From Bacteroidota bacterium (lineage in GTDB: Bacteria > Bacteroidota > Bacteroidia > Chitinophagales > JADIYW01): a stretch of DNA of 64,000 nt. Made by a program: the position numbers and the translations under genes. The notes under the pieces were generated by a model. It did no database searches, had not been told where the DNA came from, and worked only from the letters and a program-made list of their open reading frames with translations. Location: positions 16,963 through 80,962 of the forward strand of contig JAQBNI010000145.1 in the NCBI GenBank assembly GCA_028288625.1, in the 5' to 3' direction. Positions 1 through 64,000 of the stretch are shown here, piece after piece. Within the stretch, counting starts at the first letter, position 1. Each line of letters starts with the position of its first letter.

Positions 1-648
1 AGGACCAAAAAAGGACATGAAAAAATTATTGAAGCTTTTGAAGAAGGTGAGTTTGATATTTTAGTGGGAACGCAAATGGTGACGAAAGGATTGGATTTCG
101 GTAATGTGAGTTTAGTGGGCGTGTTGAATGCGGATGCGCTGATGTTCTATCCCGATTTCCGTGCGTTCGAGCGCGCATACCAGTTGCTGGTGCAGGTGAG
201 CGGCAGGGCGGGCAGGCGCAACAAGCGTGGAAAGGTGATGATACAGATCGGAAATGTGCATCATGTGATGGTGGATATTATTTTAAATAAAACCTATGAT
301 GAATTTTATCAGCTGCAATTACAGGAGCGGAAACAATTTAATTATCCGCCGTTTTCCAGGCTGATCCAATTAACGGTAAAGCACAAGGATATAAAAACGA
401 CGATCGAAGCTGCGAACAGGATCGCGGAATATTTAAATACGCGTTATGAAGGATTTGTGATCGGACCAAATGCGCCCATCATCCAGAAGATCAATAATTA
501 TTACCTGCGTGATATACTGGTCAAGATCCCGAAAAATTACAGAGAGCTTCAGAAAATTAAAAATGACATACGCGAAGCCATTAATGGATTATACCAGTTC
601 CAGTCTTTCAAGCAAATCAAAGTAGTGATTGATGTGGATTGCTATTGA
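1..648 (+). CDS. priA: primosomal protein N' (PriA helicase), C-terminal part; 5' end outside the window
   Basis: Frame 1 is open from base 1 (RTKKGHEKIIEAFEEGEFDILVGTQMVTKGLDF). Helicase motif VI region QVSGRAGRR and a PriA-type C-terminal domain are present. Stop at 646-648. Confidence 0.85.
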   Translation, partial: RTKKGHEKIIEAFEEGEFDILVGTQMVTKGLDFGNVSLVGVLNADALMFYPDFRAFERAYQLLVQVSGRAGRRNKRGKVMIQIGNVHHVMVDIILNKTYDEFYQLQLQERKQFNYPPFSRLIQLTVKHKDIKTTIEAANRIAEYLNTRYEGFVIGPNAPIIQKINNYYLRDILVKIPKNYRELQKIKNDIREAINGLYQFQSFKQIKVVIDVDCY

Positions 649-680
649 AGTATTTCATTATCTTTATATAAACCGCCATT

Positions 681-1334
681 ATGAAAAATCAAACTTTCCT
701 TTGTATAATCTTTTTATCAGCAACAGTTCTATGTTGTAAAAAAAGTGATCCCGCAAAAACCACTAATCCTGTTTTATATGACTCCGTTGTGATTGGTTCA
801 CAGGTATGGATGCTGCATAATCTTGCAGTTTCCACTTATCGTAACGGAGATGCAATTCCAACCGGATTAAGCAATATGGATTGGCAGAATGCTACAAACG
901 GCGCATTTACCGAACCGGATAATAATAGTGCCAATGAAGCAACATACGGTAAATTGTATAACTGGTATGCTGTAAGTGATTCACGCAATATTTGTCCTGC
1001 AGGATGGCATGTTCCCACGAATGCCGAACTTATCACTTTAACAAGCTATTTAGGCGGATTAGATTCAGCAGGCGGCAAACTAAAAGCCACCACATTATGG
1101 TCGGCTCCAAACACAGGAGCAACGAACAGTACAGAATTTACAGGGCTTCCGGCGGGATTCCGCCATCCGGGTGGTACTTTTTTCGATATTGGAAATAGTG
1201 CATTGTGGTGGTCATCTACCGGCAATGGTACGACAACTGCCTTTGACCTTAATCTTACGCAGAGCAGCAGTCATGCATTCTTGCCTGACAATGATAAGCA
1301 TTACGGATTTTCAGTGCGGTGTATCAGGGACTAG
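681..1334 (+). CDS. FISUMP-domain lipoprotein (Fibrobacter succinogenes major paralogous domain)
   Basis: Lipoprotein-type signal (LSATVLCCKK). Motifs GKLYNWYAV, CPAGWHVPT and a C-terminal GFSVRCIRD are typical of the TIGR02145-type domain. Confidence 0.8.
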   Translation: MKNQTFLCIIFLSATVLCCKKSDPAKTTNPVLYDSVVIGSQVWMLHNLAVSTYRNGDAIPTGLSNMDWQNATNGAFTEPDNNSANEATYGKLYNWYAVSDSRNICPAGWHVPTNAELITLTSYLGGLDSAGGKLKATTLWSAPNTGATNSTEFTGLPAGFRHPGGTFFDIGNSALWWSSTGNGTTTAFDLNLTQSSSHAFLPDNDKHYGFSVRCIRD

Positions 1335-1446
1335 TAGAAGTATTCAAACTTCAACATAAATTCTAATTCTCAATTCATAATTCCATTCCCCTTCAAGGGT
1401 ATGTTTCCCTTTGAATAAAAATATATCTTTATAAAAATCACAAACA

Positions 1447-2145
1447 ATGCGAATTCAAAACTATTTTCTAACCTTCCTCATTTCACTATTAATTTTTTCT
1501 TGCAAGAAAAGCACCACTACACAATCGAATGTTGTAACACCATATATTGCAAAGGATGTCGACGGAAATATATACGATACCGTTGTGATCGGCACGCAAA
1601 CGTGGATGGTACAGAATTTGAAAGTAATGCACTTTCGCAATGGAGAAGCTATCGCAAACGATACGGGCGTGGCTGTTTGGACGGCTTTAACTACACCCGC
1701 ATGGTGCTATTATAAAAATGATTCAACAAATAATATACCTTATGGAAAATTGTATAACTGGTTTGCCGTAAATGATCCCCGCGGTTTAGCACCGGAAGGG
1801 TGGCATGTGCCAAGCGATTCAGAATTTGTTACGTTAGAAAATTATCTCGGCGGTGTGGCTGTTTGTGGTGGAAAAATGAAGGAAAGAGATACAACGCATT
1901 GGCATAGTCCTAATGTAGCTGCAACGGATAGTGTTGGATTTAAAGCCGTTGGCGCCGGCGATATGTTTGAAACCTGTTGTTATGGATTTGGATGGAAGGG
2001 TGAATTTTGTATGTGGTGGACAACCACTGAAATAAATGTAATGACTGCAAGATTTCACCGGCTTACGAGACAAGACGGTTCCATATTTAAATCGAATGGC
2101 GGAAAAACTTATGGCTACTCCGTGCGCTGCATTAGAAACAAATAA
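1447..2145 (+). CDS. FISUMP-domain lipoprotein, tandem paralog of 681..1334
   Basis: Signal with lipobox (LLIFSCKK). Motifs GKLYNWFAV, PEGWHVPS and GYSVRCIRN. Confidence 0.8.
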   Translation: MRIQNYFLTFLISLLIFSCKKSTTTQSNVVTPYIAKDVDGNIYDTVVIGTQTWMVQNLKVMHFRNGEAIANDTGVAVWTALTTPAWCYYKNDSTNNIPYGKLYNWFAVNDPRGLAPEGWHVPSDSEFVTLENYLGGVAVCGGKMKERDTTHWHSPNVAATDSVGFKAVGAGDMFETCCYGFGWKGEFCMWWTTTEINVMTARFHRLTRQDGSIFKSNGGKTYGYSVRCIRNK

Positions 2146-2340
2146 TGGCACAGCCATTCCCGTGCAGGTGGTTCGAAGGACTCCCTCGGAGAAATTTCAT
2201 TCATGATAGCATTTGCTTTAATTCGTGCCATCCCCGCATTCGCGAGGATAACATTTACCTGTGTTATGAACTCGGCGCCCTTGTTATTCACTTTATATTC
2301 GTTGGTCAGGCGACCAACGAAGGGAAGCATGATGTTGTAT

Positions 2341-2538
2341 TTAATTCTTACGGTTATTTCTGAAGTAGGCAATGATACTTCCTAATAATAATCCTATTCC
2401 CATTCCAATAGTAAGGAGAGATACAATGTGTATAGGACGGATATTCTCTGTTCCTTTTAAACGACTATAATTACCGAGGGATAAGATGATTACTAATATT
2501 GGGACAATAAATGATCTGAATCTTTGTTGCTTTTCCAT
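2341..2538 (-). CDS. small hypothetical membrane protein (65 aa)
   Basis: ORF with two hydrophobic helices (FIVPILVIILSL, LLTIGMGIGLLLGSIIAYF). No recognisable family. Confidence 0.3.
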   Translation of the reverse strand: MEKQQRFRSFIVPILVIILSLGNYSRLKGTENIRPIHIVSLLTIGMGIGLLLGSIIAYFRNNRKN

Positions 2539-2580
2539 GTTATTTCTTTTATGATTATTTCTTTAAAATATTCAATAGTA

Positions 2581-2664
2581 ACGGTTGCGCCTGGCAGCTG
2601 TGTTAGCGGTTCGTTCTATTCTGTCTCTGAAGCATTGCGGTTAGATGCTATGTGTGTTAGAAGC
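2581..2664. repeat. two direct copies of a loosely conserved ~30-nt intergenic motif (TGCG..TGC..TGTTAG core)
   Basis: Copies are acggttgcgcctggcagctgtgttagcgg and agcattgcggttagatgctatgtgtgttagaagc. They are related to the four copies at 3724..3997. Confidence 0.45.
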
Positions 2665-2673
2665 TACACAATT

Positions 2674-3645
2674 TTATACTTCTCTATTATGTTCTAAAGT
2701 AATCGCAACATTTCCTTTTTTGTGTCCTTTCTCAACATAAGCGTGTGCTTCTGCAATTTGCACAAAGGAGTAAGTTTTATCAATAACTGGCTTCAGCTTG
2801 CCAGTTTCAATTAGTTCCTTAAGAAAAATAATGTCTTTCGCAGAATGGCTTATTACACCAGTCATTACTTTCTTGCTACTTGTTATTGAAGTCCAAAATC
2901 CTTGAAACATCTCTGACATTTCAGCCGCACTTAAAATCAATAATCCACTTTTATTCAGCGACTTTAAACTACGGGAAAACGAAACTTTATTAACGGTGTC
3001 AAAAATTACATCATACTTTTCACCATTTTGTGTAAAATCTTCTTTTGTGTAATCTATTGCTTTGTGGGCTCCCAGGGATTTTACTAAATCAATATTTGCA
3101 GTGCTGCATACTCCTGTAACAGTCGCCCCGAAATGCTTTGCAAGTTGAACGGCTGCGCTACCAACTGCTCCTGATGCTCCGTTAATAAGAACTTTTTGTC
3201 CGGGCTTTATTGATGCCTTTTTAATGAAATGTAATGCTGCAGTTCCTCCAAATGGAATAACGGCTGCTTCTGTATGAGTAAGGCTGCCGGGTTTTAATGC
3301 CAGCGTTCCGTTTTCAGGTAAGCATTTATATTCGGCATAGGCGCCAAAGCGCATATCTGTATGACCAAATACCTGGTCACCAATCTTGAAAAGTTTTACA
3401 TCTTTACCAACAAGTTCAACTTCACCCGAAAAAACGCTACCCAGAATATTTATTTTAGGTTTAATAAGACCGAAAAACAGTCTGACAGCAAATGGGTCAG
3501 CTTTCCTAAGGCGCCAATCACCTGAATTGACTGCTGTAGCTTTAACGCTTAACAGAATTTCATTGTCCTTGGGTGAAGGCTTTTCTACTTCTTTGAGTTG
3601 AAGAACCTCTGGTGGTCCGTATTGTGTGTAAACTATTGCTTTCAT
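2674..3645 (-). CDS. NAD(P)H-dependent medium-chain dehydrogenase/reductase (quinone oxidoreductase / Zn-ADH family)
   Basis: [17 protein letters not shown] start and a [15 protein letters not shown] Rossmann motif. I chose the ATG at 3645 rather than the track start at 3717, because the upstream 24 codons look non-coding. Confidence 0.8.
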
Positions 3646-3723
3646 TTGATTATTGAAATTAAATATTGAAGTTCTTGTTTGCTTTAGAACTATCGATTGA
3701 TGTTTGCACGATCGCAAAAGAAT

Positions 3724-3997
3724 TACCGCTTGCGGTTGCGGCTATGCGAAGCCGACTAACACAAATAAATTTACAAAATTTTAAGCCGCTTGCGCTTATG
3801 CGCTGTTATGGGTGCCCACGTTCGTTACAAATGCTTGACAGCAAGTTGTCAGTTTGAATAGTAAAGAATAGAGTATAATACATTTTTTCATTGTCGTCTT
3901 TAGGTTGCCACTAACGGTCGCGCATAGACGCAAGTGGCTAAACGCAATAATAATTTTTTCACGTTTTTAGCCACTGCGTTTATGCACTGTTAGACGC
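3724..3997. repeat. four copies (two inverted pairs) of the ~30-nt motif AGCCnCTTGCGnnTATGCnCnnnGTTAG
   Basis: Copies lie at 3724-3762 (rc), 3784-3814, 3905-3945 (rc) and 3969-3997. Each rc/forward pair can fold into an imperfect hairpin. Confidence 0.5.
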
Positions 3998-4013
3998 TTT
4001 TTTTGAAACAACT

Positions 4014-4424
4014 TCATTGTTGATTTAGCCAAAGTGAAGCTTCACTTATATCTGTGAATACCCGAACATTCGCACCTCTGTTGATTGCAACAGTTTCACC
4101 AAATCTTTCTTTGTGAACAATTGGTTCTTTTCCTACTACTGCAACGCTTCTAACTTTAGCTAAAGCGTGTTTTATTATATAGTTTGCTAAAAATTCAGAA
4201 TATTCATACCTATCGCCAAAAGGTATAACGCCAGTTATTTTTGTTACATCGATTAGAACTTTGCTTTTATGATGTAAAAGTCCTTCGTCTATTGAAAACT
4301 TAAATAAATTATTAGCTTTTAAAAGTGAATAACTGCCACAGGCTGCAATTGATAGGAAATCTTCTTTTATGGTTGTTTTAATGTCAAAGTTTAAATCTGT
4401 ATTTTCCATAATGATAATGTTCAT
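4014..4424 (-). CDS. hypothetical protein, possibly STAS/SpoIIAA-like fold
   Basis: 136-aa ORF whose C-terminal pattern VAVVG...FGETVA..G..VRVF.D..EA..WL resembles STAS-like stand-alone domains. The assignment is tentative. Confidence 0.4.
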   Translation of the reverse strand: MNIIIMENTDLNFDIKTTIKEDFLSIAACGSYSLLKANNLFKFSIDEGLLHHKSKVLIDVTKITGVIPFGDRYEYSEFLANYIIKHALAKVRSVAVVGKEPIVHKERFGETVAINRGANVRVFTDISEASLWLNQQ

Positions 4425-4509
4425 AAAAAATTGCGCCTCTTGTTTATATGTGCTATAGATGTAATCGAATCATTTATAATTCCTAATTCAAAATTCGTAA
4501 TTCCAAATT

Positions 4510-5877
4510 CTACTTCCCTTTTCCTTTCCACAAGATCAGCACCGTATATATAAGGATCTTAAAATCCATCAGCAGCGAAATATTTTCAATATATAAAAGG
4601 TCGTACCGCATGCGCTGATGCATTTCCTTTAGATTGGACGCGTAACCAAATTTTACCATGCCGAGCGAGGTGATACCGGGCTTCACACGCTGTAATATCT
4701 CATATTGCGGCGCAGTTTGTATGATCCGGTCTATAAAATATTTTCGTTCCGGTCTTGGTCCCACCAAACTCATGTCGCTAATTAAAACATTCCACAGCTG
4801 TGGTAATTCATCCAGCCTGTATTTACGCATCGTTCTTCCGAACGGTGTGATGCGTTCATCATTCTCAGAAGACAACATCGGCGTTCCGTTTTCAGCATTG
4901 GTGAACATCGACCTGAATTTTATGATGGAAAATATTTTTCCGTTCAGCCCAACTCTATCCTGTTTAAAAAATATATTTCCATGTGATGAGCGTTTCACGT
5001 TCCATGCAATGAATGCTAAAAAAGGAGAAAGAAAAAATAGTCCGGAAAATGAAATAACAATATCAAAAATACGCTTCAGTATTTTTTGCCACGGTAAAAT
5101 AAGCTCTGTTGGAATTTCAATCAGCGGTGAACCGAATATACTTTGTGTCTTAAATTTCCCCGATAAGATATCGAGTTCGTCCGGCAGTATCTGAACGGTT
5201 TTTCCTTTGTTTAAAAAATAAATGATGTAATTCTCAATAGTCTGTGTAGAAGATTTCCCGAAGGCGAGGATTACATCTTCATAATTAGTTTTTATTTCAG
5301 ACAAGTCAAAGTCTTCAGTTACCAAATGTTTTTCCACGATCCTGTACGGTAGTTTGATTTTAGAAGTTATAATTTCATTTTCAACTTTTTTACAATTTTC
5401 ATTCGTGCCGATCAGTAATGTGGGAATGAACAGCTTGCCGTTCCCGATCTGCCGTTTCGCGATGGTCAATACAGTGACGCGTAAAAAAGTAGTAATAAAG
5501 AAATGCAGCAGTAAAAACCCGAAAAATAAAAAATAATAATCGCGGTATCCTTTGATAAGGTCATTCAGCATCAGGCTAAAGAATAAGATAATGCCGCCGG
5601 TGACCGCATGCAAAGCTGTTTTGTATATTTCTACTAACCTCGATTTCTTGAGAACGCTGGTATAAGTATTTGAAAAGAAATAATAAAGGATCCAGAAAAA
5701 CGGGACGATCACAATGCCATACAAAAATTTTCTGTCCTGCACCAATGAGGAAAAAGAGAATGCAACTTTTTCAATATAAATTTTCCTGAAAATAAAAAAA
5801 CATAGCCACGAGAGGATTGCAGCAAAATAATCTGTCACCAAATAATATATGATTCCCTTATTCGCACTTTTGCGCAT
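4510..5877 (-). CDS. polyprenyl-phosphate glycosyl-1-phosphate transferase (WbaP/EpsB-type bacterial sugar transferase)
   Basis: N-terminal TM helices and a C-terminal sugar-transferase domain (FKQDRVGLNGKIFSIIKFRSM, DELPQLWNVLISDMSLVGPRPE). Start set at the MRKSANKG ATG (5877), because the track extension to 6084 overlaps the upstream gene. Confidence 0.85.
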   Translation of the reverse strand: MRKSANKGIIYYLVTDYFAAILSWLCFFIFRKIYIEKVAFSFSSLVQDRKFLYGIVIVPFFWILYYFFSNTYTSVLKKSRLVEIYKTALHAVTGGIILFFSLMLNDLIKGYRDYYFLFFGFLLLHFFITTFLRVTVLTIAKRQIGNGKLFIPTLLIGTNENCKKVENEIITSKIKLPYRIVEKHLVTEDFDLSEIKTNYEDVILAFGKSSTQTIENYIIYFLNKGKTVQILPDELDILSGKFKTQSIFGSPLIEIPTELILPWQKILKRIFDIVISFSGLFFLSPFLAFIAWNVKRSSHGNIFFKQDRVGLNGKIFSIIKFRSMFTNAENGTPMLSSENDERITPFGRTMRKYRLDELPQLWNVLISDMSLVGPRPERKYFIDRIIQTAPQYEILQRVKPGITSLGMVKFGYASNLKEMHQRMRYDLLYIENISLLMDFKILIYTVLILWKGKGK

Positions 5878-5930
5878 GCAGCAAAAATACAAATGCATAC
5901 TGATAACAACTATATTAAGGAGAGAATTTA

Positions 5931-6557
5931 TTACTTTCCCAAAGCATACCATACGCCGTAAAAATGGGTAACGCTGCCGCAAAGCACAAAGCAGTGCCAT
6001 ACTGCATGATGGTAAGTGAATTTCTTCCACGCATAAAAGATAACGCCTAAGGAGTAACTTAATCCGCCAAAGATCAGCAGCCACATCACATTGCTGGGCA
6101 TATCATGGAGCATCGGTTTGCCAATAAATACTGCCATCCAGCCTAAACCAAGATAACTTAGTGTGGAGATAAAATCATACTTACCCGTAAAGAAAAACTT
6201 GAGTGCAACACACAGCGCAATAATACACCAGATGATCGTAAGAAATGTGCTTGCCGTGGGGCTCACTAAATACTTTGCAATAAAGGGCGTATAGCTGCCA
6301 CCGATCAGCATATAAATACTGATGTGATCATAAACGCGCAATTTTCTTTTGACGTTCTCGTTTTGTATAGCATGATAAAGAGTGGAAGAGCTGTACACCA
6401 TGATCAATCCCACTGCAAAAACAACACATGCAATTAAGTAAATTGTTTTTACATGACAAGCCTTATAAAGCAAAAAAGGTATTGCAGTTAAAAAAAACAA
6501 AATTCCTACCCCATGTGTAATGGTGTTGGCAATTTCCTTTTTTATTTCGACTTTCAT
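5931..6557 (-). CDS. hemolysin III / PAQR family channel protein
   Basis: Seven TM segments, with YSSSTLYH and HAVWHCFVLCGSVTHF motifs typical of the HlyIII family. Confidence 0.8.
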   Translation of the reverse strand: MKVEIKKEIANTITHGVGILFFLTAIPFLLYKACHVKTIYLIACVVFAVGLIMVYSSSTLYHAIQNENVKRKLRVYDHISIYMLIGGSYTPFIAKYLVSPTASTFLTIIWCIIALCVALKFFFTGKYDFISTLSYLGLGWMAVFIGKPMLHDMPSNVMWLLIFGGLSYSLGVIFYAWKKFTYHHAVWHCFVLCGSVTHFYGVWYALGK

Positions 6558-6589
6558 GAAGTAAATTTATCAGATTAAATATAGTAATA

Positions 6590-8230
6590 ATGACGCATAA
6601 ATTTATAAAAAGGCAGCATCGCGCTATTATTATATCTTTAATAGTAGGTATATATTTTGTGTCTTGTTACCCGCTTTCCACCGGCGCAATAAAATGGCGG
6701 ATGAAATGGGATAAGAAATTAATTGCAGGGAAGAAAGATTATTTTTTTCATAAACCCGACTCGTGTACCGATGTTCCGAATATACTTTTAATTGTAGCAG
6801 ATGATCTCGGCATCAATGAAACCAGCTGTTATGCAAAGTCGCCGGTCGAAACGCCAAACATCGACAAGTTGGCGAAAGAAGGAATAAGATGCACGAACGG
6901 ATATGTATCTTCTCCGGTGTGCGCGCCTTCACGTTGCGGAATTTTAACTGGCAGATACCAGGAGCGCTGCGGTTTTGAAACACAGGAGATTGAATTTTAT
7001 CCCACTAATTTAATTGAATTTCTTACCGGGAAATATTTCTCTCAGAAAGACAGCTCATGGGTAGTATCCACGCATCCGCATTACCCGCGCGACTGGCAGA
7101 TCGATAAGCAGGGGATACCTCCTTCAGAAATTACTTTAGCAGAGCTTTTAAAAAAATATTGTTTTACGACGGGTATTGTGGGCAAATGGCATTTAGGTTA
7201 CAACAGCAGGTTTAATATTCCCACGAAGAGAGGTTTTGATTACCAGTATGGGTGTTATGGTGCATTTACTTTATATGCGGAAAAGGAGCACATGCCCGGT
7301 ATTGTAAATTTTAAAAGAGAATCTTTTGAATCGAAATACCAGTGGGCAATGGCGCGAAAGGACAATGCAATGCTTTATGAGAACAACAAAAAAATAAAAC
7401 ATGAGCATGAATATCTCACCGATGCTATTCGTGATAAGTCGATTGCGTTTATAGAAAAAAATAAAGACCGCCCGTTTTTTTTATATGTCCCGTTCACTGC
7501 ACCTCATGAGCCATACCAGGCTAAAAAAGAATTGTATGATGAAGAAATAAAAAATACTCCACATAGAGGAAAGGCGGTGTATTATGCGATCATTCGTTCT
7601 CTCGATAATGCCATTGGAGATATTATGCAGAAGCTAAAAGATTTGAACCTGGAAGAAAATACCATGGTGATTTTTTTAAGTGATAACGGCGCTGCAACCT
7701 ATACGAAGGTCGCTTCCAATGCTCCATTAAAAGGAGGCAAGCTAACACAGTTTGAAGGAGGAATTGATGTGCCGCTTATTTTTAAATGGAAAAATCATTT
7801 ACCGGCAAATACGGTTTACAGGAATAATGTTATAGCTCTGGATATTTTTACGACAGTGGCTGCTGCATGCAATATTCCCTTGCCATGCGACAGGATCTAT
7901 GACGGCGTAGATCTCATGCCGTATTTTTTAGACCAGAGAAAAGATCCGCCGCATGATAAATTGTTCTGGAGAGCCGATCATATTCATGTTATTATCAAAG
8001 GTGATTATAAGCTTATTTTCAGCTCGCGTGATAAATGGCTGGAGTTATACAATTTGAAAACAGATAAAAATGAAAAAGAAAATTTAAGTCAATCAATGCC
8101 GGAAAAAGTAAAAGAGCTGCAGGATGATATCCAGGTATGGGAAAAAACACTTCCTGTAAAACCGATGTGGCCGCGCATCATGGATCATCGTTTTATGATC
8201 GACGGAAAACAATATTTATTTCCGGTTTAA
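6590..8230 (+). CDS. sulfatase (arylsulfatase family)
   Basis: LLIVADDLG metal-site motif and the sulfatase signature C-A-P-S-R-C-G-I-L-T-G-R. Confidence 0.85.
   Translation: MTHKFIKRQHRAIIISLIVGIYFVSCYPLSTGAIKWRMKWDKKLIAGKKDYFFHKPDSCTDVPNILLIVADDLGINETSCYAKSPVETPNIDKLAKEGIRCTNGYVSSPVCAPSRCGILTGRYQERCGFETQEIEFYPTNLIEFLTGKYFSQKDSSWVVSTHPHYPRDWQIDKQGIPPSEITLAELLKKYCFTTGIVGKWHLGYNSRFNIPTKRGFDYQYGCYGAFTLYAEKEHMPGIVNFKRESFESKYQWAMARKDNAMLYENNKKIKHEHEYLTDAIRDKSIAFIEKNKDRPFFLYVPFTAPHEPYQAKKELYDEEIKNTPHRGKAVYYAIIRSLDNAIGDIMQKLKDLNLEENTMVIFLSDNGAATYTKVASNAPLKGGKLTQFEGGIDVPLIFKWKNHLPANTVYRNNVIALDIFTTVAAACNIPLPCDRIYDGVDLMPYFLDQRKDPPHDKLFWRADHIHVIIKGDYKLIFSSRDKWLELYNLKTDKNEKENLSQSMPEKVKELQDDIQVWEKTLPVKPMWPRIMDHRFMIDGKQYLFPV
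6920..6934 (+). other. formylglycine modification motif CAPSR of the sulfatase
   Basis: tgc gcg cct tca cgt, in frame at codon 111 of 6590..8230. Confidence 0.8.
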
Positions 8231-8239
8231 TTTTATAAG

Positions 8240-9199
8240 ATGAAGTCGCTTTCACTTTCTCTCTCACTTTCACTTTCACTTCTGTCATGTAATTCAAATC
8301 ATCACACACTGGAAAAAGAGATGGTGCTGATTCCCGCAGGCACTTATGAAATGGGCGGCAACAACCCGCAATCCAGGGAAGATGAATCTCCGAAACACCT
8401 GGTTACTTTAAGATCTTTCTGGATGGATGAAACGGAAGTGACTAACTCACAATTCAAAAAATTTGTGGATGCTACGGGTTATGTTACTACTGCAGAAAAA
8501 GATTTTGATTATAAAGATGATAGTGGAAATGTAAAGCATCAGAAAGCAGGATCTCTTGTTTTTCATCAATTAAAACCAGGGGAAGACAAAAATGTAAATT
8601 CATGGTGGAAATTTACGGAAGGTGCAAACTGGAAACATCCGCAGGGACCAAATTCAAGCATAGCAGGAAAAGATAATTTTCCTGTGGTGCAGGTGTCGTG
8701 GGAAGATGCAAAAGAATACGCTAAGTTTTTAAAAAAAAGATTGCCGACAGAAGCCGAATGGGAATACGCAGCACGCGGCGGATTGGAAAATAATATTTAT
8801 CCATGGGGAATTGAAAGAGTAAATGATGGAAAAGCAAAATGTAATTCATGGAGTGGAAATTTTCCGTATGAAAATACGTTAACTGATAAGTATGAAAGGA
8901 GTGCGCCTGTAAAAAGTTTTCCTCCGAATAATTTTGGATTGTATGATATGGCGGGAAATGTTTGGGAATGGTGCAGCGACTGGTACGACAAAGATTACTA
9001 CTCGTTCTGTTTAAATAACAGTAATTTTAATAATCCGCAGGGTCCGGAGAATAATTTTTCAGGGCAAAAAGTGATGCGCGGAGGATCTTTTTTATGTAAT
9101 GATAGTTATTGTTCAGGGTTTCGTGTTGCAGCGAGAATGAAATCAACTCCTGAAACCAGCCTCGAACATACAGGCTTTCGTTGCGTTAAAGATAAATAG
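8240..9199 (+). CDS. formylglycine-generating enzyme (FGE/SUMF1 family) lipoprotein
   Basis: Motifs RLPTEAEWEYAARGG, GNVWEWCSDWY and RGGSFLC..SYCSGFRVAARM. It lies 9 nt downstream of the sulfatase gene. Confidence 0.85.
   Translation: MKSLSLSLSLSLSLLSCNSNHHTLEKEMVLIPAGTYEMGGNNPQSREDESPKHLVTLRSFWMDETEVTNSQFKKFVDATGYVTTAEKDFDYKDDSGNVKHQKAGSLVFHQLKPGEDKNVNSWWKFTEGANWKHPQGPNSSIAGKDNFPVVQVSWEDAKEYAKFLKKRLPTEAEWEYAARGGLENNIYPWGIERVNDGKAKCNSWSGNFPYENTLTDKYERSAPVKSFPPNNFGLYDMAGNVWEWCSDWYDKDYYSFCLNNSNFNNPQGPENNFSGQKVMRGGSFLCNDSYCSGFRVAARMKSTPETSLEHTGFRCVKDK
8246..8281 (+). repeat. hexanucleotide (TCACTT-like) x6 tract encoding (Ser-Leu)6 in the FGE signal peptide
   Basis: tcgctt tcactt tctctc tcactt tcactt tcactt. 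The same CACTTTCAC tract forms one end of the dispersed element at 11690 and 24670. Confidence 0.8.
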
Positions 9200-9215
9200 T
9201 ATATAAATTTATAAA

Positions 9216-9917
9216 GTGAGAAGCATTTTTATCATCCTGTTTTTAATTCCCTTTTTTGCATTTCCTGATGCTACGCTGCCAAAGCCTGTGGTAAAGGTAA
9301 AGAAGGTAACAAAACCTAAAATATTTTCTACAGGTGCCCGTCCGCGCTTACAGCTGGGATTACAGGGAGGAGTAAATCTCAATTATTTTATTTACAGCAG
9401 AAACAGGGTGCAAAAAGATGTGGCGCTCGGCTACCAGGGCGGAGTTTTTTTCAGGGTATCGCGGCAAAAAGCATTTGTGCAATTTGAGATGAATTATTTA
9501 TGGTCGCAGGTTAATATAAGAAATGGAAAATTTACAACTGAATTCGGCGATAGCATTCCTTTCGAAAAACTCACCTTCCGTTATCATACCTTTGGCATTC
9601 CCTTTATATTCGGAGCGTATGCCGTGAAAAAACCTATGTTTAAGCTGAGATTCTATAATGGTATCGAAGCCGATTTTATTACCAAAACGCGCGCGATCGT
9701 CACTACAAATAATTCCCAGGATATTTACAAGCTTAAGCGCGCAGAAAAAAGAAATATTATTCGACCCGAACAATTCAGTTACCAGCTCGGCATGGGCATG
9801 GATATCGCCATGTTTATTATCGATATAAAATATAGTCTCGGCTTTAGAAGTTTTTATCGCGAAGAATTCCGTACACAAACGCACCTTTTCCAGTTCACTG
9901 TAGGCGCTATTTTTTAA
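9216..9917 (+). CDS. outer-membrane beta-barrel protein (porin-family/PorT-like)
   Basis: GTG start, signal peptide, alternating beta-strand pattern and a C-terminal aromatic residue (..TVGAIF). Confidence 0.55.
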   Translation: MRSIFIILFLIPFFAFPDATLPKPVVKVKKVTKPKIFSTGARPRLQLGLQGGVNLNYFIYSRNRVQKDVALGYQGGVFFRVSRQKAFVQFEMNYLWSQVNIRNGKFTTEFGDSIPFEKLTFRYHTFGIPFIFGAYAVKKPMFKLRFYNGIEADFITKTRAIVTTNNSQDIYKLKRAEKRNIIRPEQFSYQLGMGMDIAMFIIDIKYSLGFRSFYREEFRTQTHLFQFTVGAIF

Positions 9918-9973
9918 ATTAATTTCACTATTTATTCTTAGAATATTCTATCAGGAGTATCTATCTTTATCTT

Positions 9974-10366
9974 ATGCCTGAATATCTTTTTACATACGGT
10001 ACATTGCGCTTAAATCAAAGCCATCCTATTGCCGAGTTTTTATCGGAACGTGCCGCGCTGGTAGGTTTAGCTACACTGCCGAAAGCAAAATTATATAAGA
10101 TCGACTGGTATCCCGCTTTAATTGAAACGAATAATGAAGCCGATGAAGTGGTCGGAGATGTTTTTAGATTGGATGAACCGGGTGCATTGGCAAAAATAGA
10201 TGAGTATGAAGGAATTGGTGTAGGCGAGCCTCCGTATGAATACCGCCGCGCTAAAGTAAAAATACAAACGGAAGATGCGGAGATCGAAAGCTGGGTCTAT
10301 TTTTATAATGTTGCCCTTCCTTCCACTGCAGAGATAATTGAATCAGGTGATTACCTGAATCCGTAA
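9974..10366 (+). CDS. gamma-glutamylcyclotransferase (AIG2/GGACT-like) family protein
   Basis: N-terminal YLFTYGTLR motif; about 130 aa. Confidence 0.65.
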   Translation: MPEYLFTYGTLRLNQSHPIAEFLSERAALVGLATLPKAKLYKIDWYPALIETNNEADEVVGDVFRLDEPGALAKIDEYEGIGVGEPPYEYRRAKVKIQTEDAEIESWVYFYNVALPSTAEIIESGDYLNP

Positions 10367-10374
10367 CGGGTCAG

Positions 10375-10448
10375 CACGGCTTCAGCCGTCTGTACCGGAA
10401 CAATAAAGTACACCGCCTTCCCCCTTATCAAGGGGGATAAAAGGGGGA
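10375..10448. repeat. REP-like palindromes (ACGGCTTCAGCCGT and CCCCCTTATCAAGGGGG)
   Basis: Two short hairpins directly after the stop of 9974..10366. The ACGGCTTC-GCCGT core recurs at 40557-40581. Confidence 0.6.
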
Positions 10449-10467
10449 TGCGTTAACCAAAAATAAA

Positions 10468-10710
10468 ATGCGAATAATAATTTCAATCATTCTGTTTTTT
10501 TCTTTCGCAATTATTCGTGCACAGGATTCCATACCTCTTTCAAAAAATAAAATTCTCTCCTCACAAAGTATATTGCTCGTTAAAACAAAAGCAGATTCAA
10601 CACAATTTATAACGCCGAAATTCAGGCAAGGCTTTTTTTGTAATTTTGAAGATCAGCTCAACCGCAAAAAAGTGCCCGTAGATTTTAGCTTAGGAAAAAG
10701 TAAGTACTAA
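10468..10710 (+). CDS. small secreted hypothetical protein (80 aa)
   Basis: Signal peptide (IILFFSFAIIRAQD). Its stop overlaps the next start by 1 nt (TAATG). Confidence 0.4.
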   Translation: MRIIISIILFFSFAIIRAQDSIPLSKNKILSSQSILLVKTKADSTQFITPKFRQGFFCNFEDQLNRKKVPVDFSLGKSKY

Positions 10711-11213
10711 TGCAGGACCGTCCCATCTTAGATATGCAACTCAACCTGGATGATTTTTTTCAAACGGGAGTTTATGAAATTATGGATCAGATTAATGGTG
10801 GTGAGCAGCCGCTTTGGGGAATGATGACCGTGCATCACATGCTCGAACATCTGGTTTTACCGTTGAACTTTGCGCTTGGTACTTTTAAGGTTCCTGTTTT
10901 TATGCCGGAAGAAAAAATACCACGTCAGCGCGAGTTTTTATTTTCCGTTTACGGTTTGCCTAAAAATTTTAAAGCGCCTTTTCTCCCTGCTGATAAGAAT
11001 ATGCCTTTAATGACTAAAGATCTGACCGAAGCAAAATCACTTTTAAAAGAAACGATAGAAAAATTCCTGGCTTCAATCAATTCTCCCGGATTTAATACAG
11101 AAACGCACCCGGTGTTCGGACACCTGAACAGGGGAGAATGGCTGATCTTTCAATACAAGCATTTCAGCCATCACTTTATGCAATTCGGATTGATGCCTAT
11201 CGCCACCAGCTGA
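10710..11213 (+). CDS. DinB-superfamily / DUF1569-like protein
   Basis: His-containing helices (HHMLEHLV, YKHFSHHFMQFGL) typical of DinB-like four-helix bundles. Confidence 0.5.
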   Translation: MQDRPILDMQLNLDDFFQTGVYEIMDQINGGEQPLWGMMTVHHMLEHLVLPLNFALGTFKVPVFMPEEKIPRQREFLFSVYGLPKNFKAPFLPADKNMPLMTKDLTEAKSLLKETIEKFLASINSPGFNTETHPVFGHLNRGEWLIFQYKHFSHHFMQFGLMPIATS

Positions 11214-11610
11214 TGATTCCGCCAATGAGTACAAACGATAACAGCCAGTAGCCTGTGGTCATCAGGAAATATTTTATTCCCTTATGTTCATACAGCGATA
11301 TTGTACCGATCACCGGGATTAGAATAAACAATCCATCCAAGCCTGCGTGATATGCACCGTGTTTGAACGTTGTAAATTCTGCTCCGCCGTGCGCAACATA
11401 TTTTAATTCATATGCAATGGCAAACATCAGTAGTGTACCGACGGCTACATTTAAAAGCATATTTCCCTGTCTCGCTTTTTCTTCAGTTCCAACGGTGTTT
11501 TCCATCCATGTTCTACCGAATACTTTCGGGTGATACCAGATAAAACCGAGCACCTGTGTTGCCAGCGTTGCAACTATTAACGCAAGCCAGTTTGTGTGTT
11601 GTCCTTCCAT
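11197..11610 (-). CDS. DUF1761-like membrane protein
   Basis: Four TM segments and the motif WYHPKVFGRTWME near the N-terminus. Confidence 0.55.
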   Translation of the reverse strand: MEGQHTNWLALIVATLATQVLGFIWYHPKVFGRTWMENTVGTEEKARQGNMLLNVAVGTLLMFAIAYELKYVAHGGAEFTTFKHGAYHAGLDGLFILIPVIGTISLYEHKGIKYFLMTTGYWLLSFVLIGGIISWWR

Positions 11611-11689
11611 ACTTTATTATTTTTATTAATAAATGTACCGTAATTATATTATTAGGCATATTAATTTTTTAAGGAAGAATAGGACAAAT

Positions 11690-11812
11690 CATTTTCACTT
11701 TCACTCTTTGGGCATTCCCGCGTGGCTACGCAAAAGCCACACGCGGTCGGGCTATCCGCTTCAATCTTTCGCTCGTTCCTCGCAAAAGTATTTTCGCTTC
11801 TATCCCTAATGC
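11690..11812 (+). repeat. ~120-nt dispersed element (CACTTTCAC...GGCATTCCCGCGT...CGCGGTCGGGCTATCCGCTTCAA...CGCTTCTATCCCTAATGC)
   Basis: A second copy lies in inverted orientation at 24560..24670. This copy carries an extra ~25-nt internal insert. Confidence 0.75.
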
Positions 11813-11882
11813 AGGTAGTGCAATTGTAAATTTGTTCTCAATTTAAAATTTCTAATCCTCCATGAGATTATATTTGTCTATC

Positions 11883-11906
11883 GTCATCCTGCACTTGTTT
11901 AGGATC
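11883..11906 (+). repeat. degenerate copy of the GTCATCCTGAAC..GTTCAGGATC REP
   Basis: Sequence is gtcatcctgcacttgtttaggatc. Confidence 0.5.
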
Positions 11907-11960
11907 TTTTTTCAAAAGAAAATGATTTTTTATGCTTTCATCTTTGATCGCTTATGACTT

Positions 11961-13235
11961 ATGACTAACTTAGCCCGCATGACTGTTGATCAACCTACCG
12001 TACAGGGAATACTTAAAGCTAAAAAAGTTTTACAAAACGTTATTGAGACTACTCCGCTCAAGCAAAACGAACATCTTTCTGCAGAATTCGGCGCAAAAAT
12101 ATTTTTGAAGCGCGAAGACCTTCAGGTAGGCAGATCCTATAAAATTCGCGGAGCATATAATTTTATGACGCAGTTAACAGCTGCACAGAAGAAGCAAGGT
12201 GTTGTTTGCTCCAGTGCAGGCAACCATGCACAGGGTTTTGCTTTATCATGCAGCATGCTGAAAATAAAGGGAACGGTTTTTATGCCCGTTACCACACCGA
12301 AGCAAAAAGTAAACTCCGTTGAATATGTGGGCAAAAAATATATTGATATTGTTCTGGTAGGAGATACTTATGATGATGCAAAAAATGCGGCGCTGAAGTA
12401 TGTACACAATGAAAATAAGATCTTCGTTTCGCCATTCGATAATAAGCTTATCATAGAAGGACAAGGCACGGTTGCTATCGAGCTTCTTGAACAGATTGGT
12501 AAAAAGAAACTGGATTATCTTTTTATTCCCATCGGCGGTGGTGGTTTGGCAGCAGGAGTCATTACATATTTCAAGCAATTCTCACCTTCCACAAAGATCA
12601 TTGGCGTAGAACCGCAGGGTGCACCCGCAATGTATACTTCCATCATGAAAAACAAAGTGATCACGCTAGATAAGATTGATAATTTTGTTGATGGAGCTGC
12701 AGTAAAACAGGTCGGTCATATTACATTTCCAATTTGCAAAAAAGGTTTGGAATGCGTAGTGTTGGTTCCGGAAGGAAGAGTTTGCACCAGGATTTTACAA
12801 CTCTATAATTTAGATGCTATTGTGGCGGAACCTGCAGGCGCTTTATCTATTGCCGCACTGGATTTTTATAAAGAAGAGTTGAAAGGAAAAACGGTGGCTT
12901 GCATTTTAAGCGGCGGCAATAACGATATAGAGCGCATGCCGGATATCAAGGAGCGATCACTGATCTATGAAGGCTTGAAACATTATTTCATTATAAAATT
13001 TCCCCAGCGCAGCGGCGCATTGCGGCAGTTTGTAAATAAAGTGCTGGGACCGAATGATGACATTACGGTGTTCGAATACACAAAAAAGAATAGCAAGGAA
13101 AGTGGTCCGGCATTAGTCGGCATCGAGCAGAAACATCGCCAGGATTTTGATTCGTTGCTTTTGCGCATGAAAAAATATAAAGTGGATTATATTCCGATCC
13201 AGGAAAACCCGATGCTTTTCAACTTCCTTATTTGA
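11961..13235 (+). CDS. ilvA: threonine ammonia-lyase (threonine dehydratase)
   Basis: PLP-lysine motif SYKIRGAYN, the GGGGL loop, and a C-terminal ACT-like regulatory domain. Confidence 0.85.
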   Translation: MTNLARMTVDQPTVQGILKAKKVLQNVIETTPLKQNEHLSAEFGAKIFLKREDLQVGRSYKIRGAYNFMTQLTAAQKKQGVVCSSAGNHAQGFALSCSMLKIKGTVFMPVTTPKQKVNSVEYVGKKYIDIVLVGDTYDDAKNAALKYVHNENKIFVSPFDNKLIIEGQGTVAIELLEQIGKKKLDYLFIPIGGGGLAAGVITYFKQFSPSTKIIGVEPQGAPAMYTSIMKNKVITLDKIDNFVDGAAVKQVGHITFPICKKGLECVVLVPEGRVCTRILQLYNLDAIVAEPAGALSIAALDFYKEELKGKTVACILSGGNNDIERMPDIKERSLIYEGLKHYFIIKFPQRSGALRQFVNKVLGPNDDITVFEYTKKNSKESGPALVGIEQKHRQDFDSLLLRMKKYKVDYIPIQENPMLFNFLI

Positions 13236-13260
13236 TGCAATCGCTTAAAGCGATGGCATC
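13234..13260. repeat. palindromic REP GATGC(A/C)ATCGCTT-A-AAGCGATGGCATC, probable terminator
   Basis: 13+1+13 nt palindrome with one mismatch, overlapping the ilvA stop codon. A perfect 20+1+20 relative lies at 48804..48844. Confidence 0.7.
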
Positions 13261-13389
13261 AATAACAGTCTTTTTAATTTATCATTAAGCATCCTCAGTC
13301 CAACAGACATATTCAACCACTACTGTAATAATTGTACCTATCTTAGCAATTCAACAATTCTATAATTCTACAATTTTACAATTCAACAT

Positions 13390-14598
13390 ATGAAGGATTA
13401 TTCCCGGGAGTCACTGGCATTACATGAAAAATTAAAAGGGAAAATTTTTATTTCCCTCAAGAAAGATCTTAAATCAAAAAAGGATCTCACATTATGTTAT
13501 TCACCCGGCGTTGCAGAACCTGTTCGGCAGATCGCAAACGACGTGGAAAAAGTATGGGATTTAACGATCAAGGGAAATACAGTTGCTGTGGTTACTGATG
13601 GTTCAGCGATCTTAGGATTGGGAAATTTAGGACCTGAAGCCGCACTCCCTGTAATGGAAGGCAAGGCAATGCTGTTTAAAAAATTTGCAGGAATCAATGC
13701 TTTCCCGATTTGCCTCGCCACGCAGAATACCGAAGAGATCATTCAAACTATAAAAAATATTTCCCCGGTTTTCGGAGGGATAAATTTAGAAGACATATCT
13801 TCTCCGCGATGTTTCGAAATTGAAGATCGTTTGCAGACTTTGGGCATTCCTGTTTTTCATGACGACCAGCACGGAACGGCAATCGTTGTATTAGCAGCGA
13901 TGGTGAATGCATGCAAGCTGCTCAATAAAAATCTTGGACATTTAAATGTGGTGATCAACGGCGCAGGTGCAGCTGGTTTGGCGATCTCGAAATTATTGAT
14001 GTGTCATGAAATAGATAAAACAGTTTGCACTCCGGTGCAACAAATTGTGATGTGCGATTCCAAAGGCATTATTCACAAAGATCGCTCCGACCTCAATGAT
14101 TTTAAACGCGAGATATTAAAATACTCCAATCCGTTAAATACAAAAGGTACGCTGAAAGATGCATTGCGCAACGCAGATGTTTTTATTGGTGTCAGTATGG
14201 CGAATCAATTAACGACGGAAGATGTTGCTTCGATGAACAAGGAGCCGATCATATTTCCTTTAGCAAATCCGATCCCTGAAATTTCTCCTGAGAAAGCATA
14301 CAAAGGAGGCGCAGGTGTTGTAGGAACCGGTAGAAGTGATGTGCCGAACCAGATCAACAATGTGCTCGCATTCCCCGGAATCTTTAAGGGTGCTTTAGAA
14401 ATTCGTGCAAGAAGAATTACTCCGCGAATGAAGGTTGCTGCAGCGTATGCTATTGCTGATTGCGTAACAGATCTTCACCGGGATAATATCGTTCCCTCCA
14501 TTTTAGATTTTAATGTAGCTGAAAAAGTAGCGCAGGCTGTAAAAGACGCTTATCTCGAAGACATTAAAAATATGGAAACGCCAAAACACGCGTTATAG
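13390..14598 (+). CDS. NAD(P)-dependent malic enzyme (short form, no PTA domain)
   Basis: Motifs SPGVAEP, VVTDGSAILGLGNLG, FGGINLEDI and VINGAGAAG. Confidence 0.85.
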   Translation: MKDYSRESLALHEKLKGKIFISLKKDLKSKKDLTLCYSPGVAEPVRQIANDVEKVWDLTIKGNTVAVVTDGSAILGLGNLGPEAALPVMEGKAMLFKKFAGINAFPICLATQNTEEIIQTIKNISPVFGGINLEDISSPRCFEIEDRLQTLGIPVFHDDQHGTAIVVLAAMVNACKLLNKNLGHLNVVINGAGAAGLAISKLLMCHEIDKTVCTPVQQIVMCDSKGIIHKDRSDLNDFKREILKYSNPLNTKGTLKDALRNADVFIGVSMANQLTTEDVASMNKEPIIFPLANPIPEISPEKAYKGGAGVVGTGRSDVPNQINNVLAFPGIFKGALEIRARRITPRMKVAAAYAIADCVTDLHRDNIVPSILDFNVAEKVAQAVKDAYLEDIKNMETPKHAL

Positions 14599-14684
14599 AA
14601 ATTATAAATTTTGAATGTTGAATGAAGCCATCATTCAATAATTAACTTGAGGTCATCCTTGCAAATTTTTAAATCACCTAGAGC

Positions 14685-14824
14685 GCGGCGACGAAGTCGC
14701 CGCAAAGTCGCCGTCATCCTGAACTTGATTCAGGATCTAAAAGGTTTAAGGTATGTTGAATTAAGCGCGGCGACAAAGTCGCCGCGCTTATACTGAAACG
14801 TCATCCCAAACTTGATTTGGGATC
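14685..14824. repeat. cluster of four palindromic REPs between convergent genes
   Basis: GCGGCGACGAAGTCGCCGC lies at 14685-14703 and GTCATCCTGAACTTGATTCAGGATC at 14714-14738. AAGCGCGGCGACAAAGTCGCCGCGCTT lies at 14763-14789 and GTCATCCCAAACTTGATTTGGGATC at 14800-14824. Confidence 0.8.
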
Positions 14825-14897
14825 TAAAAAGTTTAATAAGCGTTGAATTTTAAATGATAAAACCCATTAAACATTTAACATTCATCATTCAACATTA

Positions 14898-16154
14898 TCA
14901 TCTCGCCATCGGCTTTCTTCTCCAGTTATTATTATTCGGCTTCCTGCTGTGATGGTTATTATTTTTTGGTGATACTACATGCGGCGCATGTGCAGCTTTT
15001 AATTCCACCGAAGCATTTGCAATTGGATATGGATGATCCACTCTTACAGGAATTTGTTTGCCGATCAGTTTTTGAATATCGCGCAGCAAAGGTTTTTCTT
15101 CCGTATCGCAAAATGAAAATGAAATACCTGAATTTCCTGCACGTCCCGTTCTTCCTATCCTGTGAACATAAGTTTCAGAAACTTCTGGGAGCTCATAATT
15201 AAAAACATGCGATAGGTCATCCACATCAATGCCTCGTGCAGCAATATCAGTAGCAACGAGCACGCGGATCGTTTTATTTTTAAAATTTTGTAAGGCAGCC
15301 TGTCTTGCGTTTTGGGATTTATTTCCATGAATGGCTTCTGCTTTTATACTTGCCATGCGCAGCATTTTCACCACTTTGTCAGCGCCGTGTTTTGTTCGTG
15401 TAAAAACCAATGCGGATGTAATGGCTTTATCTTTTAAAAGATGTATGAGTAATTTTCCTTTGTCAGGTTTCTCTGCAAAAAAGATATATTGATCGATCGT
15501 ATTTGCTGTAGATGAAACCGGTGTTACTTCAACCCTTGTCGGATTCGTTAAAATAGAATTCGACAGATCCTTAATTTCATTCGGCATCGTTGCAGAGAAA
15601 AATAAAGTTTGTCGTTGCGCAGGTAATTTCGCAATGACTTTTTTGACATCATTTACAAAGCCCATATCCAGCATGCGATCCGCTTCATCCAAAACAAAAA
15701 TTTGTATGGACTGTAAATGCACATAGCCCTGGTTCATCAGGTCTAATAATCTTCCCGGTGTTGCGATCAAAATATCAACGCCCTGCTGCAGCGCCATCAC
15801 TTGCGAGTGCTGTGACACGCCGCCAAAGATCACTTTGTGTTTTAATGGAATATGTCTGCCGTAAGCTGCAAAGCTTTCATCGATCTGTATCGCTAATTCT
15901 CTTGTCGGCGTTAAGATCAATGCCTTAATAGATTTTGTTTTTTTTCCGTTGACGAGATCTTCCGCCAGTAATTGTAACATCGGTATCGCAAATGCTGCGG
16001 TTTTTCCCGTGCCTGTTTGTGCGCAGCCTAGAAGATCTTTTTTCTTTAATATAACCGGTATAGATTGCTGTTGAATGGGTGTAGGTATTGTGTAACCTTC
16101 TGTTTTTAGAGCGCGTAAAATTGGCTCAATAAGTTCTAATTCTTGAAATGACAT
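14898..16154 (-). CDS. rhlE: DEAD-box ATP-dependent RNA helicase
   Basis: Q-motif region, AQTGTGKT, DEAD, SAT and HRIGRTGRAG motifs, plus a basic C-terminal tail. Confidence 0.85.
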   Translation of the reverse strand: MSFQELELIEPILRALKTEGYTIPTPIQQQSIPVILKKKDLLGCAQTGTGKTAAFAIPMLQLLAEDLVNGKKTKSIKALILTPTRELAIQIDESFAAYGRHIPLKHKVIFGGVSQHSQVMALQQGVDILIATPGRLLDLMNQGYVHLQSIQIFVLDEADRMLDMGFVNDVKKVIAKLPAQRQTLFFSATMPNEIKDLSNSILTNPTRVEVTPVSSTANTIDQYIFFAEKPDKGKLLIHLLKDKAITSALVFTRTKHGADKVVKMLRMASIKAEAIHGNKSQNARQAALQNFKNKTIRVLVATDIAARGIDVDDLSHVFNYELPEVSETYVHRIGRTGRAGNSGISFSFCDTEEKPLLRDIQKLIGKQIPVRVDHPYPIANASVELKAAHAPHVVSPKNNNHHSRKPNNNNWRRKPMAR

Positions 16155-16436
16155 GATTTTTTTTTAAGATGGCTGCAGGTATGATATGCTGTGAAACAGT
16201 TGGAATGTTATAACGATTATCGTAATGATCCAGCCAAAAATGATTTAATAGATGCAAAGGTACGCATTTTTACCCATAAAATGAAATCTGAGAAGACTGT
16301 ATCGTAAAACGCATTGTAGAATCCGTATACATATTCCATTTCCTTATCATTTCTTTAATTTCATCTTCTTCTTCAAGTCAGAAACTAAGCTTATTTTTAT
16401 GCAACCAAACAAAGCTCTCATTGTTGAGAATACACT

Positions 16437-18335
16437 ATGAGCGACCAAATTAAACACGAATGTGGCATTGCCCTCATCAGGCTCTTAAAACCGCTGTCAT
16501 ATTACAAAGAAAAATACGGTGATCTTCATTACGGATTGAGCAAAATGTACCTGCTCATGGAGAAGCAACATAACCGCGGACAAGATGGCGCGGGGCTTGC
16601 AACCATTAAATTTGATACCGCGCCCGGCAGTTCCTATTTCGACAGGGAGCGAAGTATTCACAAGCAAGCCATCAAGGATATTTTTGAAAAAGTATTTAAA
16701 CCGTTTTCCGATTTAAGCGATAAAGAAAAAGAGCGCATCCAGGATATGGATTACGTGAAAAATAATTATCGCTTCATGGGTGAATTGCTGCTTGGGCATT
16801 TGCGCTACGGCACACACGGGGGAAATGATATGAGCAATTGCCACCCGCGCATCCGTGCAAACAACTGGAAAACGCGAACATTAATTGTTGTGGGAAATTT
16901 TAATATGACAAATGTGGATGAGTTGTTTGATAAGCTGGTTGATCTCGGTCAGTTCCCGCGCGAGATGTCAGATACGATGACAGTACTGGAAAAGATCGGT
17001 CATTTTCTCGATATGGAAAATCAGCGCTTATTTAAGCAATTAAAGCCGAGAGGATTGAATAATATGGAGATCACACCGGTGATCGAAGAGCAGATAAATG
17101 TTGCGCAGATCCTGAAACATGCAGCAGAAGATTTTGATGGCGGTTACGCGATGGCAGGAATGATGGGTCATGGCGATGCATTTGTGATGAGAGATCCGAG
17201 TGGTATTCGTCCCGCATATTATTATAAGGATGATGAAGTGGTGGTGGTAGCTTCCGAGCGACCGGCAATTCAAACTGCATTTAATGTGCATAGAAGTAAG
17301 GTGCATGAAGTGCAGCCCGGGCATGCACTGATCATAAAGAAAAACGGAAGCGTTGGAGAAGTGGAATGCAGGAAACCTTTGGAAAGAAAAGCATGCAGTT
17401 TTGAAAGAATTTATTTTTCACGTGGAAGTGATTTTGAGATTTACCGCGAAAGAAAAATGCTCGGCAAATTATTGGTGCCTGCAGTTTTGAATGCAGTCAA
17501 TTACGATCTGGAGAACACTGTATTTTCTTACATACCAAATACTGCAGAAGTTGCATTTCTTGGGATGACGGAAGAAATTCAGAAGCTGCATATTCAGCAT
17601 AATTTAGAAGCCCGTAAAAAAGGTGAGATTAAAACAGATGAAGAGCTGCATCACCAGTTGTCCATAATGCCGCGTATAGAAAAGATCGCGATCAAGGATG
17701 TGAAAATGCGCACATTTATTACAGAAGATACTTCGCGCAATGATCTTGTGCATCATGTGTATGATGTGACTTACGGCATTGTAAAAAACGATCGCGATAC
17801 TTTGGTAGTCCTCGATGATTCTATTGTGCGAGGAACAACATTAAAGGAAAGTATATTAACGATGCTCGACAGGCTGCAGCCGAAAAAGATCATCGTGGTT
17901 TCTTCCGCGCCGCAAATCAGGTATCCGGATTGTTACGGAATAGATATGAGCAAGATGGGAAATTTTGTGGCGTTCCAGGCAGCAGTAAAATTGTGGAAGG
18001 AAAAAGATGACCTTGCATTTTTAGAGGATTTATACAAAGAATGTAAGGAAGAAAGATTGAAGCCGTTGAAGGAAATGCAGAATTTGGTAAAGCAAGTGTA
18101 CGAGCCGTTTACTGCAGAGCAGATATCTGAAAGGATCGCGGAAATTGTGCGTCCGCATCATATTTTTTCCGATGTACAGGTCATTTATCAAACAATAGAA
18201 AATCTACATACTGCTTGTCCTAAAAATTTAGGCGATTGGTACTTCACCGGCAATTACCCAACACCCGGCGGCAACCGCGTTTCGCTGAACGCCTTCATTA
18301 ATTATATGGAAGGAAAAAATGTAAGAGCTTACTAG
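16437..18335 (+). CDS. purF: amidophosphoribosyltransferase, long (Bacteroidota-type) form
   Basis: Ntn-amidotransferase start M-SDQIKHE-CGI and the PRTase motif VVLDDSIVRGTT. Confidence 0.8.
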   Translation: MSDQIKHECGIALIRLLKPLSYYKEKYGDLHYGLSKMYLLMEKQHNRGQDGAGLATIKFDTAPGSSYFDRERSIHKQAIKDIFEKVFKPFSDLSDKEKERIQDMDYVKNNYRFMGELLLGHLRYGTHGGNDMSNCHPRIRANNWKTRTLIVVGNFNMTNVDELFDKLVDLGQFPREMSDTMTVLEKIGHFLDMENQRLFKQLKPRGLNNMEITPVIEEQINVAQILKHAAEDFDGGYAMAGMMGHGDAFVMRDPSGIRPAYYYKDDEVVVVASERPAIQTAFNVHRSKVHEVQPGHALIIKKNGSVGEVECRKPLERKACSFERIYFSRGSDFEIYRERKMLGKLLVPAVLNAVNYDLENTVFSYIPNTAEVAFLGMTEEIQKLHIQHNLEARKKGEIKTDEELHHQLSIMPRIEKIAIKDVKMRTFITEDTSRNDLVHHVYDVTYGIVKNDRDTLVVLDDSIVRGTTLKESILTMLDRLQPKKIIVVSSAPQIRYPDCYGIDMSKMGNFVAFQAAVKLWKEKDDLAFLEDLYKECKEERLKPLKEMQNLVKQVYEPFTAEQISERIAEIVRPHHIFSDVQVIYQTIENLHTACPKNLGDWYFTGNYPTPGGNRVSLNAFINYMEGKNVRAY

Positions 18336-18405
18336 TAGCATTAATTCATATTAGAATATTTTCACTACATTTAAATCTAATTATTATGCTTAGATGCGAT
18401 CATAA

Positions 18406-19065
18406 ATGAAGTCATTATCCTTCTTCATACTAACTGTTGCAATACTCAACCTCTACGGACAACAGGATCTTTGGAAAGAGGAGAAAAAAAATATACTGAA
18501 ATTTACGCCCGCTAAGATCATCGGTATATCTAATCCGGCAATTGAAATAACGTATGAACGAAGAATTGCAAAACATTTCGCAACACAGGTAATGGCTTCC
18601 TGCCTGATGCCTGTTACCATATTTGATAACGTAAAAGATTTCAATCCAAAGATCAGGGGCTTTAAGTTTTCCGCCGAACAAAAATATTATTATACAAAAA
18701 AGAAACAAAGACAATACATAGCTATAGAAGCAAACTATATGTGGACCCGCTATAATGCTGAAATGAGTTTTGGCAATACCGACACATCAATAGCAGACAA
18801 TTATTTAGATAGCTTCCGGGTTCGGAAACAAACATTTAGTATCAACCTGATATGGGGTTACCAGCGTGTGGTAAAAAGATTTTGCTTCGATGTGTTTGTG
18901 GGCTTGGGCGTGCGTTATAAAAGTACGCAGCATTATGACCGGCTAAACCCTGATGATGTAATGATTGCAGGTCGGCACCCAAGTGTTCCCTACTATAACA
19001 ATAAACCCGGCAAATACTGGACCTTTAGTTTTCCTTTGAATATAAGGTTGGGTTGGGCTTTTTGA
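18406..19065 (+). CDS. hypothetical outer-membrane beta-barrel protein
   Basis: Signal peptide, alternating strand pattern and a C-terminal ..RLGWAF. Confidence 0.45.
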   Translation: MKSLSFFILTVAILNLYGQQDLWKEEKKNILKFTPAKIIGISNPAIEITYERRIAKHFATQVMASCLMPVTIFDNVKDFNPKIRGFKFSAEQKYYYTKKKQRQYIAIEANYMWTRYNAEMSFGNTDTSIADNYLDSFRVRKQTFSINLIWGYQRVVKRFCFDVFVGLGVRYKSTQHYDRLNPDDVMIAGRHPSVPYYNNKPGKYWTFSFPLNIRLGWAF

Positions 19066-19074
19066 ATCCAACAT

Positions 19075-19122
19075 TATCATCCTGAACCAAGTCTACCGTC
19101 ATCCTGAACTTGTTTCAGGATC
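19075..19122 (+). repeat. REP (half copy plus full GTCATCCTGAACTTGTTTCAGGATC) at the left edge of the R-M island
   Basis: The half copy atcatcctgaacc is followed by the full copy at 19098-19122. Confidence 0.75.
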
Positions 19123-19208
19123 TAATAGAACAAAGAGAGATTTTCTTTCAAATCTGATACTATCTGTATGAAAAACTTTATCTTAATGGCTAAAGAGTTT
19201 AGCTGTAG

Positions 19209-19877
19209 ATGATCTTAAAAGAATTGAAGCCTAAAAAGGCATTAAACAAAGCTTTTTTAAAAGTAAAACCCAGCAGACCTCAAATTGAAGGTTTCAAGAA
19301 CAATCTTCTTAATTTACTTGACAGAACAAATGATAAGGAAAGCGAAGAGTTCCACAAAAATCTTGTCATCGACTTTTTAAAAAGAACTTACTACGATCCA
19401 AACCATTTTATAAATACCAAAGGTCGAAACGACCTTGTTATTCATAACGGCAACACAGCTAAAAGTTCTGTTGGTGTTATCGTTGAAGCGAAAAAGCCAA
19501 CAAACAAAATGGAAATGATAACTACTAAAAAACTGAACGCAAAAGCGTTTCAGGAATTAGTGTTATACTATTTACGTGAAAGGATTACACATAAGAACCT
19601 TGAAGTAAAATATTTGGTAATCACCAACATTAACGAATGGTTTATTTTTGATGCTGCCTTATTCGACAGGCTTTTTGCACAAAACAAAAACCTTGTAAAA
19701 CAATTCAATGACTTTGAAGACGGTCGATTGGCTGATATCAAAACCGATTTTTTCTACAGGCAAATTGCTGAACCGTTTATTGGTGGTATCACCTCAGAGA
19801 TTGAATTCACTACTTTAATCTTCAGGATTATCAAAAGCCACTTCGCAATTCTAATAAGGCAGATGATACTTTGTTGA
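19209..19877 (+). CDS. Type IIG restriction-modification enzyme, N-terminal nuclease-domain fragment (frameshifted from 19871..22987)
   Basis: PD-(D/E)xK-like motif (NDLVIHN ... VIVEAKKP). The last ~22 codons (TTLIFRIIKSHFAILIRQMILC) look like out-of-frame read-through. The next ORF's frame is open from 19805 and continues the expected sequence. Confidence 0.75.
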   Translation: MILKELKPKKALNKAFLKVKPSRPQIEGFKNNLLNLLDRTNDKESEEFHKNLVIDFLKRTYYDPNHFINTKGRNDLVIHNGNTAKSSVGVIVEAKKPTNKMEMITTKKLNAKAFQELVLYYLRERITHKNLEVKYLVITNINEWFIFDAALFDRLFAQNKNLVKQFNDFEDGRLADIKTDFFYRQIAEPFIGGITSEIEFTTLIFRIIKSHFAILIRQMILC

Positions 19878-22800
19878 TTGCCTTGTATAAATTGTTGTCG
19901 CCGGAGCATCTTTTAAAACTTCCCTTCATAAATGACAGCAACAGTCTCGACAAACGCTTTTATACGGAGCTGTTGCACATCATCGGTTTAACAGAAACCA
20001 AAGAAGGAGGCAAAAAATTGATTGACCGGAACAAACCGGGAGAAAGACATACAGGTACAATATTGGAAGATGCTATCATTCAATTGGACAGTCTGGATAA
20101 ATTAAGCCGACTGGATAAACCAAACCAGTTTGGTCATAGCACACAGGAACGCTTGTTCAATATTGCTTTGGAGCTTTCTATCACATGGATAAACCGCATT
20201 TTATTTTTAAAATTATTAGAAGCTCAGCTCATCACTTATCACAAAGACGATAAGTCCTATTCGTTTCTCAATCTTAATAAAATCAAGGAATATGATGACC
20301 TGAACAACTTGTTTTTCCAGGTATTAGCAAGAAAATATAATGAGAGAAATGAAGATGTTCAGAGGGCTTTTGAGAAAGTACCTTATCTGAATAGCTCTCT
20401 TTTCGAGCCGACAGAACTTGAGCAGGTTACTTTGTTTATCAGCAATTTGAAAGATCTAAAGACTATTCCGGTTATTTCATCAACTGTACTGAAAGATCAG
20501 CAAGGAAAAAAGCGGACAGGTAATATTTCTACACTTGAATATTTGTTTGAGTTCTTGAACGCTTACGATTTCAGCAGCGAAGGTTCGGAAGAAATTCAAG
20601 AAGATAACAAAACGCTTATCAATGCTTCGGTGCTTGGTTTGATTTTCGAAAAAATAAACGGTTATAAGGACGGCTCGTATTTCACTCCGGGTTTCATCAC
20701 CATGTACATGTGTCATGAAACGATCCGAAAAGCCGTTGTGCAGAAATTCAATGAAACTAAAAAATGGAACTGTAACACCGTTGAAGAACTTTACGACAAA
20801 ATTGAAAACCGTACGGAAGCCAATAGCATTGTAAATAGCATTAAAATTTGCGATCCTGCCGTTGGCTCTGGTCACTTTCTCGTTTCGGCTCTTAATGAAA
20901 TGATTGCCGTAAAAAACGACTTAAAAATTTTGCAGGATCGTCAAGGCAAGCGTCTTAAAGAATACCACATGGAAGTGGTAAATGATGAATTAATTGTGAC
21001 TGATGAAGAAGGAGAGTTATTCGAATATAATCCGACGAACAAAGAGAGTCAGCGCATACAGGAAACACTGTTTCATGAAAAGCAAACGATCATCGAAAAT
21101 TGTCTTTTCGGTGTAGATATTAATTCTAATTCTGTTAAGATTTGCCGTTTGCGTTTGTGGATCGAGCTGTTAAAACACGCTTATTACAAAAGTACCACAG
21201 AACTTGAAACACTTCCGAATATTGACATCAATATCAAATGCGGAAATTCCCTGGTAAGCCGTTTTGCAATTGATGCCGACCTGAAACATGCACTCAAAAA
21301 AAGTAAATGGACGGTGGAGAGCTACCAAATAGCCGTTGATACTTATCGGAATGCCGAAAGCAAGGGGCAGAAAAGAGAAATGGTTAAACTGATTGACGAT
21401 ATCAAATCGGATTTCAGGAGTGAAATTTCATCGAACGATCCGAAAGTCAAGAGGCTTTATAGTCTTAATGGGGAATTATTGAAAATGACAACTCAACATA
21501 GCCTTTTTGGAATGGATAAAAAGGAAAAAGCAGATTGGGAAAAAAAGGTGCAGCAACTCACTGTGGAAATAAAAAAATCGGAAGCCGAGATTGAAGAAAT
21601 AAAAGCGAATAAAATGTTTGAAAATGCTTTTGAATGGCGGTTTGAATTTCCGGAAGTGCTGAATGACGGGGGAGATTTTGCAGGCTTTGACGTGGTTATC
21701 GGAAATCCTCCATATGTGCAACTGCAAAAAATGGGACAGGATGGAATTGATTTAGAGAAAATGCGGTTTGAAACTTTTGCAAAAACCGGCGATATCTATA
21801 GTTTATTTTATGAATTAGGCTATCGAATACTTAAACCATCAGGTGTATTGACTTATATTACTTCTAATAAATGGATGAGAGCCGGTTATGGGGAAAGTAC
21901 CCGTAAGTTTTTTGCAGAAAAAACAAACCCGGTTTTATTGGTAGATTTTGCCGGAGCAAAAATATTTGATGAAGCTACGGTTGATACCAATATTTTAATG
22001 TTTGAAAAACAGCAAAATCAGCATAAAACATTTGCCTGTATTGCGAAGGAATTTAACGTGTTAAATAATTTGAGCGTTTTTGTTAAGCAGGAGGCTACTG
22101 TTTGCTCATTTTTAAAATCAGACAGTTGGGTTATACTTTCGGGTATAGAAAATCGAATAAAGGAAAAGATTGAAAGCATTGGAACGCCTCTAAAAAAATG
22201 GAACATACAAATAAACTATGGCATTAAAACAGGCTTTAATGAAGCCTTTATTATTGATGGTGAGAAACGTAAAGAGTTAATAGAACAAGATCCCAAAAGT
22301 GAAGAAATTATACGACCGATTCTTAGGGGACGTGATATAAAGCGGTATGGATATGATTTTGGAGATGTGTGGTTATTGTTTATTCCATGGCATTTTCCCT
22401 TACATAATGACCCTACAATTACAGGAGCATCAAGTAAAGCTGAAGATGCCTTTAAATCTCAATTTCCAGCAGTTTATAATCATTTAGTACAGCACAAAAC
22501 GGAACTATCAAATCGCAATAAAGCAGAGACTGGGATACGTTATGAATGGTATGCATTACAGCGTTGGGGAGCAAATTATTGGGAGGATTTTTCTAAACAA
22601 AAAATCATTTGGATTGAATTGGCTGACAAAGGACGATTTGCTCTCGATACACGAGATAATTATATTACTTTGAATGGAACATTTATCATGGTAGGATATG
22701 ATTTGGAATATTTATGTTGTGTATTAAATAATCCAATAACTAGCTGGCACTTTAATACCTTTTGTATCAGTTCTGGTGTTGGTACAAATCAATGGAGAGA

Positions 22801-22987
22801 ATTTTATGTAAAAGAACTCTTCATCCCAAAAGTCAATGAAACTAAGAAAAGGAACATTGTTTCTCAGTTCTCAGATTTAAAAAAAGATGAAGGCTTAACA
22901 GTCGCCAAACAAAGAATCCTGGATCATCAAATTTATTCATTGTTTAAGTTAACACAAGAAGAAATAGAGTTTATTGAATCTCAATAA
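19871..22987 (+). CDS. Type IIG restriction-modification enzyme, N6-adenine methyltransferase plus C-terminal TRD (Eco57I-like family)
   Basis: SAM motif I ICDPAVGSGHFLV and catalytic motif IV VVIGNPPYV. TaqI-like C-terminal specificity domain (GIKTGFNEAFIIDG, IIRPILRGRDIKRY). The track start is a TTG, and the frame is open upstream to 19805. Confidence 0.85.
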   Translation: MLIALYKLLSPEHLLKLPFINDSNSLDKRFYTELLHIIGLTETKEGGKKLIDRNKPGERHTGTILEDAIIQLDSLDKLSRLDKPNQFGHSTQERLFNIALELSITWINRILFLKLLEAQLITYHKDDKSYSFLNLNKIKEYDDLNNLFFQVLARKYNERNEDVQRAFEKVPYLNSSLFEPTELEQVTLFISNLKDLKTIPVISSTVLKDQQGKKRTGNISTLEYLFEFLNAYDFSSEGSEEIQEDNKTLINASVLGLIFEKINGYKDGSYFTPGFITMYMCHETIRKAVVQKFNETKKWNCNTVEELYDKIENRTEANSIVNSIKICDPAVGSGHFLVSALNEMIAVKNDLKILQDRQGKRLKEYHMEVVNDELIVTDEEGELFEYNPTNKESQRIQETLFHEKQTIIENCLFGVDINSNSVKICRLRLWIELLKHAYYKSTTELETLPNIDINIKCGNSLVSRFAIDADLKHALKKSKWTVESYQIAVDTYRNAESKGQKREMVKLIDDIKSDFRSEISSNDPKVKRLYSLNGELLKMTTQHSLFGMDKKEKADWEKKVQQLTVEIKKSEAEIEEIKANKMFENAFEWRFEFPEVLNDGGDFAGFDVVIGNPPYVQLQKMGQDGIDLEKMRFETFAKTGDIYSLFYELGYRILKPSGVLTYITSNKWMRAGYGESTRKFFAEKTNPVLLVDFAGAKIFDEATVDTNILMFEKQQNQHKTFACIAKEFNVLNNLSVFVKQEATVCSFLKSDSWVILSGIENRIKEKIESIGTPLKKWNIQINYGIKTGFNEAFIIDGEKRKELIEQDPKSEEIIRPILRGRDIKRYGYDFGDVWLLFIPWHFPLHNDPTITGASSKAEDAFKSQFPAVYNHLVQHKTELSNRNKAETGIRYEWYALQRWGANYWEDFSKQKIIWIELADKGRFALDTRDNYITLNGTFIMVGYDLEYLCCVLNNPITSWHFNTFCISSGVGTNQWREFYVKELFIPKVNETKKRNIVSQFSDLKKDEGLTVAKQRILDHQIYSLFKLTQEEIEFIESQ
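22073..22085 (+). repeat. left copy of the 13-bp inverted repeat AGCGTTTTTGTTA (candidate inversion crossover site)
   Basis: Encodes S-V-F-V in frame in the Type IIG gene. The exact reverse complement lies at 23804..23816 in the same codon phase of the silent cassette. Confidence 0.6.
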
Positions 22988-23002
22988 ATTCTATTTCTTC
23001 TT
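22956..23002. repeat. 22-bp imperfect inverted repeat (1 mismatch, 3-nt spacer) at the tail-to-tail junction; possible bidirectional terminator hairpin
   Basis: aagaagaaatagagtttattga atc tcaataaattctatttcttctt. Both arms encode the shared C-terminus EEIEFIE.Q-stop of the two TRDs. Confidence 0.7.
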
Positions 23003-23819
23003 TAGATAAACCATAAAGCGTATATACTAATTTATCAATTTTCTTTTCATAAGTTGGGGAAATGTCATCCTCTAAAAATGATGTGAATTGATTTTGTTCT
23101 AATTCAGAAATTTTTGGAACTGGTAGTTGCTCAATAAACATTGGTTTGTACTCAAAGTAACCTCCATTTCTTGTTACTCCTAATTTTCTTATATAATAAT
23201 CACCTACTTTAGAATTAAGGATTGTCAAAAGATATTTATTTGCGGGAACAATCATTGGACAAGGAGCACTCACAAAAACGCCTTCGGGAGCTATAGAATA
23301 AGACGCTTTCAAGTTTAAATTCCCCCACACTATTTTTTGTTTAGAAAAATCCTCCATATATGCACAGTTCCGCAAATTGTAAGGTGTTTCACCTTTATCC
23401 GCGCGTTTTTCCAATTCAGGATAGAACTGGTCAAGATGTTTTTTGATAGCAGGATAATCGGCTATACTTATAGGTTTTATTCCCTTTTCCTTTGTGCCAT
23501 TGTGCGTATTTATAAGCCACAAATCCGCAAAATCGTATACATATCTTTTTATGTCCCTGCCGCGTAAAATAGGTCGTATAATCTCAGCTGATTTTGGATC
23601 GATCGCTATGAGTTCATCTTTTTTCTTGCCGTCAATAATAAATGCTTCGTTATAACCAGTCAGAATTCCTCGATAAATATTAATATCCCAATCTTTCAAG
23701 GGGATTCCGACAGCTTCGATCTTTGCTTTAATACCTTGTTCAAGAGGTGATAAAATCCCCCAACTATCCTTTCTATTGAAACTGTATATAGATGCAAATT
23801 GCCTAACAAAAACGCTGGA
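22971..23819 (-). CDS. silent alternative TRD cassette: 5'-truncated, start-less copy of the Type IIG C-terminal specificity domain
   Basis: The frame is open from 23819 (in-frame TAA at 23820-23822) with no ATG; the track ORF 22971..23699 begins at an internal TTG. SVFVRQFASIYSFNRKDSWGILSPLEQGIKAKIEAVGIPLKDWDINIYRGILTGYNEAFIIDG aligns with residues SVFVKQEATVCSFLKSDSWVILSGIENRIKEKIESIGTPLKKWNIQINYGIKTGFNEAFIIDG of the main gene. Confidence 0.75.
   Translation of the reverse strand, partial: SSVFVRQFASIYSFNRKDSWGILSPLEQGIKAKIEAVGIPLKDWDINIYRGILTGYNEAFIIDGKKKDELIAIDPKSAEIIRPILRGRDIKRYVYDFADLWLINTHNGTKEKGIKPISIADYPAIKKHLDQFYPELEKRADKGETPYNLRNCAYMEDFSKQKIVWGNLNLKASYSIAPEGVFVSAPCPMIVPANKYLLTILNSKVGDYYIRKLGVTRNGGYFEYKPMFIEQLPVPKISELEQNQFTSFLEDDISPTYEKKIDKLVYTLYGLSKEEIEFIEIQ
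23804..23816 (-). repeat. right copy of the 13-bp inverted repeat AGCGTTTTTGTTA
   Basis: taacaaaaacgct on the plus strand. It lies at the exact 5' limit of cassette homology, one codon from the in-frame stop. Confidence 0.6.
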
Positions 23820-23821
23820 TT

Positions 23822-23859
23822 AGTGTATAAAAAAATTGACTAGGTTTTCATTATACACT
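23822..23859. promoter_or_regulatory. 38-bp palindromic site (AGTGTATAA-N20-TTATACACT) between cassette edge and recombinase gene
   Basis: Perfect 9-bp arms. It lies 5 bp from the right IR copy and 47 bp upstream of the recombinase ATG. It may be a recombinase-binding or operator site. Confidence 0.35.
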
Positions 23860-23906
23860 TTCTGTTTAATTTAAACATTTTAATTAACCACTTAAACCTA
23901 AAAATT

Positions 23907-24512
23907 ATGATTTACGGCTATATCCGCGTAAGCACCGACAAACAAACAGTAGAAAACCAACGCTATGAACTTAATCAGTTTTGCCAAAAACAAATTCTGG
24001 TTATAGACAAATGGATTGATGAAACTATTTCAGGTTCAAAAAACCTGCAAGAAAGAAAACTGGGAAAACTCCTTAAAAAAATGAGAAAAGGAGATGTTCT
24101 TATCTGTTCCGAACTCTCACGACTTGGAAGAAACCTTTTGATGATTATGGGCATTCTTAATGAATGTATGAACCGCGATATTCAAGTATGGACTATTAAA
24201 GACAATTACCGTTTAGGAAGTGATATTAACTCCAAGGTATTGGCTTTTGCATTTGGTCTGTCAGCCGAAATTGAACGCAACCTTATTTCTCAAAGAACCA
24301 AGGAAGCACTAGCACGTAAAAAAGCAGAGGGAGTTATACTTGGTCGTCCAAAAGGCAGAAAATCTTCTAAAACAAAACTTACCGGGCAAGAGAAAAAGAT
24401 CCGGGAATTCTTAGACAGAAAAGTTTCTTATTCAGCTATTGGCAGGATTTTAGGTGTGCATCGGCTGACAGTAAGCAGTTTTGTGAATGGAGAAAAATTT
24501 AGTGTGTCATAA
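23907..24512 (+). CDS. small serine recombinase (resolvase/invertase family)
   Basis: MIYGYIRVSTDKQ with catalytic Ser9, SRLGRN, the E-helix AEIERNLISQRTKEAL, and a C-terminal HTH (SYSAIGRILGVHRLTV). Confidence 0.9.
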   Translation: MIYGYIRVSTDKQTVENQRYELNQFCQKQILVIDKWIDETISGSKNLQERKLGKLLKKMRKGDVLICSELSRLGRNLLMIMGILNECMNRDIQVWTIKDNYRLGSDINSKVLAFAFGLSAEIERNLISQRTKEALARKKAEGVILGRPKGRKSSKTKLTGQEKKIREFLDRKVSYSAIGRILGVHRLTVSSFVNGEKFSVS

Positions 24513-24525
24513 AATTAAAGGATAA

Positions 24526-24550
24526 GGATTCTGAATCAGTTCAGGATGAC
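24526..24550 (-). repeat. REP GTCATCCTGAAC..TTCAGAATCC (reverse orientation) at the right edge of the R-M island
   Basis: Sequence is ggattctgaatcagttcaggatgac. Confidence 0.75.
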
Positions 24551-24559
24551 ACAGTTAAT

Positions 24560-24670
24560 GCATTAGGGATAGAAGCGGAAACAGCGTTGAAGCGGATAGC
24601 CCGACCGCGTTTGTGGCTTGTGAGTAGGCGACGCGGGAATGCCATAATAGTGAAAGTGAGAATGAAAGTG
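24560..24670 (-). repeat. second copy of the ~110-nt dispersed element, inverted relative to 11690..11812
   Basis: gcattagggatagaagcg...gaagcggatagcccgaccgcg...acgcgggaatgcc...gtgaaagtgagaatgaaagtg. Confidence 0.75.
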
Positions 24671-24727
24671 ATTAAGTATTCACATGGATTCTCTTTAGGT
24701 TAAGAGTGCGTAGGAATAAACTTTATA

Positions 24728-24752
24728 GATCCCAAATCAAGTTTGGGATGAC
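24728..24752 (-). repeat. REP variant GTCATCCCAAACTTGATTTGGGATC (reverse orientation)
   Basis: gatcccaaatcaagtttgggatgac, just downstream of the panB stop. Confidence 0.75.
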
Positions 24753-24761
24753 GGTAGTCTG

Positions 24762-25580
24762 CTAATACTGCTCCTTCTCATTCGGGAAGTCCTTGTTCTT
24801 AATATCGGAAATATATTGTTGTGTAGCTGCTTTAATATCATCATACAAATTCATATAGCGGCGTAAAAACCGCGGCTGAAATTCATGCGTGATGCCGAGC
24901 ATGTCGTGCGTTACTAAAACTTGTCCGTCTACGTGCGGACCGGCGCCGATGCCGATCACGGGAATAGAAATACTTTCTGAAACTTTCTTTGCGAGTGTTG
25001 CAGGAATTTTTTCAAGCACCAATGCAAAGCATCCAATGCTTTCTAAATATTTTGCATCTTCCATCAGCCGTTCTGCTTCTTCTTCTTCCTTTGCTCTCAC
25101 CGTATATGTTCCGAATTTATAAATCGATTGTGGTGTCAAACCCAGATGTCCCATTACGGGAATGCCCGCGGTTAAAATTCTGATGATCGATTCACCCACT
25201 TCTTTTCCGCCTTCGAGTTTTATGCCGTGTCCTCCCGTTTCTTTCATGATGCGGATAGAACTGTTTAATGCTTCCCGCGAATTTCCCTGGTACGAACCGA
25301 ACGGAAGATCCACCACAACAAAACATCGCTTGATGGCACGCACAACACTTTGCGCATGATAGATCATTTGATCGAGCGTGATCGGCAGCGTGGTTTCATG
25401 TCCAGCCATCACGTTGGATGCAGAATCGCCAACGAGAATAATATCTATACCTGCATCATCCAGGATCTTCGCCATCGAAAAATCATATCCCGTCAGCATG
25501 GATATTTTTTCGCCGCGGTCCTTCATCTCCCTCAGTTTTTGCGTGGTAACGCGTTTTATTTCACTTTGTGCGCTTGACAT
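24762..25580 (-). CDS. panB: 3-methyl-2-oxobutanoate hydroxymethyltransferase
   Basis: Motifs [29 protein letters not shown] and GHLGLTPQS. Start set at MSSAQSE (25580); the track start at 25634 adds 18 unlikely residues. Confidence 0.85.
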
Positions 25581-25762
25581 ACTTATAATATTGTGCGTGA
25601 ATTTATGAATAATTGATTTCAAAGGTGTTAACATATAATTAGTTTTTTCTCATAGCTGGTTACTAATGAGATATAACTCAATAATTCTGTATTTTTACCC
25701 CGTTAAACGCGAAGCGTTCACGAACACATTTAAAAACAATATTTTTGAGTAAATAAATTTGA

Positions 25763-26596
25763 ATGAATTTCCTAAAAATCTCTGTTCCGGAATTGCTTGA
25801 GTTAGGCAAACAAAAAAATGCCGAATACACGACTGCTCACCCGTTTCCCAATATTTATTTCGATGATTTTTTTGATGCCGACGCCTTGCACAAAGTGCTT
25901 GCGGAATTTCCGGAGATCGGAAAAGATAAAAATGATATAAAATATGAAAACCCGAATGAATTAAAATTAGCAACCAAGGGCGAATACCGTTTTGGTGAAG
26001 TGACGAAGGAATTCGTTCATTTTTTAAATTCACAACCGTTTCTTGAATTTCTTCAAAATCTTTCCGGCATAAAAGAAACATTGATCCCGGATCCATATTA
26101 TGAAGGTGGAGGATTCCACGAAATAAAACCGGGTGGTTACTTAAAAATGCATGTCGATTTTCACAAGCACAAGCAAATGAACCTTGACAGGCGAATAAAT
26201 ATTTTAGTGTATCTGAATGAAGACTGGAAGGAAGAATACGGCGGGAATTTTGAATTGTGGGAAAGAGATATGAGCAAATGCGCTGTAAAAATTTTACCCG
26301 TATTTAACCGCATGGCGATGTTCTCTACCACCGATTATTCCTGGCATGGGCATCCTGATCCATTAACGTGTCCGCCGGATAGAAGCCGCCGGTCATTGGC
26401 GTTGTATTATTATACAAACGGAAGACCTGCAGAAGAAGTGAGCAGCGCTGAACGTCAAAAGATCGTTACTACATTCACTGCGAGAAAGGGACAGGATTCA
26501 ACGAAGATGAAATTCTTCAACTCCTTTGTTAATCTCGCTGTCGACCTTTGTCCGCCGATCATTTTAAAAGCAATAAAAAAAATAAGAAACACGTAA
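25763..26596 (+). CDS. 2OG-Fe(II) oxygenase superfamily protein
   Basis: HVD...H facial-triad pattern (LKMHVDFH ... SWHGHP) and the size typical of this family. Confidence 0.6.
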   Translation: MNFLKISVPELLELGKQKNAEYTTAHPFPNIYFDDFFDADALHKVLAEFPEIGKDKNDIKYENPNELKLATKGEYRFGEVTKEFVHFLNSQPFLEFLQNLSGIKETLIPDPYYEGGGFHEIKPGGYLKMHVDFHKHKQMNLDRRINILVYLNEDWKEEYGGNFELWERDMSKCAVKILPVFNRMAMFSTTDYSWHGHPDPLTCPPDRSRRSLALYYYTNGRPAEEVSSAERQKIVTTFTARKGQDSTKMKFFNSFVNLAVDLCPPIILKAIKKIRNT

Positions 26597-26605
26597 AAAG
26601 TTAAC

Positions 26606-26654
26606 CGTTCACTGTTCACAGATCGCCGTGAACCGTGAACCGTGAACAGTGAAC
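26606..26654. repeat. stem-loop with GTGAACC heptamer repeats (probable terminator/REP)
   Basis: gttcactgttcac pairs with gtgaacagtgaac, and (c)gtgaac is repeated four times. Confidence 0.6.
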
Positions 26655-26658
26655 TAAT

Positions 26659-27552
26659 ATGGAACAACTCAAAACTTGCTTATGCTGCGGCGGAACTCAT
26701 TTCCAATTGTATCTACATGCAAAGGATAGTTATTCAAATGCATCCTTTGACATTGTAAAATGTGTTTCCTGCGGATTTGTATTTACCAATCCACGTCCGG
26801 ATATTAACGGGATCGCACAATATTATACTTCTCCGGATTATATGTCGCACAACAGTCACGGCAAGGGCTTGGTTCAAAGTATTTACAGGTATGCGAGAAA
26901 ATATATGATGAGAAAAAAACTTTCGCTCATCCAGGAAATTTCAGGCAAGCAACAAGATTTTTCTTTGCTCGATTTCGGCTGTGGCACCGGTGATTTTTTA
27001 GGCTATGTAAAACAGCATCATATTTTTGCAGAAGGTGTAGAACCCGATCAGCATGCAAGAGAAATTGCAAGATCTGTAAACAACGTTGATACTTATTCAA
27101 TAGAAGATTCTGCAAATATAGAACCTGGAAAATTTGATGTGATCACTTTATGGCATGTGCTCGAACATGTACATGAGCTTCATCCACAAATAGAGTATTT
27201 TAATAAATGGTTGAAGAAAGGCGGAATACTTTTAATTGCAGTTCCAAACATTGAAAGTTATGACGCAAAAAAATATGATAAATATTGGGACGCGCTTGAT
27301 GTGCCAAGACATATTTATCATTTCTCTCCAAAAAATATTAAACAGATTGTCAGTCAGCACAATTTTGTTTTCGTTCAGCAATACCCATTACTGCTCGATG
27401 CATTTTATATTTCTATGAGGAGTGAATGGCATAAAGGCACCGGAAAATTTCTTTCATTTTTGAAAGCGATTTTAACCGGTTTAAATAGCAATTTAAATGC
27501 ACGAAAAACCTTAAATTATTCAAGTCTGATCTACGTGTTTAAAAAGTCCTGA
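26659..27552 (+). CDS. class I SAM-dependent methyltransferase with N-terminal Cys4 zinc ribbon
   Basis: CLCCGG...CVSCG, then SAM motif LLDFGCGTGDF. Confidence 0.75.
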   Translation: MEQLKTCLCCGGTHFQLYLHAKDSYSNASFDIVKCVSCGFVFTNPRPDINGIAQYYTSPDYMSHNSHGKGLVQSIYRYARKYMMRKKLSLIQEISGKQQDFSLLDFGCGTGDFLGYVKQHHIFAEGVEPDQHAREIARSVNNVDTYSIEDSANIEPGKFDVITLWHVLEHVHELHPQIEYFNKWLKKGGILLIAVPNIESYDAKKYDKYWDALDVPRHIYHFSPKNIKQIVSQHNFVFVQQYPLLLDAFYISMRSEWHKGTGKFLSFLKAILTGLNSNLNARKTLNYSSLIYVFKKS

Positions 27553-27781
27553 ACATTGCATTTTATCATCCTGATAGAATACTCACAACAATAAAAGTTT
27601 ATATATATGCTCTCTTTCTCACTCATTCTGTGATCATAACGCATATTGACATTTTTTATGTGAGATAATAAAGTGTGAATGTTATAACTTTTTTTGAAAG
27701 TTATATAACAGTTGTCAATTCATTCGATTGCATCTTTACATCGTAATTATAACAAATTTAATAACTATTAAAATTAACAAC

Positions 27782-27970
27782 ATGACAAGCACAAGAGAAA
27801 TAAAAGGAAACTGGGACCAGATCAAAGGAAAGCTGAAACAACAATATGCTCAGTTAACCGATGATGATTTAATGTTCCAGGAAGGAAAAGAAGATGAATT
27901 ATACGGAAGACTTCAGGCAAAGATCGGAAAAACAAAGGATGAAATCCGGGAATTTATTTCCAAATTATAA
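27782..27970 (+). CDS. CsbD-family general stress protein (63 aa)
   Basis: [42 protein letters not shown]. The ATG at 27782 is preferred over the track start at 27728. Confidence 0.8.
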
Positions 27971-27990
27971 CCTTTCTTTATTCAACAAGT

Positions 27991-28022
27991 ATGCCGTTTA
28001 GCGGCGTAACGCTAAACGGCAT
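27991..28022 (+). terminator. perfect 12-bp stem hairpin after the CsbD gene
   Basis: atgccgtttagc ggcgtaac gctaaacggcat. There is no U-tract, as is common in Bacteroidota. Confidence 0.55.
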
Positions 28023-28056
28023 ACTATACTTAATGCAATTTGTTAAACAACCAAAA

Positions 28057-28542
28057 ATGAAAAAAATGAAAAAGTCAACACTAACTGTCGCACTCTCAAC
28101 ACTGATGGCAGTTTTTATTTTCATTGGATGTCATAACTCCAAGGAAGAAAAATTAGAAGATGCAAAGGAAAATATTGACCAGGCAAAGGAAGATATTCAG
28201 CAGGCGAATTCTATGGATTCTACAAGCACATCTTCTGTTTCTGTGACAACCAATACTTCAGCCGGTGATAATGACTGGACGGTATACAGGAAGGATATAG
28301 AAGCAAGGATAGCGAGATTGAATGACAGGATCACAGATCTGAGAATTAAGATCAAAAAACCTGGTGTAGCGTTGGATAATATGCGTGTAAGGAGGATCGA
28401 CGAATTGCAGGAAAGAATTGCAGCACTTAAAGCAAAGATTGGCGGATATAAATATGACGCTAATGGATGGCCGGCATATAAGACAGATCTTGACAGAGAG
28501 CTGGATCAGTTACAAAAGGATCTTGATGCAGCTAGCAAATAA
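28057..28542 (+). CDS. coiled-coil lipoprotein, function unknown
   Basis: MKKMKKSTLTVALSTLMAVFIFIGC lipobox, followed by heptad-rich charged sequence. Confidence 0.6.
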   Translation: MKKMKKSTLTVALSTLMAVFIFIGCHNSKEEKLEDAKENIDQAKEDIQQANSMDSTSTSSVSVTTNTSAGDNDWTVYRKDIEARIARLNDRITDLRIKIKKPGVALDNMRVRRIDELQERIAALKAKIGGYKYDANGWPAYKTDLDRELDQLQKDLDAASK

Positions 28543-28547
28543 AATAT

Positions 28548-28700
28548 ATGGAACAACTGGAAATTGAAATCCAAAAGCACATGATCGTATTAGATAATAG
28601 TAGTGTTCTGTTCCAAACACTATGGTGTGATAAACAATGGAAAAAGTTAAATCAAATCAGGAACCGGTTTTTACAGGCTTATGATTTGGGAAACAATTAA
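28548..28700 (+). CDS. possible 50-aa ORF (not in the ORF track)
   Basis: The ATG lies 5 nt after the previous stop. Sequence MEQLEIEIQKHMIVLDNSSVLFQTLWCDKQWKKLNQIRNRFLQAYDLGNN; no known family. Confidence 0.25.
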   Translation: MEQLEIEIQKHMIVLDNSSVLFQTLWCDKQWKKLNQIRNRFLQAYDLGNN

Positions 28701-28766
28701 CAGGTAGATTCCGCCGTACGACATGTTGCTTATTGATTCATTATTTAAAAACTTAAACTTATTATC

Positions 28767-28940
28767 ATGGGAAATTTATTATATGCCATCGCAGTCATTT
28801 TAGTGATTGCATGGGCAATCGGGTTCATAGGTTACCACGCAACGGGACTTATACATATACTTTTAGTGATTGCTTTAATTGCAGTTATTCTAAGAATCAT
28901 TCAAGGAAAACCGGTTATTAAAGATTAATCATAAACACTA
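28767..28940 (+). CDS. lmo0937-like small membrane protein (57 aa; not in the ORF track)
   Basis: MGNLLYAIAVILVIAWAIGFIGYHATGLIHILLVIALIAVILRIIQGK, a two-TM pattern typical of this family. Confidence 0.7.
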
Positions 28941-28950
28941 AAAACATTAT

Positions 28951-29106
28951 CATGGGAAATTTATTATATCTAATTGCCGTCATCTTAATAATAGGTTGGG
29001 CAATAAGTTTTTTGGGTGGATTTTATACAGGTGGTATAATTCACATCCTTTTAGTGATTGCAATAATTGCAGTTATATTAAGAGTTATTCAGGGCAGATC
29101 AGTTTA
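28951..29106 (+). CDS. lmo0937-like small membrane protein (51 aa), tandem paralog (not in the ORF track)
   Basis: MGNLLYLIAVILIIGWAISFLGGFYTGGIIHILLVIAIIAVILRVIQGRSV. Confidence 0.7.
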
Positions 29107-29131
29107 ATTAATAAATAAAACAATAAAAATT

Positions 29132-29413
29132 ATGAGTTCAGGTAAAGTATTATTAGGAGTCCTGGCAGGAGTAGCTGCAGGAGCAACACTAGGCATCTTG
29201 TTCGCACCCGACAAAGGTTCTAACACCAGGAAAAAAATAGTTGAAAGAGGCGAAGATTATGTTGACAACTTAAAAGGCGTTTTCAACAAGGCGCTCGACA
29301 GTATCAGCGATGAATTTGATTCCATTCAGGGGGAATTGGATGATGCTGCGGATAAAGGAAAATCGCAGGCGCAGAACCTTAAAAATAATGTGACTTCAGC
29401 AGTGAATAGTTAA
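29132..29413 (+). CDS. YtxH-domain protein
   Basis: N-terminal LLGVLAGVAAGATLGILFAPDKGSNTRKKI, then a charged helix. Confidence 0.75.
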   Translation: MSSGKVLLGVLAGVAAGATLGILFAPDKGSNTRKKIVERGEDYVDNLKGVFNKALDSISDEFDSIQGELDDAADKGKSQAQNLKNNVTSAVNS

Positions 29414-29444
29414 TCACTATTGTTAATCATGAAATGATTTTTTT

Positions 29445-29801
29445 ATGGAAGTGCAGGAAGTTAAAGAAAAACCAGGTGCCATTAGCGATCTGTTTCAGAA
29501 AACTGTAGGATATAGTAAAACTACGGTGGAACTGGCAAAGCTTAAAGGACTTCATACCACCACTAAAGTAGTAACAACATTGGTGGGACGGGGAACCGTG
29601 GTTCTTGTATTAACCATATTTTTTATCATGGTGTCACTCGGAGCAGCATACTGGATTGGCGAAATACTTGGGAAGATCTACTATGGGCTCTTTATAGTAG
29701 CCGGATTTTATCTTGTTGTGGCGGTGATCCTGTTTTTCTTTCTCGATAACTGGATAAAAAAACCAATTGAGGATATTATCATCTCAAAGGCGCTCGAATA
29801 A
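29445..29801 (+). CDS. phage-holin-family / Holin-X-like (DUF1469) membrane protein
   Basis: Amphipathic N-terminus and two TM helices. It has the usual partnership with YtxH in stress clusters. Confidence 0.55.
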   Translation: MEVQEVKEKPGAISDLFQKTVGYSKTTVELAKLKGLHTTTKVVTTLVGRGTVVLVLTIFFIMVSLGAAYWIGEILGKIYYGLFIVAGFYLVVAVILFFFLDNWIKKPIEDIIISKALE

Positions 29802-29827
29802 ATTACAAACAGCTTAATTTTATATCT

Positions 29828-30250
29828 ATGGAAACAATTACGTGTGTAAATGATTTAGAATCCGCAATCCAGGTTTTGGAAAACAAGCAGCAAGAGGAAC
29901 GTCATGAAATGAAAGAAGCATTCCATGATACCTACGAAAAATTTCAGCCGTCAAATTTGATTAAGAATACCATTAAAGATGTTATAAAACTTCCGCAGAG
30001 CAATCCGGAAATAATGAAAGTGGCTATCGGTATAACTGTAGGTTACCTGGTGAAAAAACTCCTCGTAAGATCTTCTCTGAATCCATTTAAATTATTACTC
30101 GGAAATGTACTGGAGTTTGCAATTGCAGGATATATTTCCAGGAACCCCGAAAAGTTTAAGGCTGTGGCTACGAAAGTTGCACAAGTATTAATGAAAATAA
30201 AAAATCGCAGGGAGCAGAAATTGAGAACAATTGCGATCCAGGCAGGATAA
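29828..30250 (+). CDS. hypothetical protein of the stress cluster
   Basis: 140-aa ORF, co-directional and tightly spaced. No family recognised. Confidence 0.45.
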   Translation: METITCVNDLESAIQVLENKQQEERHEMKEAFHDTYEKFQPSNLIKNTIKDVIKLPQSNPEIMKVAIGITVGYLVKKLLVRSSLNPFKLLLGNVLEFAIAGYISRNPEKFKAVATKVAQVLMKIKNRREQKLRTIAIQAG

Positions 30251-30435
30251 TATTTCACAACATTCATTAAGATCGATAATTAATCAACTTTCCAAAATCC
30301 ACCGGTTAATTTTATCAAGTGATCCTTAACTATCCGATAAAATTCTTCCGGTGGCAGTTGGCTTTTGAGCGAATGTTGCAATTAATAAATTTAAAGAATG
30401 ATCATACAAGCAGATCTATGATCTTGCTAATAAAA

Positions 30436-30473
30436 TAAAAAAGCCTGTTTCTTTTGAAACAGGCTTTTTTTTT
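30436..30473. terminator. bidirectional rho-independent terminator
   Basis: aaaaa-agcctgtttc-tttt-gaaacaggct-ttttttttt. Confidence 0.85.
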
Positions 30474-30485
30474 AACTGTGCAATC

Positions 30486-30698
30486 TTATTTAATTGAACA
30501 GCTGGCATTTGGATTTATTGCTCTTACATCCGCTTGTTTCGAATCGCATTTCTCTTTTGCAGTAAGGAACTTCGTTTCCTTATACGTTTCTGCAGTTATT
30601 TGATTTGTCCCATCAGTACAAACACAATTCCAGCTTTTCTTGCAAGATGACATTCCTAATGCCATGATGATACTTGCAGCTACTAATAATTTTTTCAT
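30486..30698 (-). CDS. small Cys-rich lipoprotein (70 aa), divergent member of a three-gene family
   Basis: Lipobox LGMSSC. The pattern C-x-C...C...C-x-x-x-stop is shared with the two downstream paralogs. Confidence 0.7.
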   Translation of the reverse strand: MKKLLVAASIIMALGMSSCKKSWNCVCTDGTNQITAETYKETKFLTAKEKCDSKQADVRAINPNASCSIK

Positions 30699-30845
30699 GA
30701 TTCTAATTTTTTAAGTTATAAATTATACTACAAAGATGCGTTTCTTACTTCCGGATCAATTACACAACTAAAACTTAGTGTTATATAATTCACATACAAA
30801 CAATAATAAAAGCAGCATGATAGCTGCCTGTGTAATTTCTGAGGA

Positions 30846-31064
30846 TTATAAAATGGTGCATTGTGCAGATGGAACCGTAGTGTTCGCCCAGAAAGACTGG
30901 CGGTCCTTACATTGTTTACGGGCATCTGTTAATCCTGTTCGTGGATAAGTTTGTTTATCAAACGTGTTACCATTTGCATCCTTGCAATTACATGTGTAAT
31001 CTTTTATGCATGATGTCATTCCTAAGGTTAAAATGAAACTGACAGCAATGATTAATTTTTTCAT
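30846..31064 (-). CDS. small Cys-rich lipoprotein (72 aa)
   Basis: Lipobox LGMTSC. The mature peptide CIKDYTCNCKDANGNTFDKQTYPRTGLTDARKQCKDRQSFWANTTVPSAQCTIL has an own hairpin terminator at ~30812-30830. Confidence 0.8.
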   Translation of the reverse strand: MKKLIIAVSFILTLGMTSCIKDYTCNCKDANGNTFDKQTYPRTGLTDARKQCKDRQSFWANTTVPSAQCTIL

Positions 31065-31224
31065 GATATTTTTTTTGGGTTATAAATATTATGCTTTAAA
31101 GTTGCACCATTTCACGTTGCCGGATCTTATACAACTTTCACAATACCTTATAACATTTACATCTGCAATTAAAATAAAAAGGCAGCTTAAAAAGCTGCCC
31201 CATCTTGCAAAAATATTTTTGTAT

Positions 31225-31443
31225 TTATAAGATTGTACATTGTGCAGAAGGCACGGTAGTATTCGCCCAAAATGATTGGCGATCCTTGCATTGTTTACGG
31301 GCATCTGTTAATCCAGTGCGCGGGTAAGTCTGTTTATCAAAAGTATTTCCATTTGAATCTTTGCAGGTACAAGTGTAATCTTTAATGCAAGACGTCATAC
31401 CTAATGATGTAATGATTCCTGCAGCTAATAATAATTTTTTCAT
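31225..31443 (-). CDS. small Cys-rich lipoprotein (72 aa)
   Basis: The mature peptide differs from 30846..31064 at only 2 residues despite many synonymous changes. It has an own hairpin terminator at ~31180-31200. Confidence 0.8.
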   Translation of the reverse strand: MKKLLLAAGIITSLGMTSCIKDYTCTCKDSNGNTFDKQTYPRTGLTDARKQCKDRQSFWANTTVPSAQCTIL

Positions 31444-31563
31444 GATAAATATTTAAATGAATTAATAATATAAATATCGTACGATTAAAGGCTTTGAGAG
31501 TTACACTTGAAAAGTTATATGTTACATGTTTCACATATGCATATCACTTGCAAAGAGATATAT

Positions 31564-31594
31564 AATAAGAAAAGCCCCACATATTCGTGGGGCT
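31564..31594 (-). terminator. rho-independent terminator of tRNA-Gln
   Basis: AGCCCCAC-gaatat-GTGGGGCT followed by a T-run on the minus strand. Confidence 0.8.
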
Positions 31595-31596
31595 TG

Positions 31597-31669
31597 TTGA
31601 CCTATCAGGGGTCGAACCTGAACTCTTCTGAACCAAAATCAGACGTGTTGCCAGTTACACCATAGGTCA
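31597..31669 (-). tRNA. tRNA-Gln (anticodon UUG)
   Basis: Folded by hand from the 73-nt minus-strand sequence. Acceptor stem TGACCTA/TAGGTCA (U1-A72), D stem GTGT/ACAC, anticodon stem TCTGA/TCAGA with loop TT-TTG-GT, T arm TCAGG-TTCGACC-CCTGA. CCA is not encoded. Confidence 0.92.
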
Positions 31670-31777
31670 GTTTCGGAGTGCAAAGTTAAAATCTTTTTCC
31701 AATTTATCAAAAGCGCAATTTTTTTATCAATAAATCCACACTGATAAGGTAAATTTAGAACATGAAAGGTATCCATA

Positions 31778-32221
31778 ATGAAAAGACACTTTAAATTAAT
31801 ATTAGCGATTATTATCATTGGTTTAAGCGCACTTATTGCATATGGTGTTTATTTCTATTTTAAGCCAATGAGGCAGGTTTCACAGGAGCAAACCGATTAT
31901 AAGGTGACGGATAAGCAGCTGATAGAAGAATTTACAGCATCACCGGATAAAGCAGGTATCAAATACCTCGATAAGATCATGGAGATCTCGGGAGAAGTAA
32001 AAAAAACTGAAATACAAGATAATGCTAACAATGTTATATTTGACAAAGGTGATGCAGTGGTCATTGTTGCTGCATGCCTGCCGGAAGAAAAAAATAAAAT
32101 AACGCTGTTACGTTCAGGTAGTACAATCAGTCTAAGAGGTATTTGCAAAGGATTTATAAAAGGAGATGATGTGTTTGGTACGCCCGGGGAATTAAAAATT
32201 GATCAATGCACCTTAAAGTAA
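31778..32221 (+). CDS. membrane-anchored OB-fold (tRNA_anti-like) protein
   Basis: N-terminal TM anchor, then FTAS..KA..KYLDKIMEISGEV pattern typical of this Bacteroidota family. Confidence 0.5.
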   Translation: MKRHFKLILAIIIIGLSALIAYGVYFYFKPMRQVSQEQTDYKVTDKQLIEEFTASPDKAGIKYLDKIMEISGEVKKTEIQDNANNVIFDKGDAVVIVAACLPEEKNKITLLRSGSTISLRGICKGFIKGDDVFGTPGELKIDQCTLK

Positions 32222-32934
32222 AATACCTTTTTGTCTTTTTTTTCTTTTTGACCGTTTGCGGTATCTCACTGTATTCCTGTAAGCACGATCCTCAACCCGT
32301 ACCGTTACCGAAACCTGACAGCATTTCTTTATTAAAACCCTGCGATTCTACCAAAACTTATTTTGTAAATGATGTAATGCCTTACATTAATGCAACCTGT
32401 GCAATACCCGGCTGCCATGATCATAATAGCCCAACCGCAGGAATAGATCTTTCATCTTATGAAGCGATCATGAATTCAAAAGTAAAAGGAAAACCAATTG
32501 TGGTTCCCGGCGATCCGATAAACAGCAAAATATGCAGGGTTTTATTTTTGCTCGATTTGATTCCTATGCCTCCGCTGTATAATTTTCCCATTCCTGTAGA
32601 AGGAAGAGATCGTATTGTAAACTGGGTATTGGAAGGCGCCAAGAATGATGCCTGTGAGTACATCGGTGATACATCAAGGTTTATGTACCGCCACGATATC
32701 AGACCGCTGATCTATAAATATTGCACAGGCTGCCATTTTGGTGATTATGCCTCGGATAGTATCTTGCTGGTTACTTATGACCAGGTAAAATATTATGTAG
32801 ATAAAAAGAAATTACTGGAATCTATAACGGGAAGTGATAGTGTTGTAAGAATGCCAAAAGGCAATGCCGCCATGCAGCCCTCAGAAATTATCAGGATCAG
32901 GAAATGGGTAGAAAGCGGAGCGCCGTTAAATTAA
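32206..32934 (+). CDS. lipoprotein with two cytochrome-c-like (PSCyt1-type) modules
   Basis: Lipobox LYSC. Module 1 has V.PYINATCAIPGCH (C-x4-CH) and module 2 has IRPLIYKYCTGCH (CXXCH). Each module ends in ..MP...I..W...GA. Confidence 0.55.
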   Translation: MHLKVKYLFVFFFFLTVCGISLYSCKHDPQPVPLPKPDSISLLKPCDSTKTYFVNDVMPYINATCAIPGCHDHNSPTAGIDLSSYEAIMNSKVKGKPIVVPGDPINSKICRVLFLLDLIPMPPLYNFPIPVEGRDRIVNWVLEGAKNDACEYIGDTSRFMYRHDIRPLIYKYCTGCHFGDYASDSILLVTYDQVKYYVDKKKLLESITGSDSVVRMPKGNAAMQPSEIIRIRKWVESGAPLN

Positions 32935-32938
32935 AAGA

Positions 32939-33328
32939 ATGAACAAATTCGTCTATATATTTTTTATTGCAGGAATTGTATTATTGTCATTTTCTGTTAC
33001 TTCCTGCTATTATGATAAAGAAGAAACTTTATACGGCGGAGGTATATGCGATACCAGCAACATATCTTATTCTAATAAAGTAGTTCCGATATTGACAGTC
33101 TACTGCAGCAGTTGCCACAGTGCGGTGAATGCGCCGGTTTTAGGTAGTGGGTTGATACTGGAGGGGTATAATAATATTTCAATCTATCTTCAGCAGCACC
33201 AGCAAACATTGATCAATGCAGTAAAACAAAACGGGAGCGCTAAATCTATGCCGCCTACTTCTAAAATAGATAAATGTTCTATTGCTTTTTTAGAAGCGTG
33301 GATTTTGCAGGGGAAAAAGAATAACTAG
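32939..33328 (+). CDS. lipoprotein with one cytochrome-c-like (PSCyt1-type) module
   Basis: Lipobox VTSC; VVPILTVYCSSCH ... SMPP ... AWILQG. Confidence 0.55.
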   Translation: MNKFVYIFFIAGIVLLSFSVTSCYYDKEETLYGGGICDTSNISYSNKVVPILTVYCSSCHSAVNAPVLGSGLILEGYNNISIYLQQHQQTLINAVKQNGSAKSMPPTSKIDKCSIAFLEAWILQGKKNN

Positions 33329-33343
33329 ATTAAAAAAAAGAAT

Positions 33344-33889
33344 ATGAAAAGGATAAGCATTTTACTGCTGATGTTTATTGCAGTGTTTACTGCAGCAGCT
33401 CAGAAATATTATACAAGTTCAGGAGTGATCACTTTTACGTCAGAAGCTCCGATGGAAAAAATTATTTCCTCAAACAAGCAGGTCACGGCTTTGCTTAATA
33501 CTGCAACAAAAGAAGTTGCATTTAAAGTGCTCATGAAAAGTTTTAAGTTTGACAGACAGGGTATGTACGACCATTTCAACAGGGAATATACAGAATCGGA
33601 TAAATTTCCAAATGCAATGTTTGAAGGAAAAATTACAGATGCAGTTGATTTTACAAAAAATGGCACATATAATTCAATAGTAGATGGAAAATTGACCATT
33701 CATGGTGTAACAAAACCGGTGAAGCAATCGGGCACAGTAGAAGTTGTTGAAGGAAAGATCACTTTGAAATCTAATTTTAATATTCAATTATCAGATTATG
33801 GAATAAAAGTGCCTTCTGATTTTATAAAAAGGATCAGCAACACCGTGCAGGTAACAGTTAACACAGTTCTCACTCCTTATGTAAGATGA
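33344..33889 (+). CDS. YceI-family (polyisoprenoid-binding) protein
   Basis: Signal peptide, then the ITFTSEAPMEKI...G.LTIHGVTKPV pattern. Confidence 0.75.
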   Translation: MKRISILLLMFIAVFTAAAQKYYTSSGVITFTSEAPMEKIISSNKQVTALLNTATKEVAFKVLMKSFKFDRQGMYDHFNREYTESDKFPNAMFEGKITDAVDFTKNGTYNSIVDGKLTIHGVTKPVKQSGTVEVVEGKITLKSNFNIQLSDYGIKVPSDFIKRISNTVQVTVNTVLTPYVR

Positions 33890-33890
33890 T

Positions 33891-34928
33891 ATGAAAAATG
33901 CTTTACTCTTTTTCTTCCTGGTAAGCGCATGCAGTCTCTTTGCAGAAAATCCTGCGGCATTTAAGCCCGCAAGAAGAAATAAGTCAGTCGTAACTCCGCA
34001 AGCGCCTGCAGATACTTCGCATTCCCTGTTGTCAGAAATAGATTCCATACAGGCAGTAACAAATCCTATGCTTGATAAGCCGAAACGAATATACAATACA
34101 TTCGGCGGCACGCATTTAATTAACGGGCAATCTGTTGAAACCATCAACAAAAAAACAATGGCATTCATTATTGCGCATAGGTTTGGAAGAGTAAACGGCG
34201 GATGGCGTGAATTTTTTGGTTTGGACCAGGCGTCTATTCGGTTTGGTTTTGAATACGGCATTCTCGATAACCTCACTGTGGGATTTGGCAGGAGCACCTT
34301 CAACAAAACATTTGACGGATACGTGAAATACCGGTTTCTTACACAAAAAGAAAAAGGCATGCCATTGTCGATGTGTTTTTATTCCAATATGGCAATCAAC
34401 TCCAGTAAATTTATCAACCAAAGCCAGCATAATTATTTCAGCTCGCGGCTGTCGTTTGTTTTCCAGTTGATGATCGCGCGAAAATTCAACGATTGGTTTT
34501 CATTGCAGCTCATGCCGACCGTCGTACATAAAAATTTGGTTGCCACCGAACAGGATAAAAATACTTTGTTTGTTTTAGGCGCCGGTTTTAAAGTGAAATT
34601 ATCCAAGCGCATGGCGTTCTTAGGCGAATATTATTTACGTATAAAAGATAATAAGCTTTCCGGCAACCAGGATGCATTTGCAATTGGGTTGGATGTGGTT
34701 ACAGGTGGTCATGTTTTTCAATTCCAGGTTACGAATGCTCAGGCAATGTACGATACAGGCTTCATGCGCGAAACCACGGGAAGATTCTGGAAAGGAGATA
34801 TTCATTTCGGCTTCAATATTTCGAGAACATGGGGCGTAGGAAAACAAGCTAAGCTGGAAAGAAAGGAAAAACACGCGAAAAAGAAAATGGCTAAAGCAGA
34901 CGCAGCAACACCACATTCAGCTCCATAG
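33891..34928 (+). CDS. DUF5777-like outer-membrane beta-barrel protein
   Basis: Signal peptide, IIAHRFG..NGG...FFGLD motif, and strand periodicity. Confidence 0.55.
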   Translation: MKNALLFFFLVSACSLFAENPAAFKPARRNKSVVTPQAPADTSHSLLSEIDSIQAVTNPMLDKPKRIYNTFGGTHLINGQSVETINKKTMAFIIAHRFGRVNGGWREFFGLDQASIRFGFEYGILDNLTVGFGRSTFNKTFDGYVKYRFLTQKEKGMPLSMCFYSNMAINSSKFINQSQHNYFSSRLSFVFQLMIARKFNDWFSLQLMPTVVHKNLVATEQDKNTLFVLGAGFKVKLSKRMAFLGEYYLRIKDNKLSGNQDAFAIGLDVVTGGHVFQFQVTNAQAMYDTGFMRETTGRFWKGDIHFGFNISRTWGVGKQAKLERKEKHAKKKMAKADAATPHSAP

Positions 34929-35048
34929 CACAATTCAATATTTACAATTTTCTGATTCCCCAATTGATATTTGCATTTATTCACAACTATTCACAACCGT
35001 TAAAGGGCTAAACGGCTTATTTTTTTTATTTTTGACCAAAATATACGA

Positions 35049-38000
35049 ATGAATAAACGATACAAACTAATAAACTCCATCGCCGGGTTTATTGTTTTTG
35101 GAATTTCTCTCTGGCAATATACTTCTACATTAGAATCGGCAGGCAGTTTATGGGATTGCGGGGAGTTTGCTTCCTGTGTATATAAGTTGCAGGTTGCGCA
35201 CCCCCCGGGCGCACCTTTCTTTATGCTTTTGGGAAGGATATTCACCTTACTTAATCCTCACAATCCTGTAATCATGGTCAACTTTTTATCTGGGTTGATG
35301 TCTGCAGGCTGTATCTTGTTTTTATTCTGGACGATCACCATGGTCGCAAAAAAATTACTCGTTCCGCAAGGAAAAGAAATAGGCTTGGATGATACGCTGG
35401 CAATCGTAGGTGCCGGAGCAGTTGGCGCCCTGGCATGTTCTTTTTCAGATACCATGTGGTTTTCCGCAGTAGAAGGTGAGGTGTATGCATCTTCCATGTT
35501 CTTTATTTCTATAGTGCTTTGGGCGGTAATGAAATGGAACGAGGAAGCAGAGCAGCCTTATGGAAACCGGTGGCTGGTATTTGCAGCATACATGATCGGC
35601 GTATCTCTCGGCGTGCACTTACTTTCTTTGTTAGTGATACCTGTTGCCGTAATCGTTTATTATTTCAAAAAATTCAAACCTACAGTTTGGGGTTTTATCA
35701 TCGCCTTTATTGTCGGTTTTATTTTGCTCGGTTCCGTGCAGATCGGGGTGGTGCAAACTGCCATAAAGTTAGCAGGAGGTGTAGAATATTTTTTCGTGAA
35801 CGGATTAGGAATGCCATTCAACATTGGGTTCGTCTTTGCATGGGTGATATTGGTTGCAGTATTGGTTTTCCTGATCTATTACGCGCATAAGATCAAGCAT
35901 GCCGATCTTCAATTGCTCGCGGTTTGTTATTTGGTGATCTTTATAGGATTCTCATCTTATATAATGGTACCTATTCGCGCAGCAGCAAATCCTCCTATAA
36001 ATATGAACAACCCGAAGGATGCATTTAGCTTGCTGTCGTATCTCAACCGGGAGCAATATGGTTCCCGTGCTTTGATAAAGGGACCTTTGTTTGATGCGCA
36101 ACCAACCAGTTACGTGAGTACCGGTAAAGATTATTACCAGGATCCGAAAACAAAAAGATATGAAGTAAAGGGAGAAAAAATAGAATATACTTATAATCCT
36201 GAAGATGAAATGCTGTTCCCGAGAATGGGTCCGACTAATGACGGCGAATCCGCTGCTTCATTATATCAATACTGGACCGGTTACCAGGGGAAGCCCACAT
36301 TTGGAGATAACATCAAATATTTTTTCAATTACCAGATCCGCTATATGTACTGGCGTTATTTTTTATGGAATTTTGCGGGGAGACAGGATGATTATCAGGG
36401 AACGCCGAGCAACGAAAGGATGAACGGCGACTGGCTCAGTGGTATATCCATAATTGACAATGCGCATCTCGGAAGCCAGGATGGTTTGCCGTACCAGATA
36501 CTGAATCAGAAAGCACGGAATAAATTTTATTTGCTGCCCCTGCTGCTGGGAATAATCGGACTAGTGTATATGTACTCAAAGAATAAAAATTACACGATTA
36601 TTTTTGGTTTGTTGTGGCTCGTTACGGGCATTGCATTGATCGTGTATACAAACCAGCCGCCGAGGGAGCCACGGGAGCGCGACTATGCGCTGGTCGGTTC
36701 ATTCTTTGCATTTTGTATCTGGATCGGTTTAGCCGTCACTTTTATTTATGAATATTTGAAGAGCAAAAAAATGCCGGGAATACCGGTTGCAATTGCTACG
36801 ACGATCATCTGTTTGTTTGTGCCGTTTATAATGGCGAAAGCCGGATGGGATGATCATAACCGTCATGGTCGTTATATGGCGCGTGATTTTGCTGCGAACT
36901 ATTTGGAGAGTTGTCCGCCCAATGCAATCCTGTTTACACAGGGAGATAACGATACGTATCCGTTATGGTACGCGCAGGAAGTGGAGGGCATACGCACAGA
37001 TGTTCGCATCGTGAATTTAAGTTTGCTTGGTGTCGACTGGTATATAGACTTCCTGCATCGTGCATCCAATAAATCCGGACCTATTCCTTTCTATAAAGAT
37101 TTTACTACCGAAAAATATCGCGGTAATAACCGTGATATGATACAGTTTAATGATCAGTCCGGTTTTGCAGATGCGAGCCAGTTTTATGATGTACAGAATA
37201 TCATGGCATTTATATTGAGTGATGACCCGCAATATAAAGCGCAAACGAGCAGGGGTGAAGCAGTGAATTATTTACCGACAACAAAATTGAAATTAAAAGT
37301 TGATCGTGCAGCCATCGAAAAATATGGTGTCGTGCCTGATCAGTATAAAGATAAAATTGTGGATGAGATCACTTGGGATCTTGGAAAGAACCGAATCATT
37401 AAATATGACCTTGCAGTGCTTGCAATGGTAGCTGCTGCCGACTGGAGCCGTCCGATCTGTTTTTCGAATACCGTTGAAAGCGTTTACTACAATGGACTCG
37501 ATAAGTATTTAATGCAGGAAGGAGAAATTCTTCGGTTGATGCCTTGCCGGTTTGAGGAAAACCAGAGAGGATATTATGCGATGAATACGCAAAAAAGTTA
37601 CGATATCCTGATGAAAAAATTTAAGTATGGCGGTATGGGTGAACGCGAAATGTTCGTTGATGAAAATTCATCGCGCATAATGAATACATTGAAAAGTGTT
37701 CACTTCGGTATCGCAGATGATCTCATTAAAAACAATAAAAAACAGGAAGCGGTAAATGTACTGGAAAGGATCCGTAAAGAATTCACTTATGCGAATGCAC
37801 CATACTACACACCGAACAACCGTTATTTTAATATTCTAAGTGTGCAATGGATAGATCTGTATTACCGTGCAGATGCCAAAGAAAAATCCAAACCGATAAA
37901 GGATTTGCTTATAAAGGATTTGAAAGATTGTCTGCGGTTTTATAATATTCCCAATGATGACTTTGCAGCTTTATATGGCGGGGAGAAAAAATCTGCAGAA

Positions 38001-38144
38001 GAAATGGTGAAGCGCATGGAAATGCTGGCAATCATGTATAAGGATGAGGAATTTTTAAAGCAGCTGAATACTGCATTTCCATCGTTGGTGCAAAGTGCAA
38101 GCATAGATAAAAACATGCAGCTTCCAATGCAGGCACCTCATTAA
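35049..38144 (+). CDS. DUF2723 (TMEM260-like) polytopic membrane glycosyltransferase-like protein
   Basis: N-terminal [31 protein letters not shown], about 11 TM helices, and a large C-terminal soluble region. Confidence 0.75.
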   Translation: [1031 protein letters not shown]

Positions 38145-38196
38145 GAGAATACATCTGAATTTTTCTATATATTTGTTTACATCAAAAACAAATCTT

Positions 38197-38574
38197 ATGG
38201 GAATGTTTAAAGAATTTAAGGACTTTGCTATAAAGGGTAATGTCGTTGACCTGGCTGTCGGTGTAGTCATCGGAGCTGCTTTCGGGAAAATTGTAACTTC
38301 ACTTGTCGATAATATTATTATGCCCGTTGTAGGAATTTTACTTCAGGGACATAATATTGCTGCTGCAAGTTTCAGAGTAGGAAATGCCGAGTTGAAATAC
38401 GGTGCATTTTGTCAGTCCATCCTCGATTTTATCATCATTGCTTTTGTAATATTCCTTGCGGTGAAGGGTATTAATTCTATGAGAAAGAAAGAAGCGGATG
38501 TTCCTGCTGCACCTGCTGCGCCAACAACGGAAGAAAAATTATTAACGGAGATCAGGGATCTTTTAAAGAAATAG
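38197..38574 (+). CDS. mscL: large-conductance mechanosensitive channel
   Basis: MGMFKEFKDFAIKGNVVDLAVGVVIGAAFGKIV. The ATG at 38197 is preferred over the upstream TTG at 38173. Confidence 0.9.
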   Translation: MGMFKEFKDFAIKGNVVDLAVGVVIGAAFGKIVTSLVDNIIMPVVGILLQGHNIAAASFRVGNAELKYGAFCQSILDFIIIAFVIFLAVKGINSMRKKEADVPAAPAAPTTEEKLLTEIRDLLKK

Positions 38575-38604
38575 TTTTTGTTCCCCAACTTTTCGAAAAC
38601 TATC

Positions 38605-38631
38605 GGCTGTTCGCAATGAACAGCCTTTTTT
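38605..38631 (+). terminator. rho-independent terminator of mscL
   Basis: ggctgttc-gcaat-gaacagcc-tttttt. Confidence 0.85.
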
Positions 38632-38835
38632 GTTAGAGAAATGCAGGTGTTATAAACTATCGACACACGCAAAAACATCAAGCAAGAATCCTTGTTTTGT
38701 TTGACTAAGAAAAAAAAGTAACGAAAGACGATTATAGTATGAATATGAATTTTGTAAAATGATATAATAATTTGGATATTATAAACTCGCCACTCAGATT
38801 TAAAAACTTCGTACCTTACACCCAAACCTATTCAC

Positions 38836-39570
38836 TTGAGCAAACAGCAGATCATTGCAGGCAGAAATCCCGTATTGGAATTACTTCAGTCAGGTAAGGA
38901 CGTGGAAAAAGTGTTGCTGTCCAAATCCGCATCCGGAGATGTGGTAAAGGAAATCCTGGAGCTTTGCCGGGACAGGGAAGTACCATATCAATTTGTTCCT
39001 GAAGTGAAATTGCAATCACTTTCAAGAGCAAACCACCAGGGTGTACTTGCATTTACAGGACTCATACAATACTTTAACGTCCAGGAGATCATTGATTTTG
39101 TTTTTGCAAAAGGTGAAGACCCGCTGCTGTTGATCCTGGAAAATGTTACAGATATCCGCAATCTCGGTGCGCTTGCACGAACGGCGTTAGGCATGGGCGT
39201 GCACGCGATCATTTTTCCAAAAAAAGAAAGCGCTGCGGTAAACGACGTTGCAGTAAAAATTTCTGCGGGAGCATTATTGAAAATCCCGCTTTGCCGCGTA
39301 GATAATCTTGCGGCTACGATAAAGGATATAAAGAATAACGGAATTAAAGTGATCGGTCTTGATGGAACTGCAGACCAATTTATTTATGAAGCAGCTCTTA
39401 AACCGCCACTCGCATTAATTGCAGGTTCTGAAGATGAAGGAATATCCAATACAATTGTGAGATTAACGGATCAGCTGGTGAAGCTGCCGATGAGTGCTGA
39501 ACTGGAATCCTACAATGTTTCTGTGGCTACTGCAATGGCGCTGTATGAAATAAATAACCAGAAAAAGTAG
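38836..39570 (+). CDS. rlmB: 23S rRNA (guanosine-2'-O)-methyltransferase, SpoU/TrmH family
   Basis: TTG start, NPV.E..., the N.TD..N.GA..RTA motif, LIAGSEDEGIS and SLNVSVATAM-like motifs. Confidence 0.75.
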   Translation: MSKQQIIAGRNPVLELLQSGKDVEKVLLSKSASGDVVKEILELCRDREVPYQFVPEVKLQSLSRANHQGVLAFTGLIQYFNVQEIIDFVFAKGEDPLLLILENVTDIRNLGALARTALGMGVHAIIFPKKESAAVNDVAVKISAGALLKIPLCRVDNLAATIKDIKNNGIKVIGLDGTADQFIYEAALKPPLALIAGSEDEGISNTIVRLTDQLVKLPMSAELESYNVSVATAMALYEINNQKK

Positions 39571-39675
39571 TTTGCAGTTGGCAAAGGGTAAGTTTGCAAT
39601 GCAGCAGATTAAAACAACCTCTGTGAAAACTAGGAGAAAGTTTGCCAACTAATCAATTGCAAACTGCCAACTGAT
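39571..39675. repeat. REP-like TTGCAGTTGGCAA / TTGCCAACT repeats between convergent genes
   Basis: tttgcagttggcaaag ... tttgccaactaatcaattgcaaactgccaactg. Confidence 0.6.
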
Positions 39676-40425
39676 TTATTTATTCGTTTTCACCAATTTA
39701 ATGATGCCAAAGTAATGCATCACGACTAAAACATAATAAGTCGGATCAAACTCGAACCATTTTTTTGCAAAGTTTGCAGATGCAGGAAATTTATGATGGT
39801 TGTTCTGAAATAATTCTCCCATTAATAAGATACCGAACGGTTCCGTATTCCTGGAGTTATCGTGGTTGTCAAAATTCTTATACCCGTATTTATGCCCGCA
39901 CCAGTTAACGATTGCGCCGTGTATCGGTCCCATTAAAAAATGAACGGGAAGCAACAGCATCCAGAAATAAGAAAGATCGAGTTGCCAGATCAGCAAAAGA
40001 TAAACTGCGATGTACACCAATCCCCAGCCGAGGCGCGTTGCATAATGGTCAGCAAAAGATTCGAATTTTTTCCAGACAGGAAGATCATAATAATATTTAG
40101 ATGCAGCAGAAATTTTATTGTTTGAGAATCCTGTATAGATCTCCTTTGTTTTTATCATCATCGAAAAAATATCCTTAAAAAAATGAGGTGAATGCGGATC
40201 TTCTTCCGTGTCGCTGAACTCGTGATGCATGCGATGCATCACAGCATAAGCGCGCGGAACAAGATACGACGGACCCTGAGATAGCCATGTCATAAAATGA
40301 AATATTTTCTCGCGTATTTTTCCCATGGTAAACATTTTATGAGAAGCGTACCTGTGGAGGAATGCCGTCTGGAAAAACACAGAAACAAACCAATGTAAAA
40401 TAAAGAGAAGTATAATATAGATCAT
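39676..40425 (-). CDS. membrane fatty-acid (acyl-CoA/acyl-lipid) desaturase
   Basis: Three His boxes: HRYASH, HRMHH and NNHHKFP. Confidence 0.8.
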   Translation of the reverse strand: MIYIILLFILHWFVSVFFQTAFLHRYASHKMFTMGKIREKIFHFMTWLSQGPSYLVPRAYAVMHRMHHEFSDTEEDPHSPHFFKDIFSMMIKTKEIYTGFSNNKISAASKYYYDLPVWKKFESFADHYATRLGWGLVYIAVYLLLIWQLDLSYFWMLLLPVHFLMGPIHGAIVNWCGHKYGYKNFDNHDNSRNTEPFGILLMGELFQNNHHKFPASANFAKKWFEFDPTYYVLVVMHYFGIIKLVKTNK

Positions 40426-40522
40426 AAAAGAGTTTTACTAAAGATAAGACAGAAATGTCGTCGGTTAGTTGACTTAAAACAAGTTATTAATTTTTTAAAG
40501 AGTGGTGGATTTTAGGTTTTTA

Positions 40523-40614
40523 GATCCTGAATCAAGTTCAGGATGACGTTAACGGCGTTGGGACGGCTTCGCCGTCCCAACTAAACTAGTGCATCCCAAA
40601 CTTGATTTGGGATC
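40523..40614. repeat. three palindromic REPs
   Basis: GATCCTGAATCAAGTTCAGGATGAC lies at 40523-40547, GTTGGGACGGCTTCGCCGTCCCAAC at 40557-40581, and GCATCCCAAACTTGATTTGGGATC at 40591-40614. Confidence 0.8.
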
Positions 40615-40626
40615 TAAAATCTTGAT

Positions 40627-41943
40627 TTACTTCGTCTCCTCTTTATCATCCTTCTTTTCCGGAACTGCTTTCTTTTTATTCTTATCCATTTCCTTTACGG
40701 CATCGCCGTCTTTCAGGTCTTTGGAAATGGTATTGTATGGTCCGGTGATGATCTTTTCATTACCGCTTAATCCTTCTGTAATTTCAATATAAGTATCGTC
40801 CTGGATGCCTGTTTTTACTTCCTTCGTTCTTGCTTTGCCATTATCATATACAAAAACAATTTCCTTTGTATGATTTGTGCCATTATATACAGAATCTTTC
40901 GTAGTTACCGATTGAATCGGAACTGAAAGTACATCATCCTTCTTCTTCGTTTTCACATCTACAGTTGCAGACATTCCCGGTAAAAACGGTTTCGGATTAT
41001 CCGCGAGCAAGTCCTGGTATGAAGATTTTAATATCCTGATCTTTACAATAAAATTTGTCGACTGATCAGAACTCGTCATCAGCGATGATGCACCTTTTGA
41101 GGTATTCGATACCTGCGTAACGAGCCCATCAAATTTCCTGTCGAGATATGCATCTACTTCTATAGAAGCTGTATCATTCAGCTTCACCTTTGTAATTTCA
41201 CCTTCACTCACATCCACGCGTACTTCCATGTTTTCGAAATTTGCAATGCGCATCATTTCCGTTCCACTCATCTGCAGTGTTCCCACTACTTTCTCACCCT
41301 TCTTTACATTCAGCAGTGAAATAATGCCATCCATCGGTGCATAGATCGTCGTTTTATTCAGATTTATTTTGGCTTCTTTGATCATTGCCTGCGTAGCCTT
41401 GATCGTAAAATCAGCAGCGTCCGCTGAATGTTTTGCAGCTTCCAGTTCAGCCTTTGCAGTCTTCACAGCGGTTTCCGCGGTTTCATAATCAGATTTCGAA
41501 ATGATCTTCTTTTGATATAATCCTTCACTTCTTGCGAATTGCGTTTGAGCGCTTTCATATTGCGCTTCTACCTGCACTATTCTTGATTTAGCAGTCGATA
41601 ATTGCGCTCTTGTATTGTCGAGTTGCGCTTCACTTTGCTCTACATTCGCCTGGTAGCTTTCCGGCTTGATGCGCGCAAGCAATTGTCCTTTCTTTACCAC
41701 ATCGCCTTCCTGTACAGTTAATTCAATGATTTCGCCCGAAACATCGGAACTGATCTTCACTTCTTCTTCCGGATATATCTTTCCGCTTGCAGTAACGGTT
41801 TGAATAATATCGCGTTTTGTTAGCGATTGAATTTCAACTTCCTTTCCGCCGCTGTTTTTTTTATTTTTTGCGAGTACAATCGCAACAATAATTGCAACGA
41901 TCGTGATCACTCCTAAAATATATAATAGCCTGTTATTTTTCAT
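40627..41943 (-). CDS. efflux periplasmic adaptor (HlyD/MacA-type membrane fusion protein)
   Basis: N-terminal TM anchor, a lipoyl-like motif (SGEIIELTVQEGDVVKKGQLLARI), a long coiled-coil hairpin and a beta-barrel domain. Confidence 0.85.
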   Translation of the reverse strand: MKNNRLLYILGVITIVAIIVAIVLAKNKKNSGGKEVEIQSLTKRDIIQTVTASGKIYPEEEVKISSDVSGEIIELTVQEGDVVKKGQLLARIKPESYQANVEQSEAQLDNTRAQLSTAKSRIVQVEAQYESAQTQFARSEGLYQKKIISKSDYETAETAVKTAKAELEAAKHSADAADFTIKATQAMIKEAKINLNKTTIYAPMDGIISLLNVKKGEKVVGTLQMSGTEMMRIANFENMEVRVDVSEGEITKVKLNDTASIEVDAYLDRKFDGLVTQVSNTSKGASSLMTSSDQSTNFIVKIRILKSSYQDLLADNPKPFLPGMSATVDVKTKKKDDVLSVPIQSVTTKDSVYNGTNHTKEIVFVYDNGKARTKEVKTGIQDDTYIEITEGLSGNEKIITGPYNTISKDLKDGDAVKEMDKNKKKAVPEKKDDKEETK

Positions 41944-41970
41944 CCGGATTATTTTTATTCATCGCTTTAA

Positions 41971-43410
41971 TTATTCCAGCGTTATTTTTTTTCCCTGGTA
42001 AAAATCAAGCACTTTTGTATTGAACAGATATTCGTATTTCGCCTGTGTAAGTTTGGATTCGGAAGTAGCAAGATTGCTTTGTGCAAGATTTACTTCCAGC
42101 TGATTAATGCTCCCTGCATTTAAGCGTTCCACTGCATAATCATAGGACTTACCGGAAAATTCAAAATTCTTTTGTGCCGCCCTATAGCCTTCTATTGCTG
42201 CCTGAGCGGTGAGATAAGCCTTCTGAATAGTATTGTACAGATTTATTTCGGTCAGCTTTTCTGTAAGAATAGAAACCTGGTAATTTAACCTTGTATTCTT
42301 TATCGCGGTTTGTACCTGGTATTTATTATAGATCGGAATATTCAATGCTAAACCGAGTGCGTAATTTAAATTCTGGTTGAGTTGTTTTGTATACGGATTC
42401 TTGCTTTGCTGCGTAACCGTTTCGGGAATGAAGACCCGCTGTAAAGTTCCTTCAACAAAGCCTACTGCTGTTGTATTTCCTGTAAGCACCTGCGATGTGA
42501 TCTTACTTTGACTTGAGAAAAAAGTATTCGCATTGGCAACAAAATTCAGCGTAGGGTAATATGCACCCTTTGCAATAGAGATTGCTCTTTTTGCACTTTC
42601 AATTTTGATCCTGCTGCTTTTTATTTCCGGTCTTAACTGTAATGCCGTTTCGAAGATCTGGTTCGGATCCTCTAAATTTTGAATAGGAAGATCTTTTGGA
42701 AGTTCCGGTATTTTAACGGTGAAGGTTCTCTTCGGATCAAGCTGTAAAATAAATTTGAGGCTGAGGTATGCAAGATCAAGTTCATTTTTTCTTTGAGAAA
42801 TAGTGAGGTCCTGTCCGGCGAGCTGCACGTCAATATCCACTAATGCTTTTTCCGCTGCGGCGCCCGCATCGATCAGTGCTTTTGTATGTTCGTATTGTTG
42901 CTGGGTAATTTTTTTCTGGTTGACAGCCTGCTGGTACTGCTCATTTGCATTCATGATATCGAGGAAGGTCTTTAAGATCTGCAATTGAATGTCACTCTTT
43001 ACAACTTGTTCATCAAATTGAAGTGCCTGCAGATCAAGCTTGCTTTTTTTTACGTTGTTCGAAGTGATCAATCCATCGAAAACAGGCTGCGTTATATTAA
43101 GGCTGTAATCATGGTAATGAACCAATTCCCGCGTGTACTCACTTGTAAAAAAATTGAAGTTGTTTCCGATCCTCAGATCATAATTGGAAGCAGCATTAAT
43201 ATTGGGGGAATAATTTAGTCTTTGCTGTTTTAAAGTAGCTTCACCCAACTGTATACTTAAGTCAGCTTGTTTGACCTGGATGTTATTCTGCAAAGCATAT
43301 TCGATACTTTTTTGCCAATCCCAAACTTCCTGCGCGCTGGATACCTGAGAAAATAAAACAAATAAGAGAATACAGTTAAGCTTAAAAATAAATTTCATTT
43401 GGTTTCGCAA
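41971..43410 (-). CDS. TolC-family outer-membrane efflux protein
   Basis: Signal peptide and two OEP repeats. It lies upstream of, and co-directional with, the adaptor gene. Confidence 0.8.
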   Translation of the reverse strand: MRNQMKFIFKLNCILLFVLFSQVSSAQEVWDWQKSIEYALQNNIQVKQADLSIQLGEATLKQQRLNYSPNINAASNYDLRIGNNFNFFTSEYTRELVHYHDYSLNITQPVFDGLITSNNVKKSKLDLQALQFDEQVVKSDIQLQILKTFLDIMNANEQYQQAVNQKKITQQQYEHTKALIDAGAAAEKALVDIDVQLAGQDLTISQRKNELDLAYLSLKFILQLDPKRTFTVKIPELPKDLPIQNLEDPNQIFETALQLRPEIKSSRIKIESAKRAISIAKGAYYPTLNFVANANTFFSSQSKITSQVLTGNTTAVGFVEGTLQRVFIPETVTQQSKNPYTKQLNQNLNYALGLALNIPIYNKYQVQTAIKNTRLNYQVSILTEKLTEINLYNTIQKAYLTAQAAIEGYRAAQKNFEFSGKSYDYAVERLNAGSINQLEVNLAQSNLATSESKLTQAKYEYLFNTKVLDFYQGKKITLE

Positions 43411-43533
43411 TTTTCAGACAATCAGTAGAAAATCTGTTGGTTTATTACACAATTGATTTTCATAAATAATATTTCCTCAAAAGTACATCTAAAAATTCTA
43501 TCTTCAACATTCATTAAATTTTTATTTGCCCGA

Positions 43534-43959
43534 ATGATAGATTTTGATAAATTTTTCATGCAGGAAGCCTTGAAACTTGCAAAAAATGCTTTTGATGAGG
43601 ATGAAGTGCCGATCGGTGCAGTAGTTACCTGCAACAATAAGATCATCGGTAAAGGCTACAACCAGGTAGAAAAGCTTAACGATCCGACAGCACACGCGGA
43701 GATCCTTGCGATCACTGCTGCATGTAATTTTCTCGACAGTAAATATTTAGATAAGTGTACCTTATATGTTACGCTCGAACCCTGCATGATGTGTATCGGC
43801 GCCGTCCGCGAAGCGCAGATTTCCAAAGTGGTGTACGGCGCGACAGATCACACGCATAAAAAATTACAGGAAAATTTATTTGAATTACAAGGCGGATTAA
43901 TGTCGGAAGAAGCTTCCGTTTTAATAAAAACTTTTTTTAAGAAGAAAAGATTATTATAG
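43534..43959 (+). CDS. tadA: tRNA adenosine(34) deaminase
   Basis: HAE and PCMMC zinc motifs. The MIDFDKFFMQEALKLA start at 43534 is preferred over the track start at 43453. Confidence 0.85.
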   Translation: MIDFDKFFMQEALKLAKNAFDEDEVPIGAVVTCNNKIIGKGYNQVEKLNDPTAHAEILAITAACNFLDSKYLDKCTLYVTLEPCMMCIGAVREAQISKVVYGATDHTHKKLQENLFELQGGLMSEEASVLIKTFFKKKRLL

Positions 43960-44427
43960 GTTTTCTTTTGAAGGAAAAACAAAATCCTTCTTTCTCACAT
44001 ACACTACTTTTTCTACTTCCGCAATCACTTCATTTTTTTCATTGAAAATAGAAGTTGAAAATGTAAAATCTCCTTTTCCATTTGTATCGATAAAAGTTTT
44101 TATTTCTGCGATCTTATCTTTTTCAATTTCAAAAGTTGCAGTAACTGTACCTTCGCCGGGTTTTTTAAATTTGATGGAAGCAGATTTGTCCCATACGATG
44201 TATTCTTTTCCGAGATTTTCTATCAATATAAACATATAAAACGGATCGCACATGCTGTACAATGATCCGCCAAAATGCGTTCGCACAAAGTTTCTATTGT
44301 ACCAGTGCATTTTCATTTGTACAGTGATCTTTGTAAATTCCTCATTGGCGCTTTTCACCGAAATGCCTGCACCGAGATACGGCGGATAAATATTGACGCG
44401 TTTTAAATTTTTTTTAAGCGATCTCAT
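43954..44427 (-). CDS. hotdog-fold protein (DUF4442-like thioesterase superfamily)
   Basis: 157 aa, with the pattern RNFV.THFGGSLYSMCDP and a beta-rich C-terminus. The assignment is tentative. Confidence 0.45.
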   Translation of the reverse strand: MRSLKKNLKRVNIYPPYLGAGISVKSANEEFTKITVQMKMHWYNRNFVRTHFGGSLYSMCDPFYMFILIENLGKEYIVWDKSASIKFKKPGEGTVTATFEIEKDKIAEIKTFIDTNGKGDFTFSTSIFNEKNEVIAEVEKVVYVRKKDFVFPSKENL

Positions 44428-44537
44428 GCATGTGAATTTAAATGACTATAATCGCTTGAAATTAACGTTTGAGTGTAACTTTTTGCCTTTAATCTATTTT
44501 ATTATAGTTTAAACAATTATTTTAGCGCCGTATACTG

Positions 44538-46151
44538 ATGAGAAAGACTATCACTATTTTATTTTCCCTTTTTGCCTTTACCGCAATTGCCCAACAGCTC
44601 AATTTTCCGTTGAACTATGAAATGCAAAACCGTTTGGAACGGTATATTTCCACTTCATCGCATTTTATTACCGGTGCTAAGCCATATAATATGGAGGAAG
44701 TGCAGTCAGCGATCGGTGATTCCGGGATGGTGGAGCTGGGCTTTGATATCGATTCGTCGAGATCAGGTTTCCGGTTTGGTCTTTTAAAAGGCGATCTGCT
44801 TTCCGTTTCTGCAAAACATAAGAAATTTTATTTTGCCGTTAACCCTGTTTTAGACATGCAGTTCGGTTATGACATCAATGAAAAAAAAATAAAATATACT
44901 GCAGGTTATGGTGTGAAGTTTGACGCAAACTTAGGGAAGCATGTTTCCATTTCTTTTACTTACCAGGGCGTGTCTGAAAATTATTTGCACCAGGTAGATC
45001 AATACGCAGTGCAATACGGCGTGCTGCCGGGTTATAGGAAAGCGACATTCAAAGGCAATACAGTAAACTCCCAGATGTTTTCCGGATATATATCACTCTC
45101 TCCGAATAAATTTTTTAACCTGCAGCTTGGAAATGATAAGCAGTTCTGGGGCGAAGGTTACCGCTCTCTTTTCTTAAGTGATAATGCATCGAATAATCCT
45201 TACCTGAAAATGACGACGAATTTCTGGCGCATTAAATACACGTACTTGTTCAATGTAATGCGCTACGGTCCGGTCAATGGTTTTAGTGTAGATAATAATC
45301 CTTCCAATTTTAAAACGAAATATGGCGTTTATCATCTGATCAGTGTGGATGTTGCCAAGTGGATGCAGTTTACTTTCTTTGAAGGGGTTACGTGGTTTCA
45401 TGAAGATTCGGGAAGAGTACGAGGTATTGAGTTCAGTTATATCATTCCTGTTGCATTTATTCGCCCTGTAGAATTTGGACTGGGTTCGCCTGATAATGTA
45501 GTGTTGGGAATTGGAATGAAATTCAAAGCTTCTGCCAAACAGATCTTTTATACGCAAATTATGCTGGATGATATGGACGTTGGTGCTGCGCGGAAAGCTA
45601 AAGGATTTTACAGGACAAAGGTTGCCGCGCAATTCGGCTATAAAGGCTATGATATTTTTCGGGTGAAGCATCTCGATTTCCAGACGGAATTCAACGTTGT
45701 GCGCCCTTATGTATATGCACATAAGGCACCGCAGCAGAGTTATACGAATTTCAATCAATCATTAACGCATCCGCTTGGAGCAAATTTTTTAGAGTCGATC
45801 ACCTTTATTAATTTCTGGCATAAGCACTGGACGGCTTCGGCAAAGTTTCAGTATGTTGTCCAGGGATTGGATAATTTGTATGAACATAACGGGAGCAATA
45901 TTTTTATTTCGGATTTCCTGATTGGTCCCGATCTGAATAAAGCTTATGGAAATTATTTTTTACAAGGGGTGAAGACAAGGTTGATCTCTGTTGAAGCCCG
46001 CGGCGGTTATCTCATCAACCCAAAAATAAATTTATCTGCAGAAGCTTTTGTGAACTACAGGTATCAAAAAAATATCCTGTTCAAGCAGCAAAACCTTTTC
46101 TTCGGCATCAGCCTGAGAACAAATATCTTCAACCGTTATACTGATTTTTAA
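44538..46151 (+). CDS. large outer-membrane beta-barrel protein (RemB/Wzi-like?)
   Basis: Signal peptide, strand periodicity throughout, and a C-terminal ..NRYTDF. The family assignment is uncertain. Confidence 0.4.
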   Translation: MRKTITILFSLFAFTAIAQQLNFPLNYEMQNRLERYISTSSHFITGAKPYNMEEVQSAIGDSGMVELGFDIDSSRSGFRFGLLKGDLLSVSAKHKKFYFAVNPVLDMQFGYDINEKKIKYTAGYGVKFDANLGKHVSISFTYQGVSENYLHQVDQYAVQYGVLPGYRKATFKGNTVNSQMFSGYISLSPNKFFNLQLGNDKQFWGEGYRSLFLSDNASNNPYLKMTTNFWRIKYTYLFNVMRYGPVNGFSVDNNPSNFKTKYGVYHLISVDVAKWMQFTFFEGVTWFHEDSGRVRGIEFSYIIPVAFIRPVEFGLGSPDNVVLGIGMKFKASAKQIFYTQIMLDDMDVGAARKAKGFYRTKVAAQFGYKGYDIFRVKHLDFQTEFNVVRPYVYAHKAPQQSYTNFNQSLTHPLGANFLESITFINFWHKHWTASAKFQYVVQGLDNLYEHNGSNIFISDFLIGPDLNKAYGNYFLQGVKTRLISVEARGGYLINPKINLSAEAFVNYRYQKNILFKQQNLFFGISLRTNIFNRYTDF

Positions 46152-46252
46152 GAACCTTCTACTAGTTCGGGTTTACGTCCGTCTGTAAAAACGTTAATAA
46201 AATTCCTCGTCTCTTTTATGGAATTTGACTCGCTTTTGTCTCTCAATAGAGC

Positions 46253-47362
46253 ATGAATAACGAATTATTTTATGGGATTGCTTTGCGCCTAATGAAGGGA
46301 GTTGGAGACGCAAATGCGAAAATGCTGATCAGCTATACCGGAAGTGCGGAAAACCTTTTCAAATTACCGGCGTCAAAACTGAAAAAGATCAACGGTGTTG
46401 GTCCGAAGACCGCAGACTTGTTCAAGGATACGTACGAAGTTTTGCTTCGTGCGGAGAAAGAATTAAAATTTATTCAGAAGCATAAAATAGAAACGATATT
46501 TTATTATGATAAGCGGTATCCGAAGCGTTTATTAAACTGCGGCGATTCACCTTTATTTATTTTTTGCAAAGGGAAATTCGATTTTAATAAATTGCGGTTC
46601 ATCAATATCGTGGGTACGCGCAATGCAACGCAATATGGCAAAGAATTAACGGAAAAACTGATTACTGAATTAGCGCAATATGATCTCAATCTTGTAAGTG
46701 GGCTCGCATTTGGAATTGATATTTGCGCACACATTGCTGCATTGAAATATGATATGCAGAATATTGGCGTACTTGCACATGGATTAGACAGGATCTATCC
46801 GGGTTCGCATAGAAGCATCACCGAAAAAATGCAGGAGAATGGTGCATTGGTCACAGATTTCCTGAGTGAAACAAATCCTGACCGGCAAAATTTTCCAAGC
46901 AGGAATCGCATCGTTGCCGGCATGACAGATGCCACCATTGTTATAGAGTCCGCGATTACGGGCGGCGCATTAATTACTGCAGACATTGCCAACTCCTATA
47001 ACCGCGATGTATTTGCATTTCCCGGCAGAGTACATGACGAATATTCTGCCGGATGTCACCGGCTCATAAAGCAACACAAGGCTGTTCTCGTTACTTGTGC
47101 AAATGATATCATTGAATTTATGAACTGGGATCTGCACAATGAAAAAGAAGTTCCGAAAATTATTCAGTCCCAATTGTTTATTGAATTGAATCCGCAGGAA
47201 AAAAAGATCTGTGAAATTCTTTCACAAAAAGAAAAAATATCTATTGATGAACTCACCGGTCAAATAGCAATTCCCCAAAGTTCTATCGCAAATATTTTAT
47301 TGCAATTAGAAATGAAGGGTGTCATCACTTCGCTGCCGGGCAAAATGTACAAATTGATATAA
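46253..47362 (+). CDS. dprA: DNA-processing protein DprA
   Basis: N-terminal SAM-like HhH region, a Rossmann core (VSGLAFGIDICAHIAAL ... GGALITA) and a C-terminal winged helix. Confidence 0.85.
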   Translation: MNNELFYGIALRLMKGVGDANAKMLISYTGSAENLFKLPASKLKKINGVGPKTADLFKDTYEVLLRAEKELKFIQKHKIETIFYYDKRYPKRLLNCGDSPLFIFCKGKFDFNKLRFINIVGTRNATQYGKELTEKLITELAQYDLNLVSGLAFGIDICAHIAALKYDMQNIGVLAHGLDRIYPGSHRSITEKMQENGALVTDFLSETNPDRQNFPSRNRIVAGMTDATIVIESAITGGALITADIANSYNRDVFAFPGRVHDEYSAGCHRLIKQHKAVLVTCANDIIEFMNWDLHNEKEVPKIIQSQLFIELNPQEKKICEILSQKEKISIDELTGQIAIPQSSIANILLQLEMKGVITSLPGKMYKLI

Positions 47363-47462
47363 GTCACGGTTCTCTTAACTACATACAACTACTCTAAAAC
47401 AGGTATTTTTCACGTTTTGACATGAAACTGCATCGTACTTCAATAAATTAACGGACAGGAAT

Positions 47463-48800
47463 ATGTTGCTTCGGTTTACAAATTTAAATTTGCACTTTAA
47501 TCCTCCAACTATGCAAAAACGCAATTATAAAAGAGTCGAGAAAAATGCCGACGGAAGCTTCTCTTACCAGGTTATTGATATCGATTCTTATGATGTATTT
47601 GAAGAAAGTTTAGAAATTGTTGTTACCGATATTAATTTTCTACCGAACATGGGAGATATCCTTGATGTTTTGGGATATGTTCCGGATACAGAGTATTTCT
47701 TCCACCAGTGCAAGGATATTATTTCAGTTCCTGAGAAGCATATCAATAACAAAGGGCAAGGTAAATTTGCATTCCAGGCATACTTTCATAATTTTCCTCA
47801 ATCTGTTTTATCTATTAATCAAAATGCACTGGTTGTGATTGTTTTGCATCCGCAGGAATTGGATAAAAATGGCAAGCGTGAATTTAATGTTGTGGGTTAT
47901 ATTCATGTAAACCGCATGAATGTTTATCACGATGGCGAACGTTTCGATGCATATTACTACAATATGCTTCGCGTAAGTGAACGAATTGAAAAAGGAAAAA
48001 AAATCTATCGGCGTAAAAAAATATTTACGCTGATGTTCAGTATTATGCACAGTATTGTAGGTGTTGAGAAAAATATTGCATTTACGTACGGCGCAATGGG
48101 CAAGGAAAACCAGGCGATCAACGAAGCGCTGGAACTGAATACCAAATTATATGAGAAGCATTATGAAAAATGGGCTTTTACAAATAATACGATGGTGAAT
48201 AAATTTTTCGGGAATAAAAATGCATTTGAAAAATGTATTGATATTTCCAACGACCGTGAAAAGTTGAAAGAGTTTTATCAAAAGCTTCGCCGCCAGAAAG
48301 AACACTACGCATTTTATCATATCGAATCAGAACAGGAATTTATAGATACACTGGAAAAGATCATGGCGTATTCAAAATCAACGCGTGTTTACATGGTGCC
48401 CGATGAAAACGGTAAGATGGATGCAGCTTGCTTTGCGATCAACTGGGGAGAATATTTTGCTTTTCAATTAGAAAACCCACAGGGCTTTTTTAAAATGCTT
48501 GCCAAGCTAAAACTGACGGATAATATTTTATATCCTATAATGACTATCGGTTCCACAAAAAATGTAGATACTTTACTGCGTGGAATTGCGTGGCATTATA
48601 ACAAAGAACATAAGTGCAAGGTGACTAACCTGAATTCTTACATGGGAGATCCATACGCTCAAACGAAGAAGAGTATTTTGAATGATGATTATTTATTCCT
48701 GATCATCTGCAACGATGTAGAAAAATTTAACGCGATGAAAGAACGATCAAAAGGGGTGGATGGAAATGTGAAGCTGTTTATTGATATTCCACTGTTATAA
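47463..48800 (+). CDS. hypothetical protein, 445 aa (429 aa if it starts at ATG 47511), no recognisable domain
   Basis: Long uninterrupted ORF with ordinary codon usage and no signal peptide or TM helix. I could not recognise any motif. Confidence 0.6.
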   Translation: MLLRFTNLNLHFNPPTMQKRNYKRVEKNADGSFSYQVIDIDSYDVFEESLEIVVTDINFLPNMGDILDVLGYVPDTEYFFHQCKDIISVPEKHINNKGQGKFAFQAYFHNFPQSVLSINQNALVVIVLHPQELDKNGKREFNVVGYIHVNRMNVYHDGERFDAYYYNMLRVSERIEKGKKIYRRKKIFTLMFSIMHSIVGVEKNIAFTYGAMGKENQAINEALELNTKLYEKHYEKWAFTNNTMVNKFFGNKNAFEKCIDISNDREKLKEFYQKLRRQKEHYAFYHIESEQEFIDTLEKIMAYSKSTRVYMVPDENGKMDAACFAINWGEYFAFQLENPQGFFKMLAKLKLTDNILYPIMTIGSTKNVDTLLRGIAWHYNKEHKCKVTNLNSYMGDPYAQTKKSILNDDYLFLIICNDVEKFNAMKERSKGVDGNVKLFIDIPLL

Positions 48801-48803
48801 ACG

Positions 48804-48844
48804 GATTACAGATGCCATCGCTTTAAGCGATGGCATCTGTAATC
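48804..48844. repeat. perfect 20+1+20 palindromic REP (GATTACAGATGCCATCGCTT-T-AAGCGATGGCATCTGTAATC) between convergent genes
   Basis: The right arm supplies the last 7 codons and the stop of scoB. Its core is shared with 13234..13260. Confidence 0.85.
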
Positions 48845-49491
48845 TGCATTTCAGGAATTTCTCCTTCTACAATTAATTTTCCTTCTGTCGCTTTTTGAAT
48901 TTCTTCTACGCTTACTCCAGGCGCTCTTTCCAGTAATTTAAATCCTTCAGAAGTCACCTCGATCACGGCGAGTTCAGTCACTATTTTTTTTACGCAACCA
49001 ACGCCGGTGATCGGCAGCGTACATTTCGACAGCAGTTTGGATTCACCTGCTTTATTTACATGCTGCATGGCTACAATAATGTTCTTTGCCGATGCGACAA
49101 GATCCATTGCACCGCCCATGCCCTTCACCATCTTTCCCGGAATCTTCCAGTTGGAAATATCGCCCGTCTCACTGACTTCCATGGCGCCGAGTACAGTAAG
49201 GTCTACATGTTCGCCGCGGATCATGGCAAAGCTCGTAGCTGAATCAAAATAACATCCGCCGGGTAACATGGTAACAGTTTGTTTTCCCGCGTTGATGAGA
49301 TCGGCATCTTCTTCTCCTTCAAACGGAAACGGTCCCATGCCCAGCATGCCGTTTTCCGATTGAAAAGTGACACTGATCCCTTCAGGAATATAATTCGCAA
49401 CCAGCGTTGGAATTCCAATTCCAAGGTTTACGTAATATCCGTCCTTTAATTCTTTCGCAATCCGCTTTGCTATACCATTCTTATCTAACAT
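48823..49491 (-). CDS. scoB: 3-oxoacid CoA-transferase subunit B
   Basis: Contains the catalytic glutamate motif SENG (QSENGMLGMGP). Confidence 0.85.
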   Translation of the reverse strand: MLDKNGIAKRIAKELKDGYYVNLGIGIPTLVANYIPEGISVTFQSENGMLGMGPFPFEGEEDADLINAGKQTVTMLPGGCYFDSATSFAMIRGEHVDLTVLGAMEVSETGDISNWKIPGKMVKGMGGAMDLVASAKNIIVAMQHVNKAGESKLLSKCTLPITGVGCVKKIVTELAVIEVTSEGFKLLERAPGVSVEEIQKATEGKLIVEGEIPEMQITDAIA

Positions 49492-49495
49492 AGAA

Positions 49496-49527
49496 ATTAT
49501 TTCATTATTTCATTATTTCATTATTTC
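49496..49527. repeat. tandem octamer (ATTATTTC)x4 in the scoA-scoB spacer
   Basis: On the coding strand it reads (GAAATAAT)4, which creates three ATG-AAA-TAA mini-ORFs ahead of the scoB start. Confidence 0.85.
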
Positions 49528-49531
49528 ATTT

Positions 49532-50230
49532 TCAAATTCTCTTCCTCACCGTTCTCTGTTCAATTCTCTTTTCATATTTTTCTCCCTGGAAAATTCTTTT
49601 GATAAAAATTCCCGGGGTATGAATCTGATCCGGATCTAATTCACCTGCGGGGACAAGATGCTCCACTTCTGCAATTGTAATTTTTCCTGCACCTGCCATC
49701 GGAAGATTAAAATTTCTTGTTGTTTCCTTATAAATTAAATTTCCGTTTGTATCGCCCTTCCATGCTTTAATGATGGAGAAGTCACCTTTCAGCCATCGCT
49801 CCATAATGTATGGTTTGCCGTCGAACTCGCGGACTTCTTTTCCTTCCGCCACTTCAGTCGCATAGCCGGCAGGCGTAAAGAATGCTGGTATCCCGGCTGC
49901 TCCCGCCCTGCAGCGTTCCGCTAGAGTTCCTTGTGGTATTAATTCTACTTCAAGTTCACCGCTTAATAGTTGTCTTTCAAATTCAGCATTCTCACCTACA
50001 TAAGAAGAGATCATTTTTTTTACCTGGTGTTGCTGCAATAATAATCCTAACCCGAATCCGTCAACTCCGGCATTGTTAGAAATGCACGTCAATCCTTTAA
50101 CTCCTTTTCTGACCAACGCGGCTATACAGTTTTCCGGAATTCCGCAGAGACCAAAGCCGCCTAACAATATGGTCATATTATCAGCAATATCTTTTACCGC
50201 CTCATCAGCATTGTCTACTACTTTTTTCAT
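49532..50230 (-). CDS. scoA: 3-oxoacid CoA-transferase subunit A
   Basis: Contains [10 protein letters not shown] and the [14 protein letters not shown] motif. Confidence 0.85.
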
Positions 50231-50326
50231 TTCAGTTTTTTAAAGATTTCAAATTTATCATACACACTGCTTTTCATTATCACATATCATTCAACATACA
50301 TCATACAACATTCAATATAAAGAACA

Positions 50327-52093
50327 TCATTCAACCTTCATCTTATTAATTCTCTTGCTTGAAAAAAACGTTTGCTTTTTTATTTCTTCTTCCGTAAATA
50401 TTTCAGGATGTACGCCATTTTCCGGCGATCTCGAAATTTCCGGTTTGCAAAATTCATTTGCAAGTTCCGTATATTTTTGCTGGAGAGCATTTAAACTATA
50501 TTGACCAAAAACATTATGTCCGCCTTCATACAACTGCAGCTGGTATTCTTCGTAAGTAGTGATATAACCGTTGTATTCATTGGCATATGGTGCGAGGATC
50601 ACATCATCGATTCCCTTAGGTTTTAAAGCTTCTTCCAGCGTTTTCTTTAATCGCCATGAAGCAACAGTGGTGATCTCAAACGGAAGAGAGCAAATAGCAA
50701 CTGAACCTAATTGTAAGATCTGTAAAGTGAGCACTTGCGGCGCCCATGGATTCAAAGAATCAAATCCACCCTGCTTCGCCATTTTTTTTATATTCAATAT
50801 CATCTCATCGGAAAAAGATGGCAATGGAATTTTTCCTGCATCAAAATTTCCTAAAAATTTTCTCTCACCGGTTGCAGCGCCGATATCTTTTACAGCCTGC
50901 GCTTTATTTTTTCGTTCAATAAATCTGGCATAATCTCCGCCTTCTTTAAGCGCTCTTTTTAATTCTTTATGACGTGTGGCGCGCGCTATCCTTCTTGCCA
51001 CTGCGCCAAGAAATGTTGGCAATCCCGGACCATCCATGATAGAGCCTTCAAGAAATGAAATGCCCATGCAGGATGGACTGGTAACGCATCCGGTTTCACC
51101 ATTTGTAAATTTCGGATCGATATTTATATTTCCAAAATCCAAAAACATGGAAATAGAATCTATCGTTTCATTTTTTATTTCTTGTATTGATGAATCGATG
51201 ATCTCTTTTGCTTTTTCGAATTGCAGATTACCGTTGAACTTAGAACTTTTCAAATCATCAGGAAAAAAGCCCTCCCATTTTCCACGGGCTGTCGGAAGTT
51301 TTGCGTTGTATTTTACACGCGCTGAAACATCGCCGCATGCACCTTGTGCAAAAGCAGCAACATATGACGGGTTATCCTTCGTAAAACTTTCTTCGAGATA
51401 AGTCGCAGCAAATCCTTTATTGTCCGAGCATAATTTAAAAAAGGTATTCGGAAGGTTAGAAGTATGCACTGCAAACCAGTTGATAGAACCCATCGGTTCA
51501 CCGCTTTCAGAAATAAAATGTAAAAGTGTCATTTCCCTGTCTACTGCGAGATGCCGGGTTTCATGCGAATATTTTTTCACTTCCGGGTTGAGGTTATAAG
51601 CGTCAACGGTTCGGTTAAAACTTACAGGTATGTCGGGTGAAAAAGTGCTTTTACCGATATGAATTTTTCCTTTCTTTTTATTTTTTTCCGCTTCCAAGAT
51701 CGCTTCTGTAATGCCGCTCACCACTTTATCATAAACTCCTTTGTGAAATCCGGGAGTCGACATATTGTAAATAACATGATACGAAAATCCGCTCGGTCCG
51801 CAATGGGTATGCTGTGCGCTCAGCAACAGGTTTTCCGTATCGTATTGTAATTCAGGATAATTTTTCTGTAAATATGCGAGTACGCCTTGTTTCAAAGAAG
51901 GTGTAATAAATCCAAGCTCGCAGTTCACCATGCAAACCTTTCGGCTTTTATCGAGCTGCTCAAAAACAAATGCCCGGGCGTACAAAGGTGTTTCTACATC
52001 GAGGGCATAATGGGTGGGCAAACCGTATCCCAATAAGCCCGTTCCTTTAAAAAATGCGGTGATATCACCTTTTCCCGTACCAATGAATAACAT
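50327..52093 (-). CDS. neutral/alkaline non-lysosomal ceramidase-like hydrolase
   Basis: N-terminal G.G..DIT...G....GY pattern and the SAQHTHCGPSG motif; about 590 aa. No signal peptide was seen. Confidence 0.55.
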   Translation of the reverse strand: MLFIGTGKGDITAFFKGTGLLGYGLPTHYALDVETPLYARAFVFEQLDKSRKVCMVNCELGFITPSLKQGVLAYLQKNYPELQYDTENLLLSAQHTHCGPSGFSYHVIYNMSTPGFHKGVYDKVVSGITEAILEAEKNKKKGKIHIGKSTFSPDIPVSFNRTVDAYNLNPEVKKYSHETRHLAVDREMTLLHFISESGEPMGSINWFAVHTSNLPNTFFKLCSDNKGFAATYLEESFTKDNPSYVAAFAQGACGDVSARVKYNAKLPTARGKWEGFFPDDLKSSKFNGNLQFEKAKEIIDSSIQEIKNETIDSISMFLDFGNINIDPKFTNGETGCVTSPSCMGISFLEGSIMDGPGLPTFLGAVARRIARATRHKELKRALKEGGDYARFIERKNKAQAVKDIGAATGERKFLGNFDAGKIPLPSFSDEMILNIKKMAKQGGFDSLNPWAPQVLTLQILQLGSVAICSLPFEITTVASWRLKKTLEEALKPKGIDDVILAPYANEYNGYITTYEEYQLQLYEGGHNVFGQYSLNALQQKYTELANEFCKPEISRSPENGVHPEIFTEEEIKKQTFFSSKRINKMKVE

Positions 52094-52137
52094 TTTGTAA
52101 TTTTACGCCAAAATACAAATTCACAGGCAATAAAAAA

Positions 52138-53007
52138 ATGATAGTTGTACGATTAATGGGCGGTTTAGGAAACCAACTCTTTCAGTATGCAGCAGGCAGG
52201 CACCTGGCGCATTTGAATAATACAGAATTATATGCGGACATTTCATTTTTAAAGTCCCAGGAATATACTACCCCGCGATATTATGAACTGGGTGCTTTCA
52301 ATGTTGCCTGTACCGTTGCGGATGACAAAATGCTGGATAAATTTAATAACAGTGATTTTTCGAAAAAAGAAAGAGTGTTAACTCATCTGCTGTCATTTGG
52401 AAAAAACAAGAAATATAAATTTGATGAATATGGCTTTGATGAAAATCTCCTGGAGTTGCGTGGGAATTTTTATATACGCGGATATTTTCAATCTGAAAAA
52501 TATTTTCGCGGCATAAATGATATTATTCGAAGGGAGCTTACTATTAAAGAAGAATTTATTCCTAAGGATACACAACTGATAGAGCAGATAAAAAACACAA
52601 ATTCAATTGCGATTCATATCAGGCGCGGTGATTATATACGCAATTTATCTTCAATGGAAGCGCATGGATTATGCTCTAAAGATTATTATGCGAAGTCTAT
52701 TGAGTTTATGAAAAGAGAAGTGGGAGAAGATGTTCATTTTTATTTGTTTACGGATGATGAAGCCTGGGTGAAAAACGAAATGAAATGGAATATCAACAGT
52801 ACGCTGATCTCAGGAAAAACTACGGTGGAAGATTTTTACCTGATGAATTTGTGCAAACATAATATTATCGCAAACAGTACATTCAGTTGGTGGGCAGCAT
52901 GGTTAAATAATCATCCTGCAAAAAAAGTGATCGCTCCGAAACACTGGACCAACAACCTTCAAACGGAATTTATTGAATTAGTTCCTAAAAACTGGATCAT
53001 AAAATAA
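52138..53007 (+). CDS. alpha-1,2-fucosyltransferase (GT11)
   Basis: Contains GGLGNQLFQYAAGRHLA, HIRRGDY and NSTFSWWAAWLN motifs. Confidence 0.8.
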   Translation: MIVVRLMGGLGNQLFQYAAGRHLAHLNNTELYADISFLKSQEYTTPRYYELGAFNVACTVADDKMLDKFNNSDFSKKERVLTHLLSFGKNKKYKFDEYGFDENLLELRGNFYIRGYFQSEKYFRGINDIIRRELTIKEEFIPKDTQLIEQIKNTNSIAIHIRRGDYIRNLSSMEAHGLCSKDYYAKSIEFMKREVGEDVHFYLFTDDEAWVKNEMKWNINSTLISGKTTVEDFYLMNLCKHNIIANSTFSWWAAWLNNHPAKKVIAPKHWTNNLQTEFIELVPKNWIIK

Positions 53008-53810
53008 TGAACAGCCGGGAAAGCTATATACAGTCGCCTGTTTTACAAAAGCAGGAAAAAATCCTTTCTGAAATAATAGATCAATATGAGGCGATCGTGA
53101 TCTTTGATATCGGCGCTTGCGAAGGCGAGAGCTCTGTCCGTTATGCAAGATTATTTCCAAACGCAAGTATCTATACATTTGAACCATTACCTGATAATTT
53201 CGCATGGGTACAAAAAAATATTGAAACTTACCAGGCGAAAAATATTATTCCTTTTCAATTGTGTTTATCCGATAAAGAAGGTGTGATGACTTTTTACGTA
53301 TCATCCGGAAATCCTGAAAGCAAAGGAGAGGAGGACTGGAATTATGGCAATAAAAGCAGCTCGCTGCTTCCACCGGCAAAAACAAAGGATGTTCATCCAT
53401 GGCTTAAATTTGATAACTCGATCACTGTGCAAACTGCTACGCTGAAAAGTTTTTGTTCCGTTAAAAATATTGCTGCGGTCGATTTTATCCATATGGATGT
53501 GCAGGGCGCTGAACTGATGGTGTTAAAAGGTGCAGAGGATTTCATTGACAAAATAAATATGATATGGCTTGAAGTGGAATCAGTAGAGTTATATAAAGAT
53601 CAGCCGCTGAAAAAAGACATCGAAAAGTTTTTGTCCGGTCGTGGGTTTATTAAACTCGAAGATACGGTGTATACGGAAGCCGGTGACCAGTTTTGGGCAC
53701 GAAAAGAATATATTGTACGCACTAAGGGATCACTCTATATATATCAAAGTGTTTTTTCCTCGGGAGTGAAACGATTCTATAAAAAGTTGCGCCGTCAAAT
53801 ATTAAAATAA
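53007..53810 (+). CDS. FkbM-family methyltransferase
   Basis: IFDIGACEGESSVRYA ... FEP ... HMDVQGAEL. Confidence 0.75.
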   Translation: MNSRESYIQSPVLQKQEKILSEIIDQYEAIVIFDIGACEGESSVRYARLFPNASIYTFEPLPDNFAWVQKNIETYQAKNIIPFQLCLSDKEGVMTFYVSSGNPESKGEEDWNYGNKSSSLLPPAKTKDVHPWLKFDNSITVQTATLKSFCSVKNIAAVDFIHMDVQGAELMVLKGAEDFIDKINMIWLEVESVELYKDQPLKKDIEKFLSGRGFIKLEDTVYTEAGDQFWARKEYIVRTKGSLYIYQSVFSSGVKRFYKKLRRQILK

Positions 53811-53827
53811 ACAGATTACAAGAGACA

Positions 53828-54598
53828 ATGAATAAACAATTAATTTACGACATAGGAACATTTGATGGAAGTGACACCGATCATTACCTTAAAATGGGTT
53901 ACCATGTTGTTTCAGTAGAAGCAAATCCTGTTCTGGCAAATAAAGCAAAAGAACGTTTTAAAAAACAGATAGACAGCGGACAGCTTACATTGCTCAATGT
54001 TGGCATTTCAAATGAAACCGGGGAAAACATAGAGTTCTGGATCAATGATACTAATTTTGAATGGAGCTCATTTATAAAGGAGATTGGCTGCAGGGCAGGG
54101 ACATCTTGTCATAGAATTGAAATAACGACAACTACGACAGATGCATTGTTTAAAAAATATGGAGTTCCATTTTATTTAAAAGTAGATATTGAGGGAAATG
54201 ATATCCATTGTATAAACGGATTGAATGAAGCGGACCTTCCAAAATATTTTTCGTGTGAGGCACAGGAAGTAGGATGGCTCGACAAGCTGAAAGAAAAAGG
54301 TTATACGAAATTTAAGATCATCAACCAGGGTGATAATTTTAATGAACTGGATATCCGGAAAGAAAAATCGAAGTTTCATTATTACAGGATGTTTTTAATT
54401 AAGGGGATCAAGAACAGGACTCAACACTTCATTCACTTTAAGTATCCTTTAAAATCTTCCGGACCATTCGGCGAGAACAGCAAAGGAGAGTGGAAGTCTT
54501 ATGAAGAAGTAAGGGAATTATATTTAGCGTTCTTTCAGTTTGAAAAAAATATTCCCATTAACGATATCAGTCATTTCGATTTTCACGCAACGTATTAA
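53828..54598 (+). CDS. FkbM-family methyltransferase (second copy)
   Basis: IYDIGTFDGSDTDHYL ... VEANP ... LKVDIEGND. Confidence 0.7.
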   Translation: MNKQLIYDIGTFDGSDTDHYLKMGYHVVSVEANPVLANKAKERFKKQIDSGQLTLLNVGISNETGENIEFWINDTNFEWSSFIKEIGCRAGTSCHRIEITTTTTDALFKKYGVPFYLKVDIEGNDIHCINGLNEADLPKYFSCEAQEVGWLDKLKEKGYTKFKIINQGDNFNELDIRKEKSKFHYYRMFLIKGIKNRTQHFIHFKYPLKSSGPFGENSKGEWKSYEEVRELYLAFFQFEKNIPINDISHFDFHATY

Positions 54599-54600
54599 AT

Positions 54601-54636
54601 AAAAAAAGCATCCGGTGCAACGGATGCTTTTTTTTA
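54601..54636. terminator. bidirectional rho-independent terminator
   Basis: aaaaaaa-gcatccg-gtgcaa-cggatgc-tttttttt. Confidence 0.85.
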
Positions 54637-54649
54637 TTTGTTTATATGC

Positions 54650-55435
54650 TTAATTGATCAGAAGCTTATCTACATCGGCTTGTGTCAATGCACGATCAAA
54701 GATCTTCACTTCATCAATAACACCATTGAAAGTTTCTGTCCCTGGTCCGCCGCTGCCTATACGGAAGTTCCTGTTTTTGTTTGTAATATCAACATTTGCA
54801 GATTTTGAACCTACAAGCACGCCATTTACATATATCTGCATCAATCCGGCAGTTTTATTTCTAACAAATACAAAATGCTTCCAGTTTGTAAAGGTGGTTA
54901 TTTTTACATTTAAGCGACCTCCGGAAGAATTTCCATAATCAAAAAAGATATCAGCAGGTGATGCAGTCGGATGATAAGGAACTGATATTAATAAACGATC
55001 TGATGTATTATCAGGATACAATCCTAAAGGTGTGGGACCTGCATCAACTCCGCTAAATTTCAACCACATACTTACACTAAAATCGTCCGATGTTCCTAAA
55101 ATAGACGCGTATGTCGGAAGCTCTATATAAGAACCGCTTGCCTGCGAAAATAAATAAGCGCTGTTGGGCTTGCCACGGCGGTCTGCAGTCAGCGTTGCAT
55201 TTACAACGGTGCCGTTGAATCCATTGCCGCTTCTGTCATTTGCGTTGCCGTCGAAGGAATAGCACGCAACTGCATCGAAACAGGAATCCAGGCATTTTAT
55301 CGTATCATGTACATTATTAATTACAGTGTCAAACTGGGTAACTGTATTAGTCGTGGTTTTTTTACACGAAGTGAGCGGTAAAATTGATATGGCTCCTATG
55401 CATATCAAAGCAATAATGAGTAAATTCTTTTTCAT
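54650..55435 (-). CDS. LamG (concanavalin-A-like lectin) domain lipoprotein
   Basis: Lipobox LTSC and the C-terminal motif FNGVIDEVKIFDRALTQADVDKL. Confidence 0.75.
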   Translation of the reverse strand: MKKNLLIIALICIGAISILPLTSCKKTTTNTVTQFDTVINNVHDTIKCLDSCFDAVACYSFDGNANDRSGNGFNGTVVNATLTADRRGKPNSAYLFSQASGSYIELPTYASILGTSDDFSVSMWLKFSGVDAGPTPLGLYPDNTSDRLLISVPYHPTASPADIFFDYGNSSGGRLNVKITTFTNWKHFVFVRNKTAGLMQIYVNGVLVGSKSANVDITNKNRNFRIGSGGPGTETFNGVIDEVKIFDRALTQADVDKLLIN

Positions 55436-55563
55436 AATTTTTTAAAGGTTGAGTTTTTTGAAATTTTTTATAAATATAAATAAACTTTTTACTTCAATAT
55501 ATACAAGTTCATAAATTAATTATTCATATAAACAAAGTGGGCTATAAGAGAAATAAACCTTGG

Positions 55564-55860
55564 TTACCTTAGCAATGTTAGTGTGCCTTTGTAACTCTTT
55601 GTTACTACTTTTTGTCCTTGCTTATAAGACATTTCTATGTAATATACGTAAGTATCCATTTGAGCATTCGAGCCTTTGTAAGTCCCGTCCCATGCAAATT
55701 TTTTATCTTCTATATTGAAATTATCCGCTTCGTACATTTGTTCTCCCCACCTGTCGAAGATCAGCATTTTATCTATCGTTACAAACTTTGAATTTGATAA
55801 CGGTATAAAGACGTCATTGATGCCATCGCCGTTTGGCGTAAAGGCGTTAGGTATATAGAT
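55564..55860 (-). other. T9SS type-B (gliding-motility-associated, CHU_C-like) C-terminal sorting domain
   Basis: IYIPNAFTPNGDGINDVFIP...IFDRWGEQMY...WDGTYKG...YVYYI, the last 98 codons. Confidence 0.85.
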
Positions 55861-58800
55861 TTCCGCGGTGCAATCATCACTCACCAGAATGGTATCGGAA
55901 TTTGCGCAGTTGTTCAATGCTGTCACTCTCACCCAATATATTCCTGCATCAGTTACAGGAATCGAAGTGGTTTGTTCACCTGTGCTCCACAGTATCGACT
56001 GGATATTCGGATCTGTAATTTTTAATTCAATACTTCCGTTGCAAATGATCGTATCGTTACCCAAATTTACAAGAGGCAACGGCAATTGTTGTAAAGTGAT
56101 ACTATCTGTTTCGCTTCCGCATTTATTACTGATGACGGCAATATAAGTTCCCGGCTGGTTTACCGTGATCGTTGAAGCCGTTGTTCCGGTGCTCCAAGTT
56201 GTAGTAGAAATTCCCGTAGATAAAACCTGTATGAAGGAACCGCAATACGTTGTATCAGTTCCCAGATTAAATGGCGAAGGCGGATCGAGTACAGTAACTT
56301 GAATATTATCAGAAGTACTGCAGCCATTAACAGTAACTGTTACTGTATAAGTCCCGGTTTGATTTACAGAAATTGATGGAGATGTTGCCCCTGTACTCCA
56401 TTGATATGTTGCATTCGGAGTACTTGCATTTAAAGTAACGGATGCACCCTGGCAAATAGTAGTGTCAGCCCCAAGGCTTACAACAGGCGGCGTGAATTGC
56501 GTAATGATGATCGCATCTCGCTGTACGCCGCATGCATTTGTGATGGTTGCAGTGTAAGTGCCGCCCGCGTTTACCGTGATCTGAGATCCTGTTGTTCCGG
56601 TGCTCCAGGTTGTAGTTGCATTTCCTGTAGATAAAACGCGGGTAAATGAACCGCAATAAGCAGTATCGTTCCCCAGTGAAAAAGATGCAGGCGGATCGAG
56701 AACGGTTACATTAATGGCGTCAGAAGCACTGCAGCTGTTCACTGTAACGGTTACGGTATATGTTCCCGTCAGGTTCACCGAAATCGAAGCAGACGTTGCG
56801 CCTGTACTCCATAAATAAGTTGCATTAGGTGTCGAAGCATTTAAAGTGAGAGAGGAGCCACGGCAAATTGTTGTGTCTCTTCCGAGGTTTACAACCGGTG
56901 GTGTTGATTGAGAAATTACGATCGTATCTTTTTTAAAGCCGCATGTATTGGTAATGGTTGCGATATAAGTGCCGGGTTGATTCACCGTGATCTGCGATCC
57001 TGTAGTTCCGGTGCTCCATGTAGTTGTTGCATTACCGGTAGACAGCACTCTTGTAAATGGACCGCAGTAAGTAGTATCATTTCCTAAACTAAATGCAACA
57101 GGAGGATTTAATTGTGAGACCATGATCGTATCTCTTCCAATACAACCATTCACTGTTACGCGAACAGAATAAGTTGCCGGCGTGTTTACGGTAATTGTTG
57201 GTGATGTGGCAGCGGTACTCCATAAATATGTGGCGTTGGCTGTGGTTGCATTTAAGGTAATATTTGCGCCCTGGCAAATTGCGGTGTCTCTTCCTAGATT
57301 TACAATAGGACCTGCTGCTTGTGAAAGAATGATGGTATCTTTTTTCACGCCGCATGCATTTGTAATGGTGGCGATATAAGTGCCCGGTTGTGTTACCGTG
57401 ATCTGTGCACCTGTTGTTCCGGTGCTCCATGTTGTAGTAGCGTTTCCGGTAGAGAGTACTCTTGTAAATGAACCGCAATAACTCGTGTCATTTCCTAAAG
57501 TAAATGCCACAGGAGGATTTAATTGAGTAACAATAATGGTATCTCTTCCAATACATGTATTCACTGTAACGCGTACAGAATAAGTTCCCGCTGAATTAAC
57601 AGTAATCGTGGGCGATGTAGCGCTGGTGCTCCACAAATATGTAGCGCCTGCAGTTGTTGCATTTAATGTAAGACTTGCGCCCTGGCAAATCGCAGTATCT
57701 CTACCGAGATTTATATTTACGGTGGACAACACTACATTAACGGTATCTTTTTTTACGCCGCATCTTCCTGTTGCCGTTACAATGTATTGTCCCGCTTTTA
57801 CAGTGGTTGCATTCGGAATATTTACATTCGCAGTAGTTGCAGTAAAAGCATTCGGACCTGTCCACGTGTATGTAGCAGTGCTGTCGATGTTATTTACCCT
57901 AAGTTTAATTGTATCACCTGCACAAACAGAATTTACAATGGCATCAGGTTTTTTGATGGAATCAACGACAGTAATTTCCTTACATGTTCTTGTTTCAGAT
58001 GCTAAGTTCTCATCCAAAACAAGAGTCACATTATATGTTCCAACACTATCAATATGAAAAGGTGGAGGATTGGTTAATGTAGAAGTAGCCACTCCAAAAG
58101 ATTGGCATGTGGATGATAACATCAACCTGCTGATAGTGTTATTGCCTGTATTAGGAGAAAATACATAGTTGTCTCCATTAAATGGAATTACATTACTAAA
58201 TCCACCCGGGAAATTAAAACCTCCTACATTTCCAAGTTTTACTCCAGTGATTGTATTGCTTTCTATGTCATTTGGAAAAGTGTATTCAATTATTGAATTA
58301 TCACCAGGACTCATCACATATCCTTTAAAACTTTCACAATCTACAAAAGGTAAAAACCCATAAGCCCTGTTCAATAAATTACCGGGATTGCCAAGGTTAA
58401 CCGAAGTAGGTGTATTTAATAATGAGTTTCCAAAATCAGCTCTGATAATGTAATTGCTGCTTGGAGTTACATTATCGCTTGGCAAAAATAAGAACCAGTT
58501 ATTATGTCGTTGTATCAGCCCCATTTTACTATTGGTATTTATTGGTCCGATATTTCCTAAATTCTGTGTCGTAGGTATATTAACAATAGATGCTCCGAAA
58601 TTTAATCTTATCAATGTGCCGTCATTAAGTCCAATAAATCCAATGTAACCTACAGATGTTTTTTCGATTACCAGGTCTTTCATAAAATCATATAATGCAC
58701 CGGTGAGGTTGCCATAGTTGGTAATAGTCGGAATATTATTTAAGGAAGTTCCGAAATCTAATCTTGCCATAAGATAAGTAGATGGGTTGTTGGATATAAT

Positions 58801-61113
58801 TATCCCATACCAATTTCCGCCTTCATTTATAAATTTCATTCCTTCAGGTTCTGTTAAAAGTCCTCCGAAGCTTCCCATAGGTGTTGCCACGGGTATACTA
58901 AGTAAATTTGTTCCGAAATTGATCTTCACCAATTGATCTCCACCAGGTCTATTGTTTCCAACAAAGCCAATATAATTTGCACCGTCCTTCATCACTTTAA
59001 TATTTGTAGGTCTTGTCGGCAAACCAGTACCACCTAAATTTACACCTGTAACAGTTGCAGAAGGAGTCTCTTTACAAAAAAACCATTTGTTAGTTGTAGC
59101 ATTTTGAGAAGTATTAGTAATAGTAATTGTCTGACCTTTGCAAACTGTGTCCAGAGAATTGAAAGAGGGAGTAACTACCACACAAGATATCTGATTTAAT
59201 GCAATTGTATCTTTAGTAGAACCGCAATTATTCGTAATGGTTGCTATGTAAGTTCCGGGTTGTGTTACTGTGATCTGTGATCCTGTTGCGCCCGTACTCC
59301 ACGATGTTGTTGCAACGCCCGTAGAAAGTACTCTGCTGAACGATCCGCAGTATGTTGTATCTTTTCCAAGGTTAAAAGCAGCTGGTTTTAAAAGTTGTGT
59401 AACTATAATAGTATCTCTTCCAATACAGGTATTTACAGTAACGCGAACTGAATAAGTTGCCGGAGAATTTACTGTAATTGTAGGTGATGTAGCGCTGGTG
59501 CTCCATAAATATGTTGCAGTGGCTGTTGTGGCATTTAGTAAAAGTGATGCACCCTGGCAAATAGCTGTATCTCTACCGAGATTTACATTCACGATACTTA
59601 GTACAACATTAACGGTATCTTTTTTGACACCGCATCTTCCGGTGGCTGTTACAATATATTGTCCCGCTTTTGCAGCAGTTGCGTTTGGGATTTTTACGTT
59701 CGCAGTAGTTGCAGTAAAAGCATTCGGACCTGTCCAAGCATAAGTAGCAGTGCTATCGATATTATTAACCGTAAGTCGGATGGTATCACCCACACAAACA
59801 GAATTTACAACAGCATCAGGCTTTTTGATGGAATCTACAACAGTAATTTCTTTGCATGTTCTTACTTCGGATGCTAAGTTTTCATTTACAACGAGAGTTA
59901 CGTTGTATGTTCCAAGACTATCTATATGGAATGGAGGCGGATTAGTTGCAGTAGAAGTAGCTACTCCAAAAGATTGACAGCTGGATGACAACAGCAGTCT
60001 GCTGATAGTGTTATTGCCTGTATTTGGAGAAAAAACATAATTATCCCCATTATAAGAAACTAAATTGCTAAATCCCCCCTGGAAATTAAAACCTCCTACA
60101 TTTCCTAGTTTGACTCCGGTAATTGTATTGCTTTCTATTTCATTTGGAAAAGTGTATTCAATTATTGAATTATCACCTGGACTCATCACATATCCTTTGA
60201 AACTTTCACAATCAACAAAAGGTAAAAAGCCATAAGCTCTGTTCAATAAATTGCCGGGATTACCAAGGTTAACCGAAGTAGGTGTATTTAATAGTGAGTT
60301 TCCAAAATCAGCTCTGATAATGTAATTGCTGCTTGGAGTTGCATTATCACTGGGTAAAAATAAGAACCAGTTGTTGTGTCGCTGTATCAATCCCATTTTA
60401 CTATTGGTATTTATCGGTCCGATATTTCCTAAATTCTGGGTAGTAGGTATATTAACAATAGAAGCTCCAAAATTCAATCTTACCAATGTCCCGTCATTAA
60501 GTCCAACGAATCCAATATAACCTGCAGCTGTTTTTTCAATGACCAGATCTTTCATGAAATCATATAATGCTCCGGAGAGGTTGCCATAGTTGGTAATAGT
60601 AGGAATATTATTTAATGATGTTCCGAAATCTAATCTTGCCATAAGATAAGTAGACGGATTATTGGAAATAATTATTCCATACCAATTCCCCCCTTCATTT
60701 ACAAATTTCATTCCTTCCGGTTCAGTTAAAACCCCTCCGAAACTTCCCATAGGTGTTGCCACCGGTACGCTAAGTAAATTTGTTCCGAAATTGATCTTCA
60801 CCAATTGATCTCCGCCAGGTCTATTGTTTCCAACAAACCCAATATAATTGGCGCCGTCCTTTATCACTTTAATATTTGTAGGTCTTGTTGGTATACCAAC
60901 GCCACCTAAGTTTACACCAGTTACAGTAGCCGTTGGAGTTTTCTTACAAAAGAACCATTTGTTGGTTGTTGCATTTTGTGATGTATTTATAATAGTAATG
61001 GTTTGTCCTTTACAAACGGTATCCGGAGAATTAAAAGATGCAACAACAGTTTGCGATATACCTAGGGTATAAAAGAGTATTAGCCCAAGTGTAAATAGTA
61101 GATTTTTAAACAT
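55564..61113 (-). CDS. 1849-aa T9SS-secreted repetitive surface protein (adhesin-like)
   Basis: Signal peptide, two 624-aa super-repeats, further ~68-aa Cys-containing modules, and a C-terminal IPNAFTPNGDGINDVF type-B sorting domain. Confidence 0.85.
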   Translation of the reverse strand: MFKNLLFTLGLILFYTLGISQTVVASFNSPDTVCKGQTITIINTSQNATTNKWFFCKKTPTATVTGVNLGGVGIPTRPTNIKVIKDGANYIGFVGNNRPGGDQLVKINFGTNLLSVPVATPMGSFGGVLTEPEGMKFVNEGGNWYGIIISNNPSTYLMARLDFGTSLNNIPTITNYGNLSGALYDFMKDLVIEKTAAGYIGFVGLNDGTLVRLNFGASIVNIPTTQNLGNIGPINTNSKMGLIQRHNNWFLFLPSDNATPSSNYIIRADFGNSLLNTPTSVNLGNPGNLLNRAYGFLPFVDCESFKGYVMSPGDNSIIEYTFPNEIESNTITGVKLGNVGGFNFQGGFSNLVSYNGDNYVFSPNTGNNTISRLLLSSSCQSFGVATSTATNPPPFHIDSLGTYNVTLVVNENLASEVRTCKEITVVDSIKKPDAVVNSVCVGDTIRLTVNNIDSTATYAWTGPNAFTATTANVKIPNATAAKAGQYIVTATGRCGVKKDTVNVVLSIVNVNLGRDTAICQGASLLLNATTATATYLWSTSATSPTITVNSPATYSVRVTVNTCIGRDTIIVTQLLKPAAFNLGKDTTYCGSFSRVLSTGVATTSWSTGATGSQITVTQPGTYIATITNNCGSTKDTIALNQISCVVVTPSFNSLDTVCKGQTITITNTSQNATTNKWFFCKETPSATVTGVNLGGTGLPTRPTNIKVMKDGANYIGFVGNNRPGGDQLVKINFGTNLLSIPVATPMGSFGGLLTEPEGMKFINEGGNWYGIIISNNPSTYLMARLDFGTSLNNIPTITNYGNLTGALYDFMKDLVIEKTSVGYIGFIGLNDGTLIRLNFGASIVNIPTTQNLGNIGPINTNSKMGLIQRHNNWFLFLPSDNVTPSSNYIIRADFGNSLLNTPTSVNLGNPGNLLNRAYGFLPFVDCESFKGYVMSPGDNSIIEYTFPNDIESNTITGVKLGNVGGFNFPGGFSNVIPFNGDNYVFSPNTGNNTISRLMLSSTCQSFGVATSTLTNPPPFHIDSVGTYNVTLVLDENLASETRTCKEITVVDSIKKPDAIVNSVCAGDTIKLRVNNIDSTATYTWTGPNAFTATTANVNIPNATTVKAGQYIVTATGRCGVKKDTVNVVLSTVNINLGRDTAICQGASLTLNATTAGATYLWSTSATSPTITVNSAGTYSVRVTVNTCIGRDTIIVTQLNPPVAFTLGNDTSYCGSFTRVLSTGNATTTWSTGTTGAQITVTQPGTYIATITNACGVKKDTIILSQAAGPIVNLGRDTAICQGANITLNATTANATYLWSTAATSPTITVNTPATYSVRVTVNGCIGRDTIMVSQLNPPVAFSLGNDTTYCGPFTRVLSTGNATTTWSTGTTGSQITVNQPGTYIATITNTCGFKKDTIVISQSTPPVVNLGRDTTICRGSSLTLNASTPNATYLWSTGATSASISVNLTGTYTVTVTVNSCSASDAINVTVLDPPASFSLGNDTAYCGSFTRVLSTGNATTTWSTGTTGSQITVNAGGTYTATITNACGVQRDAIIITQFTPPVVSLGADTTICQGASVTLNASTPNATYQWSTGATSPSISVNQTGTYTVTVTVNGCSTSDNIQVTVLDPPSPFNLGTDTTYCGSFIQVLSTGISTTTWSTGTTASTITVNQPGTYIAVISNKCGSETDSITLQQLPLPLVNLGNDTIICNGSIELKITDPNIQSILWSTGEQTTSIPVTDAGIYWVRVTALNNCANSDTILVSDDCTAEIYIPNAFTPNGDGINDVFIPLSNSKFVTIDKMLIFDRWGEQMYEADNFNIEDKKFAWDGTYKGSNAQMDTYVYYIEMSYKQGQKVVTKSYKGTLTLLR
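55861..57294 (-). repeat. array of alternating ~68-aa A/B modules (411-nt A+B period, 3.5 pairs)
   Basis: A is LGRDT.IC.G.S.TLNA.T.NATY.WSTGATS..I.VN..GTY.V.VTVN.C. B is LGNDT.YCG.F.RVLSTGNATTTWSTGTTGSQITVN..GTY.A.ITN.CG. Confidence 0.8.
57295..61038 (-). repeat. tandem duplication, 2 x 1872 nt (2 x 624 aa) inside the adhesin gene
   Basis: Equivalent positions are offset by exactly 1872 nt (for example antisense ORFs 58454 vs 60326, and 57629 vs 59501). The two protein copies are highly similar. Confidence 0.9.
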
Positions 61114-61246
61114 AGCAGAATTGTGACTATAAATATACTTATAAAATGTTTTTATACCTACGGTCTGGGTAGTTATGAATAATTATTTAACAGGTTATTC
61201 TGTCTTCTATGCTAATAACTGTATTTTTGAGATCGTATAAAAAAAT

Positions 61247-62284
61247 ATGGCAAGTATAAGTGTTTTAATGCCAGCTTACAACAGTGAAAAGTATATAGGA
61301 GAAGCTATAAACAGCCTTTTATCCCAAACCTTTTCCGATTTTGAATTAATTATTATTAATGATGGCTCTAAAGACAATACACATCAGGTAATATCTGATT
61401 TTCAAGATAGTCGTATTAAATATTTTCAGAACACTGAAAATTCGGGATTAATTTTCACACGAAACAAATTAATACAATTAGCTGCCTGTGATTACATAGC
61501 TTTTTTAGATAGTGATGATTTGGCTGAACCCAAAAGATTGGAAATCGAATTTAAAGCTTTGAAGTCTAATGCTAATTTAGCTTTTGTGTCAAGTAGTTTT
61601 CATGCAATAAATGAAAACAGCGAAATTATTAAATCTGATTGGAAATATAATTTATCACCGGTAGAATTACCGGTTCACTTTTTATTTTATAATCCAATAG
61701 CTACATCAAGTGTGATGATCAGGAAGAGTTTTTTACCGGAAAAAATCTTTCGTGAAGGGTATCCTGTTTGCGAGGACTATGATTTATGGACTCGTATTAT
61801 TCAGAATTATGACGGAAACGTATTACCAGAATTTTTAACGAGATACAGAGTATATGATCAAAGTATTTGTAAACAACAACCGGAAAATATTATCAGTATA
61901 AGAAATAAAATTATACTTAATCAACTCGAAATGTATTTTCCAAATGAATACACCGAAGAAGAAAAAATAATTCACCTCAGTCTTGTAGAATTCTCTCTTA
62001 AAAATAAAATTGATGATATTGGACCTTTAACCGAATGGATACGTAAATTAATTGCATTAAATCAACAGCATCATCATTTCGACGAGCGCATTCTTAAACA
62101 ACTGTTATACGAAAGAGTACTGAAAAAATTTCTACGCCTTGACAATTATGATTACTCCGTTTTTAAAACATTACTGCAGCTGAAAAAAGAATTAAATCCA
62201 AAGCTCACTTTTGAATTGCGAAAAAAAGAAATGGCAATATTTGCATTTTCACTGGCTGGGAATAAATTTATAAAATTGAATTGA
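61247..62284 (+). CDS. family 2 glycosyltransferase
   Basis: SVLMPAYNSEKYIGEAINSLLSQTFSDFELIIINDGS and DSDD motifs. Confidence 0.85.
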   Translation: MASISVLMPAYNSEKYIGEAINSLLSQTFSDFELIIINDGSKDNTHQVISDFQDSRIKYFQNTENSGLIFTRNKLIQLAACDYIAFLDSDDLAEPKRLEIEFKALKSNANLAFVSSSFHAINENSEIIKSDWKYNLSPVELPVHFLFYNPIATSSVMIRKSFLPEKIFREGYPVCEDYDLWTRIIQNYDGNVLPEFLTRYRVYDQSICKQQPENIISIRNKIILNQLEMYFPNEYTEEEKIIHLSLVEFSLKNKIDDIGPLTEWIRKLIALNQQHHHFDERILKQLLYERVLKKFLRLDNYDYSVFKTLLQLKKELNPKLTFELRKKEMAIFAFSLAGNKFIKLN

Positions 62285-63723
62285 AAAAACTCGTCAGTCA
62301 TATAAAACAGCTTTCATTTTACGATACACTTCGTCACGGCTCGGTATATATGTTTTCATTTGTAGTCATCCAGTTATTAATGGTGCTTACCCTGCCCATT
62401 TTTACAAAACTGCTCACACCTTCGGATTTTGGAATTTATGAAGTATTCAATAACACGGTTCGCATTTTCGGCGTCATTCTTTCCCTCAATTTATTTAACG
62501 GGTTTTATCGTTATTATTTTGACGAGCACATAGATAAGAAAGCGCTGGTGCAATTTTTGTTACGCACATCCTTTCTCGCATTCATAGTGGGTAGTGGCAT
62601 TATTTACCTCCTGCAAACGCCATTGTTGAAACTATTAAACCTGCCGCAGCCGTTGCTGATATGGATACCGATCGGTGTTTTTTCAAATATCGTGTTCAGC
62701 TTTTTTTATGCATACAATAACGCGCAGCGCTTAAGTACGCGTGGAGGCGTATGGCAATTTTTTTACCAGTTCTCGCGCGTCATTGGAGGCGTGCTTGTGG
62801 TATTATATGTAGTACGAAATTATTACGGAAGGATCACCGGCGAAAACGGCATACTGCTTTTAATGTCGCTGCTGGTTATAGTTATATATTTCAGAAAATA
62901 TCTGGGATTCAGCGAACATCTTCCTCAAAAAAAAGAGATCGTAAAATACTCGGTGAGCTTTATTCCTATTGGGCTCAGCGGTTTTGCACTGGGTTATCTC
63001 GATACGATCATGATCAATAATTACAAAGGACATAACGACGCCGGCTTGTACAGTTACGCGTACAAGATCGCGGTAATTTATACGGGGATCACAACTGCTT
63101 TTGTAACTGCAAACCGTCCAAAATTATTCGAATTGATGAATGAAAAAAAAGAGGAAGAAGTTATTGCACAGCTGCGGAGTATGTTCAAGCTCGTCGTTGC
63201 GTTATCTGCGCTGTTTATTTTCTTTTCTGCCGATGGCGGTCGTCTCCTTGCATTAAATAAATCTTTTCACGCTGGATTATACCTGATGCCGGTTTTAATT
63301 CTGTCGTATATTTTTAATGACCTTAACGAATTATATTGTTTCTATTTTTTTTATGAGAAAAAGGTAAAATATTTTTATTTCAGTTTTGCCGTTGCAGCCA
63401 TCATAAACTTCGTACTCAACCTTATCCTTATACCCATTTACGGATATCCCGTTGCAGCTTATACCACGCTGGTGTCTTACGGTTTCATGCTCGTTTGTAC
63501 CTATATCATCTGCAAAAAATTTCTCTCTGTGCGCGTCCCAGCAGTGATCCGTTTTATTGATTATATTCTCATCATTATTTTAGTATTGATCGCAAATTAT
63601 TTTATCACTGGATATATCGAAAACTGGTGGCTGCAGATTGGGGTTAAACTTATAGTTTATGGACTTGTTATCCTGTATCTTTGGAGGAATATCATTATAC
63701 GTTATTTTGAAAAAGAATTATAA
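62281..63723 (+). CDS. oligosaccharide flippase (Wzx / polysaccharide biosynthesis protein family)
   Basis: About 12 TM helices. The TTG start overlaps the GT2 stop. Confidence 0.7.
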   Translation: MKKLVSHIKQLSFYDTLRHGSVYMFSFVVIQLLMVLTLPIFTKLLTPSDFGIYEVFNNTVRIFGVILSLNLFNGFYRYYFDEHIDKKALVQFLLRTSFLAFIVGSGIIYLLQTPLLKLLNLPQPLLIWIPIGVFSNIVFSFFYAYNNAQRLSTRGGVWQFFYQFSRVIGGVLVVLYVVRNYYGRITGENGILLLMSLLVIVIYFRKYLGFSEHLPQKKEIVKYSVSFIPIGLSGFALGYLDTIMINNYKGHNDAGLYSYAYKIAVIYTGITTAFVTANRPKLFELMNEKKEEEVIAQLRSMFKLVVALSALFIFFSADGGRLLALNKSFHAGLYLMPVLILSYIFNDLNELYCFYFFYEKKVKYFYFSFAVAAIINFVLNLILIPIYGYPVAAYTTLVSYGFMLVCTYIICKKFLSVRVPAVIRFIDYILIIILVLIANYFITGYIENWWLQIGVKLIVYGLVILYLWRNIIIRYFEKEL

Positions 63724-64000
63724 ATGAAAATTGGGATACTATATATCTGCACCGGGAAATATGATGTTTTCTGGAAGGCTTTTTATGAAAGTGCGGAAAA
63801 ACATTTATGTCCTGAAGCTGAAAAACATTATTTCGTATTTACAGACAGTGAACAAATTTCTTCTGAAGGAAGAGTGCACAAAATTTACCAGGAACGCCTC
63901 GGTTGGCCGAAAGATACGCTGATGCGTTTCCATCTTTTCCTTGACATTAAAGATCAGCTCAAAGAAATGGATTATCTTTTTTTCTTTAACGCGAATTATA
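63724..64000 (+). CDS. family 6 glycosyltransferase (ABO/BoGT6a-like), 5' part; continues beyond the window
   Basis: The ATG at 63724 gives [26 protein letters not shown]...[15 protein letters not shown]...YLFFFNANY, with the bacterial NxN (NAN) motif at 63988-63996. It is absent from the ORF track because no stop lies in the window. Confidence 0.75.

What the first reader, a model, noticed from the sequence alone, without database searches (positions are those of the whole stretch)
19209..24512. Type IIG R-M gene with an inverted silent TRD cassette and adjacent serine recombinase: candidate specificity-switching shufflon
Seen: the nuclease (D..EAK), methylase (DPAVGSGHF, GNPPY) and TaqI-like TRD modules lie in one gene line at 19209-22987. 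On the opposite strand, tail-to-tail, frame 23819->22971 is open but has no ATG and no upstream coding context. It is a paralog of only the last ~300 residues of the enzyme. The two copies are similar at the TRD entry (SVFV.Q...SF.(K/R).DSW.ILS...GI.TG.NEAFIIDG...IIRPILRGRDIKRY) and at the C-terminus (EEIEFIE.Q-stop), and different in between, where specificity should reside. A 201-aa serine recombinase gene starts ~90 bp beyond the cassette edge (207 bp beyond the track ORF start at 23699). Established: Type I hsdS genes are diversified this way by site-specific inversion, and small serine invertases drive inversions in Bacteroidota. Inference: inversion of ~1.7 kb would fuse the alternative TRD in frame to the constant part, giving two DNA specificities from one Type IIG locus. 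I know of no well-characterised example for this enzyme class.
Basis: partly seen in the sequence, partly recalled or inferred. Interest (0 to 1): 0.85.

Follow-up and report, generated by a model that had tools for sequence, protein, structure and literature searches.

The report
Invertible specificity cassette on Type IIG gene
This is a restriction-modification gene built so that a neighbouring DNA invertase can flip in a spare DNA-recognition module. It is real and well conserved, but this kind of switch has been described since 2021-2025, and the enzyme gene here carries a frameshift.

Summary
The three-part layout is real. A Type IIG gene (19209-22987, +) lies tail-to-tail with a start-less, stop-free paralog of its last ~280 codons (22971-23819, -). 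An Mpi-family serine invertase gene (23907-24512, +) starts 90 bp beyond it.

It splits the enzyme into a 222-aa nuclease ORF and a 1038-aa methylase-TRD ORF, and an independent assembly shows it too.

There are two inverted-repeat pairs, not one. The entry pair is 22073-22089 / 23800-23816 and the mid-TRD pair is 22582-22605 / 23332-23355. All four predicted arrangements stay in frame.

Both repeats match nucleotide motifs conserved across dozens of homologous loci whose recombinases are 67-91% identical. Silent cassettes elsewhere are under purifying selection (dN/dS about 0.06). Near-identical metagenome contigs carry the same TRD in the active or the silent position.

So the inference of a specificity shufflon holds for the family. 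For this strain only one orientation is seen, and the entry sites are partly degenerate.

The class is already published: Milman 2023 (long-read validated, Mpi-family neighbours enriched) and a 2025 B. fragilis Type IIG study. This is a new member of a known kind, of modest interest.

The parts
19209..19877 (+). ORF1: N-terminal PD-(D/E)xK nuclease domain (DUF7149) of the Type IIG enzyme. It ends early after about 22 out-of-frame codons.
   Evidence: Pfam DUF7149 E=1e-87, profile positions 1-203 of 239. PADLOC IIG model positions 4-185.
19808..19813 (+). Frameshift site: a 1-nt deletion in a non-repetitive context (CAC^TAC).
   Evidence: DNA and protein alignment with five intact orthologues. 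Also present in independent contig L168.
19871..22987 (+). ORF2, with its frame open from 19805. It holds the helical DUF7814, the Eco57I-type gamma N6-adenine methylase (DPAVGSGHF, GNPPY) and the expressed TRD-A. The TTG at 19874-76 overlaps the ORF1 stop TGA at 19875-77.
   Evidence: Pfam. PADLOC IIG model positions 204-1245, 807 bits. CamA, BseCI and M.TaqI are the nearest solved structures.
22073..22096 (+). Entry recombination site, active arm: AGCGTTTTTGT-TA-AGCAGGAGGCT. The left half and the central TA match the family consensus; the right half has diverged.
   Evidence: Inverted repeat I8. Family consensus AGCGTTTTTGTTAGACAAAACGCT; arm identity starts exactly at AGCG in 24 loci.
22582..22605 (+). 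Mid-TRD recombination site, active arm: GGAGGATTTTTCTAAACAAAAAAT (codes EDFSKQKI).
   Evidence: 24/24 identical to its partner. One mismatch to the family motif GGAsGATTTTTCTAAACAGAAAAT, which is a perfect 24-37 bp repeat in many loci.
22956..23002 (.). Tail-to-tail 47-nt palindrome (89%). It holds both conserved C-termini (EEIEFIE.Q) and the 17-nt overlap of the two stop regions (22971-22987).
   Evidence: The same overlap is seen in L001 and L006.
22971..23819 (-). Silent cassette TRD-B: 282 sense codons with no start codon at its head. It ends at the entry site, with a stop codon immediately upstream.
   Evidence: The top 120 homologues are stand-alone 240-430 aa TaqI_C ORFs.
23332..23355 (-). 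Mid-TRD recombination site, cassette arm.
23551..23582 (-). Third family site type (RPILRGRD position, ATTATACGACCTATTTTACGCGGCAGGGACAT). It is intact only in the cassette. The active copy at 22307-22338 diverges after 11 nt, so no usable pair exists here.
   Evidence: Read from the sequence. Motif seen in L016, L033, L045, L066 and L002. 11-nt run.
23793..23816 (-). Entry recombination site, cassette arm: AGCGTTTTTGT-TA-GGCAATTTGCA.
23817..23906 (.). 90-bp spacer between the cassette edge and the recombinase ATG. It contains a site-like motif, TCAATTTTTTTATACA (23824-23839, minus strand), that recurs in related loci. It presumably holds the recombinase promoter.
   Evidence: Spacing of 83-102 bp is conserved in most loci. 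Flank alignment. The promoter role is inferred; the sigma-70 scan was uninformative.
23907..24512 (+). 201-aa serine recombinase of the Mpi family: Resolvase catalytic domain with Ser9 in YIRVSTDKQ, plus a C-terminal HTH.
   Evidence: NCBIfam NF009949, 344 bits against a cutoff of 272. Pfam Resolvase E=1e-35. Gin invertase 4M6F E=5e-15. 87-89% identical to the cassette-linked recombinases of L001 and L006.

Best explanation
This is a solitary Type IIG restriction-modification gene with a serine-invertase-driven specificity shufflon.

Layout (shown):
- The constant part (nuclease, helical domain, gamma-class adenine methylase) ends at a 24-bp recombination site placed at the boundary between the catalytic domain and the TRD.
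- A second, promoter-less and start-less TRD lies tail-to-tail downstream. It ends in the same site in inverted orientation, 90 bp from the gene of an Mpi-family serine recombinase.

Switching (inferred):
- The recombinase exchanges strands at the central TA of the entry sites (22084-85 and 23804-05). This flips 22086-23803 and puts TRD-B in frame behind the methylase.
- A second pair of sites inside the TRD (22582-22605 and 23332-23355, 24/24 identical) allows the C-terminal half of the TRD alone to be swapped.
- Four in-frame enzymes are therefore possible. By homology with CamA, the two halves read different parts of the target sequence, so hybrids should have hybrid specificities.

What is shown: the anatomy, the in-frame products, conservation of the sites and of the recombinase, and inversion polymorphism with purifying selection in relatives.

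What is inferred: that this copy still inverts, and that the variants differ in the sequence they recognise.

In this strain a 1-nt deletion uncouples the nuclease domain. Restriction is therefore probably off. The locus is either a recently inactivated system or, at best, a methylase-only switch.
For: Anatomy:
- Domain content.
- The open, start-less cassette ends exactly at the repeat.
- All four inversion products are in frame (1038, 1015, 1031, 1022 aa) and the silent frame stays open in each.

Family conservation:
- Cassette relatives are overwhelmingly stand-alone TaqI_C ORFs.
- Spirosoma, Treponema and a JGI contig all have the trio of Eco57I-family enzyme, tail-to-tail cassette and ~200-aa resolvase.
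- Their recombinases are 65-89% identical to this one.
- Of 46 recombinase loci from other genomes with enough flank, 31 carry such a cassette.

Sites:
- Arm identity begins exactly at AGCG, 83-102 bp from the recombinase ATG in most loci. The consensus is the near-palindrome AGCGTTTTTGT-TA-GACAAAACGCT.
- Nearly the same site flanks unrelated Type I hsdS cassettes (L050, L052). It therefore reflects a DNA signal and not only a coding constraint.
- The mid motif is a perfect 24-37 bp repeat in many loci.

Inversion in relatives:
- L012 against L010: 1297 bp at 95.7% identity in inverted orientation, with the breakpoint at the AGCG edge.
- L126/L127 show a reciprocal swap. L147/L148 are 100% identical over 3.1 kb, flanked by either the recombinase or the methylase. 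L119/L121 and L116/L117 behave likewise.

Selection: silent cassettes of L010 and L022 give pN 0.045, pS 0.478 and dN/dS 0.06.

Structure mapping: the entry site aligns to the end of the CamA catalytic domain. CamA base contacts lie on both sides of the mid-site equivalent (PMC8187626).

Literature: PMC9881135, PMC13064476 and PMC11741434.
Against: - No inverted form of this locus was found. Logan contig L087 (SRR13312994) matches 22014-24749 at 100% in the same orientation and runs unbroken through all four repeat arms.
- The predicted flipped entry junction has no match in JGI metagenomes. Neither of the look-ups made here for two of this locus's proteins turned up the strain in JGI data, so this is weak evidence.
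- The entry arms are identical for only 13 nt and their inner half-sites differ (about 5 of 11). Most relatives keep 17-45+ identical nt.
- Taken alone, the repeats in this locus are only modestly beyond chance (P = 0.018 for the 24-mer).
- The frameshift suggests the system may be decaying.
- The same recombinase lineage also sits beside housekeeping genes with no local repeat in 11 loci. Adjacency alone therefore does not prove it is dedicated to this locus.
Confidence: 0.75

Rival explanations
1. Fossil shufflon. The locus has the architecture of the invertible class but no longer switches or functions in this strain. The enzyme is a pseudogene, the entry sites are too degenerate, and the orientation is fixed.
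For: - 1-nt frameshift confirmed in two assemblies.
- Entry arms are only 13 nt identical, with divergent inner half-sites, against 17-45+ nt in most relatives.
- The RPILRGRD site has lost its partner.
- Only one orientation was seen.
Against: - ORF2 (1038 codons), the cassette (282 codons) and the recombinase are all free of further stops or shifts, so any inactivation is recent.
- The mid repeat is still 24/24.
- A few other loci also have imperfect entry arms (L011, L024, L028, L078).
Confidence: 0.3
2. Decayed second R-M gene. The cassette is the 3' remnant of an independent convergent Type IIG gene that lost its 5' part, with no role in switching.
For: It is a paralog of only the C-terminal ~280 residues and has no start codon.
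Against: - The truncation point is the same in dozens of loci and coincides with the recombination site.
- Cassettes are intact ORFs under purifying selection, dN/dS 0.06.
- Near-identical cassettes occur in both active and silent positions.
- None of the orthologous loci inspected shows a complete second gene.
Confidence: 0.03
3. The recombinase is the genome's general (master) Mpi invertase or part of another element. It acts on distant promoters, and its position next to the cassette is incidental.
For: - It scores as Mpi family.
- The same lineage occurs beside arginase, GPDH, MetH and similar genes with no local inverted repeat in 11 of 46 loci, and beside SusC pairs.
Against: - The 90-bp spacing to the site and the divergent orientation match the conserved module seen in 31 loci.
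- The site next to it is the family consensus.
- No other copy of either site exists in the 64-kb window.
- No transposase or integrase lies nearby; the flanking genes are housekeeping.
- It may still act in trans elsewhere, which this analysis cannot exclude.
Confidence: 0.07
4. Diversification occurs by homologous recombination or gene conversion between the two TRD copies, not by site-specific inversion.
For: Some relatives have 249-486 bp perfect repeats that RecA could use.
Against: - Here the identical stretches are 13 and 24 nt. By general knowledge that is too short for efficient RecA-dependent exchange.
- The boundaries are sharp and sit at a conserved motif shared with unrelated target genes.
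Confidence: 0.05
5. The cassette is expressed as a free-standing TRD protein, for example as a specificity or regulatory subunit.
For: - It is annotated as a CDS in many genomes.
- In Treponema-type loci it overlaps the recombinase stop codon on the same strand.
Against: - There is no start codon at its head in the window or in most relatives.
- To my knowledge no function is known for a TaqI_C domain without its methylase.
- The same cassettes are found fused in other contigs.
Confidence: 0.03

Closest known systems
Programmed inversions in Type II/IIG R-M enzymes homologous to C. jejuni Cj0031 (Milman, Yelin & Kishony 2023, NAR; PMC9881135), including a 'solitary Type II R-M CDS' locus (NZ_CP082886.1)
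   Same: - A long Eco57I-family enzyme gene paired with a short inverted pseudogene-like copy of its 3' part.
- Inverted repeats and an adjacent recombinase.
[quoted passage not shown]
- Coexisting variants were shown by long reads.
   Different: - Those exact loci could not be fetched, so sequence-level orthology is untested.
- The window's gene is frameshifted.
- No read-level evidence exists for this strain.
Bacteroides fragilis Type IIG phase-variable regions PVR2 and PVR3 (PMC13064476, 2025)
   Same: TRD-encoding sequence of a single-chain Type IIG enzyme is inverted through 1 or 2 pairs of inverted repeats, giving 2 or 4 genotypes. The two-pair case matches the two repeat pairs found here.
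   Different: - Different organism.
- Sequence relationship not tested.
- Inversions were observed experimentally there, not here.
Type I hsdS shufflons (S. pneumoniae SpnD39III/ivr, B. fragilis, Mycoplasma; PMC7672463, PMC7641763)
   Same: Silent, promoter-less specificity modules are swapped into an expressed gene by inversion at repeats inside the coding sequence. Sub-domain shuffling multiplies the specificities.
   Different: - In those systems the target is a separate HsdS subunit with two TRDs. Here the TRD is fused to the methylase (and, originally, the nuclease) in one polypeptide.
- By recollection, most Type I systems use tyrosine recombinases. However, L050 and L052 show this serine recombinase lineage with hsdS cassettes too.
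BREX type 1 PglX inversion (Lacticaseibacillus rhamnosus GG; cited as Goldfarb 2015 and analysed in PMC9881135)
   Same: An Eco57I-like adenine methylase whose recognition region is swapped by inversion with a truncated copy next to a recombinase.
   Different: - The window protein scores far below the PglX cutoffs (86 bits against 500).
- No brx or pglZ genes are nearby.
- In PglX a middle segment is swapped by two nested inversions.
Mpi of Bacteroides fragilis and Hin/Gin DNA invertases
   Same: - A small serine recombinase (Resolvase domain plus HTH).
- NCBIfam places it in the Mpi family.
- The consensus site is a ~24-bp imperfect palindrome with T-rich half-sites, reminiscent of hix/gix half-sites (GGTTTTTGATAA, from my recollection).
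   Different: - By recollection, Mpi flips promoters at many distant loci through ARACGTWCGT-type repeats. Here the sites lie inside a coding sequence next to the gene.
- No enhancer or Fis dependence is known or tested.
Cj0031/Cj0032 of Campylobacter jejuni (Type IIG, poly-G phase variation; PMC4889913)
   Same: A phase-variable single-chain Type IIG enzyme that alters methylation patterns.
   Different: Cj0031 switches ON/OFF by slippage in a homopolymer. Here the specificity module itself is exchanged. The frameshift in the window is not in a repeat tract.

Membership tests
Inversion-switched Eco57I-family / Type IIG R-M loci (Milman 2023 class b) | Long target gene encoding an Eco57I-type N6-adenine methylase with a fused TaqI_C-type TRD | tested here: met
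   Pfam Eco57I E=3e-42 and TaqI_C E=2e-8. PADLOC REase_MTase_IIG 807 bits.
Inversion-switched Eco57I-family / Type IIG R-M loci (Milman 2023 class b) | Short, inverted, start-less paralog of the 3' (TRD) part of the gene (gene/pseudogene size asymmetry) | tested here: met
   282-codon open frame with TaqI_C only, 43% aa identity to the last ~300 residues.
Inversion-switched Eco57I-family / Type IIG R-M loci (Milman 2023 class b) | Inverted repeats bounding the variable segment, placed so that inversion keeps the reading frame | tested here: met
   Entry pair 16/17 (13 perfect) and mid pair 24/24. All products are in frame. The repeats are shorter than in most relatives.
Inversion-switched Eco57I-family / Type IIG R-M loci (Milman 2023 class b) | Adjacent site-specific recombinase | tested here: met
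   Mpi-family serine recombinase 90 bp from the cassette edge.
Inversion-switched Eco57I-family / Type IIG R-M loci (Milman 2023 class b) | Coexistence of alternative orientations within a population | tested here: inconclusive
   For this strain, the window and one Logan contig show the same orientation, and the flipped junction is absent from JGI contigs. In homologous loci both orientations occur.
Type IIG restriction enzyme (single polypeptide with nuclease, methylase and TRD) | Nuclease and methylase-TRD in one continuous reading frame | tested here: not met
   A 1-nt deletion at ~19811 separates ORF1 from ORF2. By homology it is a disrupted Type IIG gene.
Type IIG restriction enzyme (single polypeptide with nuclease, methylase and TRD) | Endonuclease and methyltransferase activity on an asymmetric site | not testable with these tools
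   Needs a methylome or biochemistry.
Mpi-family serine DNA invertase (NCBIfam NF009949) | Score above the curated cutoff over the full length; Resolvase catalytic domain with the nucleophilic serine | tested here: met
   344 bits against 272, residues 1-196. Pfam Resolvase residues 2-143. Ser9 in YIRVSTDKQ read from the sequence.
Mpi-family serine DNA invertase (NCBIfam NF009949) | Acts globally on many invertible promoter regions | not tested
   Only 64 kb of the genome is available. No other copy of either site occurs in the window.
BREX (PglX) | PglX-level similarity and neighbouring brxA/B/C, pglZ and brxL genes | tested here: not met
   86 bits against a cutoff of 500. Neighbours are an amidotransferase, a DUF3575 protein, PanB and a 2OG oxygenase.
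Type I R-M hsdS shufflon | Separate HsdS (Methylase_S) genes with HsdM and HsdR | tested here: not met
   No Methylase_S domain; the TRD is of TaqI_C type and fused to the methylase.

The most novel reading that the evidence does not exclude
Three linked readings are not excluded.
1. The ~200-aa recombinase and its ~24-bp T-rich pseudo-palindromic site form a portable cassette-switch module that has spread across phyla. The module is written into the coding sequence of unrelated targets: Type IIG TRDs, Type I HsdS, a methylase at its motif IV, and SusC pairs.
2. Within the TaqI_C-type TRD, nested sites (entry, RPILRGRD, mid) cut the domain between the part that reads the distal base pairs and the part that reads those next to the target adenine. 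A single-chain enzyme could then produce hybrid specificities.
3. In this strain the frameshift would turn the system into a restriction-less, specificity-switching methylase (a phasevarion) re-initiated at the TTG that overlaps the ORF1 stop.
Probability: 0.2. Interest if true: 0.5.

Novelty: new member of a known kind. Interest (0 to 1): 0.3.

Why it matters
Switching the recognition module of a restriction-modification enzyme changes two things at once: which phage DNA is cut, and which sites in the host genome are methylated. It is therefore both a bet-hedging defence and a possible global epigenetic switch.

This locus adds one more example, probably inactivated, to a class already shown to be widespread in Bacteroidota.

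The useful by-products of this analysis are:
- a nucleotide-level consensus for the recombination sites of this recombinase lineage;
- the observation that a second site splits the TRD into two reading modules;
- natural contig pairs that document the inversion.

All three would help annotate such loci and help design inversion or methylome experiments.

Tried and rejected
- Flipped entry junction: an exact search of JGI metagenome contigs gave 0 hits. This says little, because neither look-up made here for two of this locus's proteins found the strain in JGI data.
- Exact look-ups of the window's recombinase and ORF1 found only two short Logan contigs from SRR13312994, both in the window's arrangement.
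- Further targets of the recombinase in the 64-kb window: the 17-mer gave one 3-mismatch hit at 50356, at chance level and with no inverted partner. The 24-bp consensus and the mid motif hit nothing else.
- Sigma-70 promoter scan: 24 hits against 20.1 expected, so uninformative. Bacteroidota promoters are not covered by the scan.
- The 35-nt inverted repeat flanking the whole block (19090-19124 / 24726-24760) is not an island boundary. It is a dispersed REP-like hairpin found at six places in the window.
- BREX, DISARM and Type I membership were considered and rejected.
- A clean dyad in the window's own entry sites was looked for by eye. Only the left half and the central TA fit the family palindrome.
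- Structure prediction was not run, because the alignment to CamA already gave the domain mapping.

Full report
**What is in the sequence**

On the plus strand, ORF1 (19209-19877, 222 aa) is a DUF7149 domain carrying the D...EAK nuclease motif. ORF2 (19871-22987, 1038 aa) carries DUF7814, an Eco57I-type methylase (DPAVGSGHF, GNPPY) and a TaqI_C recognition domain. Together they cover positions 4-185 and 204-1245 of the 1247-position PADLOC Type IIG model PDLC03612.

On the minus strand, the frame from 23819 to 22971 is open for 282 codons. It starts right after a stop codon and has no start codon at its head: the first TTG is at codon 40 and the first ATG at codon 154. It matches only TaqI_C. 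It aligns with the last ~300 residues of ORF2 at 43% amino-acid and 54% nucleotide identity. High similarity is confined to the TRD entry, GxxTGxNEAFIIDG, IIRPILRGRDIKRY, EDFSKQKI and the C-terminal EEIEFIE.Q.

A 201-aa gene at 23907-24512 encodes a serine recombinase. It scores 344 bits against the NCBIfam Mpi-family model (cutoff 272), and its nearest solved relative is Gin invertase. The flanking genes are housekeeping: an amidotransferase, a DUF3575 protein, panB and a 2OG oxygenase. The system is therefore solitary, and not BREX or DISARM.

The enzyme is not one reading frame. Alignment with five intact orthologues shows a single-base deletion at about 19811 (GAATTCAC^TACTTT), outside any homopolymer. 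An independently assembled Logan contig from SRR13312994 differs from the window by one SNP. It carries the same 222-aa ORF1 with no gap, so the shift is real and not an assembler artefact.

ORF2 has no ATG near its start. Only a TTG overlaps the ORF1 stop (TTGTTGA). The nuclease domain is uncoupled from the rest, and whether ORF2 is translated at all is unknown.

**The repeats**

The locus has four inverted pairs.
- The entry pair is 22073-22089 / 23800-23816: 13 nt perfect, 16 of 17 overall.
- A 16/17 pair lies at EAFIID.
- The mid-TRD pair, 22582-22605 / 23332-23355, is perfect at 24/24.
- A 47-nt palindrome is formed where the two C-termini and stop codons overlap (22956-23002).

Inverting between the entry arms, between the mid arms, or both gives in-frame products of 1015, 1031 and 1022 aa. 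The silent frame stays open in every state.

Taken alone, these repeats are only modestly beyond chance. With both protein sequences held fixed and synonymous codons resampled, a perfect run of 24 or more occurs in 1.8% of trials. A 13-nt run is unremarkable.

**Comparative evidence**

The 120 best relatives of the cassette among 5.8 billion proteins are almost all stand-alone TaqI_C ORFs of about 240-430 aa. They come from Spirosoma, Pedobacter, Chryseobacterium, Cytophagales and Treponema, among others. In each context examined, the ORF lies tail-to-tail with an Eco57I-family enzyme and next to a ~200-aa resolvase. Those recombinases are 87%, 89% and 65% identical to the window's.

A scan of one genome per species with the recombinase alignment found more than 577 relatives, of which the best 80 (67-91% identical) were kept. 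Most are from Bacteroidota. Others come from Acidobacteriota, Verrucomicrobiota, Planctomycetota, Campylobacteraceae and other groups. Of the 46 loci with at least 2.6 kb upstream, 31 have an Eco57I-type TRD cassette in the same divergent position. Twenty-four of the 80 contigs end within 600 bp upstream of the recombinase. That is what long or heterogeneous repeats do to assemblies.

**The sites**

In 24 loci where both arms are available, identity between the arms starts exactly at AGCG, with 0-2 nt of identity outward. It runs 17 to more than 45 nt inward in most loci. The cassette arm lies 83-102 bp from the recombinase ATG in most loci.

The consensus, AGCGTTTTTGT-TA-GACAAAACGCT, is a 24-bp imperfect palindrome. 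That is the form expected of a serine-recombinase crossover site. Nearly the same sequence (GGGCGTTTGTTTTTGACAA) bounds Type I hsdS cassettes next to the same recombinase in Capnocytophaga. It is therefore a DNA signal and not merely a by-product of coding S-V-F-V-R-Q.

The mid motif, GGAsGATTTTTCTAAACAGAAAAT, is a perfect 24-37 bp repeat in many loci and is itself a T5-N7-A5 pseudo-palindrome. A third site type at RPILRGRD is used in loci with shorter cassettes.

In the window:
- The left half-site and central TA of the entry site are intact in both arms, but the inner half-sites differ.
- The mid pair is perfect.
- The RPILRGRD site survives only in the cassette.

**Do such loci invert?**

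- L012 aligns to L010 over 1297 bp at 95.7% identity in the opposite orientation relative to the recombinase. The breakpoint is at the AGCG edge.
- Among metagenome contigs retrieved with the cassette, four groups of TRDs at 95% nucleotide identity or more occur in the active position in one contig and the silent position in another.
- L126/L127 show the reciprocal swap, with the constant gene at 97% and the invertible segment at 99.8% identity.
- L147/L148 share 3.1 kb at 100% identity, flanked on one side by either the recombinase or the methylase.
- Silent cassettes are intact in most complete loci and evolve under purifying selection: L010 against L022 gives pN 0.045, pS 0.478 and dN/dS 0.06. 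That makes sense only if they are periodically expressed.

**This strain**

Only the reference arrangement is seen. Logan contig L087 equals window 22014-24749 at 100% and passes through all four arms without a break. The predicted flipped junction is absent from JGI contigs.

**How it most likely works**

The alignment to CamA (PDB 7LNI, E = 3e-18) places the entry site about 20 residues before the linker between the catalytic domain and the TRD, which is at CamA residue 320.

CamA residues that contact base pairs 1-3 are N346, I349, R425, Q438, W439 and R441; they align upstream of the mid site. Those that contact base pairs 4-6 are Y455, K456, S472, A473, S514, I517 and Y521; they align downstream of it (PMC8187626).

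By inference, inversion at the entry site swaps the whole reader, while inversion at the mid site swaps only the half next to the target adenine. This gives up to four specificities. It matches the report of one or two repeat pairs giving two or four genotypes in B. fragilis Type IIG systems (PMC13064476).

**Novelty**

The class is published.
- Milman et al. 2023 predicted more than 11,000 gene-altering inversions and singled out Type II R-M enzymes as a major target.
- They validated 11 such loci with long reads, including Cj0031 (Type IIG) homologues that are solitary or paired with PLD-SNF2 or DUF1016 genes.
- They found Mpi-family serine recombinases strongly enriched as neighbours (odds ratio 16, P = 8e-48).
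- Earlier hints came from BREX PglX and from B. intestinalis (refs 42 and 26 in that paper).
- Later work shows methylome consequences in gut Bacteroidales (PMC11741434).

The window's locus is therefore a new, and probably crippled, member of a known kind. The site consensus, its sharing with hsdS cassettes and the mapping of the two TRD modules are refinements I did not find in the papers searched. I did not read their supplements.

Noticed in passing
window 19808-19813 and 19871-19877: A 1-nt deletion splits the Type IIG gene. The ORF1 stop (TGA, 19875-77) overlaps a TTG (19874-76) in the ORF2 frame, which could allow termination-reinitiation. ORF2 has no other disruption over 1038 codons.
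   Followed up: partly
window 11883, 14713, 19076, 19098, 24539, 40536 (also 19090-19124 / 24726-24760): A dispersed REP-like hairpin element (GTCATCCTGAAC...GTTCAGGAT) occurs 6 times against 0.19 expected. Copies flank the R-M/recombinase block on both sides, and a Logan contig ends inside one.
   Followed up: partly
L050 5568-5609 / 6902-6943; L052; L068: The same recombinase lineage sits 57-100 bp from a Type I hsdS (Methylase_S) cassette. The cassette is bounded by a 20-53 bp repeat whose core (GGGCGTTTGTTTTTGACAA) resembles the Type IIG entry site. This points to one recombinase and site serving two unrelated specificity genes.
   Followed up: partly
L080 3237-6188 and 7099-10065: A recombinase of this lineage lies between two divergent SusC/TonB-receptor genes that share a 1.1-kb inverted repeat at 75% identity. 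It looks like an outer-membrane-receptor shufflon.
   Followed up: no
L074 4241-4301 / 6894-6954: Here the repeat next to the recombinase lies at the methylase motif IV (IGNPPY). The silent cassette (451 codons) would therefore replace part of the catalytic domain as well as the TRD.
   Followed up: no
L009, L027, L042, L046, L048, L051, L060, L063, L069, L082, L083: Eleven loci carry a 70-88% identical recombinase beside housekeeping or unrelated genes (arginase, GPDH, a collagen-like protein, a cellulase, a radical SAM enzyme, PfkB, MetH). No local repeat that looks like a recombination site was seen. These may be trans-acting 'master' invertases.
   Followed up: partly
window 23824-23839 (minus strand); equivalent position in about 20 related loci: A motif resembling the crossover half-site (GCATTTTTTTATGCA; in the window TCAATTTTTTTATACA) lies 8-25 nt outside the cassette arm, toward the recombinase gene. 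It could be an accessory or autoregulatory binding site, or part of the promoter.
   Followed up: no
L007-L086: 24 of 80 genome contigs end within 600 bp upstream of the recombinase start, often inside a partial TRD. Assemblies break systematically at these shufflons.
   Followed up: partly
L147 4499-7931: A multi-cassette version. Three TRD segments lie between the recombinase and the methylase, with a ~3.2-kb invertible block. L148 has the opposite arrangement at 100% identity.
   Followed up: partly
L002-L005 7369-8855: In Treponema-type loci the recombinase is co-directional with the silent cassette and its stop codon overlaps the cassette ORF start (ATGA). The enzyme there is a methylase paired with RhuM and a PLD-SNF2 helicase rather than a single-chain nuclease-methylase.
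   Followed up: no

Follow-up and report, generated by a model that had tools for sequence, protein, structure and literature searches.

An inverted repeat at the recognition-domain boundary of a Type IIG restriction-methylase gene as a probable crossover site beside an Mpi-family serine invertase

The analysed stretch of DNA, 64 kb long and referred to below as the window, carries a Type IIG restriction-methylase gene, a silent 3' cassette lying tail to tail with it and a gene for a small serine recombinase. The N-terminal nuclease part of the enzyme (19209-19877, + strand) is a DUF7149 domain with a D...ExK motif (Pfam DUF7149, 1.3e-87; positions 4-185 of the PADLOC REase_MTase_IIG profile), and the following ORF (19871-22987, + strand) encodes 1038 aa comprising DUF7814, an Eco57I-type N6-adenine methylase (DPAVGSG, NPPY) and a TaqI_C recognition domain (PDLC03612, E 9.3e-243, profile positions 204-1245 of 1247). 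Taken over both frames, the PD-ExK nuclease, N6-adenine methylase and TaqI_C recognition domains match PADLOC PDLC03612 end to end, and an intact gene would encode about 1245 aa. The ORF consists of a constant part reaching to 22072 and an expressed variable domain, A, at 22073-22987. On the opposite strand, the promoterless cassette (22971-23816, - strand) holds an alternative recognition domain, B, in 281 codons with no internal stop (TaqI_C, 1e-11), and is preceded by an in-frame TAA. Domain A and the cassette converge, and their 3' ends overlap by 17 nt, an overlap conserved in six loci, to form a palindrome (22956-23002) whose RNA is predicted to form a 22-bp stem with a 3-nt loop (-26.2 kcal/mol, z -8.3). 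The other neighbouring ORFs encode a GATase-domain protein, a DUF3575 protein and PanB.

The recombinase gene (23907-24512, + strand) starts 91 nt beyond the cassette and encodes 201 aa with a YIRVST catalytic motif, a GRP arm and a C-terminal helix-turn-helix. Pfam Resolvase covers residues 2-143 (1.4e-35), HTH_38 matches weakly at 157-190, and the NCBIfam model NF009949 (Mpi family) is matched at 344 bits against a cut-off of 272, with residues 1-196 aligned to profile positions 1-196 of 203. The best solved relative is the Gin invertase (4m6f, E 5e-15), in which YVRVST aligns with YIRVST. Judged by these profile and structure matches, the protein is assigned to the small serine recombinases of the Din/Mpi DNA-invertase type and, among them, to the Mpi family; at least 7,800 homologues were found with E <= 1e-60. 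An R64-type shufflon, with its Rci tyrosine recombinase and 19-bp sfx repeats, was rejected for this locus, the module's sole recombinase being a serine enzyme. The preliminary description had spoken of a shufflon-type site, of which the crossover role is retained below, but the recombinase is an Mpi/Din-type serine invertase and not the Rci enzyme of R64. Upstream of the invertase gene, at 23844-23877 (+ strand), lie half-site-like sequences including the palindrome TGTTTAATTTAAACA, which account for three of the eight best half-site matches in the window (11.7, 11.3 and 11.0 bits). The palindrome is found again in many loci, and the sequences might serve autoregulation or act as an accessory site.

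The likeness between the enzyme gene and the cassette starts at AGCGTTTTTGTTA, which the window contains in exactly two copies, at 22073-22085 (+) and 23804-23816 (-), and which lengthens to 17 nt with one mismatch (22073-22089 and 23800-23816). Both copies encode Ser-Val-Phe-Val in the same codon phase, in the frames of the 19871-22987 ORF and of the reverse-strand cassette, and in the cassette a single codon (TCC) separates the in-frame TAA from the AGC of the repeat; in all these details the preliminary description proved right. It had also called the sequences 5' of the two copies unrelated, and these agree at 6 of 16 positions. The length of the 13-bp repeat alone is not beyond chance: in nucleotide alignment the two recognition domains are about 50% identical and share exact runs of 24 nt (22582), 13 nt (22956), 13 nt (22073), 11 nt and 11 nt, and since runs of 24 nt and another 13 nt are present, length proves nothing. 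The preliminary description had named equally long runs elsewhere in the alignment as evidence against a crossover site; such runs do exist, but the longest of them is itself a proposed second crossover point, as described below.

The boundary was then compared across genomes. The same arrangement was found in about 30 of the 80 genomes examined, beside invertases 66-91% identical to that of the window, and in these loci the invertase gene always adjoins, about 90 nt away. Among 20 loci with both copies, the share of loci with identical bases was 0.35 at position -1 and rose to 1.00 at position 0, the A of AGCG, and the copies matched on average at 6.4 of 16 positions upstream compared to 16.1 of 17 inside the motif. 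At one locus (L067), contiguous identity between the copies is confined to AGCG, which places the exchange in these four bases. The 52 sites from other genomes yielded the 17-bp motif AGCGWTTWTNTTAGACA, in which the Ser codon is AGC in 51 of 52 cases and the DNA is kept while the encoded residues vary (V/D, F/Y, V/I/L/F); on the non-coding side of the cassette, information collapses beyond positions 0-16. Several assemblies (L023, L025, L029, L043 and L046) stop no more than a few bases from the motif. The half-site CGTTTTTGTTAA resembles the published right half-sites of the Din family, hix GGTTTTTGATAA and mix CGTTTTTATGCC.

A position weight matrix built solely from these 52 homologous sites ranked the two repeat copies first and second on both strands of the window, with 26.1 bits for 23816 (-) and 23.7 bits for 22073 (+), and the next-best match reached 16.2 bits. 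Within the window, to which the scan was confined, the high scorers were these two sites and the nearby half-site-like sequences. The next matches, at 3321 and as a pair at 50372/50637, fall inside coding sequence and seem fortuitous. Two-fold dyad symmetry was highest with AG as the centre, at 7.0/15 and 6.3/15 relative to a background of about 4, and the peak held on both the coding and the non-coding sides; the outer half-sites are weak, symmetry being just 6-7/15. We propose that the 13-bp repeat represents the 2-bp core (AG) and most of the inner half-site of a hix-like site of approximately 15+2+15 bp; on this symmetry, the repeat can be read as the core and one half-site of an imperfect palindrome of about 32 bp. 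The proposed left crossover site (22058-22089, + strand) would thus consist of an outer half-site (22058-22072), the core (22073-22074) and an inner half-site (22075-22089), and the proposed right site (23800-23831, - strand), the best in the window, of an inner half-site (23800-23814), the core (23815-23816) and a non-coding outer half-site (23817-23831). Cleavage would fall within AGCG, at AG.

The 24-nt run forms an inner inverted repeat, with a left copy, GGAGGATTTTTCTAAACAAAAAAT, at 22582-22605 (+ strand), which encodes EDFSKQKI, and a right copy at 23332-23355 (- strand). Both are scored at 14.0 bits, the left one being half-site-like and joint third/fourth in the window. Across loci, the recognition domains are mosaics with breaks exactly at this inner motif; for example, the cassette of L020 is 81% identical to that of the window before the motif and 27% after it. 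We propose that crossover can also take place at this run, as a second point nested within the outer pair.

Contigs of one Bacteroidales organism, obtained from different samples and carrying an invertase (P0070) 91% identical to that of the window, provided intra-species inversion variants of the kind that mark gene-altering programmed inversions (L082/L085, L084/L088, L086/L087 and L083). Relative to L082, the whole segment is inverted in L086/L087, with the junction within 14 nt, AGCGTTTTTGTTAA. In L084/L088 the inner segment alone is inverted relative to L082/L085, with the junction within GGAGGATTTTAATAG of the inner motif and 0-2 mismatches over more than 10 kb of flanking sequence, so that inversion at the inner motif also occurs in nature. 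The resulting genes are all intact (1220/299, 1215/304 and 1217/302 aa).

The anatomy of the locus, the conserved motif, the homology boundary and the natural inversion variants at both positions in the related organism were thus directly observed, and they make it very probable that invertase-driven inversion at the hix-like sites 22058-22089 and 23800-23831, the nested inner pair included, swaps the recognition domain of the Type IIG enzyme. That the repeat is the crossover site of such an inversion had been suggested beforehand, and the suggestion is now supported by the adjacent serine invertase, the boundary in 20 loci, the conserved DNA motif and junctions within 14 nt in the related organism. 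If the chemistry follows that of Hin and Gin, a dimer of the Mpi-family invertase (23907-24512) would bind each site and the two sites would synapse, all four strands would be cut with a 2-bp stagger at AG, and half of the complex would turn by 180 degrees before the ends are religated. The 1.74-kb segment between the sites would thereby be flipped, fusing the constant part (to 22072) in frame with the silent domain B and leaving domain A silent, while the nested pair (22582-22605 and 23332-23355) would exchange the C-terminal domain halves alone. With two nested site pairs, the locus could encode at least four alleles, which presumably differ in DNA specificity, and the window's own invertase is the likely catalyst. 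The window's own sample, represented by assembled contigs of about 8x depth, showed no inversion: a single orientation was present, with no joints and no loose ends. The switch may still operate in this genome.

What flipping would achieve there depends on the state of the enzyme. Alignment with L005, L014 and L016, in which the gene is a single continuous frame, showed that one base has been lost near 19811, which puts the nuclease part (19209-19877) in a different frame from the remainder of the gene. This 1-nt deletion, which splits the nuclease ORF from the methylase/recognition ORF, was recovered in two assemblies made independently from one set of reads. The first Met of the downstream frame lies about 275 codons in, with a TTG start at 19871, and L087 likewise has a broken enzyme copy, called as 46/300/837-aa pieces. 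With the gene frameshifted, the switch may make no difference to the phenotype here, or the module may be in decay. We consider it rather unlikely, although worth serious attention, that the module is a relic in this genome, with sites and invertase that look intact and a frameshifted enzyme gene, so that flipping, should it still occur, changes nothing useful; the invertase, both recognition domains and both site pairs are free of defects, and a methylase-only product could conceivably be made from the TTG start. A relic would in any case be compatible with domain-swapping inversion as the explanation of the repeat.

The invertase might also be a bystander to inversions made by general (RecA-type) homologous recombination or gene conversion. 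Some loci have repeats of 47-248 nt, L083 shows an additional exchange inside an 18-nt identical run with little likeness to the motif, and the inner repeat of L082 contains a 2-nt patch resembling gene conversion, so that homologous recombination also contributes in this family; inversions that persist without a local recombinase have moreover been described (PMC9881135). As the sole cause, such recombination is nonetheless quite improbable, since the L086 junctions lie within just 14 identical nt and the window offers just 13, only four contiguous nt are shared at L067, the motif has been kept from genome to genome although recombination driven by homology has no need of it, the invertase gene invariably adjoins at about 90 nt, and the half-site is like those of the Din family. 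Stretches of 13-14 identical nt are below the usual minimum for efficient RecA recombination. Finally, the repeat could be an identical run that chance or protein constraint has left in two diverged paralogous domains, with the cassette a dead duplicate that never recombines. This reading agrees with the other long runs in the alignment, with the fact that 13-mer inverted pairs are not rare in 64 kb of AT-rich DNA and with the single orientation in the sample, but is extremely unlikely and already largely refuted by the homology boundary at the same base in 20 loci, the AGC preference and constant motif over variable residues, the independent matrix ranking and the real inversion junction at the identical sequence (L082 relative to L086).

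Flipping the recognition domain of a restriction-methylase causes another DNA sequence to be methylated and cut, through which a clonal population can hedge against phages and may vary gene expression via its methylome. This class of switch was recognised only in 2023, with the recombinase target sites then undefined, and the window contains a clean new example of it. For an invertase family that is very common, the comparison supplies a 17-bp motif together with a proposed 2-bp exchange point. It also provides evidence for a functional site with as little as 13-14 identical bp, below the thresholds of repeat screens, and for a second role of a conserved protein motif within the domain, as another exchange point. 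In genome annotation, a 'partial' TaqI_C ORF that lies beside a small resolvase gene, on the other strand, should be taken for a specificity cassette and not for a pseudogene. A wider hypothesis, which we regard as evenly poised, is that hix-like half-sites in coding sequence (outer core AG, inner core GA and perhaps a third pair at the EIIRPI codons) form a hierarchy through which one Mpi-family invertase shuffles recognition sub-modules of a single-chain Type IIG enzyme, with four or more specificities from a two-cassette locus, that the RM-plus-invertase unit is portable across Bacteroidota and other phyla, and that its 13-14 bp sites escape repeat-based inverton screens.

Among the closest known systems are Type II/IIG RM genes homologous to Cj0031 of C. 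jejuni that undergo gene-altering programmed inversion; coexisting variants were confirmed there by long reads, and Mpi-family recombinases are enriched beside such targets (Milman et al., NAR 2023, PMC9881135). As those loci are described there, the window shares with them a long RM gene, a shorter inverted partial copy tail to tail, repeats inside the coding sequence and an adjacent recombinase, and it has the layout of a gene-altering inversion (a 1038-aa ORF against a 281-codon cassette, tail to tail, with 17 nt of overlap at the 3' ends and the invertase 91 nt away). The window resembles a 'solitary Type II RM CDS' context given in Table 3 of that paper, with about 1240 aa, and L082 resembles a PLD-SNF2-linked context in the same table. 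The screen described there required repeats of at least 22 bp, a threshold above the 13/17-bp site of the window, and recombinase target motifs were left to future work (PMC9881135). The present analysis supplies a 17-bp motif, places the centre of symmetry at AG and adds a nested inner site.

Type I hsdS shufflons, in which nested inverted repeats in specificity genes reassort half-domains to give several specificities from one expressed locus and silent copies (PMC7641763), are also comparable. Those of B. fragilis, S. pneumoniae (SpnD39III) and Mycoplasma, together with the R64 shufflon, resemble the window in nested inverted repeats and half-domain reassortment. The hsdS and R64 systems, however, use tyrosine recombinases, and hsdS encodes a separate HsdS subunit with two recognition domains, in contrast to the serine invertase of the window and its single-chain enzyme, whose one TaqI_C-type domain is split at an internal conserved motif. 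Mpi of Bacteroides fragilis is likewise a serine invertase of Bacteroidota, and the window recombinase passes the Mpi-family model over its full length. The targets differ: Mpi is a master invertase that acts globally on 13 distant promoter regions (PMC4747536), while the window invertase adjoins a single coding-sequence target. According to the title of Patrick et al. 2003, the Mpi target repeats resemble hix.

The Din family (Hin/hix, Gin/gix of phage Mu, Cin, Pin and Min of p15B) also pairs a small serine recombinase with imperfect palindromes around a 2-bp core. In Gin and Min systems, inversion exchanges the C-terminal variable part on a constant N-terminal part of a protein. Compared to Din sites, the half-sites of the window are apparently 15 rather than 12 bp, ending in TTAGACA, with a core of AG instead of AA/GA, and the target is an RM enzyme rather than a tail fibre or flagellin promoter. 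Bacteroidota, to our knowledge, are without Fis; Din enzymes require a Fis-bound enhancer (PMC3798978). In other respects the inverted pair in the window has the features of Din-type sites, namely symmetry centred on AG, identity starting from the core and a 14-nt junction in natural variants. The right half-site, (C/G)GTTTTT..., is very like those of hix and mix, and the core plus one half-site is common to both sites, just as hixL and hixR have only the core and one half-site in common (PMC3241671, Table 3).

The window contains exactly two copies of the 13-mer AGCGTTTTTGTTA, one on the forward strand (22073-22085) and one on the reverse strand (23804-23816), and the pair lengthens to 17 nt with one mismatch; these positions, strands and the extension, first reported in the preliminary description, were all correct on recheck, as were its statements that both copies encode Ser-Val-Phe-Val in a common codon phase and that an in-frame TAA lies one codon upstream of the cassette copy. 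The forward copy is carried by a restriction-methylase ORF of 1038 codons (19871-22987, + strand) with DUF7814, Eco57I-type N6-adenine methylase (DPAVGSG and NPPY motifs) and TaqI_C recognition domains, which matched the PADLOC Type IIG restriction-methylase profile over profile positions 204-1245 of 1247. The constant part of this ORF ends at 22072, and its expressed recognition domain is hereafter called domain A. The reverse copy opens a silent cassette, domain B (22971-23816, - strand), of 281 codons without a stop, which contains a TaqI_C domain and lacks a start codon of its own. Domain A and the cassette converge at their 3' ends with a 17-nt overlap that is kept in five related loci from other genomes (L005, L014, L016, L018 and L026), and in the window the overlapping ends form a near-perfect palindrome (22956-23002; 22-bp stem, -26.2 kcal/mol, z -8.3), which may serve as a terminator working in either orientation. 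An Rfam scan of the module returned nothing relevant, the sub-threshold matches at 22949-23005 merely reflecting this hairpin. In addition, a REP-like intergenic repeat with the core TACCGTCATCCTGAAC has five copies in the window (19070-19124, 24539-24760, 11879, 14709 and 40536), two of them forming a 35-nt inverted pair that flanks the entire RM-plus-invertase module; word depth at this repeat was ~125 in a soil run versus ~9 elsewhere, and a sub-threshold Rfam Flavo-1 match lies at 24558-24610.

A resolvase-family gene encoding 201 aa starts at 23907, 91 nt past the cassette. Its product was assigned to the Mpi family of serine invertases (NCBIfam NF009949, 344 bits versus a cut-off of 272, full length), with the Gin invertase of phage Mu as the best solved relative. 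Homologues 66-91% identical were present in 80 genomes, mainly from many genera of Bacteroidota with a few from other phyla, and the protein database holds at least 7,800 homologues at E <= 1e-60. About 30 of the 80 loci share the order of a Type IIG gene, a tail-to-tail cassette, a spacer of ~90 nt and the invertase gene. Invertases ~70% identical were also found in MAGs labelled Alphaproteobacteria, Verrucomicrobiia, Melainabacteria and Clostridia (L061, L065, L074, L077-L079 and others), several of which share the Type IIG plus cassette arrangement and the AGCG motif, and this occurrence in MAGs of other phyla suggests that the module has spread horizontally. Cultured carriers include Albibacterium bauzanense DSM 22554 (L005), Chryseobacterium ureilyticum DSM 18017 (L026) and Sphingobacterium spiritivorum (P0014).

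The preliminary description had read the repeat as a shufflon crossover site, and had stated that several equally long identical runs elsewhere in the two domains would count against this reading. In the alignment of the two domains (~50% nucleotide identity), the longest exact run measured 24 nt and starts at 22582, followed by two runs of 13 nt, which start at 22956 and 22073, and two of 11 nt; since longer and equal runs exist, the case must rest on evidence other than length, and the crossover reading was retained on comparative evidence. A count of this 13-mer in shuffled versions of the window does not address the question and was given no weight. In all 20 loci with both copies, identity started at the A of AGCG, the first base of the 13-mer (position 0), the fraction of loci whose two copies agree in base being 0.35 at position -1 and rising to 1.00 for each of positions 0, 1 and 2. 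Matches between copies averaged 6.4 of 16 upstream versus 16.1 of 17 within the motif, and the unrelatedness of the upstream sequences, noted earlier for the window, holds in 20 of 20 loci. The identical stretch after the boundary spans 3-4 nt in two loci (L074 and L067), 8-24 nt in most and up to 248 nt, its start being the only feature fixed across loci. The consensus of 52 sites from other genomes was AGCGWTTWTNTTAGACA, and three properties of these sites indicate that the constraint acts on DNA: 51 of the 52 use AGC for Ser (six Ser codons being possible), the T's persist as the amino acids change (V/D, F/Y, V/I/L/F), and beyond positions 0-16 the information content drops away on the cassette side, which is non-coding. 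When both strands of the window were scored with a weight matrix built from the 52 sites, with the window left out, the top two scores of the whole window fell on 23816(-) (26.1 bits) and 22073(+) (23.7 bits), with the next at 16.2 bits. Two inverted matches 265 nt apart, at 50356-50372(-) and 50637-50653(+) (8.8 and 13.4 bits), were considered as a second invertible element and regarded as chance, because a single 588-aa ORF on the - strand contains the two of them.

We then scored dyad symmetry, using arms of 15 bp and taking each dinucleotide in turn as the centre. The maximum fell at positions 0-1 (AG), with 7.0 of 15 for in-gene sites and 6.3 of 15 for sites with a non-coding outer arm against a background of ~4, which marks the site as an imperfect palindrome of ~32 bp (22058-22089 and 23800-23831 in the window); from its sequence, the 13-bp repeat is predicted to comprise the core and the greater part of the inner arm, the better conserved of the two. 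The inner arm, CGTTTTTGTTAA, closely resembles right half-sites published for the Din family (hix AA GGTTTTTGATAA; mix AA CGTTTTTATGCC; pixR AA CGTTTATGAAAA; PMC3241671, Table 3), and, like hixL and hixR, whose core and one half-site are common while the other halves differ (PMC3241671, Table 3), the two window sites have only the core and one half-site in common. Three of the eight best half-site matches of the window lie at 23844-23877, in the stretch separating the cassette from the start of the invertase gene; they include the perfect palindrome TGTTTAATTTAAACA, which many related loci carry in the corresponding position and which may serve in autoregulation or as an accessory site for binding.

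Natural inversions were found in a related Bacteroidales organism, in which an invertase 91% identical to that of the window (P0070) occurs on many contigs from different metagenomes. Compared with contig L082, contigs L086 and L087 have the whole inter-site segment flipped (1705 nt, 99.8% identical), with the other domain now following the constant region and the exchange falling within the 14 nt AGCGTTTTTGTTAA, which is the window 13-mer plus one base. Contigs L084 and L088, whose flanks show 0-2 mismatches to L082 over more than 10 kb, differ by the flip of a 785-nt inner segment only; two polymorphic bases just downstream move with the C-terminal halves, bounding this exchange to 15 nt, GGAGGATTTTAATAG, of an internal motif. 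The resulting genes in the variants are intact (1220/299, 1215/304 and 1217/302 aa), and with the outer and inner inversions together, three of the four predicted combinations have been seen in nature. L083 shows one more exchange, located within 18 identical nt that encode EIIRPI (L083 3956-3973), which swaps only the first ~250 nt of both domains; the counterpart in the window is the 11-nt ATTATACGACC (22307-22317, codons EIIRP). On L082 (4930-4961), the right inner repeat has both of the left copy's marker bases (GACAT; GGCAG on L085) without inversion, a patch that looks like a short gene conversion between the repeats. The Type IIG gene of L087 (916-4569) is broken into 46-, 300- and 837-aa pieces. 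A PLD-SNF2 helicase gene lies upstream of the Type IIG gene in L082-L088 (positions 1-911), a context described for Bacteroides ovatus by Milman et al. (PMC9881135). Taken together, the 13-bp repeat is very probably the crossover site of the invertase. The module contains no tyrosine recombinase and hence does not qualify as a shufflon of the strict R64 type; the original observation is confirmed, and its interpretation is supported with these corrections.

The longest identical run of the two domains, the 24-nt inner repeat encoding EDFSKQKI (22582-22605 and 23332-23355), belongs to the motif in which L084 and L088 have their inner exchange and is proposed as a second exchange point. Its DNA is kept across loci well past what the protein needs, the Ser codon being nearly always TCT with TAT or TTT as the substitutions, and a perfect within-locus repeat over 24-32 nt was present in 7 of 18 loci. 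Scored with the half-site part of the matrix, the inner copies reached 14.0 bits, joint third and fourth in the window behind the outer sites. Recognition domains of different genomes are mosaics broken exactly at this motif, with identities before and after it of 81% and 27% (L020 cassette versus window cassette), 45% and 61% (L018 versus window), and 55% and 71% (L014 versus L026). When aligned on its TTAGACA end, the inner site would have GA, not AG, as its core, which would presumably prevent recombination between inner and outer sites.

The assembled contigs (~8x) of the single soil-metagenome run with the organism showed a single orientation with no joints or loose ends, at a depth where minor orientation variants cannot appear, and the sole match to the window invertase in an exact-protein look-up was the window's own contig. 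A contig break at 22014-22034, 39 nt away from the site, did not fit a fork at the repeat. Sequencing runs of two isolates, L026 and L005, yielded only very small or shallow records. An exact search of metagenome contigs gave 0 matches for the predicted inverted left junction and 0 for a degenerate both-orientation pattern; the organism is thus absent from that collection, and the result has no bearing on inversion. Among related loci, the contigs of L023, L025, L029, L043 and L046 stop 0-14 nt from the 17-bp motif, towards the invertase, and many further contigs terminate within the cassette, as would be expected of sequenced populations in which both orientations coexist. Compared with L005, L014 and L016, one base is missing near 19811, outside any homopolymer, and the same deletion is present in a Logan contig, an independent assembly of the same reads. 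It leaves the nuclease ORF (19209-19877; DUF7149, D...ExK motif) in another frame than the methylase and recognition ORF 19871-22987, and the Type IIG enzyme of the window is probably restriction-dead.

In the proposed mechanism, invertase dimers would bind both 32-bp sites and then synapse, all four strands would be cut with a 2-bp stagger at AG, and one half of the complex would rotate before the ends are religated, a chemistry established for Hin and Gin (PMC3798978). Segment 22073-23816 would thereby flip, fusing the constant part in frame to domain B and turning domain A into the silent copy, and the 3'-end palindrome, remaining inside the flipping segment, would close the transcript in both orientations. 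Alternatively, 22606-23331 could flip alone, through the same enzyme or possibly homologous recombination, and would exchange C-terminal halves only.

In 2023, Milman et al. predicted programmed inversions that alter Cj0031 homologues among Type II/IIG RM genes, both solitary genes of ~1240 aa and genes linked to PLD-SNF2 being represented, and confirmed them by long-read sequencing, with Mpi-family recombinases enriched beside such targets; their screen required repeats of at least 22 bp and deferred recombinase motifs to future work (PMC9881135). The phenomenon is thus already published, and the window is a clear, well-supported further example, to which the present comparison adds a 17-bp motif with a proposed AG centre, a putative functional length down to 13-14 bp and a candidate nested inner site. 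The module is very widespread, and a usable motif is now available for it. In the Gin and Min systems, C-terminal tail-fibre segments are swapped; the window system works like them, but its target is an RM enzyme.
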